Shown here piece after piece: positions 1-49,580 of a stretch of DNA of 49,580 nucleotides (positions within the stretch are counted from its first letter, which is position 1; every line of letters begins with the position of its first letter). The notes beneath the pieces are model-generated. The model did not search any database and was not told where the DNA came from. It was given only the letters and a program-made list of their open reading frames with translations. Both the position numbers and the translations under genes were made by a program. The DNA lies in the NCBI GenBank assembly GCA_014879465.1, contig JACSSA010000095.1:1-49580 (forward strand), given 5' to 3'. The stretch comes from Rhodothermales bacterium (lineage in GTDB: Bacteria; Bacteroidota; Rhodothermia; Rhodothermales; BA12).

Positions 1-2
1 GC

Positions 3-965
3 AACCTCTATGTGATGAATCAAGGCGAGGCGACGGTCTCGGTGCTCGATCCCGAAACCGGGACGCTCACCAAGACGATCCGCCTGCCCGACCTCGGCTT
101 CTCGGCCACCGCCAAGCCGCATTTCGCCGTGTTCGATCCCGACGGATCGGCGTGGTACCTCAGCCTGATCGGCGAGAACAAGGTCGTCAAGTTCAACGCC
201 GAAGATGCGGTGGTGGGGCAGGTCACAACCAGCCAGCCGGGTATGCTCGCGTTGGGGAGCGGGGCCGCCGCCGGGCAACTGGCCGTCTCCCGAAGCCTCT
301 CGGCGGTGAACCCGCCCGCGAGCGTCGCCGTCGTCGACCGCGCGGCGATGCAGGTGCTTGAAGAGCGCCCCATTCCCGGCCCGCATCCGCACGCTCTCGG
401 AAGTGCCGACGGGCGGTTCTTCACGGCCAGCCTGCGCCAGAACGTGCTGGTGGCGCTTCGCCCCGACGGCACGAGCGCGACCACGTCGGTTGACGACGTC
501 GATCAGGGCTTTGCGCACCTCGCCGTCGCCCCCGACCACCAGCGCCTCGCCGTCTCTGCCGACCTCACCGGCCTCGTCCACATCTTCCGCATCCAAACCG
601 ATGGATCGCTTGCGTCCGAGGGCGCGGTCTCGACCGGTGGGCGACCGTGGCACAGCCACTTCTCGGAGGACGGTGCGAAGCTGTACGTCCCGCTCTACCA
701 AGCCAACGCCGTGGCCGTGGTGGACGTCGCCACCCGGACGGTCGTCAAAACCATCACGGGCAACGGCCTTGCCAACCCGTATACGGCGATGCTCAGCCCC
801 GACGGTGCGACGCTCTACGTCTCCAACGCCAACCTCAACGGCGCGTACACGGCCAGCACCAACGGCACGGTCGTGTGGATCGACACGGCCACGGACACGA
901 TTGCTCGCGTGGTCGAGGTGGGGCGCTCCCCCACGGGCCTTGCGATGATGGGGACGCACCATTGA
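3..965 (+). CDS. YVTN/YncE-type beta-propeller protein (5' end outside the window)
   Basis: Frame is open from the window edge; repeated propeller-blade motifs (LYVSN, VAVVDVAT, VVWIDTATD, EVGRSPTGL). Confidence 0.8.
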   Translation, partial: NLYVMNQGEATVSVLDPETGTLTKTIRLPDLGFSATAKPHFAVFDPDGSAWYLSLIGENKVVKFNAEDAVVGQVTTSQPGMLALGSGAAAGQLAVSRSLSAVNPPASVAVVDRAAMQVLEERPIPGPHPHALGSADGRFFTASLRQNVLVALRPDGTSATTSVDDVDQGFAHLAVAPDHQRLAVSADLTGLVHIFRIQTDGSLASEGAVSTGGRPWHSHFSEDGAKLYVPLYQANAVAVVDVATRTVVKTITGNGLANPYTAMLSPDGATLYVSNANLNGAYTASTNGTVVWIDTATDTIARVVEVGRSPTGLAMMGTHH

Positions 966-2983
966 TTCGCGCCGCCCTCGCCGCCGCCCTTGCGCTGCTG
1001 CCGCTTGCCGTGCACGCGCAGCCGTCGTTCCGACGCGAAGTCGATCCCTTCGCTGTGCTCGACAGCGTCGGAACGCGCTTCGCCCAGCCGTTTCTCGGCG
1101 GCTACGCTCGCCCACGCCCGCATCTCGTCGACCTCGACGGCGACCTGGACTTCGACCTCGTCGTGCAGGAGGCGACCGGGCGGGCCACGCGCTTCGAGAA
1201 CATGGGCGGCGGGGCCTTTGCGCACCGCACCGACCGCTTCCTCGACGGTCTCGGCGCGTTCGAGTGGCTTCGGTTCGTCCGATTCGACAACGACCCGTAC
1301 CCCGACCTGCTGCTCGAACAGCCGCTCGGCTATGTGCAGGCGTGGCGCGGAACGGCCACGGGCGCGTTCGAGCAGGTGGCCGACACCGTGCGCCTTGCCA
1401 CCGGACGCCCGGCGTTCGTGGACCGCCAGAACCTTCCCGCCGTGGCCGACCTTACCGGCGACGGACGCCTCGATATGCTGTACGCCGCCGTTGACGGCGG
1501 CCTCGTCTTTTTCGAGGGCACGACGCCCGAACCCAGCGGCGCGCCGCGCTTTCTCGCGCCCGTCGAGCCGTACCAAGGCATCCACATCGTCGGCGAGTTC
1601 GGCAAAGATGCGGGCACGCGCCACGGGGCCAGCGCCCTCGCGCTGCACGACGTGGACGGCGACGGCGACCTCGACTTGCTCTGGGGCGACTTCTTCAACG
1701 CCTCCTTCTACCTTGTCCGCAACGACGGCACGCCGCAAACGCCGAGGCTCGTGGTTTCCGGCAACCGTTTTCCCGCCGCGCTTCCGTTCGTCTCCTCCGG
1801 CTTCAACGCACCCGCGTTTGGCGACCTCTCGGGAGACGGACGCGCCGACCTCGTCGTGGGCGTGGTGGGCGGATCGTTCGGCCAGAACCGCACCGCCGAT
1901 CCGCCGCTGTTTCGCTTCGACGGACGCGCCGCGCCCGGCACGTTCGCCGCGCCCGTTCCGCTGCTCTCCACGCTCGATCTGGGAGACGGGGCCGTGCCTG
2001 CCGTCGCCGACTTCGACGACGATGGTGTCCCCGACCTGATCGCGGGTACGACCCAAGGACGGCTGCGTGCGTTCGTTAATATTGGCAACACGCTGCGCCC
2101 CGTCTGGCAGCCCGTCGCGCTCGATGTGCCGTTTGATCCGAACCGCTACGCCGCCGCGCCGACGATTGCCGATCTCGATGGCGATGGGCAGGCCGACCTC
2201 GTCGTGGGTGCGTTCGACGGCACGGCCCGCTGGCTCCGCCGCACCGGCGCGTTCCGGTTTGAAGACGGCGGCGTGCTCGTGCAGCCGCCTCGCGCCCAGC
2301 GTCTGCGCCCGGCTCTCGGCGATGTGGACGGCGACGGCGACCTCGACCTCGTGGCGGGCGACGCAGGAGGGCGGACGTTCGTCTACCGCAACACCGGTAC
2401 GCGTGCAGCCCCGGCCTTCGCGCTCGTCACCGAAACCCTCGTGCCGCGCTCGCTGCTTCGCTACGCACCCGCGCTGGCCGACGTCACCGGCGACGGACGC
2501 GTCGATCTTGCGCTGGGCGTGGAGGCCACCGGCGGCGTCCGCTTCTTCACGCTTCCGTCGATCGATCGCGCCGTGCCGCTCCCCGACACGCTGGAGGCGC
2601 TGCCCGGCGCGACGCCGGCGTTTTTCGACGCCGACGGCGACGGCGACCCCGACCTGCTCGTCGGGGCGGACGGCGGCGGGTTCGTGTTCTTTCGCAACGG
2701 CGGCGCGTCGAGCGGTGCGGCGGCAGTCGTGGCTGGGGTGCATCCGCAGCCCGCCCGCACGGTGGCGCACCTCGTGCTCGCGTTGGGCACGGCGCAGACG
2801 GTCGGGGCGGAGGCGTTCGACGTGCTGGGGCGGCGCGTGGCGCGCCTGAACGAAACGCCGCTGGACGGGGGTGCGCAGACGCTCGCGTTCGACGTGTCGG
2901 CGTGGCCACCGGGCGTCTACACCGTACGCGTCACGTCCGGCGGGCAGATCGTCGCCGCGGCACGCGTCGTCGTGGTGTGGTAA
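962..2983 (+). CDS. FG-GAP/VCBS repeat protein with signal peptide and type IX secretion C-terminal domain
   Basis: TTG start overlaps the upstream TGA (TTGA); signal peptide LIRAALAAALALLPLAVHA; many DxDGDGDxDL repeats; C-terminus HPQP...FDVLGRRV...PPGVYTVRV is typical of a T9SS type A CTD. Confidence 0.85.
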   Translation: MIRAALAAALALLPLAVHAQPSFRREVDPFAVLDSVGTRFAQPFLGGYARPRPHLVDLDGDLDFDLVVQEATGRATRFENMGGGAFAHRTDRFLDGLGAFEWLRFVRFDNDPYPDLLLEQPLGYVQAWRGTATGAFEQVADTVRLATGRPAFVDRQNLPAVADLTGDGRLDMLYAAVDGGLVFFEGTTPEPSGAPRFLAPVEPYQGIHIVGEFGKDAGTRHGASALALHDVDGDGDLDLLWGDFFNASFYLVRNDGTPQTPRLVVSGNRFPAALPFVSSGFNAPAFGDLSGDGRADLVVGVVGGSFGQNRTADPPLFRFDGRAAPGTFAAPVPLLSTLDLGDGAVPAVADFDDDGVPDLIAGTTQGRLRAFVNIGNTLRPVWQPVALDVPFDPNRYAAAPTIADLDGDGQADLVVGAFDGTARWLRRTGAFRFEDGGVLVQPPRAQRLRPALGDVDGDGDLDLVAGDAGGRTFVYRNTGTRAAPAFALVTETLVPRSLLRYAPALADVTGDGRVDLALGVEATGGVRFFTLPSIDRAVPLPDTLEALPGATPAFFDADGDGDPDLLVGADGGGFVFFRNGGASSGAAAVVAGVHPQPARTVAHLVLALGTAQTVGAEAFDVLGRRVARLNETPLDGGAQTLAFDVSAWPPGVYTVRVTSGGQIVAAARVVVVW

Positions 2984-3001
2984 CGGGCAATCCGGCGCAA
3001 C

Positions 3002-3030
3002 GTAGAGACGCCCCACTTGGGCGTCTCTAC
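3002..3030. repeat. GTAG-type REP-like palindrome
   Basis: GTAGAGACGCCC-CACTT-GGGCGTCTCTAC, a perfect 12-bp stem between convergent genes; second copy at 9888-9916. Confidence 0.75.
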
Positions 3031-3052
3031 CGTTCGTTGCCGCCCTTCTGGG

Positions 3053-4453
3053 TCAGAACCGCAGGCGGCGACGCAGCGCCGGGTCGGCGTAGAGGCCGGG
3101 GTAGGCGGCGCGGAAATCGTCGCGCAACGTCGGGTCAAGGCGGAAGGCGGTGTCGAGGGCGCGGACGGTGGCGTCGGTGTCGCCTGCCGCGTAAAACGCC
3201 TTGGCTTCGCGGAAATGTACGGCCGCGTTGTCCGGCGCGGCGCGGTGAGCGGCGCGGAAGGCGTCTACGGCCTCAGGGAAGCGTCCGGCCTCGAAGAGCG
3301 TGTCGGCGTAGTCGAGCCATCCGTCGCCGTTGTCCGGCTCCATCGTCACCACCTGCCGGTAGGCGTCAAGGGCGTCGGCGAGGCGTCCGGCGTTGTAGAG
3401 GCTGTCGGCGCGGGCGTAGTGGAATTCCGCGACCTCCGGGTGCAGGCCAAGCGCTGCGTCGAACGCTCGGATGGCGTCGTCGAATCGGCCTTCGGCGTCG
3501 AGGCAACAGCCAAGGCCGTAGTGGGCTTCGGCGTAGCCGCTGTCGAGCACCAGCGCGTGGCGGAAGGCCTCCATGGCCTCGCCGAGCCGCTGCTGCTCCT
3601 CGTAAGCAAGGCCGAGGTTGTAGTACGTCGCCGCGTCCGGGCCTTCGAGTTGCAGGACGCGCTCGTAGGCTTCCACGGCCTCGTCGAGCTGCCCAAGGTT
3701 AGCCAGGACGTTGCCTCGGTTGTAGTGCGCCGACGCGAACGTGTCGTCCACGGCGAGTGCAAGGTCGTAGGCGTTGAGGGCTTCGTCAAAGCGTTCGAGC
3801 CGAGTAAAGACGATGCCCTTGTTGTACCACGCATCCGCCGAATACGGCTCGTGGTCGAGGTGACGGTCGTAGGCGACGAGGCTGTCCTCGTCGCGGCCCA
3901 TCCGGTCGAGGCAGAAGCCAATTTCGTAGTAGACCTCCGGATGGTCGGGGTCGAGGTCGGCGCAGCGCTCAAACGCTTGAAGCGCCTCGTCGAGCCGGTC
4001 GGCGCGCTCGAACGTGAGGCCAAGGTTGAATAGGGCGTCTTCGTGTGTAGGTTCGAGCGCGAGGGCGTGCTCGAAGGCCTCCAGCGCCTCGTCGGTGCGG
4101 CCGAGCAGGTCGAGCGCCACGCCCCGGTTGACAATCACCTCCACGTCGTCGGGGAGGAGGGTGAGCGCCCAGTCGTAGGCCTCCAGCGCGTCGGTGTTGC
4201 GGTCGAGAGCGCCGAGCAGAATGCCGCGCCGCATCCACGCCTCGCCGTCGTGCGGGGCGCTTTCGAGCAGGCGGTCCACCACGGTCAGCGCATCGTCGTA
4301 GCGTTCTTGCTCGTAGTAAAACGAGGCAATCTCTTCGAGGTCGTGCGAGTCGAAGTACGTCGCCTCGCCGGACTCGTAGGCTGCCACGAGGTCGCGCAGG
4401 CGCTCGGCATCGGCGTCGTCGGTATCGTCGTAGTCAAAGTCGAACAGCCCCAT
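3053..4453 (-). CDS. Tetratricopeptide repeat protein
   Basis: Tandem TPR motifs (AWYNKG, AHYNRG, TYYNLG); likely start MGLFDFDY at 4453. Confidence 0.9.
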   Translation of the reverse strand: MGLFDFDYDDTDDADAERLRDLVAAYESGEATYFDSHDLEEIASFYYEQERYDDALTVVDRLLESAPHDGEAWMRRGILLGALDRNTDALEAYDWALTLLPDDVEVIVNRGVALDLLGRTDEALEAFEHALALEPTHEDALFNLGLTFERADRLDEALQAFERCADLDPDHPEVYYEIGFCLDRMGRDEDSLVAYDRHLDHEPYSADAWYNKGIVFTRLERFDEALNAYDLALAVDDTFASAHYNRGNVLANLGQLDEAVEAYERVLQLEGPDAATYYNLGLAYEEQQRLGEAMEAFRHALVLDSGYAEAHYGLGCCLDAEGRFDDAIRAFDAALGLHPEVAEFHYARADSLYNAGRLADALDAYRQVVTMEPDNGDGWLDYADTLFEAGRFPEAVDAFRAAHRAAPDNAAVHFREAKAFYAAGDTDATVRALDTAFRLDPTLRDDFRAAYPGLYADPALRRRLRF

Positions 4454-4505
4454 CGGCGTGCAGAAACCGTAAGGTGGTGGGAGAGATCGAGGGAAACGAT
4501 GCGGC

Positions 4506-4549
4506 GGCGAAAGGTTGCGAAGCGTGGGCGAAAGGTTGGCCAAAGGTAG
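4506..4549. promoter_or_regulatory. Phased direct repeats in a divergent promoter region
   Basis: GGCGAAAGGTTG at 4506-4517 and 4527-4538, plus GGCCAAAGGTAG at 4538-4549. Confidence 0.45.
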
Positions 4550-4664
4550 GTGGCGCACGCATCCGAAACAAGACCGTTCCACAAACCGGATGCATAACCT
4601 CTCCCCGATGAATCCGTCGGGGGTCTTAAGCCGTTTATTTTGAACGGTCCCCACGCCTTCTTCG

Positions 4665-5282
4665 ATGTCTTCCTCCGCCCCGCTTCGGCTTGTTCTGGCC
4701 GACGATCACGCTCTGTTTCGAAGCGGGCTTCGTTCTCTGCTTGAGCGTACCCGAACGCTCGCCGTGGTGGCCGAGGCATCCAGCGGACGGGAAGCGCTTG
4801 AAGCGGTGGCGCAGCACGCCCCAGACGGCCTGGTGTTGGATGTGCATATGAAGGATATGCTGGGTACGGCGGTGATGCAGCAGCTGCGTGAGCAAGACGT
4901 CCGGGTGCGCGTGCTCGTGCTCTCGGCGCACGCCGACGTGCCGTACGTCGAGCAGATGGCGCGGGCAGGAGCAAACGGCTACGTCACCAAAGATCGTTCG
5001 CCGCTCGATATCGCCGAAGCCGTTCGGCGCGTGGTGCAGGGCGAGGAAGTGTGGCTCGTGCCGCAGCCGCTGGCCTCGCCGCTGCTGGCGCTCCACGAAC
5101 GCGAGCGCCGCGTGCTGGTGCTGCTCGCCCAAGGCCTCTCCAACGATGCCATCGCCGCAGAGGCGGGCATGGCGGAGAACACCGTCCGCAACTACCTCAC
5201 CGTCATCTACGAGAAGCTGGGCGTGGAGGGTGCACGCGAGGCCATCGCGTGGGCGTGGCGCAACCGGGTGATGGAGCCGTAA
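4665..5282 (+). CDS. NarL/LuxR-family response regulator (REC + HTH)
   Basis: LADDH...LVLDVHM...LSAH...YVTKD receiver domain; ERERRVLVLLAQGLSNDAIA...TVRNYLTVIYEKLGV LuxR HTH. Confidence 0.93.
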   Translation: MSSSAPLRLVLADDHALFRSGLRSLLERTRTLAVVAEASSGREALEAVAQHAPDGLVLDVHMKDMLGTAVMQQLREQDVRVRVLVLSAHADVPYVEQMARAGANGYVTKDRSPLDIAEAVRRVVQGEEVWLVPQPLASPLLALHERERRVLVLLAQGLSNDAIAAEAGMAENTVRNYLTVIYEKLGVEGAREAIAWAWRNRVMEP

Positions 5283-5302
5283 CCGTTTGCCCATTCTGCC
5301 CT

Positions 5303-6427
5303 ATGCGTACGCTTACTGCTTGGATTCGCGGATTGGCCGTCGGGCTGGCCCTGCTGGCCGCCCAACCTGCTGCTACGCAGCCCACGCTTGCGCTACCGGA
5401 TTCCGCACGCCCCGACCCCGGCCAGGTCGGTTTCCGCGACTCGCTCCGTTACCACAATCCGACGCCGGGCAAGTGGGTGTTTATCTGGGTCGAACACCTC
5501 GGCAACGGGCAAGCGCGGATCGTGCGCCGGGTGGGCGATGCGCCGCCCGACACCTTTCCTACCACGACGACTGAACTGGCCTTGCTGCCCGACATCGCGA
5601 ACACGGATTCGATTGTGGTCACGCGGTTCGCGGTGGGCGTCAAGCACGGACGAGTCTTCTTCGGGGTGGAGCAGGCGTGGCCGCAGGTTCTGGCGGGCAC
5701 GTTTCTCCTGCTGCTGGTCGTCGGGGGCGGAGTGGTGCTGCGCCGCAGCCAACGCCGCGTCAAGGTTGCCGAAGCCCAGGTGGCGCAGCAGTTTCAGACG
5801 GCACTCCACGTTGAAAAAGGCCACGAGGCCGAGCGCGGCCGGCTCGCCCGCGACCTGCACGACGGACCGCTGCAAGACCTCGCCGCCGTGCGGATGCGGC
5901 TCTACTCGGCCCAGAACCTGCCGCCCGAAGTCGTCGAAACGCTCGACGAGGCGCTGGGCCACATCGCGCAGGTGCTGCGCGGCCTCACCGACGACTTGCG
6001 CACGCCCTTGCTGCACGAGGCCGGGTTGGCGACGGCGGTGGAGACGATGGCTCAGCGTCGGCATCCCGAACTGATCCTTGATCTTGGTTTCGACGATGCC
6101 GTCACGCCGCCCGATCCGCTGGGGGCAACGTGCTTCCGCATCGTGCAAGAAGCCCTTGCCAACGCCGTCCGCCATGGCGACGCCTCAAACGCCCACGTCA
6201 CGCTCGACCGCGTGAACGGCCGCTGGGATCTGGCGGTGAACGACGATGGGGGCGGCTTCGACCTTGGCGGTGATGCGCCCGACTTTGCGGCGCTGGAGAG
6301 CGAGAGCCACTTTGGCCTCGTGGGCATGCGCGAGCGCGTGCGCTTGCTTGGCGGCACGTTGGAGGTGACAAGCACGCCGGGGCAGGGCACGACGGTGCGG
6401 GCGACGCTGCCCGCCAACACGGCATAG
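5303..6427 (+). CDS. HisKA_3 (NarX/DesK-type) sensor histidine kinase with a small extracytoplasmic domain
   Basis: Signal peptide, about 95-aa outer domain, one TM; ERGRLARDLHD H-box, QEALANAVRH N-box, DDGGGF, HFGLVGMRER, GQGT. Confidence 0.92.
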   Translation: MRTLTAWIRGLAVGLALLAAQPAATQPTLALPDSARPDPGQVGFRDSLRYHNPTPGKWVFIWVEHLGNGQARIVRRVGDAPPDTFPTTTTELALLPDIANTDSIVVTRFAVGVKHGRVFFGVEQAWPQVLAGTFLLLLVVGGGVVLRRSQRRVKVAEAQVAQQFQTALHVEKGHEAERGRLARDLHDGPLQDLAAVRMRLYSAQNLPPEVVETLDEALGHIAQVLRGLTDDLRTPLLHEAGLATAVETMAQRRHPELILDLGFDDAVTPPDPLGATCFRIVQEALANAVRHGDASNAHVTLDRVNGRWDLAVNDDGGGFDLGGDAPDFAALESESHFGLVGMRERVRLLGGTLEVTSTPGQGTTVRATLPANTA

Positions 6428-6504
6428 CGCTTTTTTTTGCGCGGCGGTTCCGTAGCTCGCCGCCGCCCGGCACGTCAGGGGTGTCCACCTAACCTCCTGC
6501 TGCC

Positions 6505-6690
6505 ATGCGCACGCTTCTGCTGCTTCCGCTCCTGTCGCTCACCACCGCTGCCGCTGCCCCGCCCCCCGCGTCGCTCCCGGCGCTGACGCCTGAGGTGCAG
6601 GCCCTCGCCACCACCTCGGAGTTGCCCGAGGGCCCGTGCTGGAAGTATGTCTGCGAAGGGAGTGTCTGCGTTTGGGTCTTTCTGTGTTGA
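6505..6690 (+). CDS. Small secreted peptide (61 aa) with a Cys-rich C-terminal core
   Basis: Signal-like MRTLLLLPLLSLTTAAAA, Pro/Ala linker, core CWKYVCEGSVCVWVFLC; host-like codons; fills the gap between kinase and tmk; followed by a hairpin. Confidence 0.65.
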   Translation: MRTLLLLPLLSLTTAAAAPPPASLPALTPEVQALATTSELPEGPCWKYVCEGSVCVWVFLC

Positions 6691-6706
6691 GTGACACGAC
6701 GACGGA

Positions 6707-6750
6707 CGCGCACGCCCGACAGCATAGGCTGCCGGGCGTGCGCGCGTTTC
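6707..6750 (+). terminator. Probable intrinsic terminator after the small peptide gene
   Basis: CGCGCACGCCCGACAGC-ATAG-GCTGCCGGGCGTGCGCG followed by a short T run. Confidence 0.55.
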
Positions 6751-6789
6751 GTACCTTCGGATCCGCTTTTCCGTCTTCGCCCCCGCCCC

Positions 6790-7425
6790 ATGTTCATCTC
6801 GTTTGAAGGCCTCGACGGCAGCGGCAAGACAACCCAGATCGAACGTCTTCACGCGCGCCTCGAAGCCGCTGGGAAGACCGTGGTGCGCGTGCGCGAACCG
6901 GGCGGCACGGCGGTCTCGGAACGCATCCGCTCGCTGCTGCTCGACCCTGATGCGCCGATTGTCCCTCGGGCCGAGCTGCTGCTCTTCTCTGCGGCCCGCG
7001 CACAGGTGTGCGACGAGATCATCCGCCCGGCTCTACGCAGCGGCGACGTGGTGATTGCCGACCGCTTCTTCGACTCCACTACGGCGTACCAAGGTGGCGG
7101 ACGCGGCCTTGCCAATCCGGATTGGCTGGGCGACTTCCATCGCTTCGTCACCGATGGCCTCGTGCCCGACCTGACCGTCTACCTCCGCCTCGACCCGGAG
7201 ACGGCGCTGGCTCGCCGCCGTGCCCGTTCGGCCACGGACGACCGGATGGAGGCTTCAGGGCAGAAGTTCTTTGACCGCGTTGCAAAGGCGTACGACACAC
7301 TGGCAGCCAGCGAACCCGAACGGTTCGTGGTGCTCAACGCCGCGCTGCCCGTCGAGGTGCTGGCCGAGGCGATTTGGAGGGACGTGCGCCGCGTGGACGG
7401 AAACCTCGGCGGGGCACGTCGGTAG
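6790..7425 (+). CDS. tmk: Thymidylate kinase
   Basis: MFISFEGLDGSGKTTQ P-loop, REPGGT, ELLLFSAARAQ, DRFFDSTTAYQG. Confidence 0.96.
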   Translation: MFISFEGLDGSGKTTQIERLHARLEAAGKTVVRVREPGGTAVSERIRSLLLDPDAPIVPRAELLLFSAARAQVCDEIIRPALRSGDVVIADRFFDSTTAYQGGGRGLANPDWLGDFHRFVTDGLVPDLTVYLRLDPETALARRRARSATDDRMEASGQKFFDRVAKAYDTLAASEPERFVVLNAALPVEVLAEAIWRDVRRVDGNLGGARR

Positions 7426-7447
7426 TCCGTACGCAGTCTCCTTCCCG

Positions 7448-7930
7448 ATGGAACGCCCCTTCGTCGCCCACACCGAACAGGCCCGCGAGGTCTTTCGAAC
7501 CTTCTTGCGCGAGCGCGGGCAGCGCCAAACGCCCGAGCGCTTCGCGGTCTTGGAGGCGCTCTACCACACCGGCGACCATGTGGATGCCGACGCTCTCTAC
7601 CAGCATCTGCGCGACGAGGCGGATGCGTCGGTGAGCCGCGCCACGGTCTACAATACGCTCGACCTGCTCGTGGAAGCGGGCCTTGCCACGCGCCACCAGT
7701 TCGACGGCTCGCACGCCCGCTACGAACGCGCCTACGCCTACGCCCAGCACGACCACCTCATCTGCACCGACTGTGGGCACATCTACGAATTCTGCGACCC
7801 ACGCCTGCACGACACCCAGCAGATGATCGGCCAGATTCTCGGCTTTGCCGTGGCGCGCCATTCGCTTACCCTCTACGGCCAGTGCCGTCGTGACGCCTGC
7901 CCCAATCGCGCCGAATCCGACGACGCGTGA
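7448..7930 (+). CDS. fur: Fur-family transcriptional regulator
   Basis: TPERFAVL, VSRATVYNTLDLL, HDHLICTDCG and a C-terminal Cys pair; subfamily (Fur/PerR/Zur) not resolved. Confidence 0.88.
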   Translation: MERPFVAHTEQAREVFRTFLRERGQRQTPERFAVLEALYHTGDHVDADALYQHLRDEADASVSRATVYNTLDLLVEAGLATRHQFDGSHARYERAYAYAQHDHLICTDCGHIYEFCDPRLHDTQQMIGQILGFAVARHSLTLYGQCRRDACPNRAESDDA

Positions 7931-8027
7931 ATCTCTCCACGGTTGAGCCTTGACTTCGAGGTTTTCCACGTCGTTCTTTGTGTGTGGATAACCGTTTGGC
8001 TGTACCTTCCATCGTCCCGTCTTCCCG

Positions 8028-8438
8028 ATGCGTCGTTTCGTCCCGCTCGCTGTGCTGCTTGGCCTCGCCGCTCCGGCGTGGGCGCAGGACGGCGTGCGCC
8101 TCGGCACCTACCGGGCGCAGATGGAAGCCAGCGCGGCGCGCATCGAGTGGCAGATGGAAGCCGAGCCGGGCGTGGTCGCGTTTGACCTGCGCCGCCGCAC
8201 CGCCACCAGCAACGGCGCGTTCGTGACCGTGGCGACGCTGCGCCCGCACGGCGCGGCGCGGATGTACGAGTATGTGGACGCGTCGCTCTACAAGGGCAAC
8301 GAGATGGCCCTCGCCGAATACCAGGTCGAGGCGACATTTGCCGGAGGCGCACGGGTCGTGCTCTTCAGCGCACCCGTCAACTACACGACCACGAGCATCC
8401 GCCGCACCTGGGGCAGCATCAAGGCGATGTTCCAGTAA
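8028..8438 (+). CDS. Secreted hypothetical protein with an Ig-like module and a C-terminal TWGSIKAMFQ tail
   Basis: Signal peptide MRRFVPLAVLLGLAAPAWA; host-like codons; GTACCTT motif upstream. Confidence 0.75.
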   Translation: MRRFVPLAVLLGLAAPAWAQDGVRLGTYRAQMEASAARIEWQMEAEPGVVAFDLRRRTATSNGAFVTVATLRPHGAARMYEYVDASLYKGNEMALAEYQVEATFAGGARVVLFSAPVNYTTTSIRRTWGSIKAMFQ

Positions 8439-8463
8439 GGGCCGGCCCTCAACGTCGAATCGT

Positions 8464-8542
8464 GTCGTTGCGAGGAGCGAAGCGGCAACCTCGTCGTTTG
8501 AGCGCCTCAACGGCGAGACGGCTTCGCGCCGCCTGCCATGAC
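8464..8542. repeat. Degenerate RPE/REP-like palindromic element (GTCxTTGCGAG...ATGAC class)
   Basis: GTCGTTGCGAGGAGCGAAGCGGCAACCTC...GAGACGGCTTCGCGCCGCCTGCCATGAC with an internal hairpin. Confidence 0.55.
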
Positions 8543-8605
8543 GAACCCTGTTGAGGGTAGGCTCTAAGCGCTGCCGTACCTTGGCGCAGTCGATTTTTTC
8601 TGCCC

Positions 8606-9115
8606 GTGCCTGCCGTTCCGCTGCTCTCGCCCGCCCGCGTGGCCCGCACGCTCGACCGCCTCGCCTGCGAAGCCGTCGAACGCCTGCCCGACGCCTCGGC
8701 GCTCGTCGTGCTCGGCCTTGTAACCCGCGGCGACGCCCTCGCCGCCGATCTGGCACGTCGCATCGGTGCGCTTGTCGGTTGCGATGTGCCGGTGTTCGCT
8801 CTTGACGTATCGGACTTTCGCGACGACCGCCCGACGGAATCCGGCACGCGCCCGCGGCCGACGTTGGGCGTAAGCCTCGCCGGACGCGACGTGCTGCTCG
8901 TGGACGATGTGCTGCACACGGGCCGAACCGTCCGTGCTGCCCTTGACGCTGTTGTGCAGCTGGGCCGTCCGCGCTCCATTCGCCTCGCCGTACTGGTCGA
9001 TCGGGGCGGGCGCGAGTACCCGATCCAGCCCGACTTCGTGGGCCGTGTGGTGGCCGTGGACGTTGGGGCGCGGGTGGTCGTCCGCGACGATTTCTCCGTC
9101 GAGGTGCACCCGTAG
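8606..9115 (+). CDS. pyrR: Bifunctional pyr regulator / uracil phosphoribosyltransferase PyrR
   Basis: TRG, FRDD, VLLVDDVLHTGRTVRAAL, LAVLVDRGGREYPIQPDFVG. Confidence 0.9.
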   Translation: MPAVPLLSPARVARTLDRLACEAVERLPDASALVVLGLVTRGDALAADLARRIGALVGCDVPVFALDVSDFRDDRPTESGTRPRPTLGVSLAGRDVLLVDDVLHTGRTVRAALDAVVQLGRPRSIRLAVLVDRGGREYPIQPDFVGRVVAVDVGARVVVRDDFSVEVHP

Positions 9116-9117
9116 CG

Positions 9118-9504
9118 CTACTCCGGCTTCCAGCGGCGGTGGGCTTTTTTCTCCGCCTGCTGGCGCTTGGCGTCTTCGCGTCGGCGGCGGCTTCCGGCCG
9201 TGGGCTTGGTCTTCTTGCGCGGCGCGTCCACATGCGCGAGCCGTTCGAGGCGGCGGCGAAGGTCGGCAAGCGCGAGGTCGCGGTTTTGCAGCTGCGACCG
9301 CTCGCGCCGCGCCACCACAACGATGCCCGTGGGCAGATGCCGCATCCGAATGCCGGTTTCCACCTTGTTGGCTCGTTGCCCGCCGCTGGTGCCCGCCCGC
9401 AGCGTGTCCACTTCCGATTGCGCCAGCAGCGCCACGTCCGGCTGCCGGGCGAAGGCGGCGTAGTCGGACGGCGAGAGCGGCGGTACGGCGTCGGGCGGTT
9501 CCAT
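9118..9504 (-). CDS. arfB: Peptidyl-tRNA hydrolase of the release-factor family, ArfB-like
   Basis: SGGQRANKVET GGQ motif, ERSQLQNR, basic tail RKKTKPT...RREDAKRQQAEKK. Confidence 0.8.
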   Translation of the reverse strand: MEPPDAVPPLSPSDYAAFARQPDVALLAQSEVDTLRAGTSGGQRANKVETGIRMRHLPTGIVVVARRERSQLQNRDLALADLRRRLERLAHVDAPRKKTKPTAGSRRRREDAKRQQAEKKAHRRWKPE

Positions 9505-9577
9505 CGGGGCGCGAGGGGGGAAGGTGGAACCGAAGGCATGGCGTAGGTTCCAGCCCACCGCCTCCAACCGTCCACCG

Positions 9578-9891
9578 ATGCTTCGCCTCGCCGCCGCCGG
9601 GTTCGCCGGGATGGAAGTGCCGCTTACGCCTGGCACCGCTGGCTCTTCCACGAAACCCACCACCGCTACGACGGCGCGCACGCCCACGGCCCGTTTGAAC
9701 TCAACGACGTTTCCGTCGGGTTTGCCGCCGCGTCGATGGGGGCGATGGGGGCCGGGCGGCACGACCCGCTGGCCAGCACCGCTTTCCCGATTGGCCTCGG
9801 CGTGGCGTTCTACGGCGGCGCACACTTTGTCCTACACGGCCGCTACAAGACGGGCTTTCGACGCAAGAAAGCACCGGATGGGCGTCCGTAG
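9578..9891 (+). pseudogene. crtZ: Degraded beta-carotene hydroxylase (CrtZ-like)
   Basis: ATG at 9578 reads ...FAGMEV, then a frameshift near 9619 into AAYAWHRWLFHETHH...GPFELNDV...IGLGVAFYGGAHFVLHGR; CrtZ motifs with apparent internal deletions and a truncated end. Confidence 0.75.
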
Positions 9892-9916
9892 AGGCGTCTT
9901 CTTGGGGCGTCTCTAC
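9888..9916. repeat. GTAG-type REP-like palindrome (second copy)
   Basis: GTAGAGGCGTCTT-CTT-GGGGCGTCTCTAC; 29 bp like the 3002 copy; all stem mismatches are G-T compatible. Confidence 0.7.
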
Positions 9917-10512
9917 AGCGCCCGTTTGGTGCCGGCCGCCACATAGAGCGTTCCGCCGAACGTCTTGGCCGGGGCGTTTAGGTCGGTGCGCGACACGTCG
10001 TCGAGCGCGGCCTCCAGGAGTGTCCACGGGCGGCGGTTCAGGTCGGCGCGGGCGATCTTCTCCACCAGCCACGTCTGGAAGCGGCGGCGCTCGGCGTGCA
10101 CGTCCAGCAGCACGAACCGCCCGCCGGGGCGCAGCGCGTCGAGGGCGCGGGCGAAGGCGGCGTCGGGGTCGGGCAGGGCGGTGAAGGCCAGCGTGGCCAG
10201 CACCGCGTCTACGGGCGGATACGCGGCCGCCGTGGCGTCGGCGTGGACGAGCGCGGCCTCGAGGCCGAGGCGGTCGGCGCGGGCGCGGGCCTTCTTCAGC
10301 ATCCCCTCCGACGCGTCGAGGCCGACGACGCGTCCGGCTGGGCCGAGACGCTCCGCCAGCCCGTCGAAGTTTTGCCCTGTTCCGCACGCAAGGTCCAGCA
10401 CGGTCTGGCCCGGTGCCAGCCGCAGCGCGTCGAAGGCCGCCGGGCGGTACGGGCGGTAGAGCGCCTCCAACTGCGCGTCGTAGGTGTGGGCGAAGACGTC
10501 GTACCAGCGCAT
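9913..10512 (-). CDS. Class I SAM-dependent methyltransferase (UbiE-like)
   Basis: VLDLACGTG, VVGLDASEGML, LRPGGRFVLLD; start MRWYDVF at 10512. Confidence 0.88.
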   Translation of the reverse strand: MRWYDVFAHTYDAQLEALYRPYRPAAFDALRLAPGQTVLDLACGTGQNFDGLAERLGPAGRVVGLDASEGMLKKARARADRLGLEAALVHADATAAAYPPVDAVLATLAFTALPDPDAAFARALDALRPGGRFVLLDVHAERRRFQTWLVEKIARADLNRRPWTLLEAALDDVSRTDLNAPAKTFGGTLYVAAGTKRAL

Positions 10513-10591
10513 GGGGAAAGGGCCGAAGGAAGAGGGCAAGTTAGGGACGGCGGCGTGGCTTCTGTGGAGCTCTCCCCTTGCCCCTCGGACG

Positions 10592-13500
10592 TTAGGCCTC
10601 CGACTTGGGCAGCCGCAGGGTGAAGGTCGTGCCGACGTTTTCCTCCGTCTCGAACGCAATCGTGCCGCCGGATTCTTCGACGGCTTTCTTGGCGATGGCG
10701 AGGCCGAGGCCGGTGCCGCTCGTTTTGGTGGAGAAATTGGGTTCGAAGATGCGCGGGCGCAGGGCTTCGGGGATGCCCATGCCGGTGTCCTCGACCGTAG
10801 CGACGGCGTCGGGGCCGTCTGCCATGAGCGTGACCGTGACGCGGCGCTCGTCCCGGCCGTGGGTGGCTTGCACGGCGTTTTTGACGAGGTTGATGAAGAC
10901 GCGCCGCAGCTCTTCGTGATCGGCTTCAACGAACAGCGACGTATGGGGGAGGCGAAGATCGATGGTGGCCGAGGCGTCTTCGTCATGCATCAAGTCGGCG
11001 GCCTCTTTGGCGACCGCGCGGAGGTCGAGGCGTTCGACGCGGCGTCGAGGTAGGCGTCCAAAGGCGGAGAAGTCGGACGCGATGCGGGTGAGCGCGTCGA
11101 TTTGCTCGAGCAAGGTGGTCGTGACGCGCTCGAAGAGGCGGTCGAACTTGACGGCGTCGCCGTCGTGTTGGGCGCGGCGCAGGTGCTGCACGCTGAGCTT
11201 CATCGGCGTGAGCGGGTTTTTGATCTCGTGGGCCACCTGGCGGGCCATCTCGCCCCACGCGAGCTGGCGTTCCTGCTGGGCAAGGCGCTCACGGCTCTCG
11301 GCAAGCTGCGCCTGCATCGCGTTGAAGGTGCGGCCGAGGTCGCCGATCTCGTCGCGGCTGGAGACGCGCACCGGGCGGTCAAATCGCCCGCTGCCTACGG
11401 CCTCCAGTCCTTCGCGGAGTTGGCGGACGGGCTGGGCGAGGGCGCGGGCGAGCAGGGCGGCGGTGGCGACGAGGGCGACGAGCAGCAGCAGCAGCGAGCC
11501 GAAGAGGTAGGCGAGCATCCGAGCCTGCTCTTCCTCAAACCGTTCCTGTTCGGGCAGCGTCGGGACGGCCAGTACCGCGCCGGTGCCGTCGGCGGCGTCG
11601 GGAAGGGCGCGGAAGCCTACGCGGTAGCGGAACGTGCCGAGGTAGGCATCGGCGGTGGCGAAGCGGTCGCCGTCGGCTTCGAGTCGGGCGGCGGCCTCCA
11701 CGGGTAGGCGCGGGTCGAGCAGGCCCTCGCGGGCCAGCGTGGGGCGGGTGGTGCGTACGAGCGTACGGCCTTGGTAGACGCTCAAATCCACGCCGACGCG
11801 CCGGGCGAGCGAGTCCAGCGGGACGCGGCCGAGCACGTCGGCGGCGGTTTCGCCGGGACGGGCGGCAAGCACGAGCGCGTCTTCGGTGCGCTCGAGGCTG
11901 CGTGCGAGCCAGTCGTTCACCGCCCGTTCGTTCTCGCCGGTCACCACGCGCACACCGACGAAGGCCACGGCCACCACGGCGAGGCCGCCCACAGCGAGGA
12001 AGGCGTCGAGGACGCGGTCTTGAAAGCGTACGCGGCGGTAGGGCAGCAGGCCGCGTCGTCGCCGGATGATCAGCCCGACAAGGTAAAGAACGGTGGCGAG
12101 CAGCGTGCCGGCCACGAGCACGCGCAGGCCGAAGAACAGGTGGTCGAAGACGGTGAAGGCCGGGGCACGCACCGCCACGACGGCAGGGGCATCGGCGAAG
12201 CCGGTTGCAGACGACGGGGCATGCCGGACGTAGAGGACGAGGTCGCGCCGCCCGTTGTCGGTTTCTGGGCGAAGGAGTCGTGGGGCAGCGGCGAGCGCCT
12301 GCGTCACCGCATCGTCAAGACGATAGTGGCCGAAGTCGCGGCCTTGCCCGCGCACGAGCACGCCTCCGCGAAACAGGGCGAGGGCGAAGTCGCCGGGGCC
12401 GTCGTCGGTGCCAGCGGGGAGGAGCACGCGCGGGAACGGCGTGCCGAGGCCGGTGGCCGAACGCTGCGGTGCGGCGCGGGCGGTGGCCCATCCGAGGCTG
12501 TCGGGTAGGGTGACGAGGCCGAGCGTCTGGAAACGGTCGTCCTGCTGCCGCCCGGTGAGCGGGACGATGAGCGGCGCATCGAGGCCGTCGGAACGAGCGT
12601 CGGCCATCGAGCGGAGCAGGTCGAACTCGTCGAGGTCGAACGTGTCGGCGTCGGCTCCGGGGAGCGCACCCTCGGCGTAGCGTCCGGCGAGGTGTCCGTC
12701 GTGGTCGAACACGGCCAGTCCGACTTCGTAGGTGCCGAGCGTGGCGAGCAGACCGTCGCGGGCGAGGTCGGCGGCGCGTCGGTCAAGGCGGGCGCGGCGG
12801 GCGTCGTTGGCGGGCAGCGCGAGCAGGCTTTGGACCGAATCGTCGTTGGCGGCACGGGCGAGCGTCTCGTCGAGGGCAAAGACGAGGCGCGGGTCGCCGG
12901 CGGCTTGGTCGAAGGCGCGGGCGGCGTCGTCCATCTGCACGAGCCGTTGAGCACGGAAGCCTTGGTAGAGCAGAGGGTAGAGGCCGGCAGCGAGCACGAG
13001 CAGCAGCGCCAGCACGCGCCGCACGGTGAGGCGGCTCCACGCCAGCCGGTGTGTCCAGCCGAGGGCGGCGAGGCCCGTCGCGAGCGCCACAAGCGGGAGC
13101 GCCATCGCAGGCACGCGCAGCAGCAGCGCGGCAGTGACAAACGCGGCGAGGCCCGCTGCTGCCGCGTGCGTTGGATTCGGCGCAGCGCGTCCAGCCGTCA
13201 CCGTCGCGTCTACCACAAGCACCATCGCCAGCGCGAGCACGAGCAGCGCCGCCTGTACAGCGGCGGCGAGCGGTTCAGGCATCAGCCCCGCGCGGGTGAA
13301 CAGGTCGAGTGTAGAGTCGAGCACGGAGCGTTCGGCTACACGGGCCACGCCTGCTGTGAGCGCGGCCGCCAGCACGGCGAGCGCGACCACGCGCAGCGGC
13401 GCGCGGTTCGACCGGGGGTGTGGGCGAACGCTGCGGGAGACCACAAGCGCCATCGTCAGAACGGCCAACGCCGTGAGCGCGAGGTCGCCGACCGAGCGGA

Positions 13501-14452
13501 ACAGGCCCCCAAAGCCGCCCACGGCGTAGCGCGCCGGGTCGAAGAACGGGGCCAGCGGCCCGTCGACGAGCCAGCGCCCCGGCACATCGAGGGCGAGGGC
13601 CGCGCCTCGCCCGGCAGCCACAAGCATTAGGCTTAGCACGGCGGTTGATGAGCGTCGCGCGCGCCGCGCATAAGCGAGGGCCATCGCGGCCATCCCAAGC
13701 AAGGCCAGTACGCTCCAGAACGACGCCACGTCGGCGCGGCGCTGTCGAAGGGTGCGTGCCACAGCTTCGGGGGTAGGCGGCTCAAGGCGAAGCCGCCAGC
13801 GTTCGTCGAGGCCAGGAAGCCCCGGCGAAAGCCCCTCGTCATCGAACACCAAGGCGGCACGCACATCAAACGGGCGTCCGGCGTCGGCGATGCGGTCGAA
13901 GGCGTTGAGGTAGCGGTTTTGGACGTACGGTGTGGCCCGAAGCGTCGTGGCCGTGCGCACTCGCCCGGCTACGCCTCGGCGTTCCACCACGAGCACGAGC
14001 CGCCCGTCGGGCGTCTCTGCGAGCGCGGGCGACGTTTGGGACAGCGTCTGTGGAATCGTTGCTCCACGCCAAACCACCAGCGTCGTATCGCGCCAGATCT
14101 CCACGTCGGGGGGGGCGTCGAGCACGTCCGGCGATCCGGACCCGGCGTCGAGGGCAGCCACCCGGTCGAGGAGAGCATCGTCGATCTGCGCCGATGCTTC
14201 GGTGAGCGCCCGCCGCACCTCCGGATCGTCCAGCCACGCCTCGGCCTCGTGGTCAAGGCGGGCGGCCTCGGTGCGCAGCAGCCGGCCCACCGCTGCTCCG
14301 GCGTGCTCAACGCGGGCCGTGGCTTCGGGTTTTGTCTCGGCCACCGGCAGCCGCACACTCGCCCACGTCAGTGCCGCCAGCACCCCCGTGAGCAGGGTCA
14401 ACGGAAGCATCCGTCGCCACATAGGCATCGGCGGGATGGCGGGCACGGGCAC
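10592..14452 (-). CDS. Large multi-TM NtrY-like sensor histidine kinase (HAMP-HisKA-HATPase)
   Basis: DEIGDLGRTFNAM HAMP; AWGEMARQVAHEIKNPLTPM H-box; NLVKNA, DTGMG, FSTK, GTGLGL. Start may be slightly downstream. Confidence 0.92.
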   Translation of the reverse strand: MPVPAIPPMPMWRRMLPLTLLTGVLAALTWASVRLPVAETKPEATARVEHAGAAVGRLLRTEAARLDHEAEAWLDDPEVRRALTEASAQIDDALLDRVAALDAGSGSPDVLDAPPDVEIWRDTTLVVWRGATIPQTLSQTSPALAETPDGRLVLVVERRGVAGRVRTATTLRATPYVQNRYLNAFDRIADAGRPFDVRAALVFDDEGLSPGLPGLDERWRLRLEPPTPEAVARTLRQRRADVASFWSVLALLGMAAMALAYARRARRSSTAVLSLMLVAAGRGAALALDVPGRWLVDGPLAPFFDPARYAVGGFGGLFRSVGDLALTALAVLTMALVVSRSVRPHPRSNRAPLRVVALAVLAAALTAGVARVAERSVLDSTLDLFTRAGLMPEPLAAAVQAALLVLALAMVLVVDATVTAGRAAPNPTHAAAAGLAAFVTAALLLRVPAMALPLVALATGLAALGWTHRLAWSRLTVRRVLALLLVLAAGLYPLLYQGFRAQRLVQMDDAARAFDQAAGDPRLVFALDETLARAANDDSVQSLLALPANDARRARLDRRAADLARDGLLATLGTYEVGLAVFDHDGHLAGRYAEGALPGADADTFDLDEFDLLRSMADARSDGLDAPLIVPLTGRQQDDRFQTLGLVTLPDSLGWATARAAPQRSATGLGTPFPRVLLPAGTDDGPGDFALALFRGGVLVRGQGRDFGHYRLDDAVTQALAAAPRLLRPETDNGRRDLVLYVRHAPSSATGFADAPAVVAVRAPAFTVFDHLFFGLRVLVAGTLLATVLYLVGLIIRRRRGLLPYRRVRFQDRVLDAFLAVGGLAVVAVAFVGVRVVTGENERAVNDWLARSLERTEDALVLAARPGETAADVLGRVPLDSLARRVGVDLSVYQGRTLVRTTRPTLAREGLLDPRLPVEAAARLEADGDRFATADAYLGTFRYRVGFRALPDAADGTGAVLAVPTLPEQERFEEEQARMLAYLFGSLLLLLVALVATAALLARALAQPVRQLREGLEAVGSGRFDRPVRVSSRDEIGDLGRTFNAMQAQLAESRERLAQQERQLAWGEMARQVAHEIKNPLTPMKLSVQHLRRAQHDGDAVKFDRLFERVTTTLLEQIDALTRIASDFSAFGRLPRRRVERLDLRAVAKEAADLMHDEDASATIDLRLPHTSLFVEADHEELRRVFINLVKNAVQATHGRDERRVTVTLMADGPDAVATVEDTGMGIPEALRPRIFEPNFSTKTSGTGLGLAIAKKAVEESGGTIAFETEENVGTTFTLRLPKSEA

Positions 14453-14492
14453 GGTAAAAAGGTCAAGATAGCCGGGTGCGGGCAGGCCCCGG

Positions 14493-14921
14493 TCATTCGA
14501 GGCGGCCGCGTTCGATACGCACTTCGCGCAGGGTGCGGCGAGCCGTTCCAGACATCAGCACGCGCACCACATACGTCTCGCCGTCGCTAACGTAGCGCCC
14601 AGAGGCAAAGAGTGCCTCACCGCCGGTTTCGCGAGGGTAATCGAGAGCGAACCGGTCGGCCGGATGGTCGCGAAAGAAGCGGGCGAAGACGTGCCGAGCC
14701 TGTTCACGGCTGTACACACGGCTGTCGCCGTCGAGCGACACCAGCACGCGGTCGGCGAGACCTTGGGCGAGGGCGTCAGCGTCGCCGCGCTGCATAGCCG
14801 AGGAAAAGGCGGCGAAGGGCGAAACCGTCGTCTGGGCCACCGCGGGGCGTATCGCGACGGTCAAAGCCGTCGCCGGAACGACGGTCAGCAGCGCGAGCAG
14901 GCGAAGGACGCGGAGCGGCAT
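14493..14921 (-). CDS. DUF4783-like secreted protein
   Basis: Signal peptide; GDADALA...YSREQARHVFARFFRDHP pattern. Confidence 0.7.
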   Translation of the reverse strand: MPLRVLRLLALLTVVPATALTVAIRPAVAQTTVSPFAAFSSAMQRGDADALAQGLADRVLVSLDGDSRVYSREQARHVFARFFRDHPADRFALDYPRETGGEALFASGRYVSDGETYVVRVLMSGTARRTLREVRIERGRLE

Positions 14922-14989
14922 GGCGGATGGCGGGCGGGTGCAGACAAAAGAAACGCAAAAACCCGTCCGTCGCGCGTACAGCTGGCCGG

Positions 14990-16840
14990 TTAGGCAAACC
15001 GTTTGGCCAGCTCGTCGGTGGAGAGGCGCACGAGCGTGGGGCGTCCGTCGGGGGCTGCCATCGGGGCTTCGCAGGCGAAGAGCTGGTCGATGAGCAGGCG
15101 CATTTCGGGCTGGGCAAGGCGCTGCCCGTGGCGAATGGCCGAGCGCCGGGCGATGGCGCGGGCGAGGGTGTCGCGGTGCGGCAGCCGCAGGCGCTCGCGA
15201 AGGGTGCGAAACTGCTCGATCAGGTCTTCAAGGATGGAGCGCTCGTCGCCGGCCCGCACGTCTGCCGGGACGCCGCGCACCACCACCGTCCGACCGGAGA
15301 AAAACTCCACCACAAAGCCGAGCGCCACGAGGTCGCCTTGCAACTCTTTGAGCAGCGCCAGATCGGGGGCGGCAGGCTCGAAGGTGTGCGGAAAGAGCAG
15401 CTGCTGCGACAGGCCGAAGCCGCTTTCCAGCGTTGCCCGGGCTTTTTCGTAGAGGATGCGCTCGTGTGCCGCCCGCTGGTCGAGCACGAGCAGGCCCGAA
15501 CGAATGGGCGTGACGATGTATGTGTCGTGCAACTGGAACAGCACGGCCTCGGGGCCAACGCCCTTGGCGTCGTGGGCGGCGTTGGCATTGGCATCGACCA
15601 GCGGAAGCATCATTTCCTCCTCCAGCACCGTTGGATCGGGTTCTGGAAGATGGACGATGCGGCCTTCAAACGACGCGTCGAGCTGTGGAAGGAGAGCGTC
15701 GGGCGTCGGGGCAGGGCCGAACATTGCCGCCGTGCCGAACGCATCGCTCGTGTGCCCCGCCGGGGCCGCGCCGAACGTGGCGGCCAGCGGGTCGGGGGGA
15801 AGCTCGGGTACGAAATCGGCATGGGCAAGGGCTTTGCGCACCACCGCCCGCACCAGCGCGTAGACGCCGCGCTCGTCGTCGAACTTGACCTCGGCCTTCG
15901 ACGGATGGACGTTCACGTCCACATGCGCCGGATCCATCTCCAAGAAGAGGGCGAAGAACGGATGCGTGCCTTCGGGGATGAGACGCTCGAAGGCGGAGGC
16001 GACGGCGTGGTCGAGGGGACGGCTTTTGACGACGCGGCGGTTGACGAAAAGAAACTGCTCGCCTCGTGACCGTTTGTGCCGCTCGGGGCGTCCGACAAAG
16101 CCTCGTATCCGCAGGTACGTCGTCGTTTCCGCCACCGGCACAAGAGCGTCGTGGAGGTCGTGCCCGAACAGGTCGGCAATGCGACGCGCGAGGGCCGCAT
16201 CGTCGTCGTCGTCGGGGTTGGCCATCAGGCGGTAGACCTCGTCGTCGTCGTGCCGCAGCGTAAACGACACGCCGGGATGCGAAAGGGTGAGCGCTTGGAA
16301 GGTCTCGAGCAGGTGACGGTACTCGGTGGCCGGTGTTTTGAGGAAGGCTCGCCGAGCGGGAACGTTGAAGAACAGGTTGCGCACGGCGAGGCTGGTGCCT
16401 ACGGGAGCGCCCACCGGCTCGGCGTCGCGGGCGAGGCCGCCGTCGGCGACGACCCGTGTTCCGGCCTCGTCGGTGGCGCGTCGGGTGCGCAGTTCCACTT
16501 GGGCCACCGCAGCAATCGAGGCCAGCGCCTCGCCCCGGAAGCCGAGCGTGCCGAGCGCATCGAGGTCTTCGAGGGTGTAGAGTTTGGACGTGGCGTGGCG
16601 TCGAAACGCCTCGGCGGCGTCGCTGCGGCTCATGCCCACGCCGTCGTCCACCACCTGCACGAGCGTCGATCCGGCACCTTTGAGCAGCACGTCCACCCGT
16701 TCGGCACCGGCATCGAGGCTGTTCTCGACCAGCTCTTTGAGCGCCGATGCGGGGCGCTGCACGACCTCGCCCGCCGCAATTTTGTTGGCGAGCGCGTCGG
16801 GCATCACGCGGATCAGACGGTCGCCATCAAACACGGACAC
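14990..16840 (-). CDS. mutL: DNA mismatch repair endonuclease MutL
   Basis: ANKIAAGEVVQRPASALKELVENSLDAGA, TLGFRGEALASI, VDVNVHPSKAEV, DQRAAHERILYE; GTG start at 16840 assumed. Confidence 0.97.
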   Translation of the reverse strand: MSVFDGDRLIRVMPDALANKIAAGEVVQRPASALKELVENSLDAGAERVDVLLKGAGSTLVQVVDDGVGMSRSDAAEAFRRHATSKLYTLEDLDALGTLGFRGEALASIAAVAQVELRTRRATDEAGTRVVADGGLARDAEPVGAPVGTSLAVRNLFFNVPARRAFLKTPATEYRHLLETFQALTLSHPGVSFTLRHDDDEVYRLMANPDDDDDAALARRIADLFGHDLHDALVPVAETTTYLRIRGFVGRPERHKRSRGEQFLFVNRRVVKSRPLDHAVASAFERLIPEGTHPFFALFLEMDPAHVDVNVHPSKAEVKFDDERGVYALVRAVVRKALAHADFVPELPPDPLAATFGAAPAGHTSDAFGTAAMFGPAPTPDALLPQLDASFEGRIVHLPEPDPTVLEEEMMLPLVDANANAAHDAKGVGPEAVLFQLHDTYIVTPIRSGLLVLDQRAAHERILYEKARATLESGFGLSQQLLFPHTFEPAAPDLALLKELQGDLVALGFVVEFFSGRTVVVRGVPADVRAGDERSILEDLIEQFRTLRERLRLPHRDTLARAIARRSAIRHGQRLAQPEMRLLIDQLFACEAPMAAPDGRPTLVRLSTDELAKRFA

Positions 16841-16925
16841 CGGCAGCAGGGGAAGGTTCGTTCGGTGAACGACGTCTTCGGCGGTTCGTTGCGCGTTGCC
16901 GAAAGTGGAAGCGCCGCCGAAGGCT

Positions 16926-17792
16926 TTACCAGCCCAGCCAGAGGGCGAACACGACGTAGGCCAGCGGGACGGCCACGAGCATCGCGTCGAAGCGGTCGAG
17001 GAAGCCGCCGTGGCCGGGAAGCAGGTGCCCCGAGTCTTTGACGCCCGCGGCTCGTTTGAGTCGGCTTTCGGCAAGGTCGCCCAGTTGGCTGACGATCCCG
17101 GCGGCGAGCGCGGCCAGCAGCATCGCGCCCCACGGCACGCTCGGCAGCACGCCCGACGCTTTGAACGCCGCCGCGGCCGCCACCGCCCCAAGGGCTCCGC
17201 CGATGGAGCCTTCCACCGTCTTCTTGGGCGAGACCTTGGGGGCGAGCGGGTGCTTTCCGAACGCCCGTCCCGTGTAGTAGGCCACCGTGTCGGTGGCGAA
17301 GACGAGCGTCATCACGGCCATCGTCAGCCAAAAGCCCTCGCCGCCACGGGCGAGCGCGTCGCCATCAAAGGCCCGCGCGGCGTCGAGGCGCAGCGGGAGC
17401 AGCATCGCCAAAAGGAGCGTCGGGTAGACGATGCCTCCGGCGGTGGCGGCAAGGTCGAGCACCGGATGCGAGCGTTCGTCGCGGAACGGGACGGTGCAGA
17501 GCGCGGCAACAACGACGGCGATGCCAAGGGTTTCGGCAGGCGGCCAGATGGCGCGTGCGGCCAGAAGCCCCCCGGCCACGAGGCCGAGGCGGGTCATCGG
17601 GTTGGTGCCTGCGGCGCGGCAGAGGACGTAGAATTCGGCCTGTGCGAGCACGCAAATCGCCACGACAAACGCCGCAAACGCGTAGCCACCAGCCCATGTG
17701 GCTGCCACGACGAGCGGCAGGGCCACCAGCGCCGTTAGCACGCGGGTCGTACTGGACGGCCGAGCCGGAGAAGGGGCTGCCGCGTCGTTCAT
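16926..17792 (-). CDS. cdsA: Phosphatidate cytidylyltransferase
   Basis: DTVAYYTG, SPKKTVEG, GDLAESRLKRAAGVKDSG, PGHGGFLDRFD. Confidence 0.95.
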   Translation of the reverse strand: MNDAAAPSPARPSSTTRVLTALVALPLVVAATWAGGYAFAAFVVAICVLAQAEFYVLCRAAGTNPMTRLGLVAGGLLAARAIWPPAETLGIAVVVAALCTVPFRDERSHPVLDLAATAGGIVYPTLLLAMLLPLRLDAARAFDGDALARGGEGFWLTMAVMTLVFATDTVAYYTGRAFGKHPLAPKVSPKKTVEGSIGGALGAVAAAAAFKASGVLPSVPWGAMLLAALAAGIVSQLGDLAESRLKRAAGVKDSGHLLPGHGGFLDRFDAMLVAVPLAYVVFALWLGW

Positions 17793-18163
17793 GCCGCCGG
17801 TGCGTCGTCGTCGGGCACGTCCAGCGAAATGGACTCGCTGCCGCTGTCGGTTCGGGCCTCGTTCTCCGGTGTGGTGGCGTCCGGGGCGAGCGGGTCGGCG
17901 GCGAGTGCGGCCGCTTCAAGTTCGTCGTCGGAGGGGGCGGGCGTGGCGATGAGGGCGCGGGCCTCGTCGGCGTAGGCCTTGGGCACCATCACATGCACCT
18001 GCGCCAACTCGCCTACGGTGAGGTTGAAGGCGTGGTCGCGCTGGGTGTGGACGACCGCCGCAATCCCGGCATCGGCGAGGCGGTCGCGCACGAGATCGGC
18101 CTCGTAGTCGGTCGTGGTCGAGAAGACCGAGATCCAGTCTTCGGCGGTGTAGGGCGTGTCCAT
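17789..18163 (-). CDS. DUF2007-like protein
   Basis: WISVFST..YEADLVRDRLADAGIAAV...VMVP; stop overlaps the cdsA start. Confidence 0.75.
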   Translation of the reverse strand: MDTPYTAEDWISVFSTTTDYEADLVRDRLADAGIAAVVHTQRDHAFNLTVGELAQVHVMVPKAYADEARALIATPAPSDDELEAAALAADPLAPDATTPENEARTDSGSESISLDVPDDDAPAA

Positions 18164-18203
18164 CGGGGAAGGAGAAAAAGCAGGAGGGAAGGCCAACTGG
18201 AAG

Positions 18204-19091
18204 TTACGCGGCGGGAGCGGCATCTGTCGCAGTGAGTTGGCGAAGCGCCCAGATCGTCACGACCATCCCGGGCACGACCAGCCAAGCGCCGCCGGGCAGC
18301 GTGCCGGGGTCGAAGCCGCGCCACGCCAACACAATCAGCGCCGCATTGTAGGCGAAGTGCGCCGCGACGGCCGGGCGCAGGCGCTGCGTCGTCCAGACGG
18401 CGTAGGCGAGATACATGCCCACCACGGTGAGTGGCAGCAGGTGCGTGAAGCGCAGGTGATAGAGGCCAAAGGCAAAGCCCGATAGCACAACGGCGCTCGC
18501 GGCCGTGCCGCCCGCTTCGAGGCGGCGCTGCACATAGCCGCGAAAGAACAGCTCTTCGCAGACGGCCGGGACGACGGCCAAGAGCAGCAGGTTTACCGCG
18601 AGCGGGCCGGAGGAGAGGACGGTGGAGAACAGCGCCTCCTGCACCGCGTCGGCTTCGCGCAGGTCGTTGGGCATCGGCAGCGCCGCGTTGAGTCGTCCAA
18701 GCAGCTGGACGAGCGGCAGCAGCCCCATAATGCCCACCATAGCCCAGCCAGCGCCTCGCCACGGTGCGCCGGCGTCGTTTTCAAGGCGGAGGTAGCGAGG
18801 GGGCGTCGTGTCCTCGTGCGCCGCCAGCCACCACGCAAACGCGCCGAGACCGCCGATCTGCCCGATGGCGTTCGCGGCGAACACCGGCCAGGCGTAGGCG
18901 TGCGTGTCGCGGTCGAGCGCAATCGCTTGGAATGCCGCACTGCCCCAGAGGTCGTAGAACACGCCCATCAGCAGGAGCAGCGCAACGGTGTAGACGATTC
19001 GGTAGGCTACTATGCCGCCCACGATTAGGGGCACCACCCCACGTCGGGGGCGACGGGCGGAAGCGTCGAAAGGCAGGACGGGAGGAGGCAC
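18204..19091 (-). CDS. CPBP (CAAX/Abi) family intramembrane glutamic endopeptidase
   Basis: PAVCEELFFRG, FGLYH, AHFAYN motifs; start uncertain (GTG 19091). Confidence 0.88.
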   Translation of the reverse strand: MPPPVLPFDASARRPRRGVVPLIVGGIVAYRIVYTVALLLLMGVFYDLWGSAAFQAIALDRDTHAYAWPVFAANAIGQIGGLGAFAWWLAAHEDTTPPRYLRLENDAGAPWRGAGWAMVGIMGLLPLVQLLGRLNAALPMPNDLREADAVQEALFSTVLSSGPLAVNLLLLAVVPAVCEELFFRGYVQRRLEAGGTAASAVVLSGFAFGLYHLRFTHLLPLTVVGMYLAYAVWTTQRLRPAVAAHFAYNAALIVLAWRGFDPGTLPGGAWLVVPGMVVTIWALRQLTATDAAPAA

Positions 19092-19223
19092 GAACGGGGA
19101 GCAGAACGCCGCAAAATACGGCGCTCCGGTTGCGCTCCGTCGTTCAAGTGGGGCACCTGCATCGCTCCTTCGCCGGGGTTTCGCGCAGCTGGCGGTTCGC
19201 ACTGCTGTATATTGGTCGTCTGC

Positions 19224-19297
19224 GTGCCCGTAGCTCAGCTGGATAGAGCGTCGGATTCCGGTTCCGAAGGCCAGGGGTTCAAATCCCTTCGGGCACA
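19224..19297 (+). tRNA. tRNA-Arg(CCG)
   Basis: Acceptor stem GTGCCCG/CGGGCAC, D arm TAGCTCAGCTGGATAGAGC, anticodon arm TCGGA-TTCCGGT-TCCGA, T loop GGTTCAAATCC; CCA not encoded. Confidence 0.96.
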
Positions 19298-19302
19298 CTC
19301 CC

Positions 19303-19331
19303 TGAAAACCGCCTCCCAAGGGCGGTTTTCA
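19303..19331 (+). terminator. Intrinsic terminator after the tRNA
   Basis: TGAAAACCGCC-TCCCAAG-GGCGGTTTTCA. Confidence 0.8.
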
Positions 19332-19535
19332 CATTTAAGGCCGCCGCGGAGCTAAAGAACAGAACGTGCGCGCTGCTGAATGGGTGTGCGAGTTGTATAC
19401 TGCAATTCGTGATGGTCGCTGCGCCTCTTTGTCTCTACAGACGCGGTCAATGCGTTCGGCTTGTTGGCTTTGAGTCGAATGCGCGTGCCGACGATCGCAG
19501 CGCTGTCCTTTCTCGCTTTGCATTCGCTTGAATCA

Positions 19536-20210
19536 ATGCCCGCATCGCTCCCATCGCCTCAGTCCGATGTACAGGCGTATCGTCGCATGATGTGGAAGAT
19601 CTTCGGGATGGGCGTAGGAGGGCTGCTGTGCTTGGGATTAGCCTTATGGATGCTGACAAGGGATAAGCCGAACGTTGGCTCTACCCCAGAGACGGAAGTT
19701 CCTGCGGCCTCAGGCCTGACTCCTGTTGCTCCTGTGCCAGAGATGCCCCCAACGGTCTACACGGGTGAAGTATTTGAACTGGCCGGCGTGACAATCGGGC
19801 AGGCTTTCAAGGAGGCGCAAGCTGCCCTCCAGCCGGGGGCGACGGCGGTTGAGAACAACGGAATGCCCCCCACGATGTATGGCGAGATCTATATTCGCCC
19901 CGAAGGCCGTGTCCACATTTATTCGAACCTTTCAGAAGGCGGTGGTGGCCCTGAAAGCCGTTATGTCAGCACCATCGTCGTAGAGCGTACAGCGCCTTCG
20001 CTTGGGGTCAATAGCGTTCAATCGCTTAATGCCCAATACCGCACCTCGCTGGCGCGTCAGTTGGGGCGTGGCGATACGGAAACCCGCACGCTCGGCCCCA
20101 TCCGTATCCGGGAGACGACGTGGCAGAAAAGCAATGTCACGATCACCCTTACCTACGAAGAGGAAGACGGGAAGCCATTCTCGGCCAAAGTTAAGGCTGA
20201 GGCGTCCTGA
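19536..20210 (+). CDS. Hypothetical membrane-anchored protein (lower GC)
   Basis: One N-terminal TM, Pro-rich linker, unrecognised domain; atypical codon usage. Confidence 0.65.
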   Translation: MPASLPSPQSDVQAYRRMMWKIFGMGVGGLLCLGLALWMLTRDKPNVGSTPETEVPAASGLTPVAPVPEMPPTVYTGEVFELAGVTIGQAFKEAQAALQPGATAVENNGMPPTMYGEIYIRPEGRVHIYSNLSEGGGGPESRYVSTIVVERTAPSLGVNSVQSLNAQYRTSLARQLGRGDTETRTLGPIRIRETTWQKSNVTITLTYEEEDGKPFSAKVKAEAS

Positions 20211-20247
20211 CCGTCGCTTTATCAAGGTCATTCGCATCGTTTGAACA

Positions 20248-21228
20248 ATGGGTTGGAGAGGCACGTTACGCGCCATCAACGCGGCCAACCGCCGCAGCGC
20301 CCGTGCGGCGGATCAACGCCGCCGTCAGATTGAGATGCACCGACGTGCGCAAGAGAAATATCACGCACGTCTAAGCGCAGACATGGAGGCCGAAGACCAC
20401 ACCCTTCTGGTCGAGCAGTTGCGCACGATGCACTGCGACTGCGGCCCGACTTGGGATTGGCAGGCGCTGGCCCGCGAAGCGCAGCCTCTTCCGCTGCCGG
20501 TTCAGCAGGAAGAGGCTGCCATGCTTCATCGTGCGATGAACTACGAGCCGTCGAGGTTGGACAAGCTGATACGGCGGTCTGAAAAGATCCGGGCACAACT
20601 TTTCGACGAGGCCAAGGCTGCTCGTGAGCGGGATGAGCAGCGGGCGGCGGCAAGCGCCTCCCATCACGCAGGGCGCGTACAGGAATGGCAGGAGCGCAAA
20701 GCCCTCGCCGAGGCCATTCTGGGCGGCGATCCCGAGGCCATGGTCGAAGTCGTTGAAGAGAACAACCCGTTTGACGAAATCGCCTTCCTTGGCAGCACCA
20801 TCGAGTTGCGCAAGAAAGAGGGCAAGTCGTTCGAGCTTGACCTGTACACGCGAGGCAGTAACGTCATTCCTACCGAGATCAAGACGGTCACGCAAGCTGG
20901 GAAACTGTCGGTGAGAAAGATGCCGGTGGGGCAGTATCAAGAGCTGTATCAAGACTATGTCTGCGGCTGTGCCTTTCGTGTGGCGCGGGAGATGTTTGCG
21001 CTCCTCTCGCTTGATGACGTGTATGTGACGGCCTACGCCGATATGCTCAATCCGGCTACTGGGCATATAGAAGAGACGCCCGTGCTGTCTGCTCAGTTTA
21101 TGCGGGCTACGTTTGAACGGCTGAGCTTTGATCGCCTTGATCCCAGCGATGCCCTCGTCAACGTTCGCCATGTGATGGACTTCAGAAAGACCAAGGGCTT
21201 CGCCCCCATCATCCCACTTGTCCCGTAG
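20248..21228 (+). CDS. Hypothetical coiled-coil protein with a domain resembling those in DUF4236 proteins and long Mrr-fusion proteins
   Basis: ELYQDYVCGCAFRVAREMFALL...NPATGH...LDPSDAL pattern; family link is from memory. Confidence 0.65.
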   Translation: MGWRGTLRAINAANRRSARAADQRRRQIEMHRRAQEKYHARLSADMEAEDHTLLVEQLRTMHCDCGPTWDWQALAREAQPLPLPVQQEEAAMLHRAMNYEPSRLDKLIRRSEKIRAQLFDEAKAARERDEQRAAASASHHAGRVQEWQERKALAEAILGGDPEAMVEVVEENNPFDEIAFLGSTIELRKKEGKSFELDLYTRGSNVIPTEIKTVTQAGKLSVRKMPVGQYQELYQDYVCGCAFRVAREMFALLSLDDVYVTAYADMLNPATGHIEETPVLSAQFMRATFERLSFDRLDPSDALVNVRHVMDFRKTKGFAPIIPLVP

Positions 21229-21237
21229 GTCGTTTCG

Positions 21238-21798
21238 ATGCGTTGCCTCTTCGTTCTTCTCTCGCTTCTTTTTTCTGCTGCTCCCGCATCGGCACAAACC
21301 GTGCGCATTACCGTGCAGTGCGATTTCTACGAACGCCCTTCGGTGTCGTCCACGCGCCTGGGGGGCCTTTTTCCGGGCAATACCGCCACCCGATTGGGGG
21401 CGACGGGGCGATGGCTACACCTTCGGCGCAACGGCCAGACCGGCTACGCGATGGCGTCCTGTGCTTCCGGGTCGGTAGGAAGAGCTTCGCCAAGCGCCTC
21501 TTCCCCAAACACGCCTGAGCCTCGGAGCAGCGGGAACCGGGTGTACCGCGTGGGCCCACGCGGCGGCTGCTACTACGTCAACGCCCAAGGGCGGCGGGTG
21601 AACACCTCCCGCACGAATTGCGGACTTCCAGCCCGGACCGCGGCCCCGTCGCGGACACGTTCCACGTCCCGTTCACGCTCCCGTCGGTCCTACTCGAGCG
21701 GGCGCAGCGGCTACATCACCGGCCCGCGTGGCGGGTGCTACTACATCAACAGCAACGGCAACAAGACGTACGTCGACCATTCGTACTGCGGTCGGTAA
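21238..21798 (+). CDS. Secreted protein with an SH3-like domain and two GPRGGCYY (PBCV basic adaptor-like) repeats
   Basis: Signal peptide; GRWLHL...GQTGY; GPRGGCYYVNAQGRRVN and GPRGGCYYINSNGNKTYV. Confidence 0.75.
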   Translation: MRCLFVLLSLLFSAAPASAQTVRITVQCDFYERPSVSSTRLGGLFPGNTATRLGATGRWLHLRRNGQTGYAMASCASGSVGRASPSASSPNTPEPRSSGNRVYRVGPRGGCYYVNAQGRRVNTSRTNCGLPARTAAPSRTRSTSRSRSRRSYSSGRSGYITGPRGGCYYINSNGNKTYVDHSYCGR

Positions 21799-21802
21799 GC
21801 GG

Positions 21803-23326
21803 CTACCGGACGGTTTCGAGGGCGGCTTTGGCGCGCTGTTCGAGGCTCTGATGGTAATCGAACGCGCTGTCTTCGGCGAGGGCGGCGTTGAAGCGACGTC
21901 GGGCGTCGGCCTTGCGCCCAGCCTTGGCGTCGAGGGTGCCGAGGTAAAACTGCGACCACGGCGCGTAGCCCGCGAGCGCGTCGGGGCCGGGAGCGGCAAG
22001 AACCGCTTCGAAGGCGCGGCGAGCGTCGGCGGCGCGCCCGGCATCGTCGGCAAGGGTGCGGCCCAGCCGGTAGTTGGCCTCGGCACGGTTGGCGGGCGTG
22101 GCGTCGGGGCGAGCGAGGACGGCGCGGAATCCCGCTTCGGCGTCGACGGTGCGGTGGTCTTCGTAGGCGCTTTCGGCCTCCAAGAGCGCCTTCTCGACGT
22201 CGGTCATGGGCGCGGCGATGAACCGGGCCGCGTAGCGCACGGCAGCCTCTTCGTTCTCGGAGATGCGGGTTTTGCGGATCTGACGAAAGACGGCAACGGC
22301 CTCGCTATGGCGTCCTTGCAGTTCAAGGGCCGTTCCAAGTGCGCGTTGGGCTTGCGCCCGCAGCGACGGCCCGCGCAGGCCGCGCAGGTACGCCCGCGCC
22401 TCGCGCTCGGCGTCGGCAGGGCGTCCGGTTTTGAGCAGCGCGTCGGCGAGGTAAAAATGGGCGAAGCGGACGGCCGCGACGTCGGGGCGGTTGCCTTGCT
22501 CGACGGTTTGGGCTAGGATGGGCAGGGCTTGCGAGGCACGCCGGTCGCCAAGCAGGGTATAGCCAAGAAGCAGCCCCGTGAGCGGGCTGGCGGGTTGGGC
22601 CGTGCGCAGCGCCTCGGCGCGGGCACGGCCGCCCTCGCGGTCGTCGCGGACGGTGAGGTCGAGGACGGCAAGGGCGAGGTTGGCCTCGGTGGCGCGGTAG
22701 GTTCCGTGTTCGGCGGCGCGAAGCATCCGCGCACGTCCACCCTCGACCGACCCTCGGAAGCCAAGCAGCCGCAAGATCGTCTGGTAGGTGCGTGGTGCCG
22801 AGCCGATGAGAAACTGGATCAGCCCGAAGCCAAGGTCGGCATCGGCCACGGACGGTGTGCCGCTGGTGGCCTTTTCGTAGCCGTTGTAGGCGTCGCGTCC
22901 AGCGAGGGCGGCGCGGAGCATCTGTTCTTTGCGGACGGCCACGAGCGCGCGAAGAAGATCGGCCTCGGCCCCCATCGTTGAGCGCCAGCGGCTGTCGGGC
23001 AGAGGAGCGAGGGCGCGGTCGAGGCTGTCGGCGCGGCGGGCGAAGACGGCGAACTGGGCGTCGTCGTCTTGCAAGAAAGCGCGGTAAAGGGCAAGATGGG
23101 CGCGCGTAAGTAGTGCCGCGGGTGCCCCGTCGGGGCGGGCCTGGAGGCGGCGCAGCACGGCCTCGGCATCGTTCAGCCGCAGGTCGATCAGCGCGGCACG
23201 ACCCTCGTCAAGCAACGCCCGCGACGAATCGGACGTCAGCAGCATCGCCGTCCCGACGGGCTGCGCAGCCAATGGGGACGCGGCGATGAACAGGGCGACG
23301 AGCAGGGCGACGGGGCGGCGGAGCAT
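21803..23326 (-). CDS. Secreted TPR-like helical repeat protein
   Basis: Signal peptide MLRRPVALLVALFIAASPLAA; TPR-like FAHFYLA, ANYRLG, SQFYLG. Confidence 0.75.
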   Translation of the reverse strand: MLRRPVALLVALFIAASPLAAQPVGTAMLLTSDSSRALLDEGRAALIDLRLNDAEAVLRRLQARPDGAPAALLTRAHLALYRAFLQDDDAQFAVFARRADSLDRALAPLPDSRWRSTMGAEADLLRALVAVRKEQMLRAALAGRDAYNGYEKATSGTPSVADADLGFGLIQFLIGSAPRTYQTILRLLGFRGSVEGGRARMLRAAEHGTYRATEANLALAVLDLTVRDDREGGRARAEALRTAQPASPLTGLLLGYTLLGDRRASQALPILAQTVEQGNRPDVAAVRFAHFYLADALLKTGRPADAEREARAYLRGLRGPSLRAQAQRALGTALELQGRHSEAVAVFRQIRKTRISENEEAAVRYAARFIAAPMTDVEKALLEAESAYEDHRTVDAEAGFRAVLARPDATPANRAEANYRLGRTLADDAGRAADARRAFEAVLAAPGPDALAGYAPWSQFYLGTLDAKAGRKADARRRFNAALAEDSAFDYHQSLEQRAKAALETVR

Positions 23327-23442
23327 CAAGACAGACAAGGAGGACGAGCGGAGAAACGGGAGAGGTAGTGTTGGACGTACATCGTCCAGCCTCGCGATGC
23401 CTACAAGCCCCGCGAAGGCTCACACGACCGTTGCACCGGCGG

Positions 23443-25104
23443 TCAGGGCGGGAGCGTCATCAAAAAATGGGAGAGATCCAAAAAGGACGCCACCAACGCC
23501 CCGACGAGCGTGGCGGCGAAGTTCACCGTGTCGTTGGTCATCCAGCGCCAGCCGCCCGCCGGTTCGTTGGGGAGGCCATCGGTGGTGGGTTTTTCGGTGA
23601 GCGTGCCGTCTGCGCAGCGGAAGCGCCGCTGCACCGTCGCGCCAAGCAGGCTGTCGAACAGCGATCCGGCGAGGCCTGCTGCGAGCGCCACGGCCGTCCA
23701 TGCCGCGAACGTGCGGAGCGGATGCGCTGCCACCGCTCCGAGTTGTCCGAACGTGACCGAGCCTGCAAACGGCACCGCCGCCTCCAAGCGGATCATCGCC
23801 AACCCGATCCACGCGAGCGTCCCGACGACCGCCGCCCCGGCCAGCCCGCCGAGCAGCCCGGCTGCGGAAATGCCACCGGACGTTCCGGCGGGTACCTTCC
23901 GTCCGGTCGTCACGAGCCTCGGCATGCCGCCGAAGCGCGTGCCGATCTCCGTGCCCCAGGTGTCGGCGGCGGCGGCGGCGAACGCGCCCACCCACGCGAC
24001 GAGCACCAGCGGCCCGTGCCCAAGGGCAAGCGCGACAGCGGCCACGAAGCCGTTGGCGGCCACCTGCGCGGCGTCGCGGCGGTGGCCCTTTTCGGCGATG
24101 GCGTCGACGGAGGCGTTGCGGCGGCGGTTCCATCGCGAGAGCAGGCTGGAGAGCACGAAAAAGCCCGCGCCGGAGAGCAGGTAGGCCCAACTTCCGACTT
24201 CCAGCACCAGCCACGCAAACAGCCCGGCGGCCACGGCTCCGCTGCCGGAAAGCCAGCGCAGCCGGTACGCCGCGCCCGCAAACGCCAGTGCGCCGACGAC
24301 CGGCATCCAGGCCCACGCCGCATCGGGGAGTTGGTGTGCCATCGTTGTCAGCGCGAAGTAGCCGCCAAGCACAACGAACAGGTTGTCCCAGCCGCGTCGC
24401 CCCAGCCATTCGCAGGCCGTCGCGACGGCGGCCGCGGCGGCGGCGTGGGCGAGCAGCGGCGGGTAGAGCGGCCCGACGCCGTCTCCATTCGTGGCAAGTC
24501 GCGGTGCAACCGGCCCGCCTTGCGACGCTTGCCAGAGGATCAGCCCGGCAAGACTTGTGGCGAAGGCGACGACGAAGAACGCGGCGGAGCCGGCCCACGA
24601 CTTTGCGCCGCCGTGCCCGTAACGTCGCCCGAAGGCTCCGGCCACCGGATCGGCCAGTGCGAGGATCGTCCACGCTATCGTCCACGCGGTGGCGGTAAAC
24701 CCGGTGGTGCGTGGTTCAAACAGCACAAAGGCGAAGACGAGCGCCAGCGGCATGGCCACCGTGCCGTAGCTGGCGGGGCGGGCGGCGTGGAGCGCGTCGA
24801 GCTTGCGGTGCCGGATGGCCCAGAGGTTGACGGCGGCGAAGACGAGCGCAAGGGTCATTGGGCCGAGCGGCGAGGCGAACAGCCACGGCACCGCGGCCAC
24901 GGCGAGCGCCGTCAGGACGTGGACGAACGTCCGTGTAGCATCGGCCGAGACGCCGTTTTGGCGCAGCAGCATGGCTACGGCCACGAGCAGGCCAAGCCCT
25001 GCACCCATCGCGAGCGTCAGCGCGGCGTCGCCGTAGGGCCACAGGGGCATTAGAGGGCCTGTGTATTCCAGCGCGTACCCGTGCAGCAGGCTTGGGAGCG
25101 TCAT
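23443..25104 (-). CDS. Fusion of a phytol/dolichol-kinase-like domain and DUF92 (TMEM19/VTE6-like)
   Basis: N-half TRTFVH...SYGT...LADPVAGAFGRRYG..KSWAGS...GWDNL; C-half RRDAAQVAANG, ADTWGTEIG, GTSGGIS, DSLLGATVQ, NDTVNF. Confidence 0.85.
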   Translation of the reverse strand: MTLPSLLHGYALEYTGPLMPLWPYGDAALTLAMGAGLGLLVAVAMLLRQNGVSADATRTFVHVLTALAVAAVPWLFASPLGPMTLALVFAAVNLWAIRHRKLDALHAARPASYGTVAMPLALVFAFVLFEPRTTGFTATAWTIAWTILALADPVAGAFGRRYGHGGAKSWAGSAAFFVVAFATSLAGLILWQASQGGPVAPRLATNGDGVGPLYPPLLAHAAAAAAVATACEWLGRRGWDNLFVVLGGYFALTTMAHQLPDAAWAWMPVVGALAFAGAAYRLRWLSGSGAVAAGLFAWLVLEVGSWAYLLSGAGFFVLSSLLSRWNRRRNASVDAIAEKGHRRDAAQVAANGFVAAVALALGHGPLVLVAWVGAFAAAAADTWGTEIGTRFGGMPRLVTTGRKVPAGTSGGISAAGLLGGLAGAAVVGTLAWIGLAMIRLEAAVPFAGSVTFGQLGAVAAHPLRTFAAWTAVALAAGLAGSLFDSLLGATVQRRFRCADGTLTEKPTTDGLPNEPAGGWRWMTNDTVNFAATLVGALVASFLDLSHFLMTLPP

Positions 25105-25790
25105 CGCACCGCAAGGTTCGGCGCGAGCGGCCCGGCCACCAGCGTTTCGAACTCTTCGCGGCTCCGCGCGCCCACCTCCTTGGCCACGATCGTGCCCTCG
25201 CGGTCGATCACGAACGTCGTCGGCAAGTAGTCCAGTCCACCCGCCATCGGCCCCGTGAGCGCCTCCGGCCCGCTCACCCGCCCGACGGTCGTGCGCAGCG
25301 GCAGCTCGCGCAGGAAGGCCCGGACGGTGTCGGCAGGCTCTTGCGTGAGCGTGAGCACGACGAGGCCCAGCGGCGCGAGCTTGTCGTTCAGGTCCGAGAG
25401 CGCGGGGAGTTCGTGGCGGCACGGGCCACACCACGTCGCCCAAAAGTTGACAAGCACGACCTTGCCGCGCAGGTCGGCGAGCGACTCGGTGCTTCCGTCG
25501 AGCAGCGTATAGCGAAGATCGGGGGCCGGGGTGTTGGGCGTGGCCGACGCCACCGGGTCGGTTCCGGCGGGCGCGGGCGGGCGTTCGCCGGCGGCAAGGT
25601 CGGGCACGGCCGGGGGCCGGGTTGCTTGCCACACCAATGCCGTCCCTACGAGCATCAGCGCCGCCGCGAGCACCGTTTCGAGGCGCGGAATCCGCCCAGA
25701 CGTGCGGGCCGTCCGCAACGCAAACGCGAGAAGTGCGGCCCCGGCTACGACGAGCACGGCGGAGAGGGCAAAGACGAAGGCAGGCGACAT
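25101..25790 (-). CDS. TlpA/ResA-family thiol-disulfide oxidoreductase, membrane-anchored
   Basis: LRGKVVLVNFWATWCGPCRHELP, LPTTFVIDREG; two N-terminal TMs. Confidence 0.9.
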   Translation of the reverse strand: MSPAFVFALSAVLVVAGAALLAFALRTARTSGRIPRLETVLAAALMLVGTALVWQATRPPAVPDLAAGERPPAPAGTDPVASATPNTPAPDLRYTLLDGSTESLADLRGKVVLVNFWATWCGPCRHELPALSDLNDKLAPLGLVVLTLTQEPADTVRAFLRELPLRTTVGRVSGPEALTGPMAGGLDYLPTTFVIDREGTIVAKEVGARSREEFETLVAGPLAPNLAVR

Positions 25791-25945
25791 ACGGCGAGAG
25801 GCAAGAATGGAAGTGCGAACGTCGGACGCCATTTGGAACGTGGCCCTTGCCCTTGGTTCCAGCCCGAAGCCCGCACGCCCCCGTCCGCCGAAGCCGACAG
25901 GGGCGCGAAGCACAACCGAAAGCTGGAAACCAGCGCCCGACGGCC

Positions 25946-27112
25946 TTACCGGTTCAGCGCAATCAGCAGCGAGAAGCGCAGTGTCCGGTCAAGCGGCGAG
26001 TCGGTGCCGAGGCCGTAGATGTACGAGAAATCTGCCCCCACAATGTTGTAGCGCAAGCCTGCGCCGAGCGTGAGGAACTTGCGGTTGCCGTTGTACGGAT
26101 TCTCGTAGAAGCCGCCCATGCGCATCGCAAAGAGCTGGTTGTACCAGTATTCGAGGCCACCGCCGATGGTGATCTGCTGCAGCGCCGACACCTGCTCGGG
26201 CGCTTGGGCACCGCTGCCGTCGATGTCTACGGTGAGCGTCTTCCAGCTGGAGAAGAGTGCCTTGAAGGGCGAGTCCACGGTCGTCACGCGCTGGTCGAGC
26301 GAGCCGTTGCCGTCGCTGTCCACCGAGTCGGACGTGACGTGGTAGAGCTGCTTGTTGAAGTCGACAAGGGCGTTGACGCGGTTGAACTCGTCGAGATCAA
26401 ACGTTGCGCCGAGGCCGAAGCGGAGGTTGGTCGGGATCGGGTTGTCGCTGCCCGCTTGGCCGGTGTAGTTGATCGTAGAGCCGAAGTTGGCGAGGTTCGC
26501 GCCCGCCCGGAACGTCGTGTTCATGCCGCCCATGTCGAAAGGTTTGGAGCGGTAGATCGCGCCAAGGTCCACGGCGAAGGCCGTGCCGGGTTTGTAGGTC
26601 TGGCCGCCCACGGTCGTGCCGGAGGCAAGGTCGGAGTTGATGTAGCGCACCGCGCCGCCAAGGGCGAGGTTGTTGGACATCTCTTTGCCGTACGAGAGGC
26701 CGATGGCGAGGTCTCTCGACTGGATGGGGTCGCCGATTTCCGTGCCGTTTTCGTCGGTCGGTTGGAATTCGCCGAGGTCGAAGTAGGTGATGTGCGCGCC
26801 GAGGGTGCCGAGCTTGCCCATGTTGTACTTGACGACGCCGTACTGGAAGGAAAGCCCCGCGTCGAACTGGGGAAGCCACTTCGAGTAGGTCAGGCCGAAC
26901 TCGGTGCCGCGCTGAAAGCCGAGGCCGGCAGGGTTCCAAAAGGCCGCGTTGGCGTTGTCGGCAAGCGCCACGCCCGCGTTGCCCATGCCGGCGGCGCGGC
27001 TGTCGGGTTCGATCTGGAGGAACAGGACGGAGGCCCCGCCCACTTGGGCGAGCGCCGCCGGAGCGGCCAGCAACGAGAGGGCGGCAAGGCCGGTGCGAAG
27101 GGAACGGGTCAT
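25946..27112 (-). CDS. porV: Type IX secretion system outer-membrane protein PorV
   Basis: FLQIEPDSRAAGMG, FWNPAGL, YSKWLP, GLEYWY, GNRKFLTLGAG, PLDRTLRFSL; lies downstream of porU. Confidence 0.92.
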   Translation of the reverse strand: MTRSLRTGLAALSLLAAPAALAQVGGASVLFLQIEPDSRAAGMGNAGVALADNANAAFWNPAGLGFQRGTEFGLTYSKWLPQFDAGLSFQYGVVKYNMGKLGTLGAHITYFDLGEFQPTDENGTEIGDPIQSRDLAIGLSYGKEMSNNLALGGAVRYINSDLASGTTVGGQTYKPGTAFAVDLGAIYRSKPFDMGGMNTTFRAGANLANFGSTINYTGQAGSDNPIPTNLRFGLGATFDLDEFNRVNALVDFNKQLYHVTSDSVDSDGNGSLDQRVTTVDSPFKALFSSWKTLTVDIDGSGAQAPEQVSALQQITIGGGLEYWYNQLFAMRMGGFYENPYNGNRKFLTLGAGLRYNIVGADFSYIYGLGTDSPLDRTLRFSLLIALNR

Positions 27113-27156
27113 GAGAACAGGACGAGGAAGGGTCAAAAGCAAGAGAACGTGTTCGG

Positions 27157-30100
27157 TCATCGGACGATGGCAAGGCGTTCGATAGCCTCGGCGGTTTGGG
27201 CCGTACCGTCGTCGTGGGTAGCAGTCACGCGAACGCGGTAGAGGTATACACCGGGAGATAGCAGAGACCCATCGGCGTCGCGCCCGTCCCACCGAACCGT
27301 TACACGCCGCGACGCCAGCGTGCCGCCGGGCAGCACCTCGTCGGTGTCGAACGCCCGCACGAGGCGTCCAGCGAGCGTGAACACGCGCACATCGGCGGTG
27401 GCGGTGGTTCCGGCGGGGAGGTTGTGTTCGAAGGCGATGCGTGTGGGGCCGGTCGTCGGGTTGGGGAAGTTGGCGACGCGGGCAAGCGCGAGACGTTCGG
27501 CTTCGGCGACGGAAAAGTCGAGGCTTGTCTCGCCGGAGTTGCCTACCGGATCCCATGCCCGCACGGTCAGCTGTCCTGCGCCGTCGGGCAGCTCCGGCAA
27601 CCGGTACACGACCTCGCCGGTCTGGTAGCCTCCGGTGGCGCGGTAGAACGGGGCGAGGTTGACGGCCTTTGTCTGGCCGCCGACGGTGTAGGTGAGCAAC
27701 AGCTCGTGGCCTACGCCAGAGCCCAGGTTGATGCCGCTCTGGTCGGTGAGGCGGACGATCAGCGTGGACGTGCGGCCGATCACGCCGCCGGAGACGAACG
27801 TGGTGTCGCCGAGGTAGGCGCGCAGGCGCGGGCCTTCGTTGTCGGCGATGGGGTTGGGGTTGGAGCCGCCCACACGCACCGTGCTTGTCTCGCCTGCTCC
27901 ATCGGTCTGGTTGCCTTGTACATACGCGGCGATGCGGCCGCGGCGGTTGGCGTAAGCGATGTCGCGGGGGACGACGAACTGCGCGGTGAACCGCCCGCCC
28001 GTCACCGGCACCTCGCCGCGCCACATCCGCTCGGAGACGGTGTAGGTGGGCGAGAGGAAATACTGGCGGTACGGAATGGCCACCTGCCGGTCGGCATCGT
28101 AGGCGGTGACGGTGGCCGTGCCGGAGAACGACGGCAGCGGGTTGCCCCGTGGGTCGCGCACGGAGCCGGTGACCGTCACGAGATCAAGTGCGCGTAGCGG
28201 CACGGCGAGGCTGTCGGCGAGCGAATCGGGAATGGCCGTTACGTCCACGCCGTTCACCGTTTCGATGATCGCTTCCAACGGTGGCAAACCGAAGCGCAGC
28301 GACGGGTCGCCAAGGAGGTTGAACTTGCGCCCGTTGTCCTGGTAGCCAACGGCGTACTGCTTGGTGATCAGGATGGCGTCGCCGAGGCGCGGCGGTAGCC
28401 CGGTGGTTGTGTCGCGGCGGACGAGTTCGAGGTTGAAGCGCCGGTTCAAGCCGGGGTTGAGGTTCGTCGAGTCGCCGGAGGTGTAAACGAGCCGCAGCGT
28501 CGAGAAGGCCGCGATAGCTCCTCCTGCTGAAGCGGTGGTGACGAGTTCGGCGGCGGACTGCCGGTTGTCGATGTCCCACCGCCCAAACGAGCAAGTGGCC
28601 GTCACAAACACGGGGAGCCGGTCGAGGTTGTCGAGCAGGCCAATGTCTTCGCGGGAGAACAGCGTTTCGTCGGCGAGGGCGTTGGGGCTGCCGTGGCCGC
28701 TGTAGTTGAACACCAGCGTGCCGTCGTTGAGCGCGTCAAGGATGGTCTGATGCGCGACCGGCACGGTATAGCGCACGCTGTACTGGCGGGCGTAGTTCAT
28801 CGCGTAGATCTTGCGCAGGTTCAGCTCCGGCGTCTGCGTCTCCACGATGTCACCCACATCGTTGGCGTTCTTGGCGTGCAGGTCGTTGTCGGTGGCGGAG
28901 CCGCTGGAGCCGCGCGGCCCGTCGTCGGCGGCGAGGGTGTACTGCGTGCGCCACGCGCCGTGGCGCTGCGGGTCTTCGTAGGCTTGGATTTTTGCCACAA
29001 CGGCCTCGGCGTCGACGCGGGTCTGGACGTTGAGTCGCCCGATGCCGATGTCCACGCGCTCGGTCACGCCGCTGCTGTACGACCATGTCCCCTCGTTCTC
29101 GTCGAGCAGGCCGAAGTAGTCGTCGGAGGTGTAGGAGGAGAGCGGGCTGAACGTCTCTTCGGTTTCGAAGGGCGGAATCCAGTTGGCCAGAAGCGTCTCG
29201 CCGCTGCTGCCGATGCGGCGGAAGTTGAAGTGGCCGTCGCCGAAGAACAGCGCGTAGCGCAGGCCGCGTGTGCCCGGCGCGGCACGAAGGTAGAGCATGC
29301 GCAGGAAATCGCGGAAGGCGCGCGGATCGGCGATGCCGCCGCCGAACTCGTTGGCGATGGCCTCGGCGGTGGCGACCTCGACGCGCAGCCCTTCGGCGCG
29401 GCGCAGCGCGGCGAGCTGCTCGGCGTAGGCGCGGAACGTGTCGGGCACGACGACGACGAGATCCGGAGGCGTAGCGATACCGTGCAGGTTTTGGGCTGCC
29501 ACGCGCTGGGCCGTGCCGGTAAGCCGCCGTGCGCCCGCGTCCACAAACGCGACGAGTTCGCGTGCGCCGCCGTCGGTTTGCACGCGGTAGCTGCTGCCGA
29601 CGGCTTGGACGGCCAGCCGAACCGGACGCAGCGGGTCGGTCACGTCCCACACGTCGGGGGCAGCGGCAAACCCGGCGAGGGCGTAGGACGCGGCGCTGCC
29701 GTCGGCGAGCGTGGCCCAGCGGAGGTAGCCGCTGGAGGCTGTGAGCGTTTGCGGGTAGAAGGCGCGCAGCCAATCGAACGCCAGCTTGTTGTCGCTCCCC
29801 GCGTAGGTGCCAAAGCGCCCGGTGAGCGCGCCCGTGCCCGACGGCGCGAAGGCAAACGCGGTGATGAGCGGGTTGGCCACTGCGGACTCGGCGCTGGCCG
29901 AGACCGCTCCAAACCCGCTGGCCTCGTGGAAAACGGTGCCGCCTTGCTCGAACCGCACGGTGGCCGCAGGGGAAAAGGCAAGCGTGCGCACGACCGAGCG
30001 GGCCACGACATTGATCGCGCCGCCCGCGTAGCCCGTCAAATCGGACAGGCTCAGAAGGGTGAACGCGCTTCCGGGGTCTTGCGGGACGCTCGTCCACGTC

Positions 30101-31140
30101 AGGCCCGATCCGGCGTCTTTCGACCAGTTGATCACGTCGAAATCACGGACGGCCCGCCCGGTGGCGGTGGTCGCATCGGCCATGGACAGGCCGGGGAAGG
30201 CCGCCTGCGTCAGCGTTGCCGTGGGCGCTTCGCCGATCTTGAGGTAGACGTAGGTCTGCGTCGAATACGGATTGGTGGTGTGCGCCCACGCGCCGCGTTC
30301 GGCGCGCCAGGTGACCGGGCCTTGCAAAAAGAACGTCACACCGTCGGCGTCGGCAAACGAGCCGTCGCCGCCGCCGGCCACCCGCGTCGGCACCTCGATG
30401 AGGTCGGCCTCGCGAGAATCGGCGTTGGCGGCGGGCACAGGGCGTCCACCGTTGTGGAAGACGCGGATGCGGGCCGGGTCGATGCTGGTGGGGGTCAGGC
30501 CCATCGCGCGTAATGCCTGCGCGTCGAGGCGATAGATGCCTTCCTCGGTCACCGGAATCTTGAAGACCGTTCCGTCGGCCAACACGCTTTTCGTGACGGC
30601 GAGGTGCGGAAACGGAACCGCCACGTCCGCGCCTGTGCGCACGCTGGTCGCCCGGCGCGTCGCCGTGCCGTAGCGGACGTTTAGCACCAGCCTCCGGTAG
30701 CGGGTGAGGCGCTGCGTGGCGTCGTCGTAGGTGAGCATCCGGGCCGTGAGGTCGGCCACAGGACGCCCGCGAAACAGGCCCGCCGTGCCAAGACGGGCGG
30801 CAGAACCGGCAAGGCTGACGGCGGCGTCGGGGGCGGCAGACAGCGTGAGGCTTTCGGTTTCGGCGCTCTCCACCGCAAGCGTTGGCGTGGCGAGGCCGGG
30901 CAGGTCGAGCAGGTCGGCAGCCTCCACATCGGCACCCAGCGTCCGGGCCGTCTCGGCGGTGAGGACGCGCACGCGTGCGGCTTCAACGGACGTGGCCAGC
31001 GGCGCGGGCCAGTCTACCGTGACGGCGAGGCGGACGCCTTCGGCGGTGCGTTCCAGCACCTGCACCCGGGCCGTCTGGCCGAGGGCCGACGTGGGTGCGA
31101 GGCACGCAAGCGCAAGCAGAACGTGGATCGTTCGACGCAT
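27157..31140 (-). CDS. porU: Type IX secretion sortase PorU (gingipain/C25 family)
   Basis: KIPVTEEGIYRL, SDDYFGLLD, DIGIGRL, NYSGHGS and TATCSFGRWD catalytic motifs, AWDPVGN, C-terminal NFPNP CTD. Confidence 0.93.
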   Translation of the reverse strand: MRRTIHVLLALACLAPTSALGQTARVQVLERTAEGVRLAVTVDWPAPLATSVEAARVRVLTAETARTLGADVEAADLLDLPGLATPTLAVESAETESLTLSAAPDAAVSLAGSAARLGTAGLFRGRPVADLTARMLTYDDATQRLTRYRRLVLNVRYGTATRRATSVRTGADVAVPFPHLAVTKSVLADGTVFKIPVTEEGIYRLDAQALRAMGLTPTSIDPARIRVFHNGGRPVPAANADSREADLIEVPTRVAGGGDGSFADADGVTFFLQGPVTWRAERGAWAHTTNPYSTQTYVYLKIGEAPTATLTQAAFPGLSMADATTATGRAVRDFDVINWSKDAGSGLTWTSVPQDPGSAFTLLSLSDLTGYAGGAINVVARSVVRTLAFSPAATVRFEQGGTVFHEASGFGAVSASAESAVANPLITAFAFAPSGTGALTGRFGTYAGSDNKLAFDWLRAFYPQTLTASSGYLRWATLADGSAASYALAGFAAAPDVWDVTDPLRPVRLAVQAVGSSYRVQTDGGARELVAFVDAGARRLTGTAQRVAAQNLHGIATPPDLVVVVPDTFRAYAEQLAALRRAEGLRVEVATAEAIANEFGGGIADPRAFRDFLRMLYLRAAPGTRGLRYALFFGDGHFNFRRIGSSGETLLANWIPPFETEETFSPLSSYTSDDYFGLLDENEGTWSYSSGVTERVDIGIGRLNVQTRVDAEAVVAKIQAYEDPQRHGAWRTQYTLAADDGPRGSSGSATDNDLHAKNANDVGDIVETQTPELNLRKIYAMNYARQYSVRYTVPVAHQTILDALNDGTLVFNYSGHGSPNALADETLFSREDIGLLDNLDRLPVFVTATCSFGRWDIDNRQSAAELVTTASAGGAIAAFSTLRLVYTSGDSTNLNPGLNRRFNLELVRRDTTTGLPPRLGDAILITKQYAVGYQDNGRKFNLLGDPSLRFGLPPLEAIIETVNGVDVTAIPDSLADSLAVPLRALDLVTVTGSVRDPRGNPLPSFSGTATVTAYDADRQVAIPYRQYFLSPTYTVSERMWRGEVPVTGGRFTAQFVVPRDIAYANRRGRIAAYVQGNQTDGAGETSTVRVGGSNPNPIADNEGPRLRAYLGDTTFVSGGVIGRTSTLIVRLTDQSGINLGSGVGHELLLTYTVGGQTKAVNLAPFYRATGGYQTGEVVYRLPELPDGAGQLTVRAWDPVGNSGETSLDFSVAEAERLALARVANFPNPTTGPTRIAFEHNLPAGTTATADVRVFTLAGRLVRAFDTDEVLPGGTLASRRVTVRWDGRDADGSLLSPGVYLYRVRVTATHDDGTAQTAEAIERLAIVR

Positions 31141-31309
31141 CGTTTGGGGCTAACCCCCTGTTTCCGTTAACCGTTGGAAGAAGAGCCGCGAGACGCGGCA
31201 GTGCGGTAACGAGAAGGCGATAGGCGTACGAACAGGCAGAGACGACAGAAACAGGCGGGCAAGCCGTGGTATCGGCAGGATACGTCGCAACGTAACGTTT
31301 GGCTCCCGT

Positions 31310-31996
31310 TTAGGTGCCAAACGGTGGATCAAGCAGCCGCCAGCCGTACCACGCCGCCGCCGAACGGTACGGGCGAAACGCCTCGCCGCGCTCGCGAAGC
31401 TGCTTGGGCGTGAGATCGGGCGCGTCCCACAGCCGGGCGTAAGCAAGGCGCACGGCGTAGTCGTCCACGGGCCACACGTCGGGGCGTCCGAGGGTGAAGA
31501 GCAGCAGCATCTCGACCGTCCACGGCCCGACGCCACGCACCAAGACGAGCCGTCGGATCACGGCCTCGTCGTCGAGCGCGTGCAGGTCGTCCAAGCTCGG
31601 AACCGTCCCCTCCATCGTCTTGCGGGCGAGGTCGTGCACGGCAGCCGTTTTGGCCCGCGACAGGCCGCACGCCCGCAACGCTTCTTCCGGCTGGTTGAGC
31701 AGGGCAGCCGGGTCGGACGCGCCGCCTTCGGGGGTGCCGAGTGCCGCCAGCACGCGCCCGTGGATGGTGGCGGCGGCTTTGCCGTTGAGTTGTTGGTAGC
31801 AAATGGCCCGCAGCAGCGCATCGAAGGGCGTGCCGCCGCGGGGGACGTACGACGGCGGCCCCACGGCCTCTACGATGGGCACGAGGCGCGGCTCCACGGT
31901 CACGAGATGGCGGGCGGCGGCGGCAGGGTCGTAGCCGAGCGGCACGGCTCCCGCGCCCAAGGTCGCCGAGCGTTCGGGCATCGGGGCGTCAGGCAT
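31310..31996 (-). CDS. alkA: DNA-3-methyladenine glycosylase II (AlkA family)
   Basis: AICYQQLNGKAA, GVGPWTVEM, DVWPVDD, PYRSAAAWY. Confidence 0.9.
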   Translation of the reverse strand: MPDAPMPERSATLGAGAVPLGYDPAAAARHLVTVEPRLVPIVEAVGPPSYVPRGGTPFDALLRAICYQQLNGKAAATIHGRVLAALGTPEGGASDPAALLNQPEEALRACGLSRAKTAAVHDLARKTMEGTVPSLDDLHALDDEAVIRRLVLVRGVGPWTVEMLLLFTLGRPDVWPVDDYAVRLAYARLWDAPDLTPKQLRERGEAFRPYRSAAAWYGWRLLDPPFGT

Positions 31997-32225
31997 GGGG
32001 GGCGAGGGTTCCTCGCAGGTCCGAGAGCGCCCGCAGCGCGGCCGCCAGGTCTTGCGACGCCTCAGCAAGGTCGGCGATGGAGGTTTTTACGAGGTCGTCG
32101 AAGTCGTAGGAGGGTGCGACTTCGGCGAGCAGCTGGGCGTTGCCGGCGATCACCGCCAGCGAGCCCCGGGCATCGTGGAGCATCTGGCGAAGACCGGCGT
32201 CCAGTCGGTCAAAACGGTCGTCCAT
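31989..32225 (-). CDS. Stand-alone HisKA (DHp)-like protein, 78 aa
   Basis: LHDARGSLAVIAGNAQLL H-box-like helix plus a second helix; no ATPase domain; overlaps the alkA start. Confidence 0.65.
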   Translation of the reverse strand: MDDRFDRLDAGLRQMLHDARGSLAVIAGNAQLLAEVAPSYDFDDLVKTSIADLAEASQDLAAALRALSDLRGTLAPHA

Positions 32226-32248
32226 CGCGGTCGGAGAGAATGAGAGAG

Positions 32249-33091
32249 CTACCGTCCGAGTGGAGCGGTTTCGGTGGCAACGAGGCCTCGGTCGGTGCGG
32301 GCTACGCGGGCGGTTTCGGCGGCGGAGTCGTGGCCGAAGAAGAGTGTCCAGCCGGAACGCTCGGCCTCGTCGAGGAACGCAGCCTTCTCGTCCATCGTCA
32401 CGAGCGGACGCACGTCGTAGCCCATCGTCCACGCCGGGGCAAGGTGGTGCTGGGTGGGCAGCAGGTCGGCGACGTAGGCGACGGTGCCGAGGCGCTCGCC
32501 GCCGTCGACGAGCAGGATTTGTTGCGCCTCGGTGTGGCCGTCGAACGTGCGGGCTTCGATGCCGGGAAGGATCTCGCCCGGCCCGTCGTGCAGAACGAGT
32601 TGCCCCGACGCGGCCAGCGGGTCGAGGTTCTCGGCGAAAAACGAGGCGCGCTCGCGGGGGTTCGGATGCGCGGCCCAGTCCCAGTGCCGCCGCTGAACGT
32701 GGTGGCGGGCGTTGGGGAAGGTGAGCGCCAGCCGGTCGCCGTTGCGGGTGGTGCAGCCGCCGACGTGGTCGAAGTGCAGGTGGGTGAGGATCACGTCGGT
32801 CACGTCAGCGGGTGCGAAGCCGGCGGCGCGGAGCGAGCGCTCCAGCGTGGCCGTCTCGTGGTCGATGGCGTAGAGGTCGGCGAAGCGGGCGTCGTACTTG
32901 TGGCCGAGGCCGGTTTCGATGATCACCAGCCGCCCGTCGCCCTCCACGAGCAGGGAGCGCATCGCCATCGGGATGCGGTTGCGGCCGTCTGGGGCGATGC
33001 GGCGTTCCCACAGCGGACGAGGGACGACGCCGAACATGGCGCCGCCGTCGAGGCGGAACGTGCCGGTTTCGAGCGGGCGAAGCGTGTTCAT
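32249..33091 (-). CDS. MBL-fold metallo-hydrolase (YtnP-like)
   Basis: FRLDGGAMFGVVP, THLHFDHVGG, GHT, MGYD. Confidence 0.9.
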   Translation of the reverse strand: MNTLRPLETGTFRLDGGAMFGVVPRPLWERRIAPDGRNRIPMAMRSLLVEGDGRLVIIETGLGHKYDARFADLYAIDHETATLERSLRAAGFAPADVTDVILTHLHFDHVGGCTTRNGDRLALTFPNARHHVQRRHWDWAAHPNPRERASFFAENLDPLAASGQLVLHDGPGEILPGIEARTFDGHTEAQQILLVDGGERLGTVAYVADLLPTQHHLAPAWTMGYDVRPLVTMDEKAAFLDEAERSGWTLFFGHDSAAETARVARTDRGLVATETAPLGR

Positions 33092-33247
33092 CGAGCAGGG
33101 GGAAGGCCGTACCAAAATATTCACCCCGGCAAGGTACGAAGCGGGGGAGTGGGGCGTTTTTGTTCGCCGTACGGGCGGCACAGCGTACACAAACCCTTGG
33201 AAAGCCGTACCTTCGCCGCCTCCATCCATCCCAATCCCTTCCTCTCC

Positions 33248-33760
33248 ATGACGCGCCTTCGTACTTTCGCGCTGCTGCTTGTCGCCCTTGCGTTTGCGCT
33301 CCCGGCGTCGGCCCAGAACGCCGCCCTGTCGGGCACCTACACCCTCAACCAGCAGGCGAGCGACAACGTGAACACGGCCATTGACGCGGCGGTGCGCCCG
33401 ATGAACGCCATCCTCCGCCCCATCGCCCGCGGCCGGCTCCGCTCCACCAACCAGCCGTACCGCCGGGTGGTGATTGCCTCGCAAGGCAGCCAGACCTCGA
33501 TCACGACCGACAGCCGCGCTGCCATCCTCACGCCGTCCAACGGCAACAGCGTCCGCTGGCGTCGCGAAGACGGTGAGACGCTCAACGTCTCGACCTCGTG
33601 GCAGGGCGACCGCCTCGTCCAGACCTTCCGCGCCGACGACGGCACGCGGGTCAATGCGTACCAGATGAACGCCAACGGCACGATGACGATGACCGTCACG
33701 ATCACGTCGGGACGGCTGCCGCGCCCGCTCACCTACCGCCTCGTCTACGACAAGCAGTAA
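33248..33760 (+). CDS. Secreted hypothetical protein (beta-rich)
   Basis: Signal peptide ending ASA; LSGTYTLN...SD and C-terminal YRLVYDK; strong host codon bias. Confidence 0.75.
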   Translation: MTRLRTFALLLVALAFALPASAQNAALSGTYTLNQQASDNVNTAIDAAVRPMNAILRPIARGRLRSTNQPYRRVVIASQGSQTSITTDSRAAILTPSNGNSVRWRREDGETLNVSTSWQGDRLVQTFRADDGTRVNAYQMNANGTMTMTVTITSGRLPRPLTYRLVYDKQ

Positions 33761-33780
33761 CCGGCCCATCGGGCTCTTTC

Positions 33781-33821
33781 GCGGGCACGCTCGGATTCGT
33801 CCGGGCGTGCCCGTTTGCGTT
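33781..33821 (+). terminator. Intrinsic terminator
   Basis: GCGGGCACGCTCGGA-TTCG-TCCGGGCGTGCCCGT followed by TTGCGTT. Confidence 0.7.
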
Positions 33822-33880
33822 CGGAGCGCTGGGAACAGGACGCCCGGTGGCGGTTCTACCGATGCCGCCTCGTTGCACCT

Positions 33881-34624
33881 ATGCCGCCGCTTTCGCAGAC
33901 CTTCGCCGTGCGCCACATCGAGTCGGGGGTGAACGGACGGCTCACCGCTCCGGCGTTCCTCGACCTCTTCCAAGAGATCGCGGGCAACGACGCCGACCGG
34001 CTTGGTTTCTCGCTCGACGCGCTCGCTCAGCGCCGCCTCACCTGGATGCTGCTGCGGCTGTTCGTCCGCTTCGACGCGCCGCTTCCTCGGCTCGGCGATG
34101 CGCTCACGCTCACGACGTGGCCGTCGGGCCACAACGGCCTCTCGGCTTGGCGCGACGCCGTCGCGGTGGACACCGACGGTCAGGCGCTGGCACGGGTGAC
34201 GACGCAGTGGGTGATCGTGGACCTCGACCGCCGCCGTCCCACGCGCCTTCCCGACGACCTCTACGGTTTCGAGCGCCCCGACCTCGGACGGCTCGACCTG
34301 GCCGACACGCCGCCTACGGCTCCGGAGACCGCGACCGACGCGGCGCAGGTGTTCGTGCGGCGCTCCGACCTCGACGCCAACCGCCACGCCAACAACGCCC
34401 GCTACGTCGAATGGGCGCTGGAGCCGCTCGCCAACGGCTTCCTCGACGCGCATCGCCTCGCCACGCTCGACGTGCTGTGGAAGGCCGAGGCCTTCCGTGG
34501 CGACCGCCTCGAGGCCATTGCCGGCCCCGACGCCTCCGGAGAGCCGCTGGCGTTTGCGCACGCTGTCGCCCACGCCGGCGGCCGCACCTCGGCGCTGGTG
34601 CGTACCCGCTGGCACACGGTCTAA
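33881..34624 (+). CDS. Acyl-ACP thioesterase (FatA/FatB-like)
   Basis: FQEIAG, LTTWP, WVIVDL..RRP, RRSDLDANRHANNARYVEW. Confidence 0.88.
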   Translation: MPPLSQTFAVRHIESGVNGRLTAPAFLDLFQEIAGNDADRLGFSLDALAQRRLTWMLLRLFVRFDAPLPRLGDALTLTTWPSGHNGLSAWRDAVAVDTDGQALARVTTQWVIVDLDRRRPTRLPDDLYGFERPDLGRLDLADTPPTAPETATDAAQVFVRRSDLDANRHANNARYVEWALEPLANGFLDAHRLATLDVLWKAEAFRGDRLEAIAGPDASGEPLAFAHAVAHAGGRTSALVRTRWHTV

Positions 34625-35208
34625 TGGGCGTTCAATCGCTCATTCAGCCGGTCGCGCACGGCGGGCCACTCGTCTTTCAAGATGGAGAAGTAGACGGTGT
34701 CGCGCAGGAAGCCGGTGTGGGTGCGGGTGTGGCGGCGGAGCGTGCCTTCTTCGACGGCTCCGAGCGCCGCGATGGCCGTGCGGGAGGGCACGTTTCGGGC
34801 ATCGGTTTTGATCTCGACGCGTTCGAGTCCGAGCGTGTCGAAGGCGTGGGCGAGCATCAAGCGCTTGGCCTCGCGGTTGACGCCGGTGCGCTGGTGGTCG
34901 CGCCCGACGAACGTCCATCCGATCTCGGCCCGTCCGTCGGGGATCGACACGTTGGCGAAGCGGGTCGAACCGATCACCGTGCCGTCGGGCAAACAGGTGG
35001 CGAACACGAGTGCCCTTCCGGCGGCCTCGTCGGCGCGGGCGAGCGCCATCCACGCGGCAAAGCCTTCGGACGTGTCGGCGGGGCGCGGGACGAACGTCCA
35101 CAACTCCGGGTCGGCTGCGGCGGCTTCGAGCGCGGCGAGGTGGCGGTCTGCGAGCGGTTCAAGCCGCACGAGTCGGCCGACGAGCGTAACGGGCGGGAAA
35201 GCGGGCAT
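34621..35208 (-). CDS. GNAT N-acetyltransferase (RimJ/RimL-like)
   Basis: LVRLEPL, AEIGWTF, RVEIKTDARN, EGTLR, RDTVYFSILKDEWP. Confidence 0.9.
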   Translation of the reverse strand: MPAFPPVTLVGRLVRLEPLADRHLAALEAAAADPELWTFVPRPADTSEGFAAWMALARADEAAGRALVFATCLPDGTVIGSTRFANVSIPDGRAEIGWTFVGRDHQRTGVNREAKRLMLAHAFDTLGLERVEIKTDARNVPSRTAIAALGAVEEGTLRRHTRTHTGFLRDTVYFSILKDEWPAVRDRLNERLNAH

Positions 35209-35230
35209 CGAAAAGGTGTAACGACATTGA

Positions 35231-35246
35231 TGTCAATGCATTGACA
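35231..35246. promoter_or_regulatory. Perfect 16-bp palindrome, candidate operator
   Basis: TGTCAATGCATTGACA, 22 bp upstream of the GNAT start. Confidence 0.45.
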
Positions 35247-35263
35247 AGATTCGATTTGGCCGC

Positions 35264-36457
35264 TTACAAATGGGCCGCAGCGGCGCATTTGAGGCGCATC
35301 GGGTCGAAGAGGTCGGCGTCGGCGGGGCTGGCCACGCCGCTGGCGAACTCGGCGAGCATCTGTCCCACCCGGAAGCCGTAAGCGAGGCCGTGGCCGGTGA
35401 ACCCGGCGGCGAAGTAGGCCCCCGGCAGGTCGGGGATCGGCCCCACGCTCGGCAGGCCGTCGGGCGAGAAGCCCATCGTGCCGCTCCACCGCCGCGTCAC
35501 GGCGAGGCCCTCGGCCTGCGGAAAGTGCTGGGCGAGGTAGGCGTGCAGGTCGCGCTGCAGCGCCTCGGTGACGGCGTCGTCGTAGCCGACTTCCGCCTCG
35601 GCGTGCCGGTGCCGTGCCCCGCCGAGCAGCAGTTCGCCGGTGGCTTTTTGACGCAGGTAGAAGTAGCCGTCGTGCGAATACACCGGCGCGGGGAGCCAAC
35701 ACGGACGCATCGGCTCGGTGGCGAGCATCTGCGCCCGCACGGGCCGGACGTAGGCAGAGAGCGCGGGCACGAGCTGCGGCGCGTAGGCGTTGGCCGCGAG
35801 CACGAGCGCGGCGGTGCGCACCCGGCGGCGCGGCGTTTCCAGCAGGAATCCGCCCGGTTGGGGCGCGATGTGCAGCACCGGGTGCTGCTCCTCAAGTGCT
35901 GCGCCGCTGGCTTCGGCGAGTGCTCGCACGAGCCGCACCGGGTCGAGCATGCCGCCGGTGGGTACGAGCAGGCCGCCGTAAAACCCCTTCGAAGATGTAC
36001 GCTGGGCAACATCGCCGGGGGGCAAGTAGGAGCTGGGCAGGCCTGCCTCGTACATCAGGCGGGCGGAGCGGCGGAGGCGGTCGTCTTCCTCGGGCGTGGC
36101 CGCAAGCGTGAGGCTTCCGGATGCCTCGAAGTCGAACCGTTCGGGTGGAATCGCCTCCAACAGCCCGTCGCGTGAGGCGCGGGTGACGGCCCAGAGCCGC
36201 CGCGCCCGCTCGTCGCCGTATCGCTCGACGTCGGTGGCGAAGTCGCTCGTAACGCCTTGCAGCACGAACCCGGCGTTGCGTCCGGTGGCTCCAGAGGCGA
36301 GCAGGCCGCGCTCAAACAGCGCCACGCGCAGAGCGGGGTGCTGTCGCCGGAGCCAGTACGCGGTGCTTGCGCCGACCACCCCGCCGCCTACGATGGCCAC
36401 GTCGCAGAAGCCGTCGGCGTCGCGGTGGTCGGATTGCCAGAACGAGAGCGTGGACAT
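35264..36457 (-). CDS. FAD-dependent oxidoreductase (DAO/PuuB-like)
   Basis: DVAIVGGGVVG, GATGRNAG, WSGTMGFSPDGLP, GFTGHG. Confidence 0.9.
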   Translation of the reverse strand: MSTLSFWQSDHRDADGFCDVAIVGGGVVGASTAYWLRRQHPALRVALFERGLLASGATGRNAGFVLQGVTSDFATDVERYGDERARRLWAVTRASRDGLLEAIPPERFDFEASGSLTLAATPEEDDRLRRSARLMYEAGLPSSYLPPGDVAQRTSSKGFYGGLLVPTGGMLDPVRLVRALAEASGAALEEQHPVLHIAPQPGGFLLETPRRRVRTAALVLAANAYAPQLVPALSAYVRPVRAQMLATEPMRPCWLPAPVYSHDGYFYLRQKATGELLLGGARHRHAEAEVGYDDAVTEALQRDLHAYLAQHFPQAEGLAVTRRWSGTMGFSPDGLPSVGPIPDLPGAYFAAGFTGHGLAYGFRVGQMLAEFASGVASPADADLFDPMRLKCAAAAHL

Positions 36458-36469
36458 CGGGGGAGAGAG

Positions 36470-36590
36470 GTTACGGGTTGCTGGCTTCTGGCTACGGGCT
36501 TTTGGCTGTATGCTGGAGGTCTTGGGGGTCTGGCGTACAGCCTATGGTGTCTCTTCAGCGTCGTCGTTCGAACCTCGTCGCTCGCCGTTC
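36470..36590. repeat. Degenerate heptamer tandem repeats
   Basis: GTTACGG GTTGCTG GCTTCTG GCTACGG GCTTTTG and TCGTCGT TCGAACC TCGTCGC TCGCCGT. Confidence 0.45.
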
Positions 36591-37566
36591 AGTCTTCGAC
36601 GCGCACCACAACGCGGCCCTGCACTTGCCCCTGCGTAATCGTCTCGGCCCAGCGCGGCACGTCGTCCAAGCGAATCGTCGTTGCCAGCGAGGCCAGCAGG
36701 TCGCGGTCCACCCGTTCGGCAAGGGCTTGCCACGCCTGCTGCCGCAGCGGAGCCGGGCAGGTGTTGGAGTCGATGCCGAGCAGGTTGACGCCGCGGAGGA
36801 TGAACGGAAAGACGGTGGTGACGAGGTCGGGCGACTGCGCGTTGCCGCAGGCGGCCACGCTGGTGCGTGTTTGCATCGACGCCAGCACGGCGGCGAGCGT
36901 CGCCCCGCCTACGGTATCGACCGCTCCACCCCAGCGGCTGGCTTCCAGCGGACGGTGTGTGCCCGCGCCCAGCGCGTCGCGCCCGATCACGTCGGCTGCG
37001 CCGAGGCGTTTCAGGTACGCCGGGTCTTTCCCCGACGAGGCCACGACGCGGTGCCCGGCGCGGGCGAGCAGGTGAACGGCGACGCTGCCCACGCCGCCGG
37101 ACGCGCCCGTCACGAGCACGTCGCCCGCGTCGTCGGGGTAGCCTGCGTGGTCGAGCGCCAATACAGCCAGCATCGCCGTAAAACCTGCCGTGCCGAGCGC
37201 CATCGCCTCGAAAAGCGAGAGGCCGTCGGGGAGACGAACGAGGTGCTTGGCCGAGGCGCGGGCGTGGGTGGCGAAGCCGCCCCAGCGGTTCTCGCCCGTT
37301 CCCCATCCGGTGAGGACGACGGCGTCGCCGGGCGCAAAATCCGGACTTTCGGACGTCTCGACCGTCCCAGCAAGGTCGATGCCGGGGACGAACGGAAACG
37401 CGCCGCGCACGATTTTGCCCTTGCCGGTGACGGCGAGGCCGTCTTTGTAGTTGAGGCTCGAATAGGCTACGCGGATCGTCACGTCGCCGTTGGGGAGCGC
37501 GTCGCGGTCGAAGTCGCGGATCGCGGCCGGGCCTTTCGGGCCGTCGAGGAAGAGAGCGCGGGGCAT
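36589..37566 (-). CDS. acuI: MDR-family oxidoreductase, YhdH/AcuI (acryloyl-CoA reductase-like)
   Basis: YSSLNYKDGLA, PGIDLAGTV, GTAGFTAML, VTGASGGVGS, PFILRGVNLLGIDS. Confidence 0.88.
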   Translation of the reverse strand: MPRALFLDGPKGPAAIRDFDRDALPNGDVTIRVAYSSLNYKDGLAVTGKGKIVRGAFPFVPGIDLAGTVETSESPDFAPGDAVVLTGWGTGENRWGGFATHARASAKHLVRLPDGLSLFEAMALGTAGFTAMLAVLALDHAGYPDDAGDVLVTGASGGVGSVAVHLLARAGHRVVASSGKDPAYLKRLGAADVIGRDALGAGTHRPLEASRWGGAVDTVGGATLAAVLASMQTRTSVAACGNAQSPDLVTTVFPFILRGVNLLGIDSNTCPAPLRQQAWQALAERVDRDLLASLATTIRLDDVPRWAETITQGQVQGRVVVRVED

Positions 37567-37613
37567 CGGGGCGGGTATTCGTGTCAAGATACCGCGCCGG
37601 TTTGGCCGCGCGT

Positions 37614-37653
37614 AAACGCAAAGCGCCCCGGCCTGCGTCGCAGGTCGGGGCGC
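37614..37653 (-). terminator. Intrinsic terminator after the lipoprotein gene
   Basis: GCGCCCCGGCCTG-CGTCG-CAGGTCGGGGCGC hairpin; the minus strand continues TTTGCGTTT. Confidence 0.6.
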
Positions 37654-37690
37654 GAAGGGCAAGCCTTAGGCGTCGCAGGGACGCATCGGC

Positions 37691-38092
37691 TTAGTGCTTG
37701 ACCGTGCTGTCGATCGCGGCGGCCGCGCCTTGGAGGGCGTCGGCGGCACCGGCCGCAACCGAGTCGGCGGCGGCACCGATGGCGGCACCGGCGCTGTCAA
37801 GAGCAGCACCGGTCGAGTCCATAGCCGCCTGGATGGGCGAGCTGATCTTGCTGAGGGCGGAGATCGTCGTGCCAGCGTACGTGTACGAGACGGAGTCGCC
37901 CGTGACGACTTCCACCGGCCATTCCAGCTCGTTGGAGAGCGTGTACTGGGTTTCGCCGATGGTGGCGGTCTTGGTCGTCGTGTCGAAAGCGTTGACGACA
38001 CCCTTGCCGTCGTGCGAGGCTTCCTTGCAGCCGGTGAGCGTGGCACCGCCCACGAGGGCGAGCACGGCGAGAGCGGAGACGAACTTCTTCAT
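37691..38092 (-). CDS. Small lipoprotein with an Ala/Asp-rich tail
   Basis: MKKFVSALAVLALVGGATLTG-C lipobox; AxDSxGA-like repeats. Confidence 0.8.
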   Translation of the reverse strand: MKKFVSALAVLALVGGATLTGCKEASHDGKGVVNAFDTTTKTATIGETQYTLSNELEWPVEVVTGDSVSYTYAGTTISALSKISSPIQAAMDSTGAALDSAGAAIGAAADSVAAGAADALQGAAAAIDSTVKH

Positions 38093-38232
38093 CTGCTTAG
38101 GAGAGTGGTGTGAGGGGGTGAGTGATGACCATGGGCACTTCGGGTTCCCCCATCGTGCAAGGCCAAGATGCGGATTCCGAACGGGCGAATACAAGGGTTG
38201 TTGGTGTGCAAACGATGAAGCCACACAACTTT

Positions 38233-39309
38233 CTAAAAAGTCCCGGCCTTGTCCTCCGTCCTTGTTTTTGAAGGTGTTGGGAAGCCCGCGAGCCGATCAA
38301 ACCGATAGGTCAACATCGGCGCGGCCGAGTCGCCCAGTGGCTTGCCGTCGAAGCGGGCGTTTTCGCCGTCGGCGGCCACGATGAGGCGACCGTGAAGGCG
38401 CTGGGGCGCTCCGGTGCTGTCGCGCCACCCGGCGGTGAGTTCCATGACATAGCGCTGCTGGATGCGGTCGTAGCGCCAGCGGACGCCAGTGGCTTCGGGG
38501 GCGGTGCCCACCCGGTAGCGGGCCAGCGTGCGGGCAAACGCATCGGCAAGAGCTTGCACGTCGGCGAGGCGTTCGGCGCGGGAGCGGGGGGCCAAAACGA
38601 GCGTGTCGGCAGCGAGGGCCACCGATCCGGTGCGCAGTTCCACGCGCACGCGGGCGGTGTCGCCGTAAAAAAAGCGGTCGTTGAGGGCCAGCCAGAAGGC
38701 GTCATAGCCGCGCTGGCCGGGCAGAGCGACGGTGCCTGCCGCGTAGCGCAGCGGCACGTCGAGCACGCTGGGGGCGATGGCCTCGTCTACGGCAATGTGC
38801 AGACGGGCGTTGCCGGGTGTGCGGCCTCGAAGGGTCTCGTAGCCCTCGCCGTGGGCGCGCAGGCGTTCCACCCGCCACGCGAACGTGTAGGCCAGCCGGT
38901 CGGGGTCGCCGTGGGCGGGATACGTCACGTCGAGGCGGCTGCGGAAGCGTTTGGGGCTGGAGCGGAGCGCGTCCTGCGCGCAGGCGGGGGCGTGTTGCGC
39001 GGCAAAGGCGCAAACTTCGACGAGGAACGAGCTGTCGGACGGCAACTGCGCGTCGGGGAGGCGCACGAGCAGCGGGCCTGCCCCGCGAGCGCCGCCGTCG
39101 AGCACCGTGTCGCGCCCGGCAAACACCAGCACGGCGACGCTGTCCACCCGTCCGCCCGACACCGTAGGCTGAACGTAGAGCGTATCCCACCCGGCGCGAC
39201 GTAGGCCGGTGGAAGTCATTCGGAGGTTTCGCGTGCACGACGTCAGTAGTGCCGCAAAGGCCAATACGGGAACGCAGGTAAGGGCTGCCCGTCTAAACCA
39301 AGGAGTCAT
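38233..39309 (-). CDS. Hypothetical lipoprotein
   Basis: LLTS-C lipobox; long ORF with host codon bias; no family recognised. Confidence 0.65.
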   Translation of the reverse strand: MTPWFRRAALTCVPVLAFAALLTSCTRNLRMTSTGLRRAGWDTLYVQPTVSGGRVDSVAVLVFAGRDTVLDGGARGAGPLLVRLPDAQLPSDSSFLVEVCAFAAQHAPACAQDALRSSPKRFRSRLDVTYPAHGDPDRLAYTFAWRVERLRAHGEGYETLRGRTPGNARLHIAVDEAIAPSVLDVPLRYAAGTVALPGQRGYDAFWLALNDRFFYGDTARVRVELRTGSVALAADTLVLAPRSRAERLADVQALADAFARTLARYRVGTAPEATGVRWRYDRIQQRYVMELTAGWRDSTGAPQRLHGRLIVAADGENARFDGKPLGDSAAPMLTYRFDRLAGFPTPSKTRTEDKAGTF

Positions 39310-39360
39310 AGCGTATCTTGGTTCGGAAGCGCTTTTCTACTATCCATTTCAACATCTGCC

Positions 39361-40488
39361 ATGGAAACCACCGCCCTTGCCTCGCCGACGGAAACGGAAG
39401 ACTTTCTGCCCATCAACGGTACGGATTACGTCGAGTTTTACGTTGGCAACGCCAAACAAGCGGCGCTCTACTACGCCCACTGCTTCGGCTTTGCCATCAC
39501 CGGCTACCGCGGCCCCGAAACAGGCGTCCGCGACCGGGCCAGTTACCTCCTTCAGCAAGGGAAGATTCGTTTCGTCCTCACCGCGCCCCTTCAGCCCGAA
39601 GGCGAGATCGCCGAGCACGTGCTGCTCCACGGCGACGGCGTGAAAGACCTCGCGCTTTGGGTGGACGATGCCCGCGCCGCGTTTGAGGCCACCACCAGCC
39701 GCGGCGGCGTGGTCGTCCGCAAGCCCGAGGTGCTGGAAGACGAGCACGGACAGGTTGTCGTGGCGGCCATCGGCACCTACGGCGACACCGTCCACACCTT
39801 CGTCGAGCGGAAGAACTACACCGGCCTCTTCTTGCCCGGCTTCCGCGCCTACGACAACCCGTACTTCACCGCCGAACCCATCGGCCTCAAGTACGTCGAC
39901 CACGTCGTCGGCAACGTCGGGTGGGGCGAGATGAACCGCTACGTCCAGTACTACGCCGACGTGATGGGCTTCAAAAACCTGATCTCGTTCGACGACGAGG
40001 ACATCTCGACCGAATACTCGGCGCTGATGTCCAAGGTGATGTCCAACGGCAACGAGCGCATCAAATTCCCCATCAACGAGCCTGCCGAGGGCAAGAAGAA
40101 GAGCCAGATCGAGGAGTACCTCGACTACTACCGGGGCGCGGGCGCGCAGCACATCGCCGTCGCCACCGACGACATTCTCGCCACCGTGACGGCCCTCCGC
40201 AGCCGGGGCGTCGAGTTCCTCACCGTCCCGACGACCTACTACGACGACCTCGAAGAGCGCGTCGGTAAGATCGACGAAGACCTTGCGCCGCTGGCCGAAC
40301 TGGGCATTCTGGTGGACCGCGACCCCGACGGCTACCTGCTCCAGATCTTTACCAAGCCCGTCGAAGACCGCCCGACGGTGTTCTACGAGATCATCCAGCG
40401 CAAGGGCGCGCGTTCGTTCGGCAAGGGCAACTTCAAGGCCCTCTTCGAAGCCATCGAGCGCGAGCAAGACCTGCGCGGAAACCTGTAA
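39361..40488 (+). CDS. hppD: 4-hydroxyphenylpyruvate dioxygenase
   Basis: DHVVGNV, KFPINEP, SQIEEYL, QHIA, LLQIFT, FYEIIQR, FGKGNFKALFEAIE. Confidence 0.97.
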   Translation: METTALASPTETEDFLPINGTDYVEFYVGNAKQAALYYAHCFGFAITGYRGPETGVRDRASYLLQQGKIRFVLTAPLQPEGEIAEHVLLHGDGVKDLALWVDDARAAFEATTSRGGVVVRKPEVLEDEHGQVVVAAIGTYGDTVHTFVERKNYTGLFLPGFRAYDNPYFTAEPIGLKYVDHVVGNVGWGEMNRYVQYYADVMGFKNLISFDDEDISTEYSALMSKVMSNGNERIKFPINEPAEGKKKSQIEEYLDYYRGAGAQHIAVATDDILATVTALRSRGVEFLTVPTTYYDDLEERVGKIDEDLAPLAELGILVDRDPDGYLLQIFTKPVEDRPTVFYEIIQRKGARSFGKGNFKALFEAIEREQDLRGNL

Positions 40489-40586
40489 AAGGAGAGTTGA
40501 GGGTTGGGAGTAGTCAGAAGACGCCTCCCGCACGCTCTGACGACTCCCCGCAGTGCCCGCAGGGCACGTCCAACTCCCCTTCGACT

Positions 40587-41852
40587 ATGCCGCACTATGT
40601 ACGGATGGGGCGCGTGCCCCACAAACGCCACACGCAATTTCCCCGCGAGGATGGCGCGCTCCACACCGAAGAGGTGATCGGAGCCGAGGGGTTTTCCGGC
40701 CTCCAAAGCCTCGCCTACCACCTGCACCCGCCCACGCTGGTGGACGACATCGGCGCGCCGGTGGATGTGCGCGTCGAGTATGTGGACGAGCCGTTCCTCC
40801 GCCACCGCCACTTCAAAGGCCTCGACGTGGCCCCGCACGGCGACTTCCTCTCGGGCCGCGTGGCGATGCTCGGCAACGACGACGTGGTGCTGTCGGTCGT
40901 CGCCCCCACCGAGGCGATGCCCGAGGACACGTTCTACCGCAACGCCTCGTGCGACGAGCTCGTGTACGTCCACGACGGCGAGGGGCGCGTCGAGACGCCG
41001 CTGGGCACGGTGCCGTTCGTGAAGGGCGACTACGTCCACATTCCCCGCACGCTCACCCAGCGTTGGGTGTTCGACGAGGGCGGCGTGCAGCCGCGGCTGT
41101 TGGTGATCGAAGCGCCGAGCGAGTTCCACCCGCCCAAGCGCTACCGCAACGGCTTCGGGCAGCTCTTGGAAAACTCGCCGTACTGCGAGCGCGACTTCCG
41201 CCCGCCCACCGAGCTTGTGACGAAGGACGAGGCCGGGCGCTTCACCGTGCTCATCAAAAAGCACGGACGGCTGTATCCGTACGTCTACCGCTATCACCCG
41301 TTCGATGTGGTCGGGTGGGACGGGCAGATGTACCCGTACGCCATCTCGATCCACGACTTCGAGCCGATCACCGGGCGCGTCCACCAGCCGCCGCCGGTGC
41401 ACCAGATGTTCGACGCGCACAACTTCGTGGTGTGCTCGTTCGTGCCGCGGCTGTTCGACTACCATCCGCAGGCCATCCCCGCGCCGTACAACCACTCGAA
41501 CATCGACTCCGACGAGGTGCTGTACTACGCCGAGGGCGATTTTATGTCGAGAAAGGGCATCCTGCGCGGGTCGTTCACGCTCCACCCCGGCGGCATCGCC
41601 CATGGCCCGCACCCCGGCACCACCGAGGCGAGCATCGGCAAGACGGAGACGCACGAGCTGGCCGTGATGGTGGACACGTTCCGCCCGCTCAAGCCGACCA
41701 AGGCCGCGCTGGGCGTGGAGGACGACACGTACGCGTTCTCGTGGCAGCCGGAGAAGCACGGCCACCCGCTCCCCGACGCCGCCCCCGTGCCGCCGGGCGC
41801 GTCCGGCGACGGCGCGATGACCAACGCCAGCCCCGCCGACGCCGCGCGGTGA
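40587..41852 (+). CDS. hmgA: Homogentisate 1,2-dioxygenase
   Basis: PHKRHTQF, HPFDVVGWDG, PITGRVHQPPPVH, PYNHSNIDSDEV, TLHPGGIAHGPHPG, AVMVDTF; follows hppD. Confidence 0.95.
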   Translation: MPHYVRMGRVPHKRHTQFPREDGALHTEEVIGAEGFSGLQSLAYHLHPPTLVDDIGAPVDVRVEYVDEPFLRHRHFKGLDVAPHGDFLSGRVAMLGNDDVVLSVVAPTEAMPEDTFYRNASCDELVYVHDGEGRVETPLGTVPFVKGDYVHIPRTLTQRWVFDEGGVQPRLLVIEAPSEFHPPKRYRNGFGQLLENSPYCERDFRPPTELVTKDEAGRFTVLIKKHGRLYPYVYRYHPFDVVGWDGQMYPYAISIHDFEPITGRVHQPPPVHQMFDAHNFVVCSFVPRLFDYHPQAIPAPYNHSNIDSDEVLYYAEGDFMSRKGILRGSFTLHPGGIAHGPHPGTTEASIGKTETHELAVMVDTFRPLKPTKAALGVEDDTYAFSWQPEKHGHPLPDAAPVPPGASGDGAMTNASPADAAR

Positions 41853-41864
41853 ACGCCTCGGCAC

Positions 41865-41879
41865 CACCCTGACAGGGTG
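41865..41879. repeat. Palindromic 15-mer, left boundary of the islet
   Basis: CACCCTGACAGGGTG; 14/15 identical copy at 43495-43509. Confidence 0.65.
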
Positions 41880-41881
41880 CC

Positions 41882-42437
41882 TCACAGCTTGACGTAGTGC
41901 CGCAACTGGTAATGCGGCGTGTCCTTGAAGGTCTTCCACGATCCTCCCCACTCGGTCGTCTCCGGGTCGTGGTACTTGGCTACCGCCACGTACGGAGCCT
42001 GCGCCGTCTGGTACTGGCCGTTCTTGAACACGCCCACGTCCCACGCCACGCCGTGGTTGTGCAAGCTCTGGCCCGGACGCGCATTAGTGACGCGGGGGCC
42101 GGGGTTTCCCCAGCGCCCCTTGCGGAAGAGGGCGGCCTGTTCGGCGTAGGAGCGAGTGCCCGAGAGGATGCGCACGTCGTGCCCGGCGGCGATGGCTTTC
42201 GTGAGGAAGCGACGGGCGGCCTTCTGAGCCTCTGGCAGAAGCGTGGCAAGGTTGCGCTCCGACCGCGCGTCGAAGGCCGAGTTCGGCGGCGATGCGCTGG
42301 GATTCGTGGACGAAGGCGTTGTAGGCTTTGTCGGTCTTCGGCCCCCAATCGCCGTCGATAGCGGCACGGTAGAAGCCTGCGCGGGCGAGGAAGCGCTGCG
42401 CGAAGGACACATCGTCAGGGAAGAAGGGACGGCTCAT
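41882..42437 (-). pseudogene. Frameshifted peptidoglycan-binding + M15 (L-Ala-D-Glu peptidase-like) gene
   Basis: Frame 1 MSRPFF...AQRFLARAGFYRAAIDGDWGPKT...AAELG; frame 2 FDARSERN...RSYAEQ...SLHNHGVAWD...WGGSW..FKDTPHYQ; switch at about 42275. Confidence 0.8.
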
Positions 42438-42504
42438 ATTTTTCTGACTAAAGATTAAATATAATTAACTATAATTTTGAATACCGAAAATACGATTTAT
42501 TTAA

Positions 42505-43242
42505 TCAGCTACAATTATGAACCAACATTGAATCTAGATCTGAATTCAGGTCGTTTGTTATGCATATCGGTGAATCACTATAAGGGAAAAGTGATATTAT
42601 CATTATAGAATAAGATGAATCTGTTATGGTAGGTCCGCACGAGGTGCTGTAAGCGAATGTCCTGTCTATTCTGGTCTGTGAGCACGACTCGACAGATTTA
42701 TCGCATTCGATCCTGTTAAACGACATGCACCCTTGAATATCTATAACATGACTTGACAACATGCGTTTAGTTTTGGAATCAAATACAAATCTACCTAGAA
42801 CAAATTCGTTATTTTCTCGGCTGCAGATGCCAGAAACCCCGCCTATTTCATATGAAGGGAAATCTATCTCTGCATTTACATAAATTCTCCCTGACCTTTC
42901 TTTGGCTATAATCTTGCCTATGTGAAAAGGGCCTGGATTGTTGTATTTATAATTATCCAGATTAAAAATCTCCTTTTTAAGATTTATTCTCAAATTTTTA
43001 TTGTTGATCGTGAATACAAAAACACTATCTATTTTGTACAAATCAATACCTTTACTTGCTAGGCTATCTGAGTATGATTTATATTTACTAATCATTATGG
43101 AATCCTCGCTACTGCAAAAAATTTTTTCTATATAAGTATATGTTTCATTATTTGCGATCGGTATTTGATCGTCTGCGGATCTTGTCTTTCTGTTTGTGCA
43201 TGAAAAAAGAAACATAAGCATGAAAATGATACATATCTTCAT
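42505..43242 (-). CDS. AT-rich hypothetical lipoprotein
   Basis: MKICIIFMLMFLFS-C lipobox; long ORF in DNA roughly one-third GC; 8 further Cys in the mature part. Confidence 0.75.
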   Translation of the reverse strand: MKICIIFMLMFLFSCTNRKTRSADDQIPIANNETYTYIEKIFCSSEDSIMISKYKSYSDSLASKGIDLYKIDSVFVFTINNKNLRINLKKEIFNLDNYKYNNPGPFHIGKIIAKERSGRIYVNAEIDFPSYEIGGVSGICSRENNEFVLGRFVFDSKTKRMLSSHVIDIQGCMSFNRIECDKSVESCSQTRIDRTFAYSTSCGPTITDSSYSIMIISLFPYSDSPICITNDLNSDLDSMLVHNCS

Positions 43243-43341
43243 CTTGAATATGTGATGCATCAAGATCGGCCTGGATCAGGAGTTGAGGTTGGGTCTATCC
43301 GTTTTAGATGGATAATGGATAACCCAAAATCCACCAATCGG

Positions 43342-43370
43342 AACGTAAGGAACCCAAATCAAAAAGTCAA
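43342..43370 (-). promoter_or_regulatory. Sigma70-like promoter for the AT-rich lipoprotein gene
   Basis: Minus strand TTGACT-17 nt-TACGTT. Confidence 0.45.
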
Positions 43371-43486
43371 GTGTATCGTGTTGGCATCGGAAAATTCCCT
43401 GTCACGCCTCAGAGAAGATGGCCTTGCGTGCCCTTCTGGAGAACGTGTAAGGTTGGAATTTTCGGGTGCCATTTTTTTGCCCGCAC

Positions 43487-43509
43487 GACAGGGTCACCCT
43501 AACAGGGTG
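43487..43509. repeat. Palindromic 15-mer plus a half copy, right boundary of the islet
   Basis: GACAGGGT directly followed by CACCCTAACAGGGTG. Confidence 0.6.
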
Positions 43510-43865
43510 GACCGCGGCACGTATCCGTGCGCCTGGTACCGTTCGACCGCCGCGCCGAGGAGGTCGGCGAGGGCGTCTTCCTGCGCCGCGTCGAGGGTTT
43601 TGAAGGCGAAGCACGACTTGCCCGTCATCCGCTTTCGGAGCGCGTCCGGCACGGCGTCGAGCAAGTCGGCATCGGTGTAGACCGGCATCAGGTGCAGCGC
43701 CACGCCCTTGGGCTTGCGCGTGACGGAGCCGAAGAACAGCGACGTCTTGTTCGTCTGGACGTGCGGCGTGTCGAGGTAGAACACGTCCGGCGTGTCGGTT
43801 TTCACGACGAGGCCGGTGGCGTGGCGTTCGAGCAGGGCGCGGAGGGTGTCGAAGGCGTCGGGCAT
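43494..43865 (-). CDS. DUF1801-like protein
   Basis: FFGSV...VALHLMPVY...LRKRMTGKSCFAF. Confidence 0.7.
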   Translation of the reverse strand: MPDAFDTLRALLERHATGLVVKTDTPDVFYLDTPHVQTNKTSLFFGSVTRKPKGVALHLMPVYTDADLLDAVPDALRKRMTGKSCFAFKTLDAAQEDALADLLGAAVERYQAHGYVPRSTLLG

Positions 43866-43920
43866 CGGTGTACCGGGAGAAGGACGCGTCCAGAGTACCG
43901 GCCCCCGCTGACAGCCCCTC

Positions 43921-43991
43921 GTCATCCCCGCGCAGGCGGGGATCCAGAGCCTCTCCGGCGCAACGGGATCCCCGATCACGTCGGGGATGAC
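43921..43991. repeat. RPE/dRS3-like palindromic repeat element
   Basis: GTCATCCCCGCGCAGGCGGGGATCC...GGATCCCCGATCACGTCGGGGATGAC with terminal inverted repeat GTCATCCCCG/CGGGGATGAC. Confidence 0.75.
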
Positions 43992-44025
43992 CTATGAAAC
44001 GAGGTGACGGTCCTTCAGCCGCGTG

Positions 44026-45414
44026 TCACCACGTGCGCCGGAGCGGGTGGGCCTCGGTGTTGAACACGACGGCGTCGAGGTCGAGCGTCTGGGGCGGTGC
44101 GAAGAGCAGGTAGAAGTACTTGAACGTCTCGGCGAAAAGAAAACTCTGCTGCTCGTCAGCCTGCGCCTTCGTCACCACGCTCGCCAGCGTCGCGTAGCCC
44201 GCGTCGGTGCGGCAGTGGCGGACGAAGTCCTCGAACATCGCCGCGCCCATCTCGACGTAGCGCGGGTCGCCGGTGGCGCGGTAGAGGTAGTAGGCCGACT
44301 CCACGATTTCGGGCCGCAGCGGGTAGCCGGGGCTGGTGACGGCGTTGCTCACGTAGTCGAACCGTTCGGGTTCGATGCCGTGCAGCCGCCACATCCGGTA
44401 GGCCGAGGCTTGGAGCCGCCGCGCCCGGCCCACGTCGCCGTCGAGCACGAACACGCCGGGCAAGAAGGCGTCGAGCGCGCCGAAGGTCGTGGACGTGCGC
44501 TCGCCCGTGTCCATATCCACGACCGCGTACCAGAGCTCGCCGGGCACGCTCGTCGTGTCGGCCACGTAGCGGTGCAGCGGCCCCCGACTCGCCTCCCACA
44601 TCCGGCGGCAGTCGGGGTCGCCGAAGAGTCGGTCGCACTTCAGCAGGTACTCGTAGTACGAGTCGATGCCGCCGGAGACGTGCGAGCGCCGCCCGACGTA
44701 CTGCCCGGTGCGCACGTCGATGCGGTTGCCGACGAGCCCAAGGGCGGAGCGGGCGTCGAAGGTGGCCACGAGCGCGCGTTTGGCCGTGTCGTAAAACACC
44801 GGGTCGCCGGTGATCCGCGAGAGGGTGCCGAACTCCAGCAGCAGCGTGCCCGTCTCGGCGGGGTTGGAGGCGGAGTCGCGGACGGCTCCGGTGCGGAGGT
44901 TGACGTAGCGGTACGGGAGGCCGGTGGGCGTTTGGAAGGCCGGAAGGAGCCGTCGCCCGAGGTCGTGGGCGAGGTCGAGCATCCGCCGGTCGCCGGTGAG
45001 TTGGTAGGCCGAGAGCAGCCCGCCGAGGTGGCGGATGGTGATCTCGAAGACCTGCACGTCTTGGTCGTGGTCGAACGTCAGGTTGGCGGCAAGGAACGCC
45101 CGGACGCTGTCGGCCTCGGCATCCAGGCCCATCAGCTTCATCGTCGAGAGGGCGTCGACGGGCGTGAAGTAGATCGGCTGGGCGTACCAGTTGTGGCCGG
45201 TCTTCGAGAGCGGGCGGAGGTCGTCGTAGCCCGAGGCGTAGCGCCGGTAGCCGCGCCAGGCGTGCAGAAACTCGGCCTTCACGCGGTCGGCCAGCGCCCG
45301 CGTATCGAGGCTCGTTTGGGCCGAGGCGGCAGCGGGCGCGGTCGGACGCACCGTTTGGCAACCGGCGGTTCCAATCAGCAGGGCGAGCGCGGCAAGGCGG
45401 AGGACGGCGGACAT
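44026..45414 (-). CDS. Glycoside hydrolase family 47 (alpha-1,2-mannosidase), lipoprotein
   Basis: HAWRGY...GYDDLRP, VFEITIRHLGGLLS, AETGTLLLEF, DSYYEYLLK, YPLRPEIVES, SFLFAETFKY, FNTEAHP; TAG-C lipobox. Confidence 0.93.
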   Translation of the reverse strand: MSAVLRLAALALLIGTAGCQTVRPTAPAAASAQTSLDTRALADRVKAEFLHAWRGYRRYASGYDDLRPLSKTGHNWYAQPIYFTPVDALSTMKLMGLDAEADSVRAFLAANLTFDHDQDVQVFEITIRHLGGLLSAYQLTGDRRMLDLAHDLGRRLLPAFQTPTGLPYRYVNLRTGAVRDSASNPAETGTLLLEFGTLSRITGDPVFYDTAKRALVATFDARSALGLVGNRIDVRTGQYVGRRSHVSGGIDSYYEYLLKCDRLFGDPDCRRMWEASRGPLHRYVADTTSVPGELWYAVVDMDTGERTSTTFGALDAFLPGVFVLDGDVGRARRLQASAYRMWRLHGIEPERFDYVSNAVTSPGYPLRPEIVESAYYLYRATGDPRYVEMGAAMFEDFVRHCRTDAGYATLASVVTKAQADEQQSFLFAETFKYFYLLFAPPQTLDLDAVVFNTEAHPLRRTW

Positions 45415-45443
45415 CGGCGCGGAGAAGGAACGCCGCACGATAC

Positions 45444-45479
45444 GAAAAACCCTGCCCGCACCGAGGATGCAGGCAGGGC
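45444..45479 (-). terminator. Intrinsic terminator after the SlyD-like gene
   Basis: CCCTGCC...GGCAGGG stem; the minus strand continues TTTTT. Confidence 0.6.
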
Positions 45480-45503
45480 AACCGACCAAACGTACGGTGG
45501 CGG

Positions 45504-46595
45504 TTACGGCAGGATCAGGCCGCCCGGAGACGTCCGTTCGCCCGGCTTCGCACCGCCACCGATCGGTTTGCCGTCGGGGCCGAGCAGCCCGGAGCCTTGC
45601 GGCGGCTGCGGCGGAAGCTGGCTCGGATCGACCGGCACGAGCAGGATGTCCATCACCACGCCGTCGGGCGTGACCTCCACGACCTGCGCCGGGAAGGTTT
45701 GGCCGTCCGGGCCGTTCATCATCAGCTGTTCGCCGACCTGCGGGTTCAGCTCCGGCGGAAGCTGCTCCTTCGGCACGGTGATGCGCTGCACCGGCGGCGG
45801 GGCCATCAGCATATCGACCACATACACGTCGTCGCGGATTTCGACCACCGTCGCCGGGAACTGGCCTTCCGGCGTGTTGAGCGTGAGGTTCTGGCCGACC
45901 TGCGGCGGCGGGCCGCCGGTAAGCTGGTCTTTGGGGATTTCGACGCGGCGCACGGGCGGCGGCGCGGCCAGCACGTCGAGCACGACCACGTCGTCGCGGA
46001 TTTCCACGACGATGGCCGGGAACGAGCCGTCGGGGGTGTTGAGCGTGATCTGCTCGCCGACCGCCGGAAGCTGAGCGCCTTCAAACTGGTCTTTCGGCAC
46101 CTCGATGCGCTGCACCTGCGGCGCTTGCGCGGCCACCTGCTGCTGGAACGCGGCGGCGTCTTCGTCGGAGAGAATCTCGACGAGCGCGATGTCGAACGTG
46201 AGGTCTTCGCCTGCGAGCGGGTGGTTGCTGTCGAGCACCGCCGAGTCGTCGGAGAGGGCGTAGATGGTGACGGGGAAGGGCTGGCCGTCGGGCGTGCCGA
46301 TCATCAGCTGGTCGCCCACCTGCGGCTCCCGGTCGGCAGGAAGATCGGCGCGCGGAACTTCCATCAGCAGGCTGTCTTGGTGCTCGCCGTAGGCGCGTTC
46401 GGCAGGAATGGTGACGGTCTTTTCGTCGCCAACGTTCATGCCGAGGACGGCGTCGTCGAAGCCGGGGATGACTTGGCCTGCGCCGACGGTAAACGTGAGC
46501 GGTTCGCGGCCTTCCGAGGAGTCGAAGACTTCGCCGCCGTCGAGCGTGCCGGTGTAGTGAATGCGGACGGTGTCGCCCGCCTTGACCTGTGCCAT
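45504..46595 (-). CDS. FKBP-type PPIase (SlyD/SlpA family) with three extra tandem IF-like domains
   Basis: VRIHYTGTL..GEVFDSS, GQVIPGFD, AYG, DSNHPLAGEDLTFD; then three repeats of about 50 aa, R[IV]x[VI]PK[DE]Q...PxVG...P[DE]G..FPAxVVE. Confidence 0.9.
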   Translation of the reverse strand: MAQVKAGDTVRIHYTGTLDGGEVFDSSEGREPLTFTVGAGQVIPGFDDAVLGMNVGDEKTVTIPAERAYGEHQDSLLMEVPRADLPADREPQVGDQLMIGTPDGQPFPVTIYALSDDSAVLDSNHPLAGEDLTFDIALVEILSDEDAAAFQQQVAAQAPQVQRIEVPKDQFEGAQLPAVGEQITLNTPDGSFPAIVVEIRDDVVVLDVLAAPPPVRRVEIPKDQLTGGPPPQVGQNLTLNTPEGQFPATVVEIRDDVYVVDMLMAPPPVQRITVPKEQLPPELNPQVGEQLMMNGPDGQTFPAQVVEVTPDGVVMDILLVPVDPSQLPPQPPQGSGLLGPDGKPIGGGAKPGERTSPGGLILP

Positions 46596-46750
46596 AGAGA
46601 AAAACGTGGAATCGGGTTAGCCCACGTTGCACCGTCTACGGCCCGTTCGGTTGCGTTGCCGGCGGCGTTACGGCTTCGTACCGGCCGCGTGCCGAACTTG
46701 GACCGAGACGTCCCCGTTGTCTTGACCTCCCCGTTTATCCTGTTTCGACT

Positions 46751-47179
46751 ATGGTTCGCACCGGCTCGGCCGTCTGGAACGGCTCACTCACCGACGGCTC
46801 CGGCCGCCTCTCCACCCAAAGCGGCGCACTCGACGCGCTGCCCTACTCGTTCGGCACGCGCTTCGGCGACACGCCGGGCACCAACCCCGAGGAACTGCTC
46901 GGCGCGGCGCACGCCGCCTGCTTCTCGATGGCCCTCGCCAACGCGATGAGCAAAGCCGGGCAGCCGCCCGAAGCGGTCGAGACGACGGCGAAGGTGCACC
47001 TCGAAAAGGGTGACGCCGGGTTCTCGATTCCGAGGATCGACCTCACGACGGCCGTCTCGGCACCCGGCTTCGACGCCGAAACGTTCGACCGGTTGGCGAT
47101 GGAGACGAAACAGGGCTGCCCGGTGTCGCGGGTGCTCGCGGGCGCTGAGATCTCGCTGACGGCCACGCTCAACGGCTGA
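46751..47179 (+). CDS. osmC: OsmC-family peroxiredoxin
   Basis: YSFGTRF, GTNPEELLGAAHAACFSMAL, CPVS. Confidence 0.93.
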   Translation: MVRTGSAVWNGSLTDGSGRLSTQSGALDALPYSFGTRFGDTPGTNPEELLGAAHAACFSMALANAMSKAGQPPEAVETTAKVHLEKGDAGFSIPRIDLTTAVSAPGFDAETFDRLAMETKQGCPVSRVLAGAEISLTATLNG

Positions 47180-47180
47180 C

Positions 47181-47576
47181 CTACGCCGCCGGCTCGAAGA
47201 CGAGGCTGGCCGAGTTGATGCAGTAGCGTAGCCCTGTCGGGCGCGGGCCGTCGTCGAAGACGTGGCCGAGGTGCGCCTTGCATGTGCCGCAGTGCACTTC
47301 GGTGCGCACCATGCCGTATTCCCGGTCTTCGGTGGTGCCGAGGTGCGCGTCCGGGAGCGGCTGGAAGAAGCTGGGCCATCCGGTGCCGCTGTCGAACTTG
47401 CTGGACGAGGCGAACAGCGGCGCGCCGCACACCACGCAGCGGTAGACGCCTTCGCGCTTCTCGTTCCAGTAGGCGTTCATGAACGGCGGCTCCGTGCCGC
47501 AGTGCTGGGTGACGTGCTGCTGCATGGCGGAGAGTTCCGCCACGCGGCAGGCGAGTTCGGGGTCGAGGTCGGGCAT
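47181..47576 (-). CDS. msrB: Peptide methionine-(R)-sulfoxide reductase
   Basis: [44 protein letters not shown]. Confidence 0.96.
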
Positions 47577-47688
47577 CGGTCTACAGCGAAACGTTGAATC
47601 CTGGCGCGATGAACGGAACGAGCCGGTTTGGTTCCGACGGCTTGCCTCTGCCCGCCGTACCTTCCTGCACGCCCACACGCCCCGCCCG

Positions 47689-49580
47689 ATGCCTGAGTAC
47701 CCGTTCGGCCAGAAGATCGTCTACACCCCCGATCCGCAGGCGTTGGCCAACAGCCGGCTCGCCGCGTTTATGCAGCGCTATGGGGTGCTCTCGTACGCGG
47801 CGCTGCAAGAGCGTTCGACCGCTGACGTGGCGTGGTTCTGGAACGCGGTGCTCCACGATCTCGACGTGCAGTTCTACACCCCGTATACCGCCGTCTACGA
47901 AGACACCGGCGACCCGGCGTTTCCGCGCTGGTGCGTGGGCGGGGAGATGAACATCGTCCACAACCTGCTCGACAAGTGGATGGCCGACGAGGCCGCTCGG
48001 GCGCGCGTGGCGCTGCGCTGGGAGGGCGAAGAAGGCTCCACGCTCTCGCTCTCGTACGCCGACCTCAACGCCGAAGTCAGTCGCTGCGCCGCCGCCCTCC
48101 GTGCCGATGGCTTCCGGCCCGGCGACGTGGCGGGGCTGTTCATGCCGATGACGGTGGAGCTGGTCGTGGCGTTTCTGGCCGTGCTCAAGGTGGGCGGCGT
48201 GGTGCTGCCGCTCTTCTCCGGCTACGGCCCGGAGGCTATCGCTACCCGCCTTGCCGACGCCGGGGCCGCGGTGCTTTTTACCGCCGACGGGACGCTCCGG
48301 CGCGGGAAAGCCCGCCCGATGAAAGAGGTGGCCGACGAAGCCCTCCGGGCGTGCCCGTCGGTGCGGCGCGTGATTGTGCAGCAGCGGGCGGGCCTGCACG
48401 ACGTGCCGATGACGCCGGGCCGCGACGTGTTCTGGACGGACTTCGTGGCGCACCACCCGCCGTTTGCCGCCACCGAGCGCACGAGCGCCGAGGCCGTGGC
48501 CTTGCTGCTCTACACCTCCGGCACCACCGGGCAGCCCAAAGGCGTCGTCCACACCCACTGCGGGTTTCCGATCAAGGCGGCGCAGGACATGGCCCACGCG
48601 ATGGACGTGAAGCCGGGCGACACGGTCTTCTGGCTCTCGGATATGGGCTGGATGATGGGGCCGTGGCTCGTGCTCGGCACGCTTCTGCTTGGCGCGTCGA
48701 TGGTGATCTACGACGGCGCGCCCAACGCGCCCGCGTCGTATGCCGACGGCCCGGCGCGGCTCTGGGCGCTGGCCGAGCGCCACGGCGTGACGCACCTCGG
48801 CGTCTCGCCCTCGCTCGTGCGGGCGCTGATGCCCTACGGCCCAGAGCCGGTGCGCCGCGCCAACCTCGCGGCGCTGCGGGCGCTCTGCTCCACCGGAAGC
48901 CCGTGGGACCCCGATGCGTGGATGTGGGCCTTCGAGCACGTCCTCACCCGCCGCAAGCCCATCCTCAACTACTCCGGCGGCACCGAGGTGTCGGGCGGCA
49001 TTCTGTGCGGCAACCTCTTCACCCCGCTCAAACCGTGCGCCTTCTCCGGCCCTGTGCCCGGCATGGCGGCCGATGTGGTAGACGCTGCGGGGGAATCGGT
49101 ACGCGGCGAAGTCGGCGAACTCGTCGTGCACAAGCCGTGGATCGGGATGACGCGGGGCTTCTGGAACGACCCCGACGGCGAGCGCTACCGCCAGACCTAC
49201 TGGAGCCAGCACCCGGGCATCTGGACGCACGGCGACTTTGCGGCGGTGGACGAGGACGGCCTCTGGTACATCCTTGGCCGGTCCGACGATACCATCAAGG
49301 TGGCGGGCAAACGCCTTGGCCCATCGGAAGTCGAAGCCATCGTCAACCTTCATCCGGCGGTGCGCGAAAGCGTGGCTGTGGGCATCCCGGACGAGATGAA
49401 GGGCGAGGCGGTGGTCGTTTTTGCGGTGCTCGACGAAGGCGTCGAACCCTCCGACGACTTGCGTGAGGCGCTGCTCGACGCCGTCGCCGACGGCCTTGGC
49501 AGGCCGCTTCGCCCGAAAGAGGTGCGCTTCGCAACGGCCATTCCCAAGACGCGAAACGCCAAGGTGCTGCGCCGGCTCAT
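47689..49580 (+). CDS. Acetate/acyl-CoA ligase (Acs family), 3' end outside the window; missing from the ORF track
   Basis: ATG at 47689 MPEYPFGQ...; [54 protein letters not shown]; open to the window end. Confidence 0.92.

Follow-up and report, generated by a model that had tools for sequence, protein, structure and literature searches.

A three-gene cassette encoding a NarL-class response regulator, a HisKA_3 membrane histidine kinase, and a small, probably exported four-Cys peptide was found in a 49,580-nt stretch of Rhodothermales DNA (hereafter the window, to which all coordinates refer). Judged from sequence comparison, the pairing of kinase and peptide is conserved in two genera, that of the window (g1) and its nearest genus (g3), and the system appears to be confined to the one small clade formed by these two related, uncultured Rhodothermales genera. 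Our preferred reading, which we hold tentatively, is that the cassette is a clade-restricted sensory module in which a periplasmic four-Cys peptide acts on the HisKA_3 kinase encoded upstream of it.

Layout of the regulator-kinase-peptide cassette

The first-pass annotation of the window had described three co-oriented genes between a TPR gene and tmk, the first two encoding a NarL-type regulator and a HisKA_3 kinase. The three open reading frames were recovered at the coordinates given here, and the Pfam domains of both proteins were found.

3053-4654, minus strand: TPR gene, the upstream flank of the three-gene cassette
4665..5282, plus strand: response regulator, NarL-class (REC + GerE/LuxR helix-turn-helix), 205 aa; Pfam Response_reg (receiver, PF00072) 4.8e-26, GerE (PF00196) 8.8e-14
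5303..6427, plus strand: HisKA_3 + HATPase_c membrane histidine kinase P0001, 374 aa; Pfam HisKA_3 (PF07730) 2.5e-10, HATPase_c (PF02518) 2.2e-15
5372..5677, plus strand: outer (periplasmic) sensor domain of the kinase, residues ~24-125, of no recognised family (Pfam blank)
6487..6496, plus strand: candidate cis element, ACCTAAC(CTC) motif, 9-18 nt 5' of the peptide ATG
6505..6690, plus strand: putative small exported protein P0002, 61 aa; signal-peptide-like residues 1-18, Pro/Ala-rich spacer 19-44, four-Cys core 45-61
6637..6687, plus strand: four-Cys core CWKYVCEGSVCVWVFLC, predicted beta-hairpin (AlphaFold2)
6707..6744, plus strand: GC-rich hairpin 3' of the peptide gene, 17-nt arms and 4-nt loop, with a weak T tract after it
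6790-7425: thymidylate kinase gene tmk, the downstream flank of the cassette

Both kinase domains pass their Pfam cut-offs, and the locus holds the two components that define a NarL-class system, a HisKA_3/HATPase_c kinase and a REC/GerE regulator. The best NCBIfam rows for the regulator (NarL, MadR, and MctR) are all under their cut-offs. The kinase start codon lies 20 nt past the regulator stop codon. Kinase residues 1-176 had no Pfam match, in keeping with the earlier description of an unrecognised outer domain; its size, first put at ~95 aa, was revised to about 105 aa between hydrophobic segments at residues ~2-19 and ~126-148. The AlphaFold2 model of the kinase consists of a helix at residues 2-19, a beta-rich region at residues 45-121 (low confidence), a long helix from residue 126, and a well modelled catalytic core. 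Over the sensor region (residues 20-125) the pLDDT is only 25-48, and due to this low confidence no binding site can be proposed.

The genes neighboring the cassette encode TPR, tmk, Fur, a family-less protein, a PyrR-like protein, an RF-1 domain protein, and an FG-GAP protein; as the first-pass annotation had stated, neither a modifying enzyme nor a dedicated exporter is among the identified neighbors. At six loci from three other genera of the family (g2, g4, and g5), the TPR gene directly adjoins tmk with no cassette in between, from which it follows that the regulator, kinase, and peptide genes form one cassette and behave as a unit. No repeats that would mark a mobile element were found flanking it. 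A AAAGGTTG tandem repeat (4497-4549) was considered as an element of the cassette and rejected, as a single copy is kept upstream of TPR in cassette-less genomes.

The small gene and its product

P0002 had been described as a 61-aa peptide with a signal peptide, a Pro/Ala spacer, and a C-x4-C-x4-C-x5-C core, and its translation reads as quoted, with an N-terminus that is signal-peptide-like. The composition and conservation of the small ORF indicate that it is a real gene. Its GC3 is 0.81, the top of the three frames, as compared to 0.79-0.82 in neighbor genes and 0.63-0.74 in the opposite-strand ORFs. Peptide homologues of 70-97% identity retain all four Cys, a 9-bp indel relative to close relatives is in frame, and at 75% the identity of the peptide P0004 equals that of the kinase P0008. 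The matching identity of the kinase, the invariant Cys, the in-frame indel, and the gene-like GC3 indicate that the peptide is under selection. P0004 and P0008 each occur on two contigs, the longest of 14,615 bases, which hints that they are on the same contigs. A strict filter was also applied, in which ORFs of 35-130 aa had to combine a signal-peptide-like N-terminus with C-x3-5-C-x4-C-x3-5-C within the last 26 residues. In six frames of the 2.97-Mb genome the small ORF was the sole match, and the 13 matches across 173 loci (900 kb) were all the same three peptide genes. The peptide gene is likewise called by gene callers in several public sources.

The peptide had no family match in Pfam, NCBIfam, or PDB sequences, and neither did its DNA in Rfam. 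Its lone family row, SitA6 at E 0.054, is chance-level, with none at E ≤ 0.01 in Pfam/NCBIfam, and in the ESM Atlas the top feature score was 0.82 with a structural TM of ≤0.50, which is chance level. Two sequencing runs labelled metatranscriptomic and flagged 'probably DNA' contained exact contigs at 6510-6806 and 6494-6701 as well as others scattered over the regulator, kinase, and tmk, and the sole RNA-recorded run of four contained an exact-type contig on the regulator only (5067-5287); such contigs cannot show transcription.

The hairpin downstream of the gene has arms (6707-6723 and 6728-6744) that are 94% complementary, with a z of -4.0. A 98%-identical relative retains this hairpin, with a z of -5.7 and one change that repairs the sole mismatch, whereas the g3 peptide genes have no counterpart of it. 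It had been called the peptide gene's own terminator. The hairpin stands, but its reading as an intrinsic terminator is doubtful: the sequence after the stem is only GCGTTTCGT, short of a run of at least five T directly past it, and a terminator scan made no call. Upstream of the gene, the ACCTAAC motif has a single occurrence in the window. Both g3 genomes share an 11-mer, GGAACCTAACT, just 5' of their peptide genes, and it is found once per genome. TAACCTC was tried as a shared operator and dropped as unenriched, since 21 of 100 shuffles reach its three sites in the window.

All six peptide sequences start with MR, followed by a Leu-rich core and then an Ala-rich stretch, with a Pro soon after the Ala run. 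Set against the criteria for a type I Sec signal (a basic N-terminus, a 10-15-residue hydrophobic core, and small residues at -3/-1), these features suggest that the peptide may be exported and its signal peptide cleaved; the N-terminus may instead serve as a retained membrane anchor. The AlphaFold2 model (alignment A4) places core strands at residues 46-51 and 54-59, with a pLDDT of 81-87 over residues 41-61, and the Cys core is thereby predicted to fold as a beta-hairpin. C45, W46, Y48, C50, E51, G52, C55, W57, L60, and C61 are invariant in six g1 sequences, and the g1 core is very hydrophobic and aromatic, with four to six aromatic residues. Core lengths are 14-20 residues, the Cys spacing is 4/4/5 or 3/4/3, and the net charges of the core in six sequences are 0, 0, 0, -2, -1, and +1. 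In a hairpin of this kind, the 3/4/3 spacing of g3 brings the two members of each Cys pair to facing positions on the strands. We infer that the core Cys form disulfides.

Distribution of the kinase-peptide pair

In g3, whose tmk is 68% identical to that of g1, both genomes (G002 and G005) encode a HisKA_3 kinase 38-40% identical to that of g1. A small ORF comes next on the same strand, and its product has a signal-peptide-like N-terminus, then a Pro/Ala spacer, and at its C-terminus four Cys arranged as C-x3-C-x4-C-x3-C. Apart from this shared architecture, the g3 peptide sequence is barely alignable to g1. Kinase and peptide genes are co-oriented, with gaps of 55 and 120 nt in the two genomes. 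The gene order in g1 is regulator-kinase-peptide, whereas in g3 the regulator gene has the opposite orientation and lies behind that of another HisKA_3 kinase, which is soluble, such that the kinase-peptide link alone is constant across the two genera. The genes around the cassette are wholly different in g1 and g3, and those downstream of the peptide differ between the two g3 genomes. In G005, the kinase gene has a break in its reading frame within the sensor region, and the regulator is in two pieces; either a fault in the assembly or degeneration of the system in G005 could account for this. Since g1 has no closer genus than g3, the pair probably arose only once in evolution, and the adjacency counts as one trait rather than two. 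A DsbD-like gene adjoins the peptide gene in G002 and not in G005. Most carriers come from wastewater or sludge metagenomes.

It had been proposed at first pass that kinase homologues be checked for a small Cys-rich ORF downstream. The expectation held in g3 (2/2 genomes) and failed outside the two genera. Among 36 loci with other kinase homologues, a downstream ORF of such build was found only at the two g3 loci; among the best 80 kinase relatives in the species collection, only L100 had one, which is the same ORF as at the G002 locus; and ~110 other kinase homologues had no such ORF downstream. Four-Cys strings after the kinase homologues L003, L008, L109, L134, L148, L153, and L165 were judged to be off-frame translations, as they lie in long Arg/Trp/Cys-rich frames with no signal peptide and are mostly far from the stop codon.

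With the peptide profile A4, 285 genomes of the order were searched, and three of them (G000, G002, and G005) gave strong matches. Of its 12 weak matches there, nine were inside open frames of 251-1090 aa, and three in short frames were rejected, being without a Cys tail or a nearby kinase. A 401-genome sample of the phylum gave zero strong and four weak A4 matches. Against 5.8 billion proteins, A4 matched the g1 clusters and the G005 peptide P0009 only, and profile A2 matched its own cluster alone among 1.84 billion representatives. It should be noted that the negative profile searches are limited in reach, since the genus-only profile A1 missed the g3 peptides (best values of 0.0139 in G002 and 0.218 in G005, both elsewhere in the genome); its best non-self match, at 8.3e-5, was within a 2079-aa open frame. 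The sensor domain is as narrowly distributed as the peptide. Kinase residues 1-150, searched against 5.8 billion proteins, matched only their own cluster and P0008 (70% identical over this region), an ortholog with 75% identity to P0001 overall. Between g1 and g3 kinases the sensor domain shows weak identity (24-25%), best just before the second membrane segment, as compared to 38-44% for the catalytic half.

Proposed role of the peptide and comparison with known systems

In the mechanism that we favor, the product of the small gene would be a Sec-exported pre-peptide. Following cleavage of the signal peptide, its C-terminal 14-20 residues would fold in the periplasm as a beta-hairpin stapled by two cross-strand disulfides, an inner C2-C3 and an outer C1-C4. 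The peptide would be retained in the periplasm and would act on the ~105-aa periplasmic domain of the kinase as a co-sensor, ligand, or feedback modulator, for example as a reporter of folding or redox state in the periplasm or by shifting the balance between kinase and phosphatase activity, and the output of the kinase would pass through the NarL-type regulator. The pairing is supported by the fact that kinase and peptide stay together despite rearrangement and relocation of the regulator, and the co-distribution of peptide and sensor domain was counted for this explanation as well. Envelope proteins that act on kinases are already known, namely small ones as in MgrB-PhoQ (PMC8404706) and an accessory protein as in QseG-QseE (PMC12691602). 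However, the two genes would be just as likely to adjoin if the system controlled the peptide as one of its products, or if the peptide gene were merely co-transcribed.

A somewhat unlikely alternative, and the best of those considered, is that the peptide is the regulated output of the system, a hydrophobic stapled hairpin with a membrane-active, bacteriocin-like, or envelope role, with its gene either carried last on the kinase transcript or under the control of the regulator. Bacteriocin and lantibiotic loci commonly have peptide genes adjoining the producer's two-component regulators, the very hydrophobic and aromatic core and the 3/4/3 spacing in g3 would suit such a role, and the conserved motif directly 5' of the peptide gene could provide it with a regulated promoter or an operator of its own. 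The two-Cys-pair hairpin is built like beta-hairpin antimicrobial peptides by the class criteria of a review (PMC13001179); however, every peptide of the class listed there is cationic, at +1 to +8, while the core here is non-cationic in five of the six sequences. In addition, no immunity gene, exporter, or outer-membrane route adjoins the cassette in g1 (TPR, tmk, Fur, PyrR), the downstream genes vary between the two g3 genomes, and the constant partner of the peptide is the kinase, not the regulator.

It is improbable that kinase and peptide have no functional link and that the peptide is an unrelated periplasmic protein, e.g., metal-binding or structural, that has been a neighbor since the common ancestor of the two genera. 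The probable single origin of the pair would allow for this, the four Cys could hold a metal rather than form disulfides, and the DsbD-like gene is present beside only one of the g3 peptide genes. Nevertheless, kinase and peptide genes have kept their orientation and gaps of 55-120 nt where all the surroundings differ and the regulator has moved, and the g1 cassette lies as a unit between genes that are adjacent elsewhere.

We regard a released pheromone as a long shot. Here the peptide would accumulate with density and be sensed by the kinase of neighboring cells, which would amount to ribosomal-peptide quorum sensing in a diderm. The linkage evidence serves this explanation just as it serves that of a periplasmic partner, and in the comparison of g1 with g3 the catalytic half of the kinase has changed more slowly than both the sensor domain and the peptide core; such diversification is known for Gram-positive receptor-pheromone pairs. 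Fast divergence is, however, also given by relaxed or lineage-specific constraint, and two carrier genera put co-variation beyond statistics. Moreover, a peptide of 14-45 residues is too large for general porins, and neither the cassette nor the genes beside it supply a processing protease or an outer-membrane export route. With no such route in view in a diderm, the peptide is less likely to be released as a pheromone than to stay in the periplasm as a partner of the kinase. Finally, a chance ORF or RNA element in GC-rich DNA, to which the lack of proteomic or clear RNA evidence and of a Shine-Dalgarno-like sequence before the ATG might point, is very improbable given the gene-like GC3, the Cys, Trp, and Gly invariant at 70% identity, the in-frame indel, the architecture kept in g3 where the sequence otherwise barely aligns, the uniqueness of the ORF in its genome, and the blank Rfam search.

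Small envelope proteins that tune kinases are known from a few enterobacteria and peptide-sensing kinases from Gram-positives, and the locus would be a variation on this theme of an accessory protein or peptide plus a kinase. If the proposed mechanism is true, a stapled exported hairpin tied to a Rhodothermales kinase would carry both themes into a new phylum with a new peptide chemistry. Peptide and sensor domain have no relatives in Pfam, NCBIfam, PDB, or 1.84 billion cluster representatives and thus make a compact, self-contained pair of a ~105-aa domain and a 14-20-residue hairpin, for which the g1 and g3 versions are natural specificity controls for each other. The further step to ribosomal-peptide cell-cell signalling among diderms of the FCB group, with a released stapled hairpin sensed by the orphan domain and pherotype-like co-diversification, is the long shot discussed above.

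A literature search at listing level, which does not prove absence, returned no comparable system described in this phylum. The first-pass annotation had likened the locus to ComQXPA, with which it shares the kinase and regulator classes (ComP is HisKA_3 and ComA NarL-type) and a small peptide gene (comX) in the locus. The likeness breaks down over the order of the genes, the modifying enzyme, and the topology of the sensor. ComX, encoded upstream of comP, is isoprenylated by ComQ, lacks both a Cys framework and a Sec signal, and is sensed by a multi-pass membrane domain of ComP. In contrast, this peptide gene is downstream of the kinase and has no ComQ-like isoprenyl transferase beside it, and the kinase has as its sensor a periplasmic domain with a membrane segment on either side. 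Gram-positive bacteriocin inducer loci, which are three-component systems, combine an AgrC-type kinase, a LytTR regulator, a double-glycine peptide, and an ABC exporter, whereas the cassette has HisKA_3 and GerE proteins instead of AgrC/HPK10-type and LytTR proteins, and a signal-peptide-like N-terminus with no double-glycine leader and no ABC exporter nearby.

The earlier analogy to tachyplesin and protegrin survives in part. Tachyplesin and gomesin have a Cys spacing of 3/4/3, as in g3. Beta-hairpin antimicrobial peptides are characterized by a single hairpin of 11-25 residues with Cys pairs at least three residues apart (PMC13001179), and the predicted core agrees in hairpin, core length, and Cys spacing. 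The charge does not agree, and because the core is not cationic, its sequence argues that it is not a tachyplesin-type antimicrobial peptide. Peptides of this class (tachyplesin, gomesin, protegrin) come from animals and have no kinase gene beside them, while this one adjoins a kinase gene. The precursors of E. coli heat-stable enterotoxins offer another likeness, as they consist of a Sec signal, a pro-region, and a short C-terminal disulfide-rich part that is oxidised in the periplasm, similar to the signal peptide, spacer, and C-terminal Cys core here. The peptide here resembles no family in Pfam, NCBIfam, or PDB in sequence, and the two differ in Cys number and spacing; to our knowledge, these enterotoxins have no link to a kinase, whereas the gene here is kinase-linked and no export route is seen.

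The qseG gene is located inside its two-component operon. According to PMC12691602, the exported accessory protein of QseE-QseG-QseF acts on the kinase, and as in that system, the gene of a small, putatively exported partner accompanies a kinase on which it would act. QseG differs in being an outer-membrane lipoprotein, as compared to a 40-residue Cys hairpin with another kinase class and no homology. MgrB, a 47-aa protein of Enterobacteria, inhibits PhoQ from the periplasmic side, and its periplasmic Cys matter for function; it is membrane-anchored, its gene lies apart from phoPQ, and PhoQ/PhoP belong to the HisKA/OmpR class. The peptide is not of the MgrB family (Pfam and NCBIfam are blank at E ≤ 0.01) and differs from MgrB in its signal-peptide-like N-terminus, its four Cys in a predicted hairpin, and a gene directly after that of a HisKA_3 kinase. 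MgrB-PhoQ is described in PMC8404706 as a feedback loop in which a histidine kinase is acted on, at its sensing side, by an envelope protein of very small size, and the cassette resembles it in pairing a tiny, putative envelope protein with a kinase on which the peptide would act.

The locus and its three genes

The source genome measures 2.97 Mb and is 99% complete; the window is its contig C154. As the first-pass annotation had described, three co-oriented genes lie between a TPR gene and the thymidylate kinase gene (tmk), an arrangement confirmed by ORF positions and a domain scan:

3053-4654, minus strand: TPR gene, upstream flank of the cassette
4665-5282, plus strand: regulator of 205 aa with REC and GerE domain matches
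5303-6427, plus strand: kinase of 374 aa with HisKA_3 and HATPase_c domain matches, starting 20 nt past the regulator
6487-6493: ACCTAAC core, 12 nt before the peptide ATG
6505-6690, plus strand: small ORF of 61 aa, 77 nt past the kinase
6707-6744: hairpin, 3' of the peptide gene
6790-7425: tmk, downstream flank of the cassette

The kinase consists of an N-terminal hydrophobic segment, ~105 residues without a Pfam match, a second hydrophobic segment, a long helix, and the catalytic core; its outer domain is indeed of no recognised family, with a length of ~105 rather than the ~95 residues first given. The translated small ORF matches the claimed four-Cys protein with a spacer: it starts with MRTLLLLPLLSLTTAAAA, continues with a Pro/Ala/Thr-rich spacer, and ends in the Cys core, CWKYVCEGSVCVWVFLC being the extreme C-terminus. 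The hairpin is strong (z -4.0); its designation as a terminator was not borne out: only a weak T tract follows, and a scan for terminators did not pick it up.

Elsewhere in the family, at six loci of the genera g2, g4, and g5, TPR and tmk are adjacent and divergent with no gene between them, and in the nearest genus, g3, purL is found upstream of tmk instead. The ~2.1-kb regulator-kinase-peptide block is therefore a unit at this site in the window's genus (g1) only. No flanking repeats marking the cassette as mobile were found. In g5 (loci L071, L072, and L073), the closest relatives of the window regulator (56% identical) and kinase (38-41%) sit 12-17 kb from tmk, the kinase preceding the regulator, without a Cys-peptide ORF. 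A tandem 21-nt repeat with AAAGGTTG (4497-4549, two copies and a degenerate third) between TPR and the regulator was considered as part of the cassette and rejected, since a single CAAAAGGTTCAC copy is kept ~50 nt upstream of TPR in cassette-free genera; the repeat thus belongs to TPR and is duplicated in the window.

Elsewhere in the window, 8028-8438 encodes a 136-aa protein that begins like a signal peptide and belongs to no Pfam family; all family relatives examined keep it beside Fur and tmk at 44-50% identity. Upstream of the cassette, a 778-aa FG-GAP repeat protein (647-2983) weakly matches the C-terminal sorting domain of type IX secretion, at an E of 1e-4 that does not reach the Pfam cut-off. 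This match and the nearest relatives (Rhodothermales, Rubrivirga, Rubricoccaceae) agree with the proposed FCB-group Gram-negative host. At least half of the stretch's sampled words occur in each of 17 runs, and those runs labelled with an organism are wastewater, activated-sludge, or bioreactor metagenomes.

The peptide gene and its predicted fold

The GC3 of the small ORF is 0.81, compared to 0.79-0.82 in neighbouring genes, and is the highest of its three frames; overlapping opposite-strand ORFs have values of 0.63 and 0.74. A search of 5.8 billion proteins returned three peptide clusters at 95, 75, and 70% identity, and all four Cys, W46, Y48, E51, G52, W57, and L60 are invariant in the six sequences from these clusters and their members. 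The same operon is present in two metagenome loci (L036 and L037) that are 98% identical to the window. Relative to these, the small ORF has a 9-bp in-frame indel at 6687/6688 that leaves the window copy without the three-codon tail GAN; the tail is also found in the 75% relative, and the window protein thus ends exactly at the fourth Cys. The peptide ortholog P0004 and kinase ortholog P0008 are each recorded on two contigs, the longest of 14,615 bases. Since the former is 75% identical and the latter 75% overall (70% within the sensor domain), the peptide has evolved no faster than the kinase. A strict filter (35-130 aa, signal-peptide-like start, C-x3-5-C-x4-C-x3-5-C in the last 26 residues) matched only this ORF when all six frames of the entire genome were searched, and Rfam returned no RNA family in 4300-7000. 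That the ORF is non-coding is extremely improbable, being contradicted by the conservation pattern. L037 also carries a 6-bp in-frame deletion in the kinase ATPase domain (window 6334-6339) and a replaced stretch in tmk, 30 bp longer (versus window 7107-7163), an instance of local mosaicism in a strain that is nearly identical elsewhere.

AlphaFold2, using the six-sequence alignment, predicted strands at 46-51 and 54-59 joined by a two-residue turn (pLDDT 81-87), with all residues before 41 disordered. In the predicted register C50 is opposite C55 and C45 is beside C61, and the 3/4/3 spacing of the g3 peptides is symmetric, placing both Cys pairs exactly opposite. The natural reading of this register and spacing is that the core would contain two cross-strand disulfides. 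Model confidence over the kinase sensor domain (pLDDT 25-48) did not suffice for a fold search.

Beta-hairpin antimicrobial peptides are characterized, in the review PMC13001179, as hairpins of 11-25 residues that carry a charge of +1 to +8 and whose Cys pairs are separated by 3 or more residues. The hairpin (predicted), length, and Cys spacing are shared by the cores described here; however, their net charges are 0, 0, 0, -2, -1, and +1. The suggested likeness to tachyplesin/protegrin-type peptides thus extends to the predicted fold, whereas class membership fails on a defining feature, charge. The g1 cores are strikingly aromatic (4-6 of 17-20 residues).

Distribution of the kinase-peptide pair

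Loci of the best kinase homologues were scanned for small ORFs that begin like a signal peptide and end in a Cys-rich tail. Such an ORF lies downstream of the kinase in both g3 genomes (2/2); judged by tmk identity, g3 is the closest genus (68% versus 54-58% for others). In G005 the kinase is 39-44% identical to that of the window and is followed 55 nt on by an ORF ending EACRLVCADGTCVWICD, present in public records as an annotated protein (P0009); in G002 the kinase is 36-38% identical and the ORF, 120 nt on, ends GCALRCVGEVCVRVC. Both ORFs encode a basic residue followed by a Leu/Ala-rich N-terminus, a Pro/Ala spacer, and C-x3-C-x4-C-x3-C, with GC3 values of 0.91 (G005) and 0.84 (G002). The g1 and g3 sensor domains are only 24-25% identical, with the likeness clearest just before the second membrane segment. 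The g3 regulator (47-59% identical) is encoded on the other strand, where it follows a second, soluble HisKA_3 kinase that is divergent from the kinase-peptide pair and has no counterpart beside the window cassette. The only link common to g1 and g3 is kinase then peptide. The additional g3 features, in the G005 (L074) and G002 (L075) loci, are:

L074:6431-6985 and L075:6240-7049, minus strand: second HisKA_3 kinase, ~270 aa, no membrane segment, directly upstream of the regulator
L074:8351-8361 and L075:8456-8466: 11-mer GGAACCTAACT, the G005 copy overlapping the kinase stop codon

In G005 the kinase frame shifts within the sensor domain (L074:7249-7560) and the regulator matches in two frames (5795-6383); either the assembly, which is 70% complete, has indel errors or the system is in decay. 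In G002 a 763-aa DsbD-like gene (L075:8773-11064, minus) converges on the peptide gene, at a distance of 43 nt from the peptide stop codon; read by eye, it has the membrane Cys motif and, at the C-terminus, a thioredoxin-like CxxC. This linkage is not conserved, as the downstream gene in G005 resembles a permease.

Beyond g3, the expectation that kinase homologues carry the ORF did not hold. No comparable ORF occurs within 700 nt downstream at 36 loci with other kinase homologues (18 related genomes, 18 metagenomes; a 37th locus had no kinase match and was left out), and two four-Cys strings found there were rejected as off-frame-looking sequence. Among the best 80 kinase relatives in the species collection (g1+g3 kinase alignment), only L100 has such an ORF downstream, the same one as at the G002 locus; a Rubrivirga kinase in this set aligns from residue 95 and is followed by a second regulator. 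The strict filter gave 13 matches in 173 loci (900 kb), all the same three peptide genes in overlapping loci. Among 285 genomes of the order, three matched a g1+g3 peptide profile strongly, and in a 401-genome phylum sample none beyond the window's genome did so; the weak matches with short open frames that we examined were unrelated. A g1-only profile missed the g3 peptides, so all these searches could overlook more distant members. As far as searched, the peptide family and kinase pair appear confined to two sister genera of uncultured Rhodothermales.

Proposed role of the peptide

The first-pass interpretation holds in part: the module and the genetic coupling of kinase and peptide are real and conserved, a ligand function being putative. 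The peptide is a new family. The most economical reading, which we favor tentatively, is that the peptide acts on the neighbouring kinase in a periplasmic, cell-autonomous role. Sec would export the peptide, which would be oxidised in the periplasm and would then either bind to the orphan outer domain of the kinase or modulate the kinase otherwise.

The main rival, which we consider rather unlikely, is that the peptide is the product of the system and not its input. A conserved motif upstream of the peptide gene (the g3 11-mer, ACCTAAC in the window) could mark a regulated promoter of its own, an operator, or a translation signal, and GGAACCTAACT occurs exactly once per g3 genome, in both just upstream of the peptide gene. 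The motif TAACCTC, which resembles the 16S rRNA 3' tail and not a Shine-Dalgarno sequence, occurs in the window at 4595-4601, 6490-6496, and 36467-36473 (minus). The first site precedes the regulator start by 64 nt, and the other two precede the peptide gene and one unrelated gene by 8-9 nt, counted to the start codon; the motif is not enriched in the window (3 sites, reached by 21/100 shuffles). Three features speak against a bacteriocin-type product: the core is not cationic, genes for immunity or export are absent, and it is the kinase, not the regulator, that remains linked to the peptide. A neighbour with no functional link to the kinase seems quite improbable; all other synteny has been lost, which such a reading hardly explains. 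A released pheromone is very doubtful: the cassette and its surroundings contain nothing that would take a peptide through the outer membrane, and the periplasmic role is preferred for this reason. The analogy first drawn to Gram-positive quorum sensing fails on defining features.

A literature search, which is not proof of absence, found nothing comparable described for this phylum. MgrB-PhoQ (PMC8404706) and QseG-QseE (PMC12691602) are precedents for a kinase with a small partner in the envelope, and the pair described here, with its predicted export and predicted partnership, would be a new form of this theme of a small exported partner of a sensor kinase.
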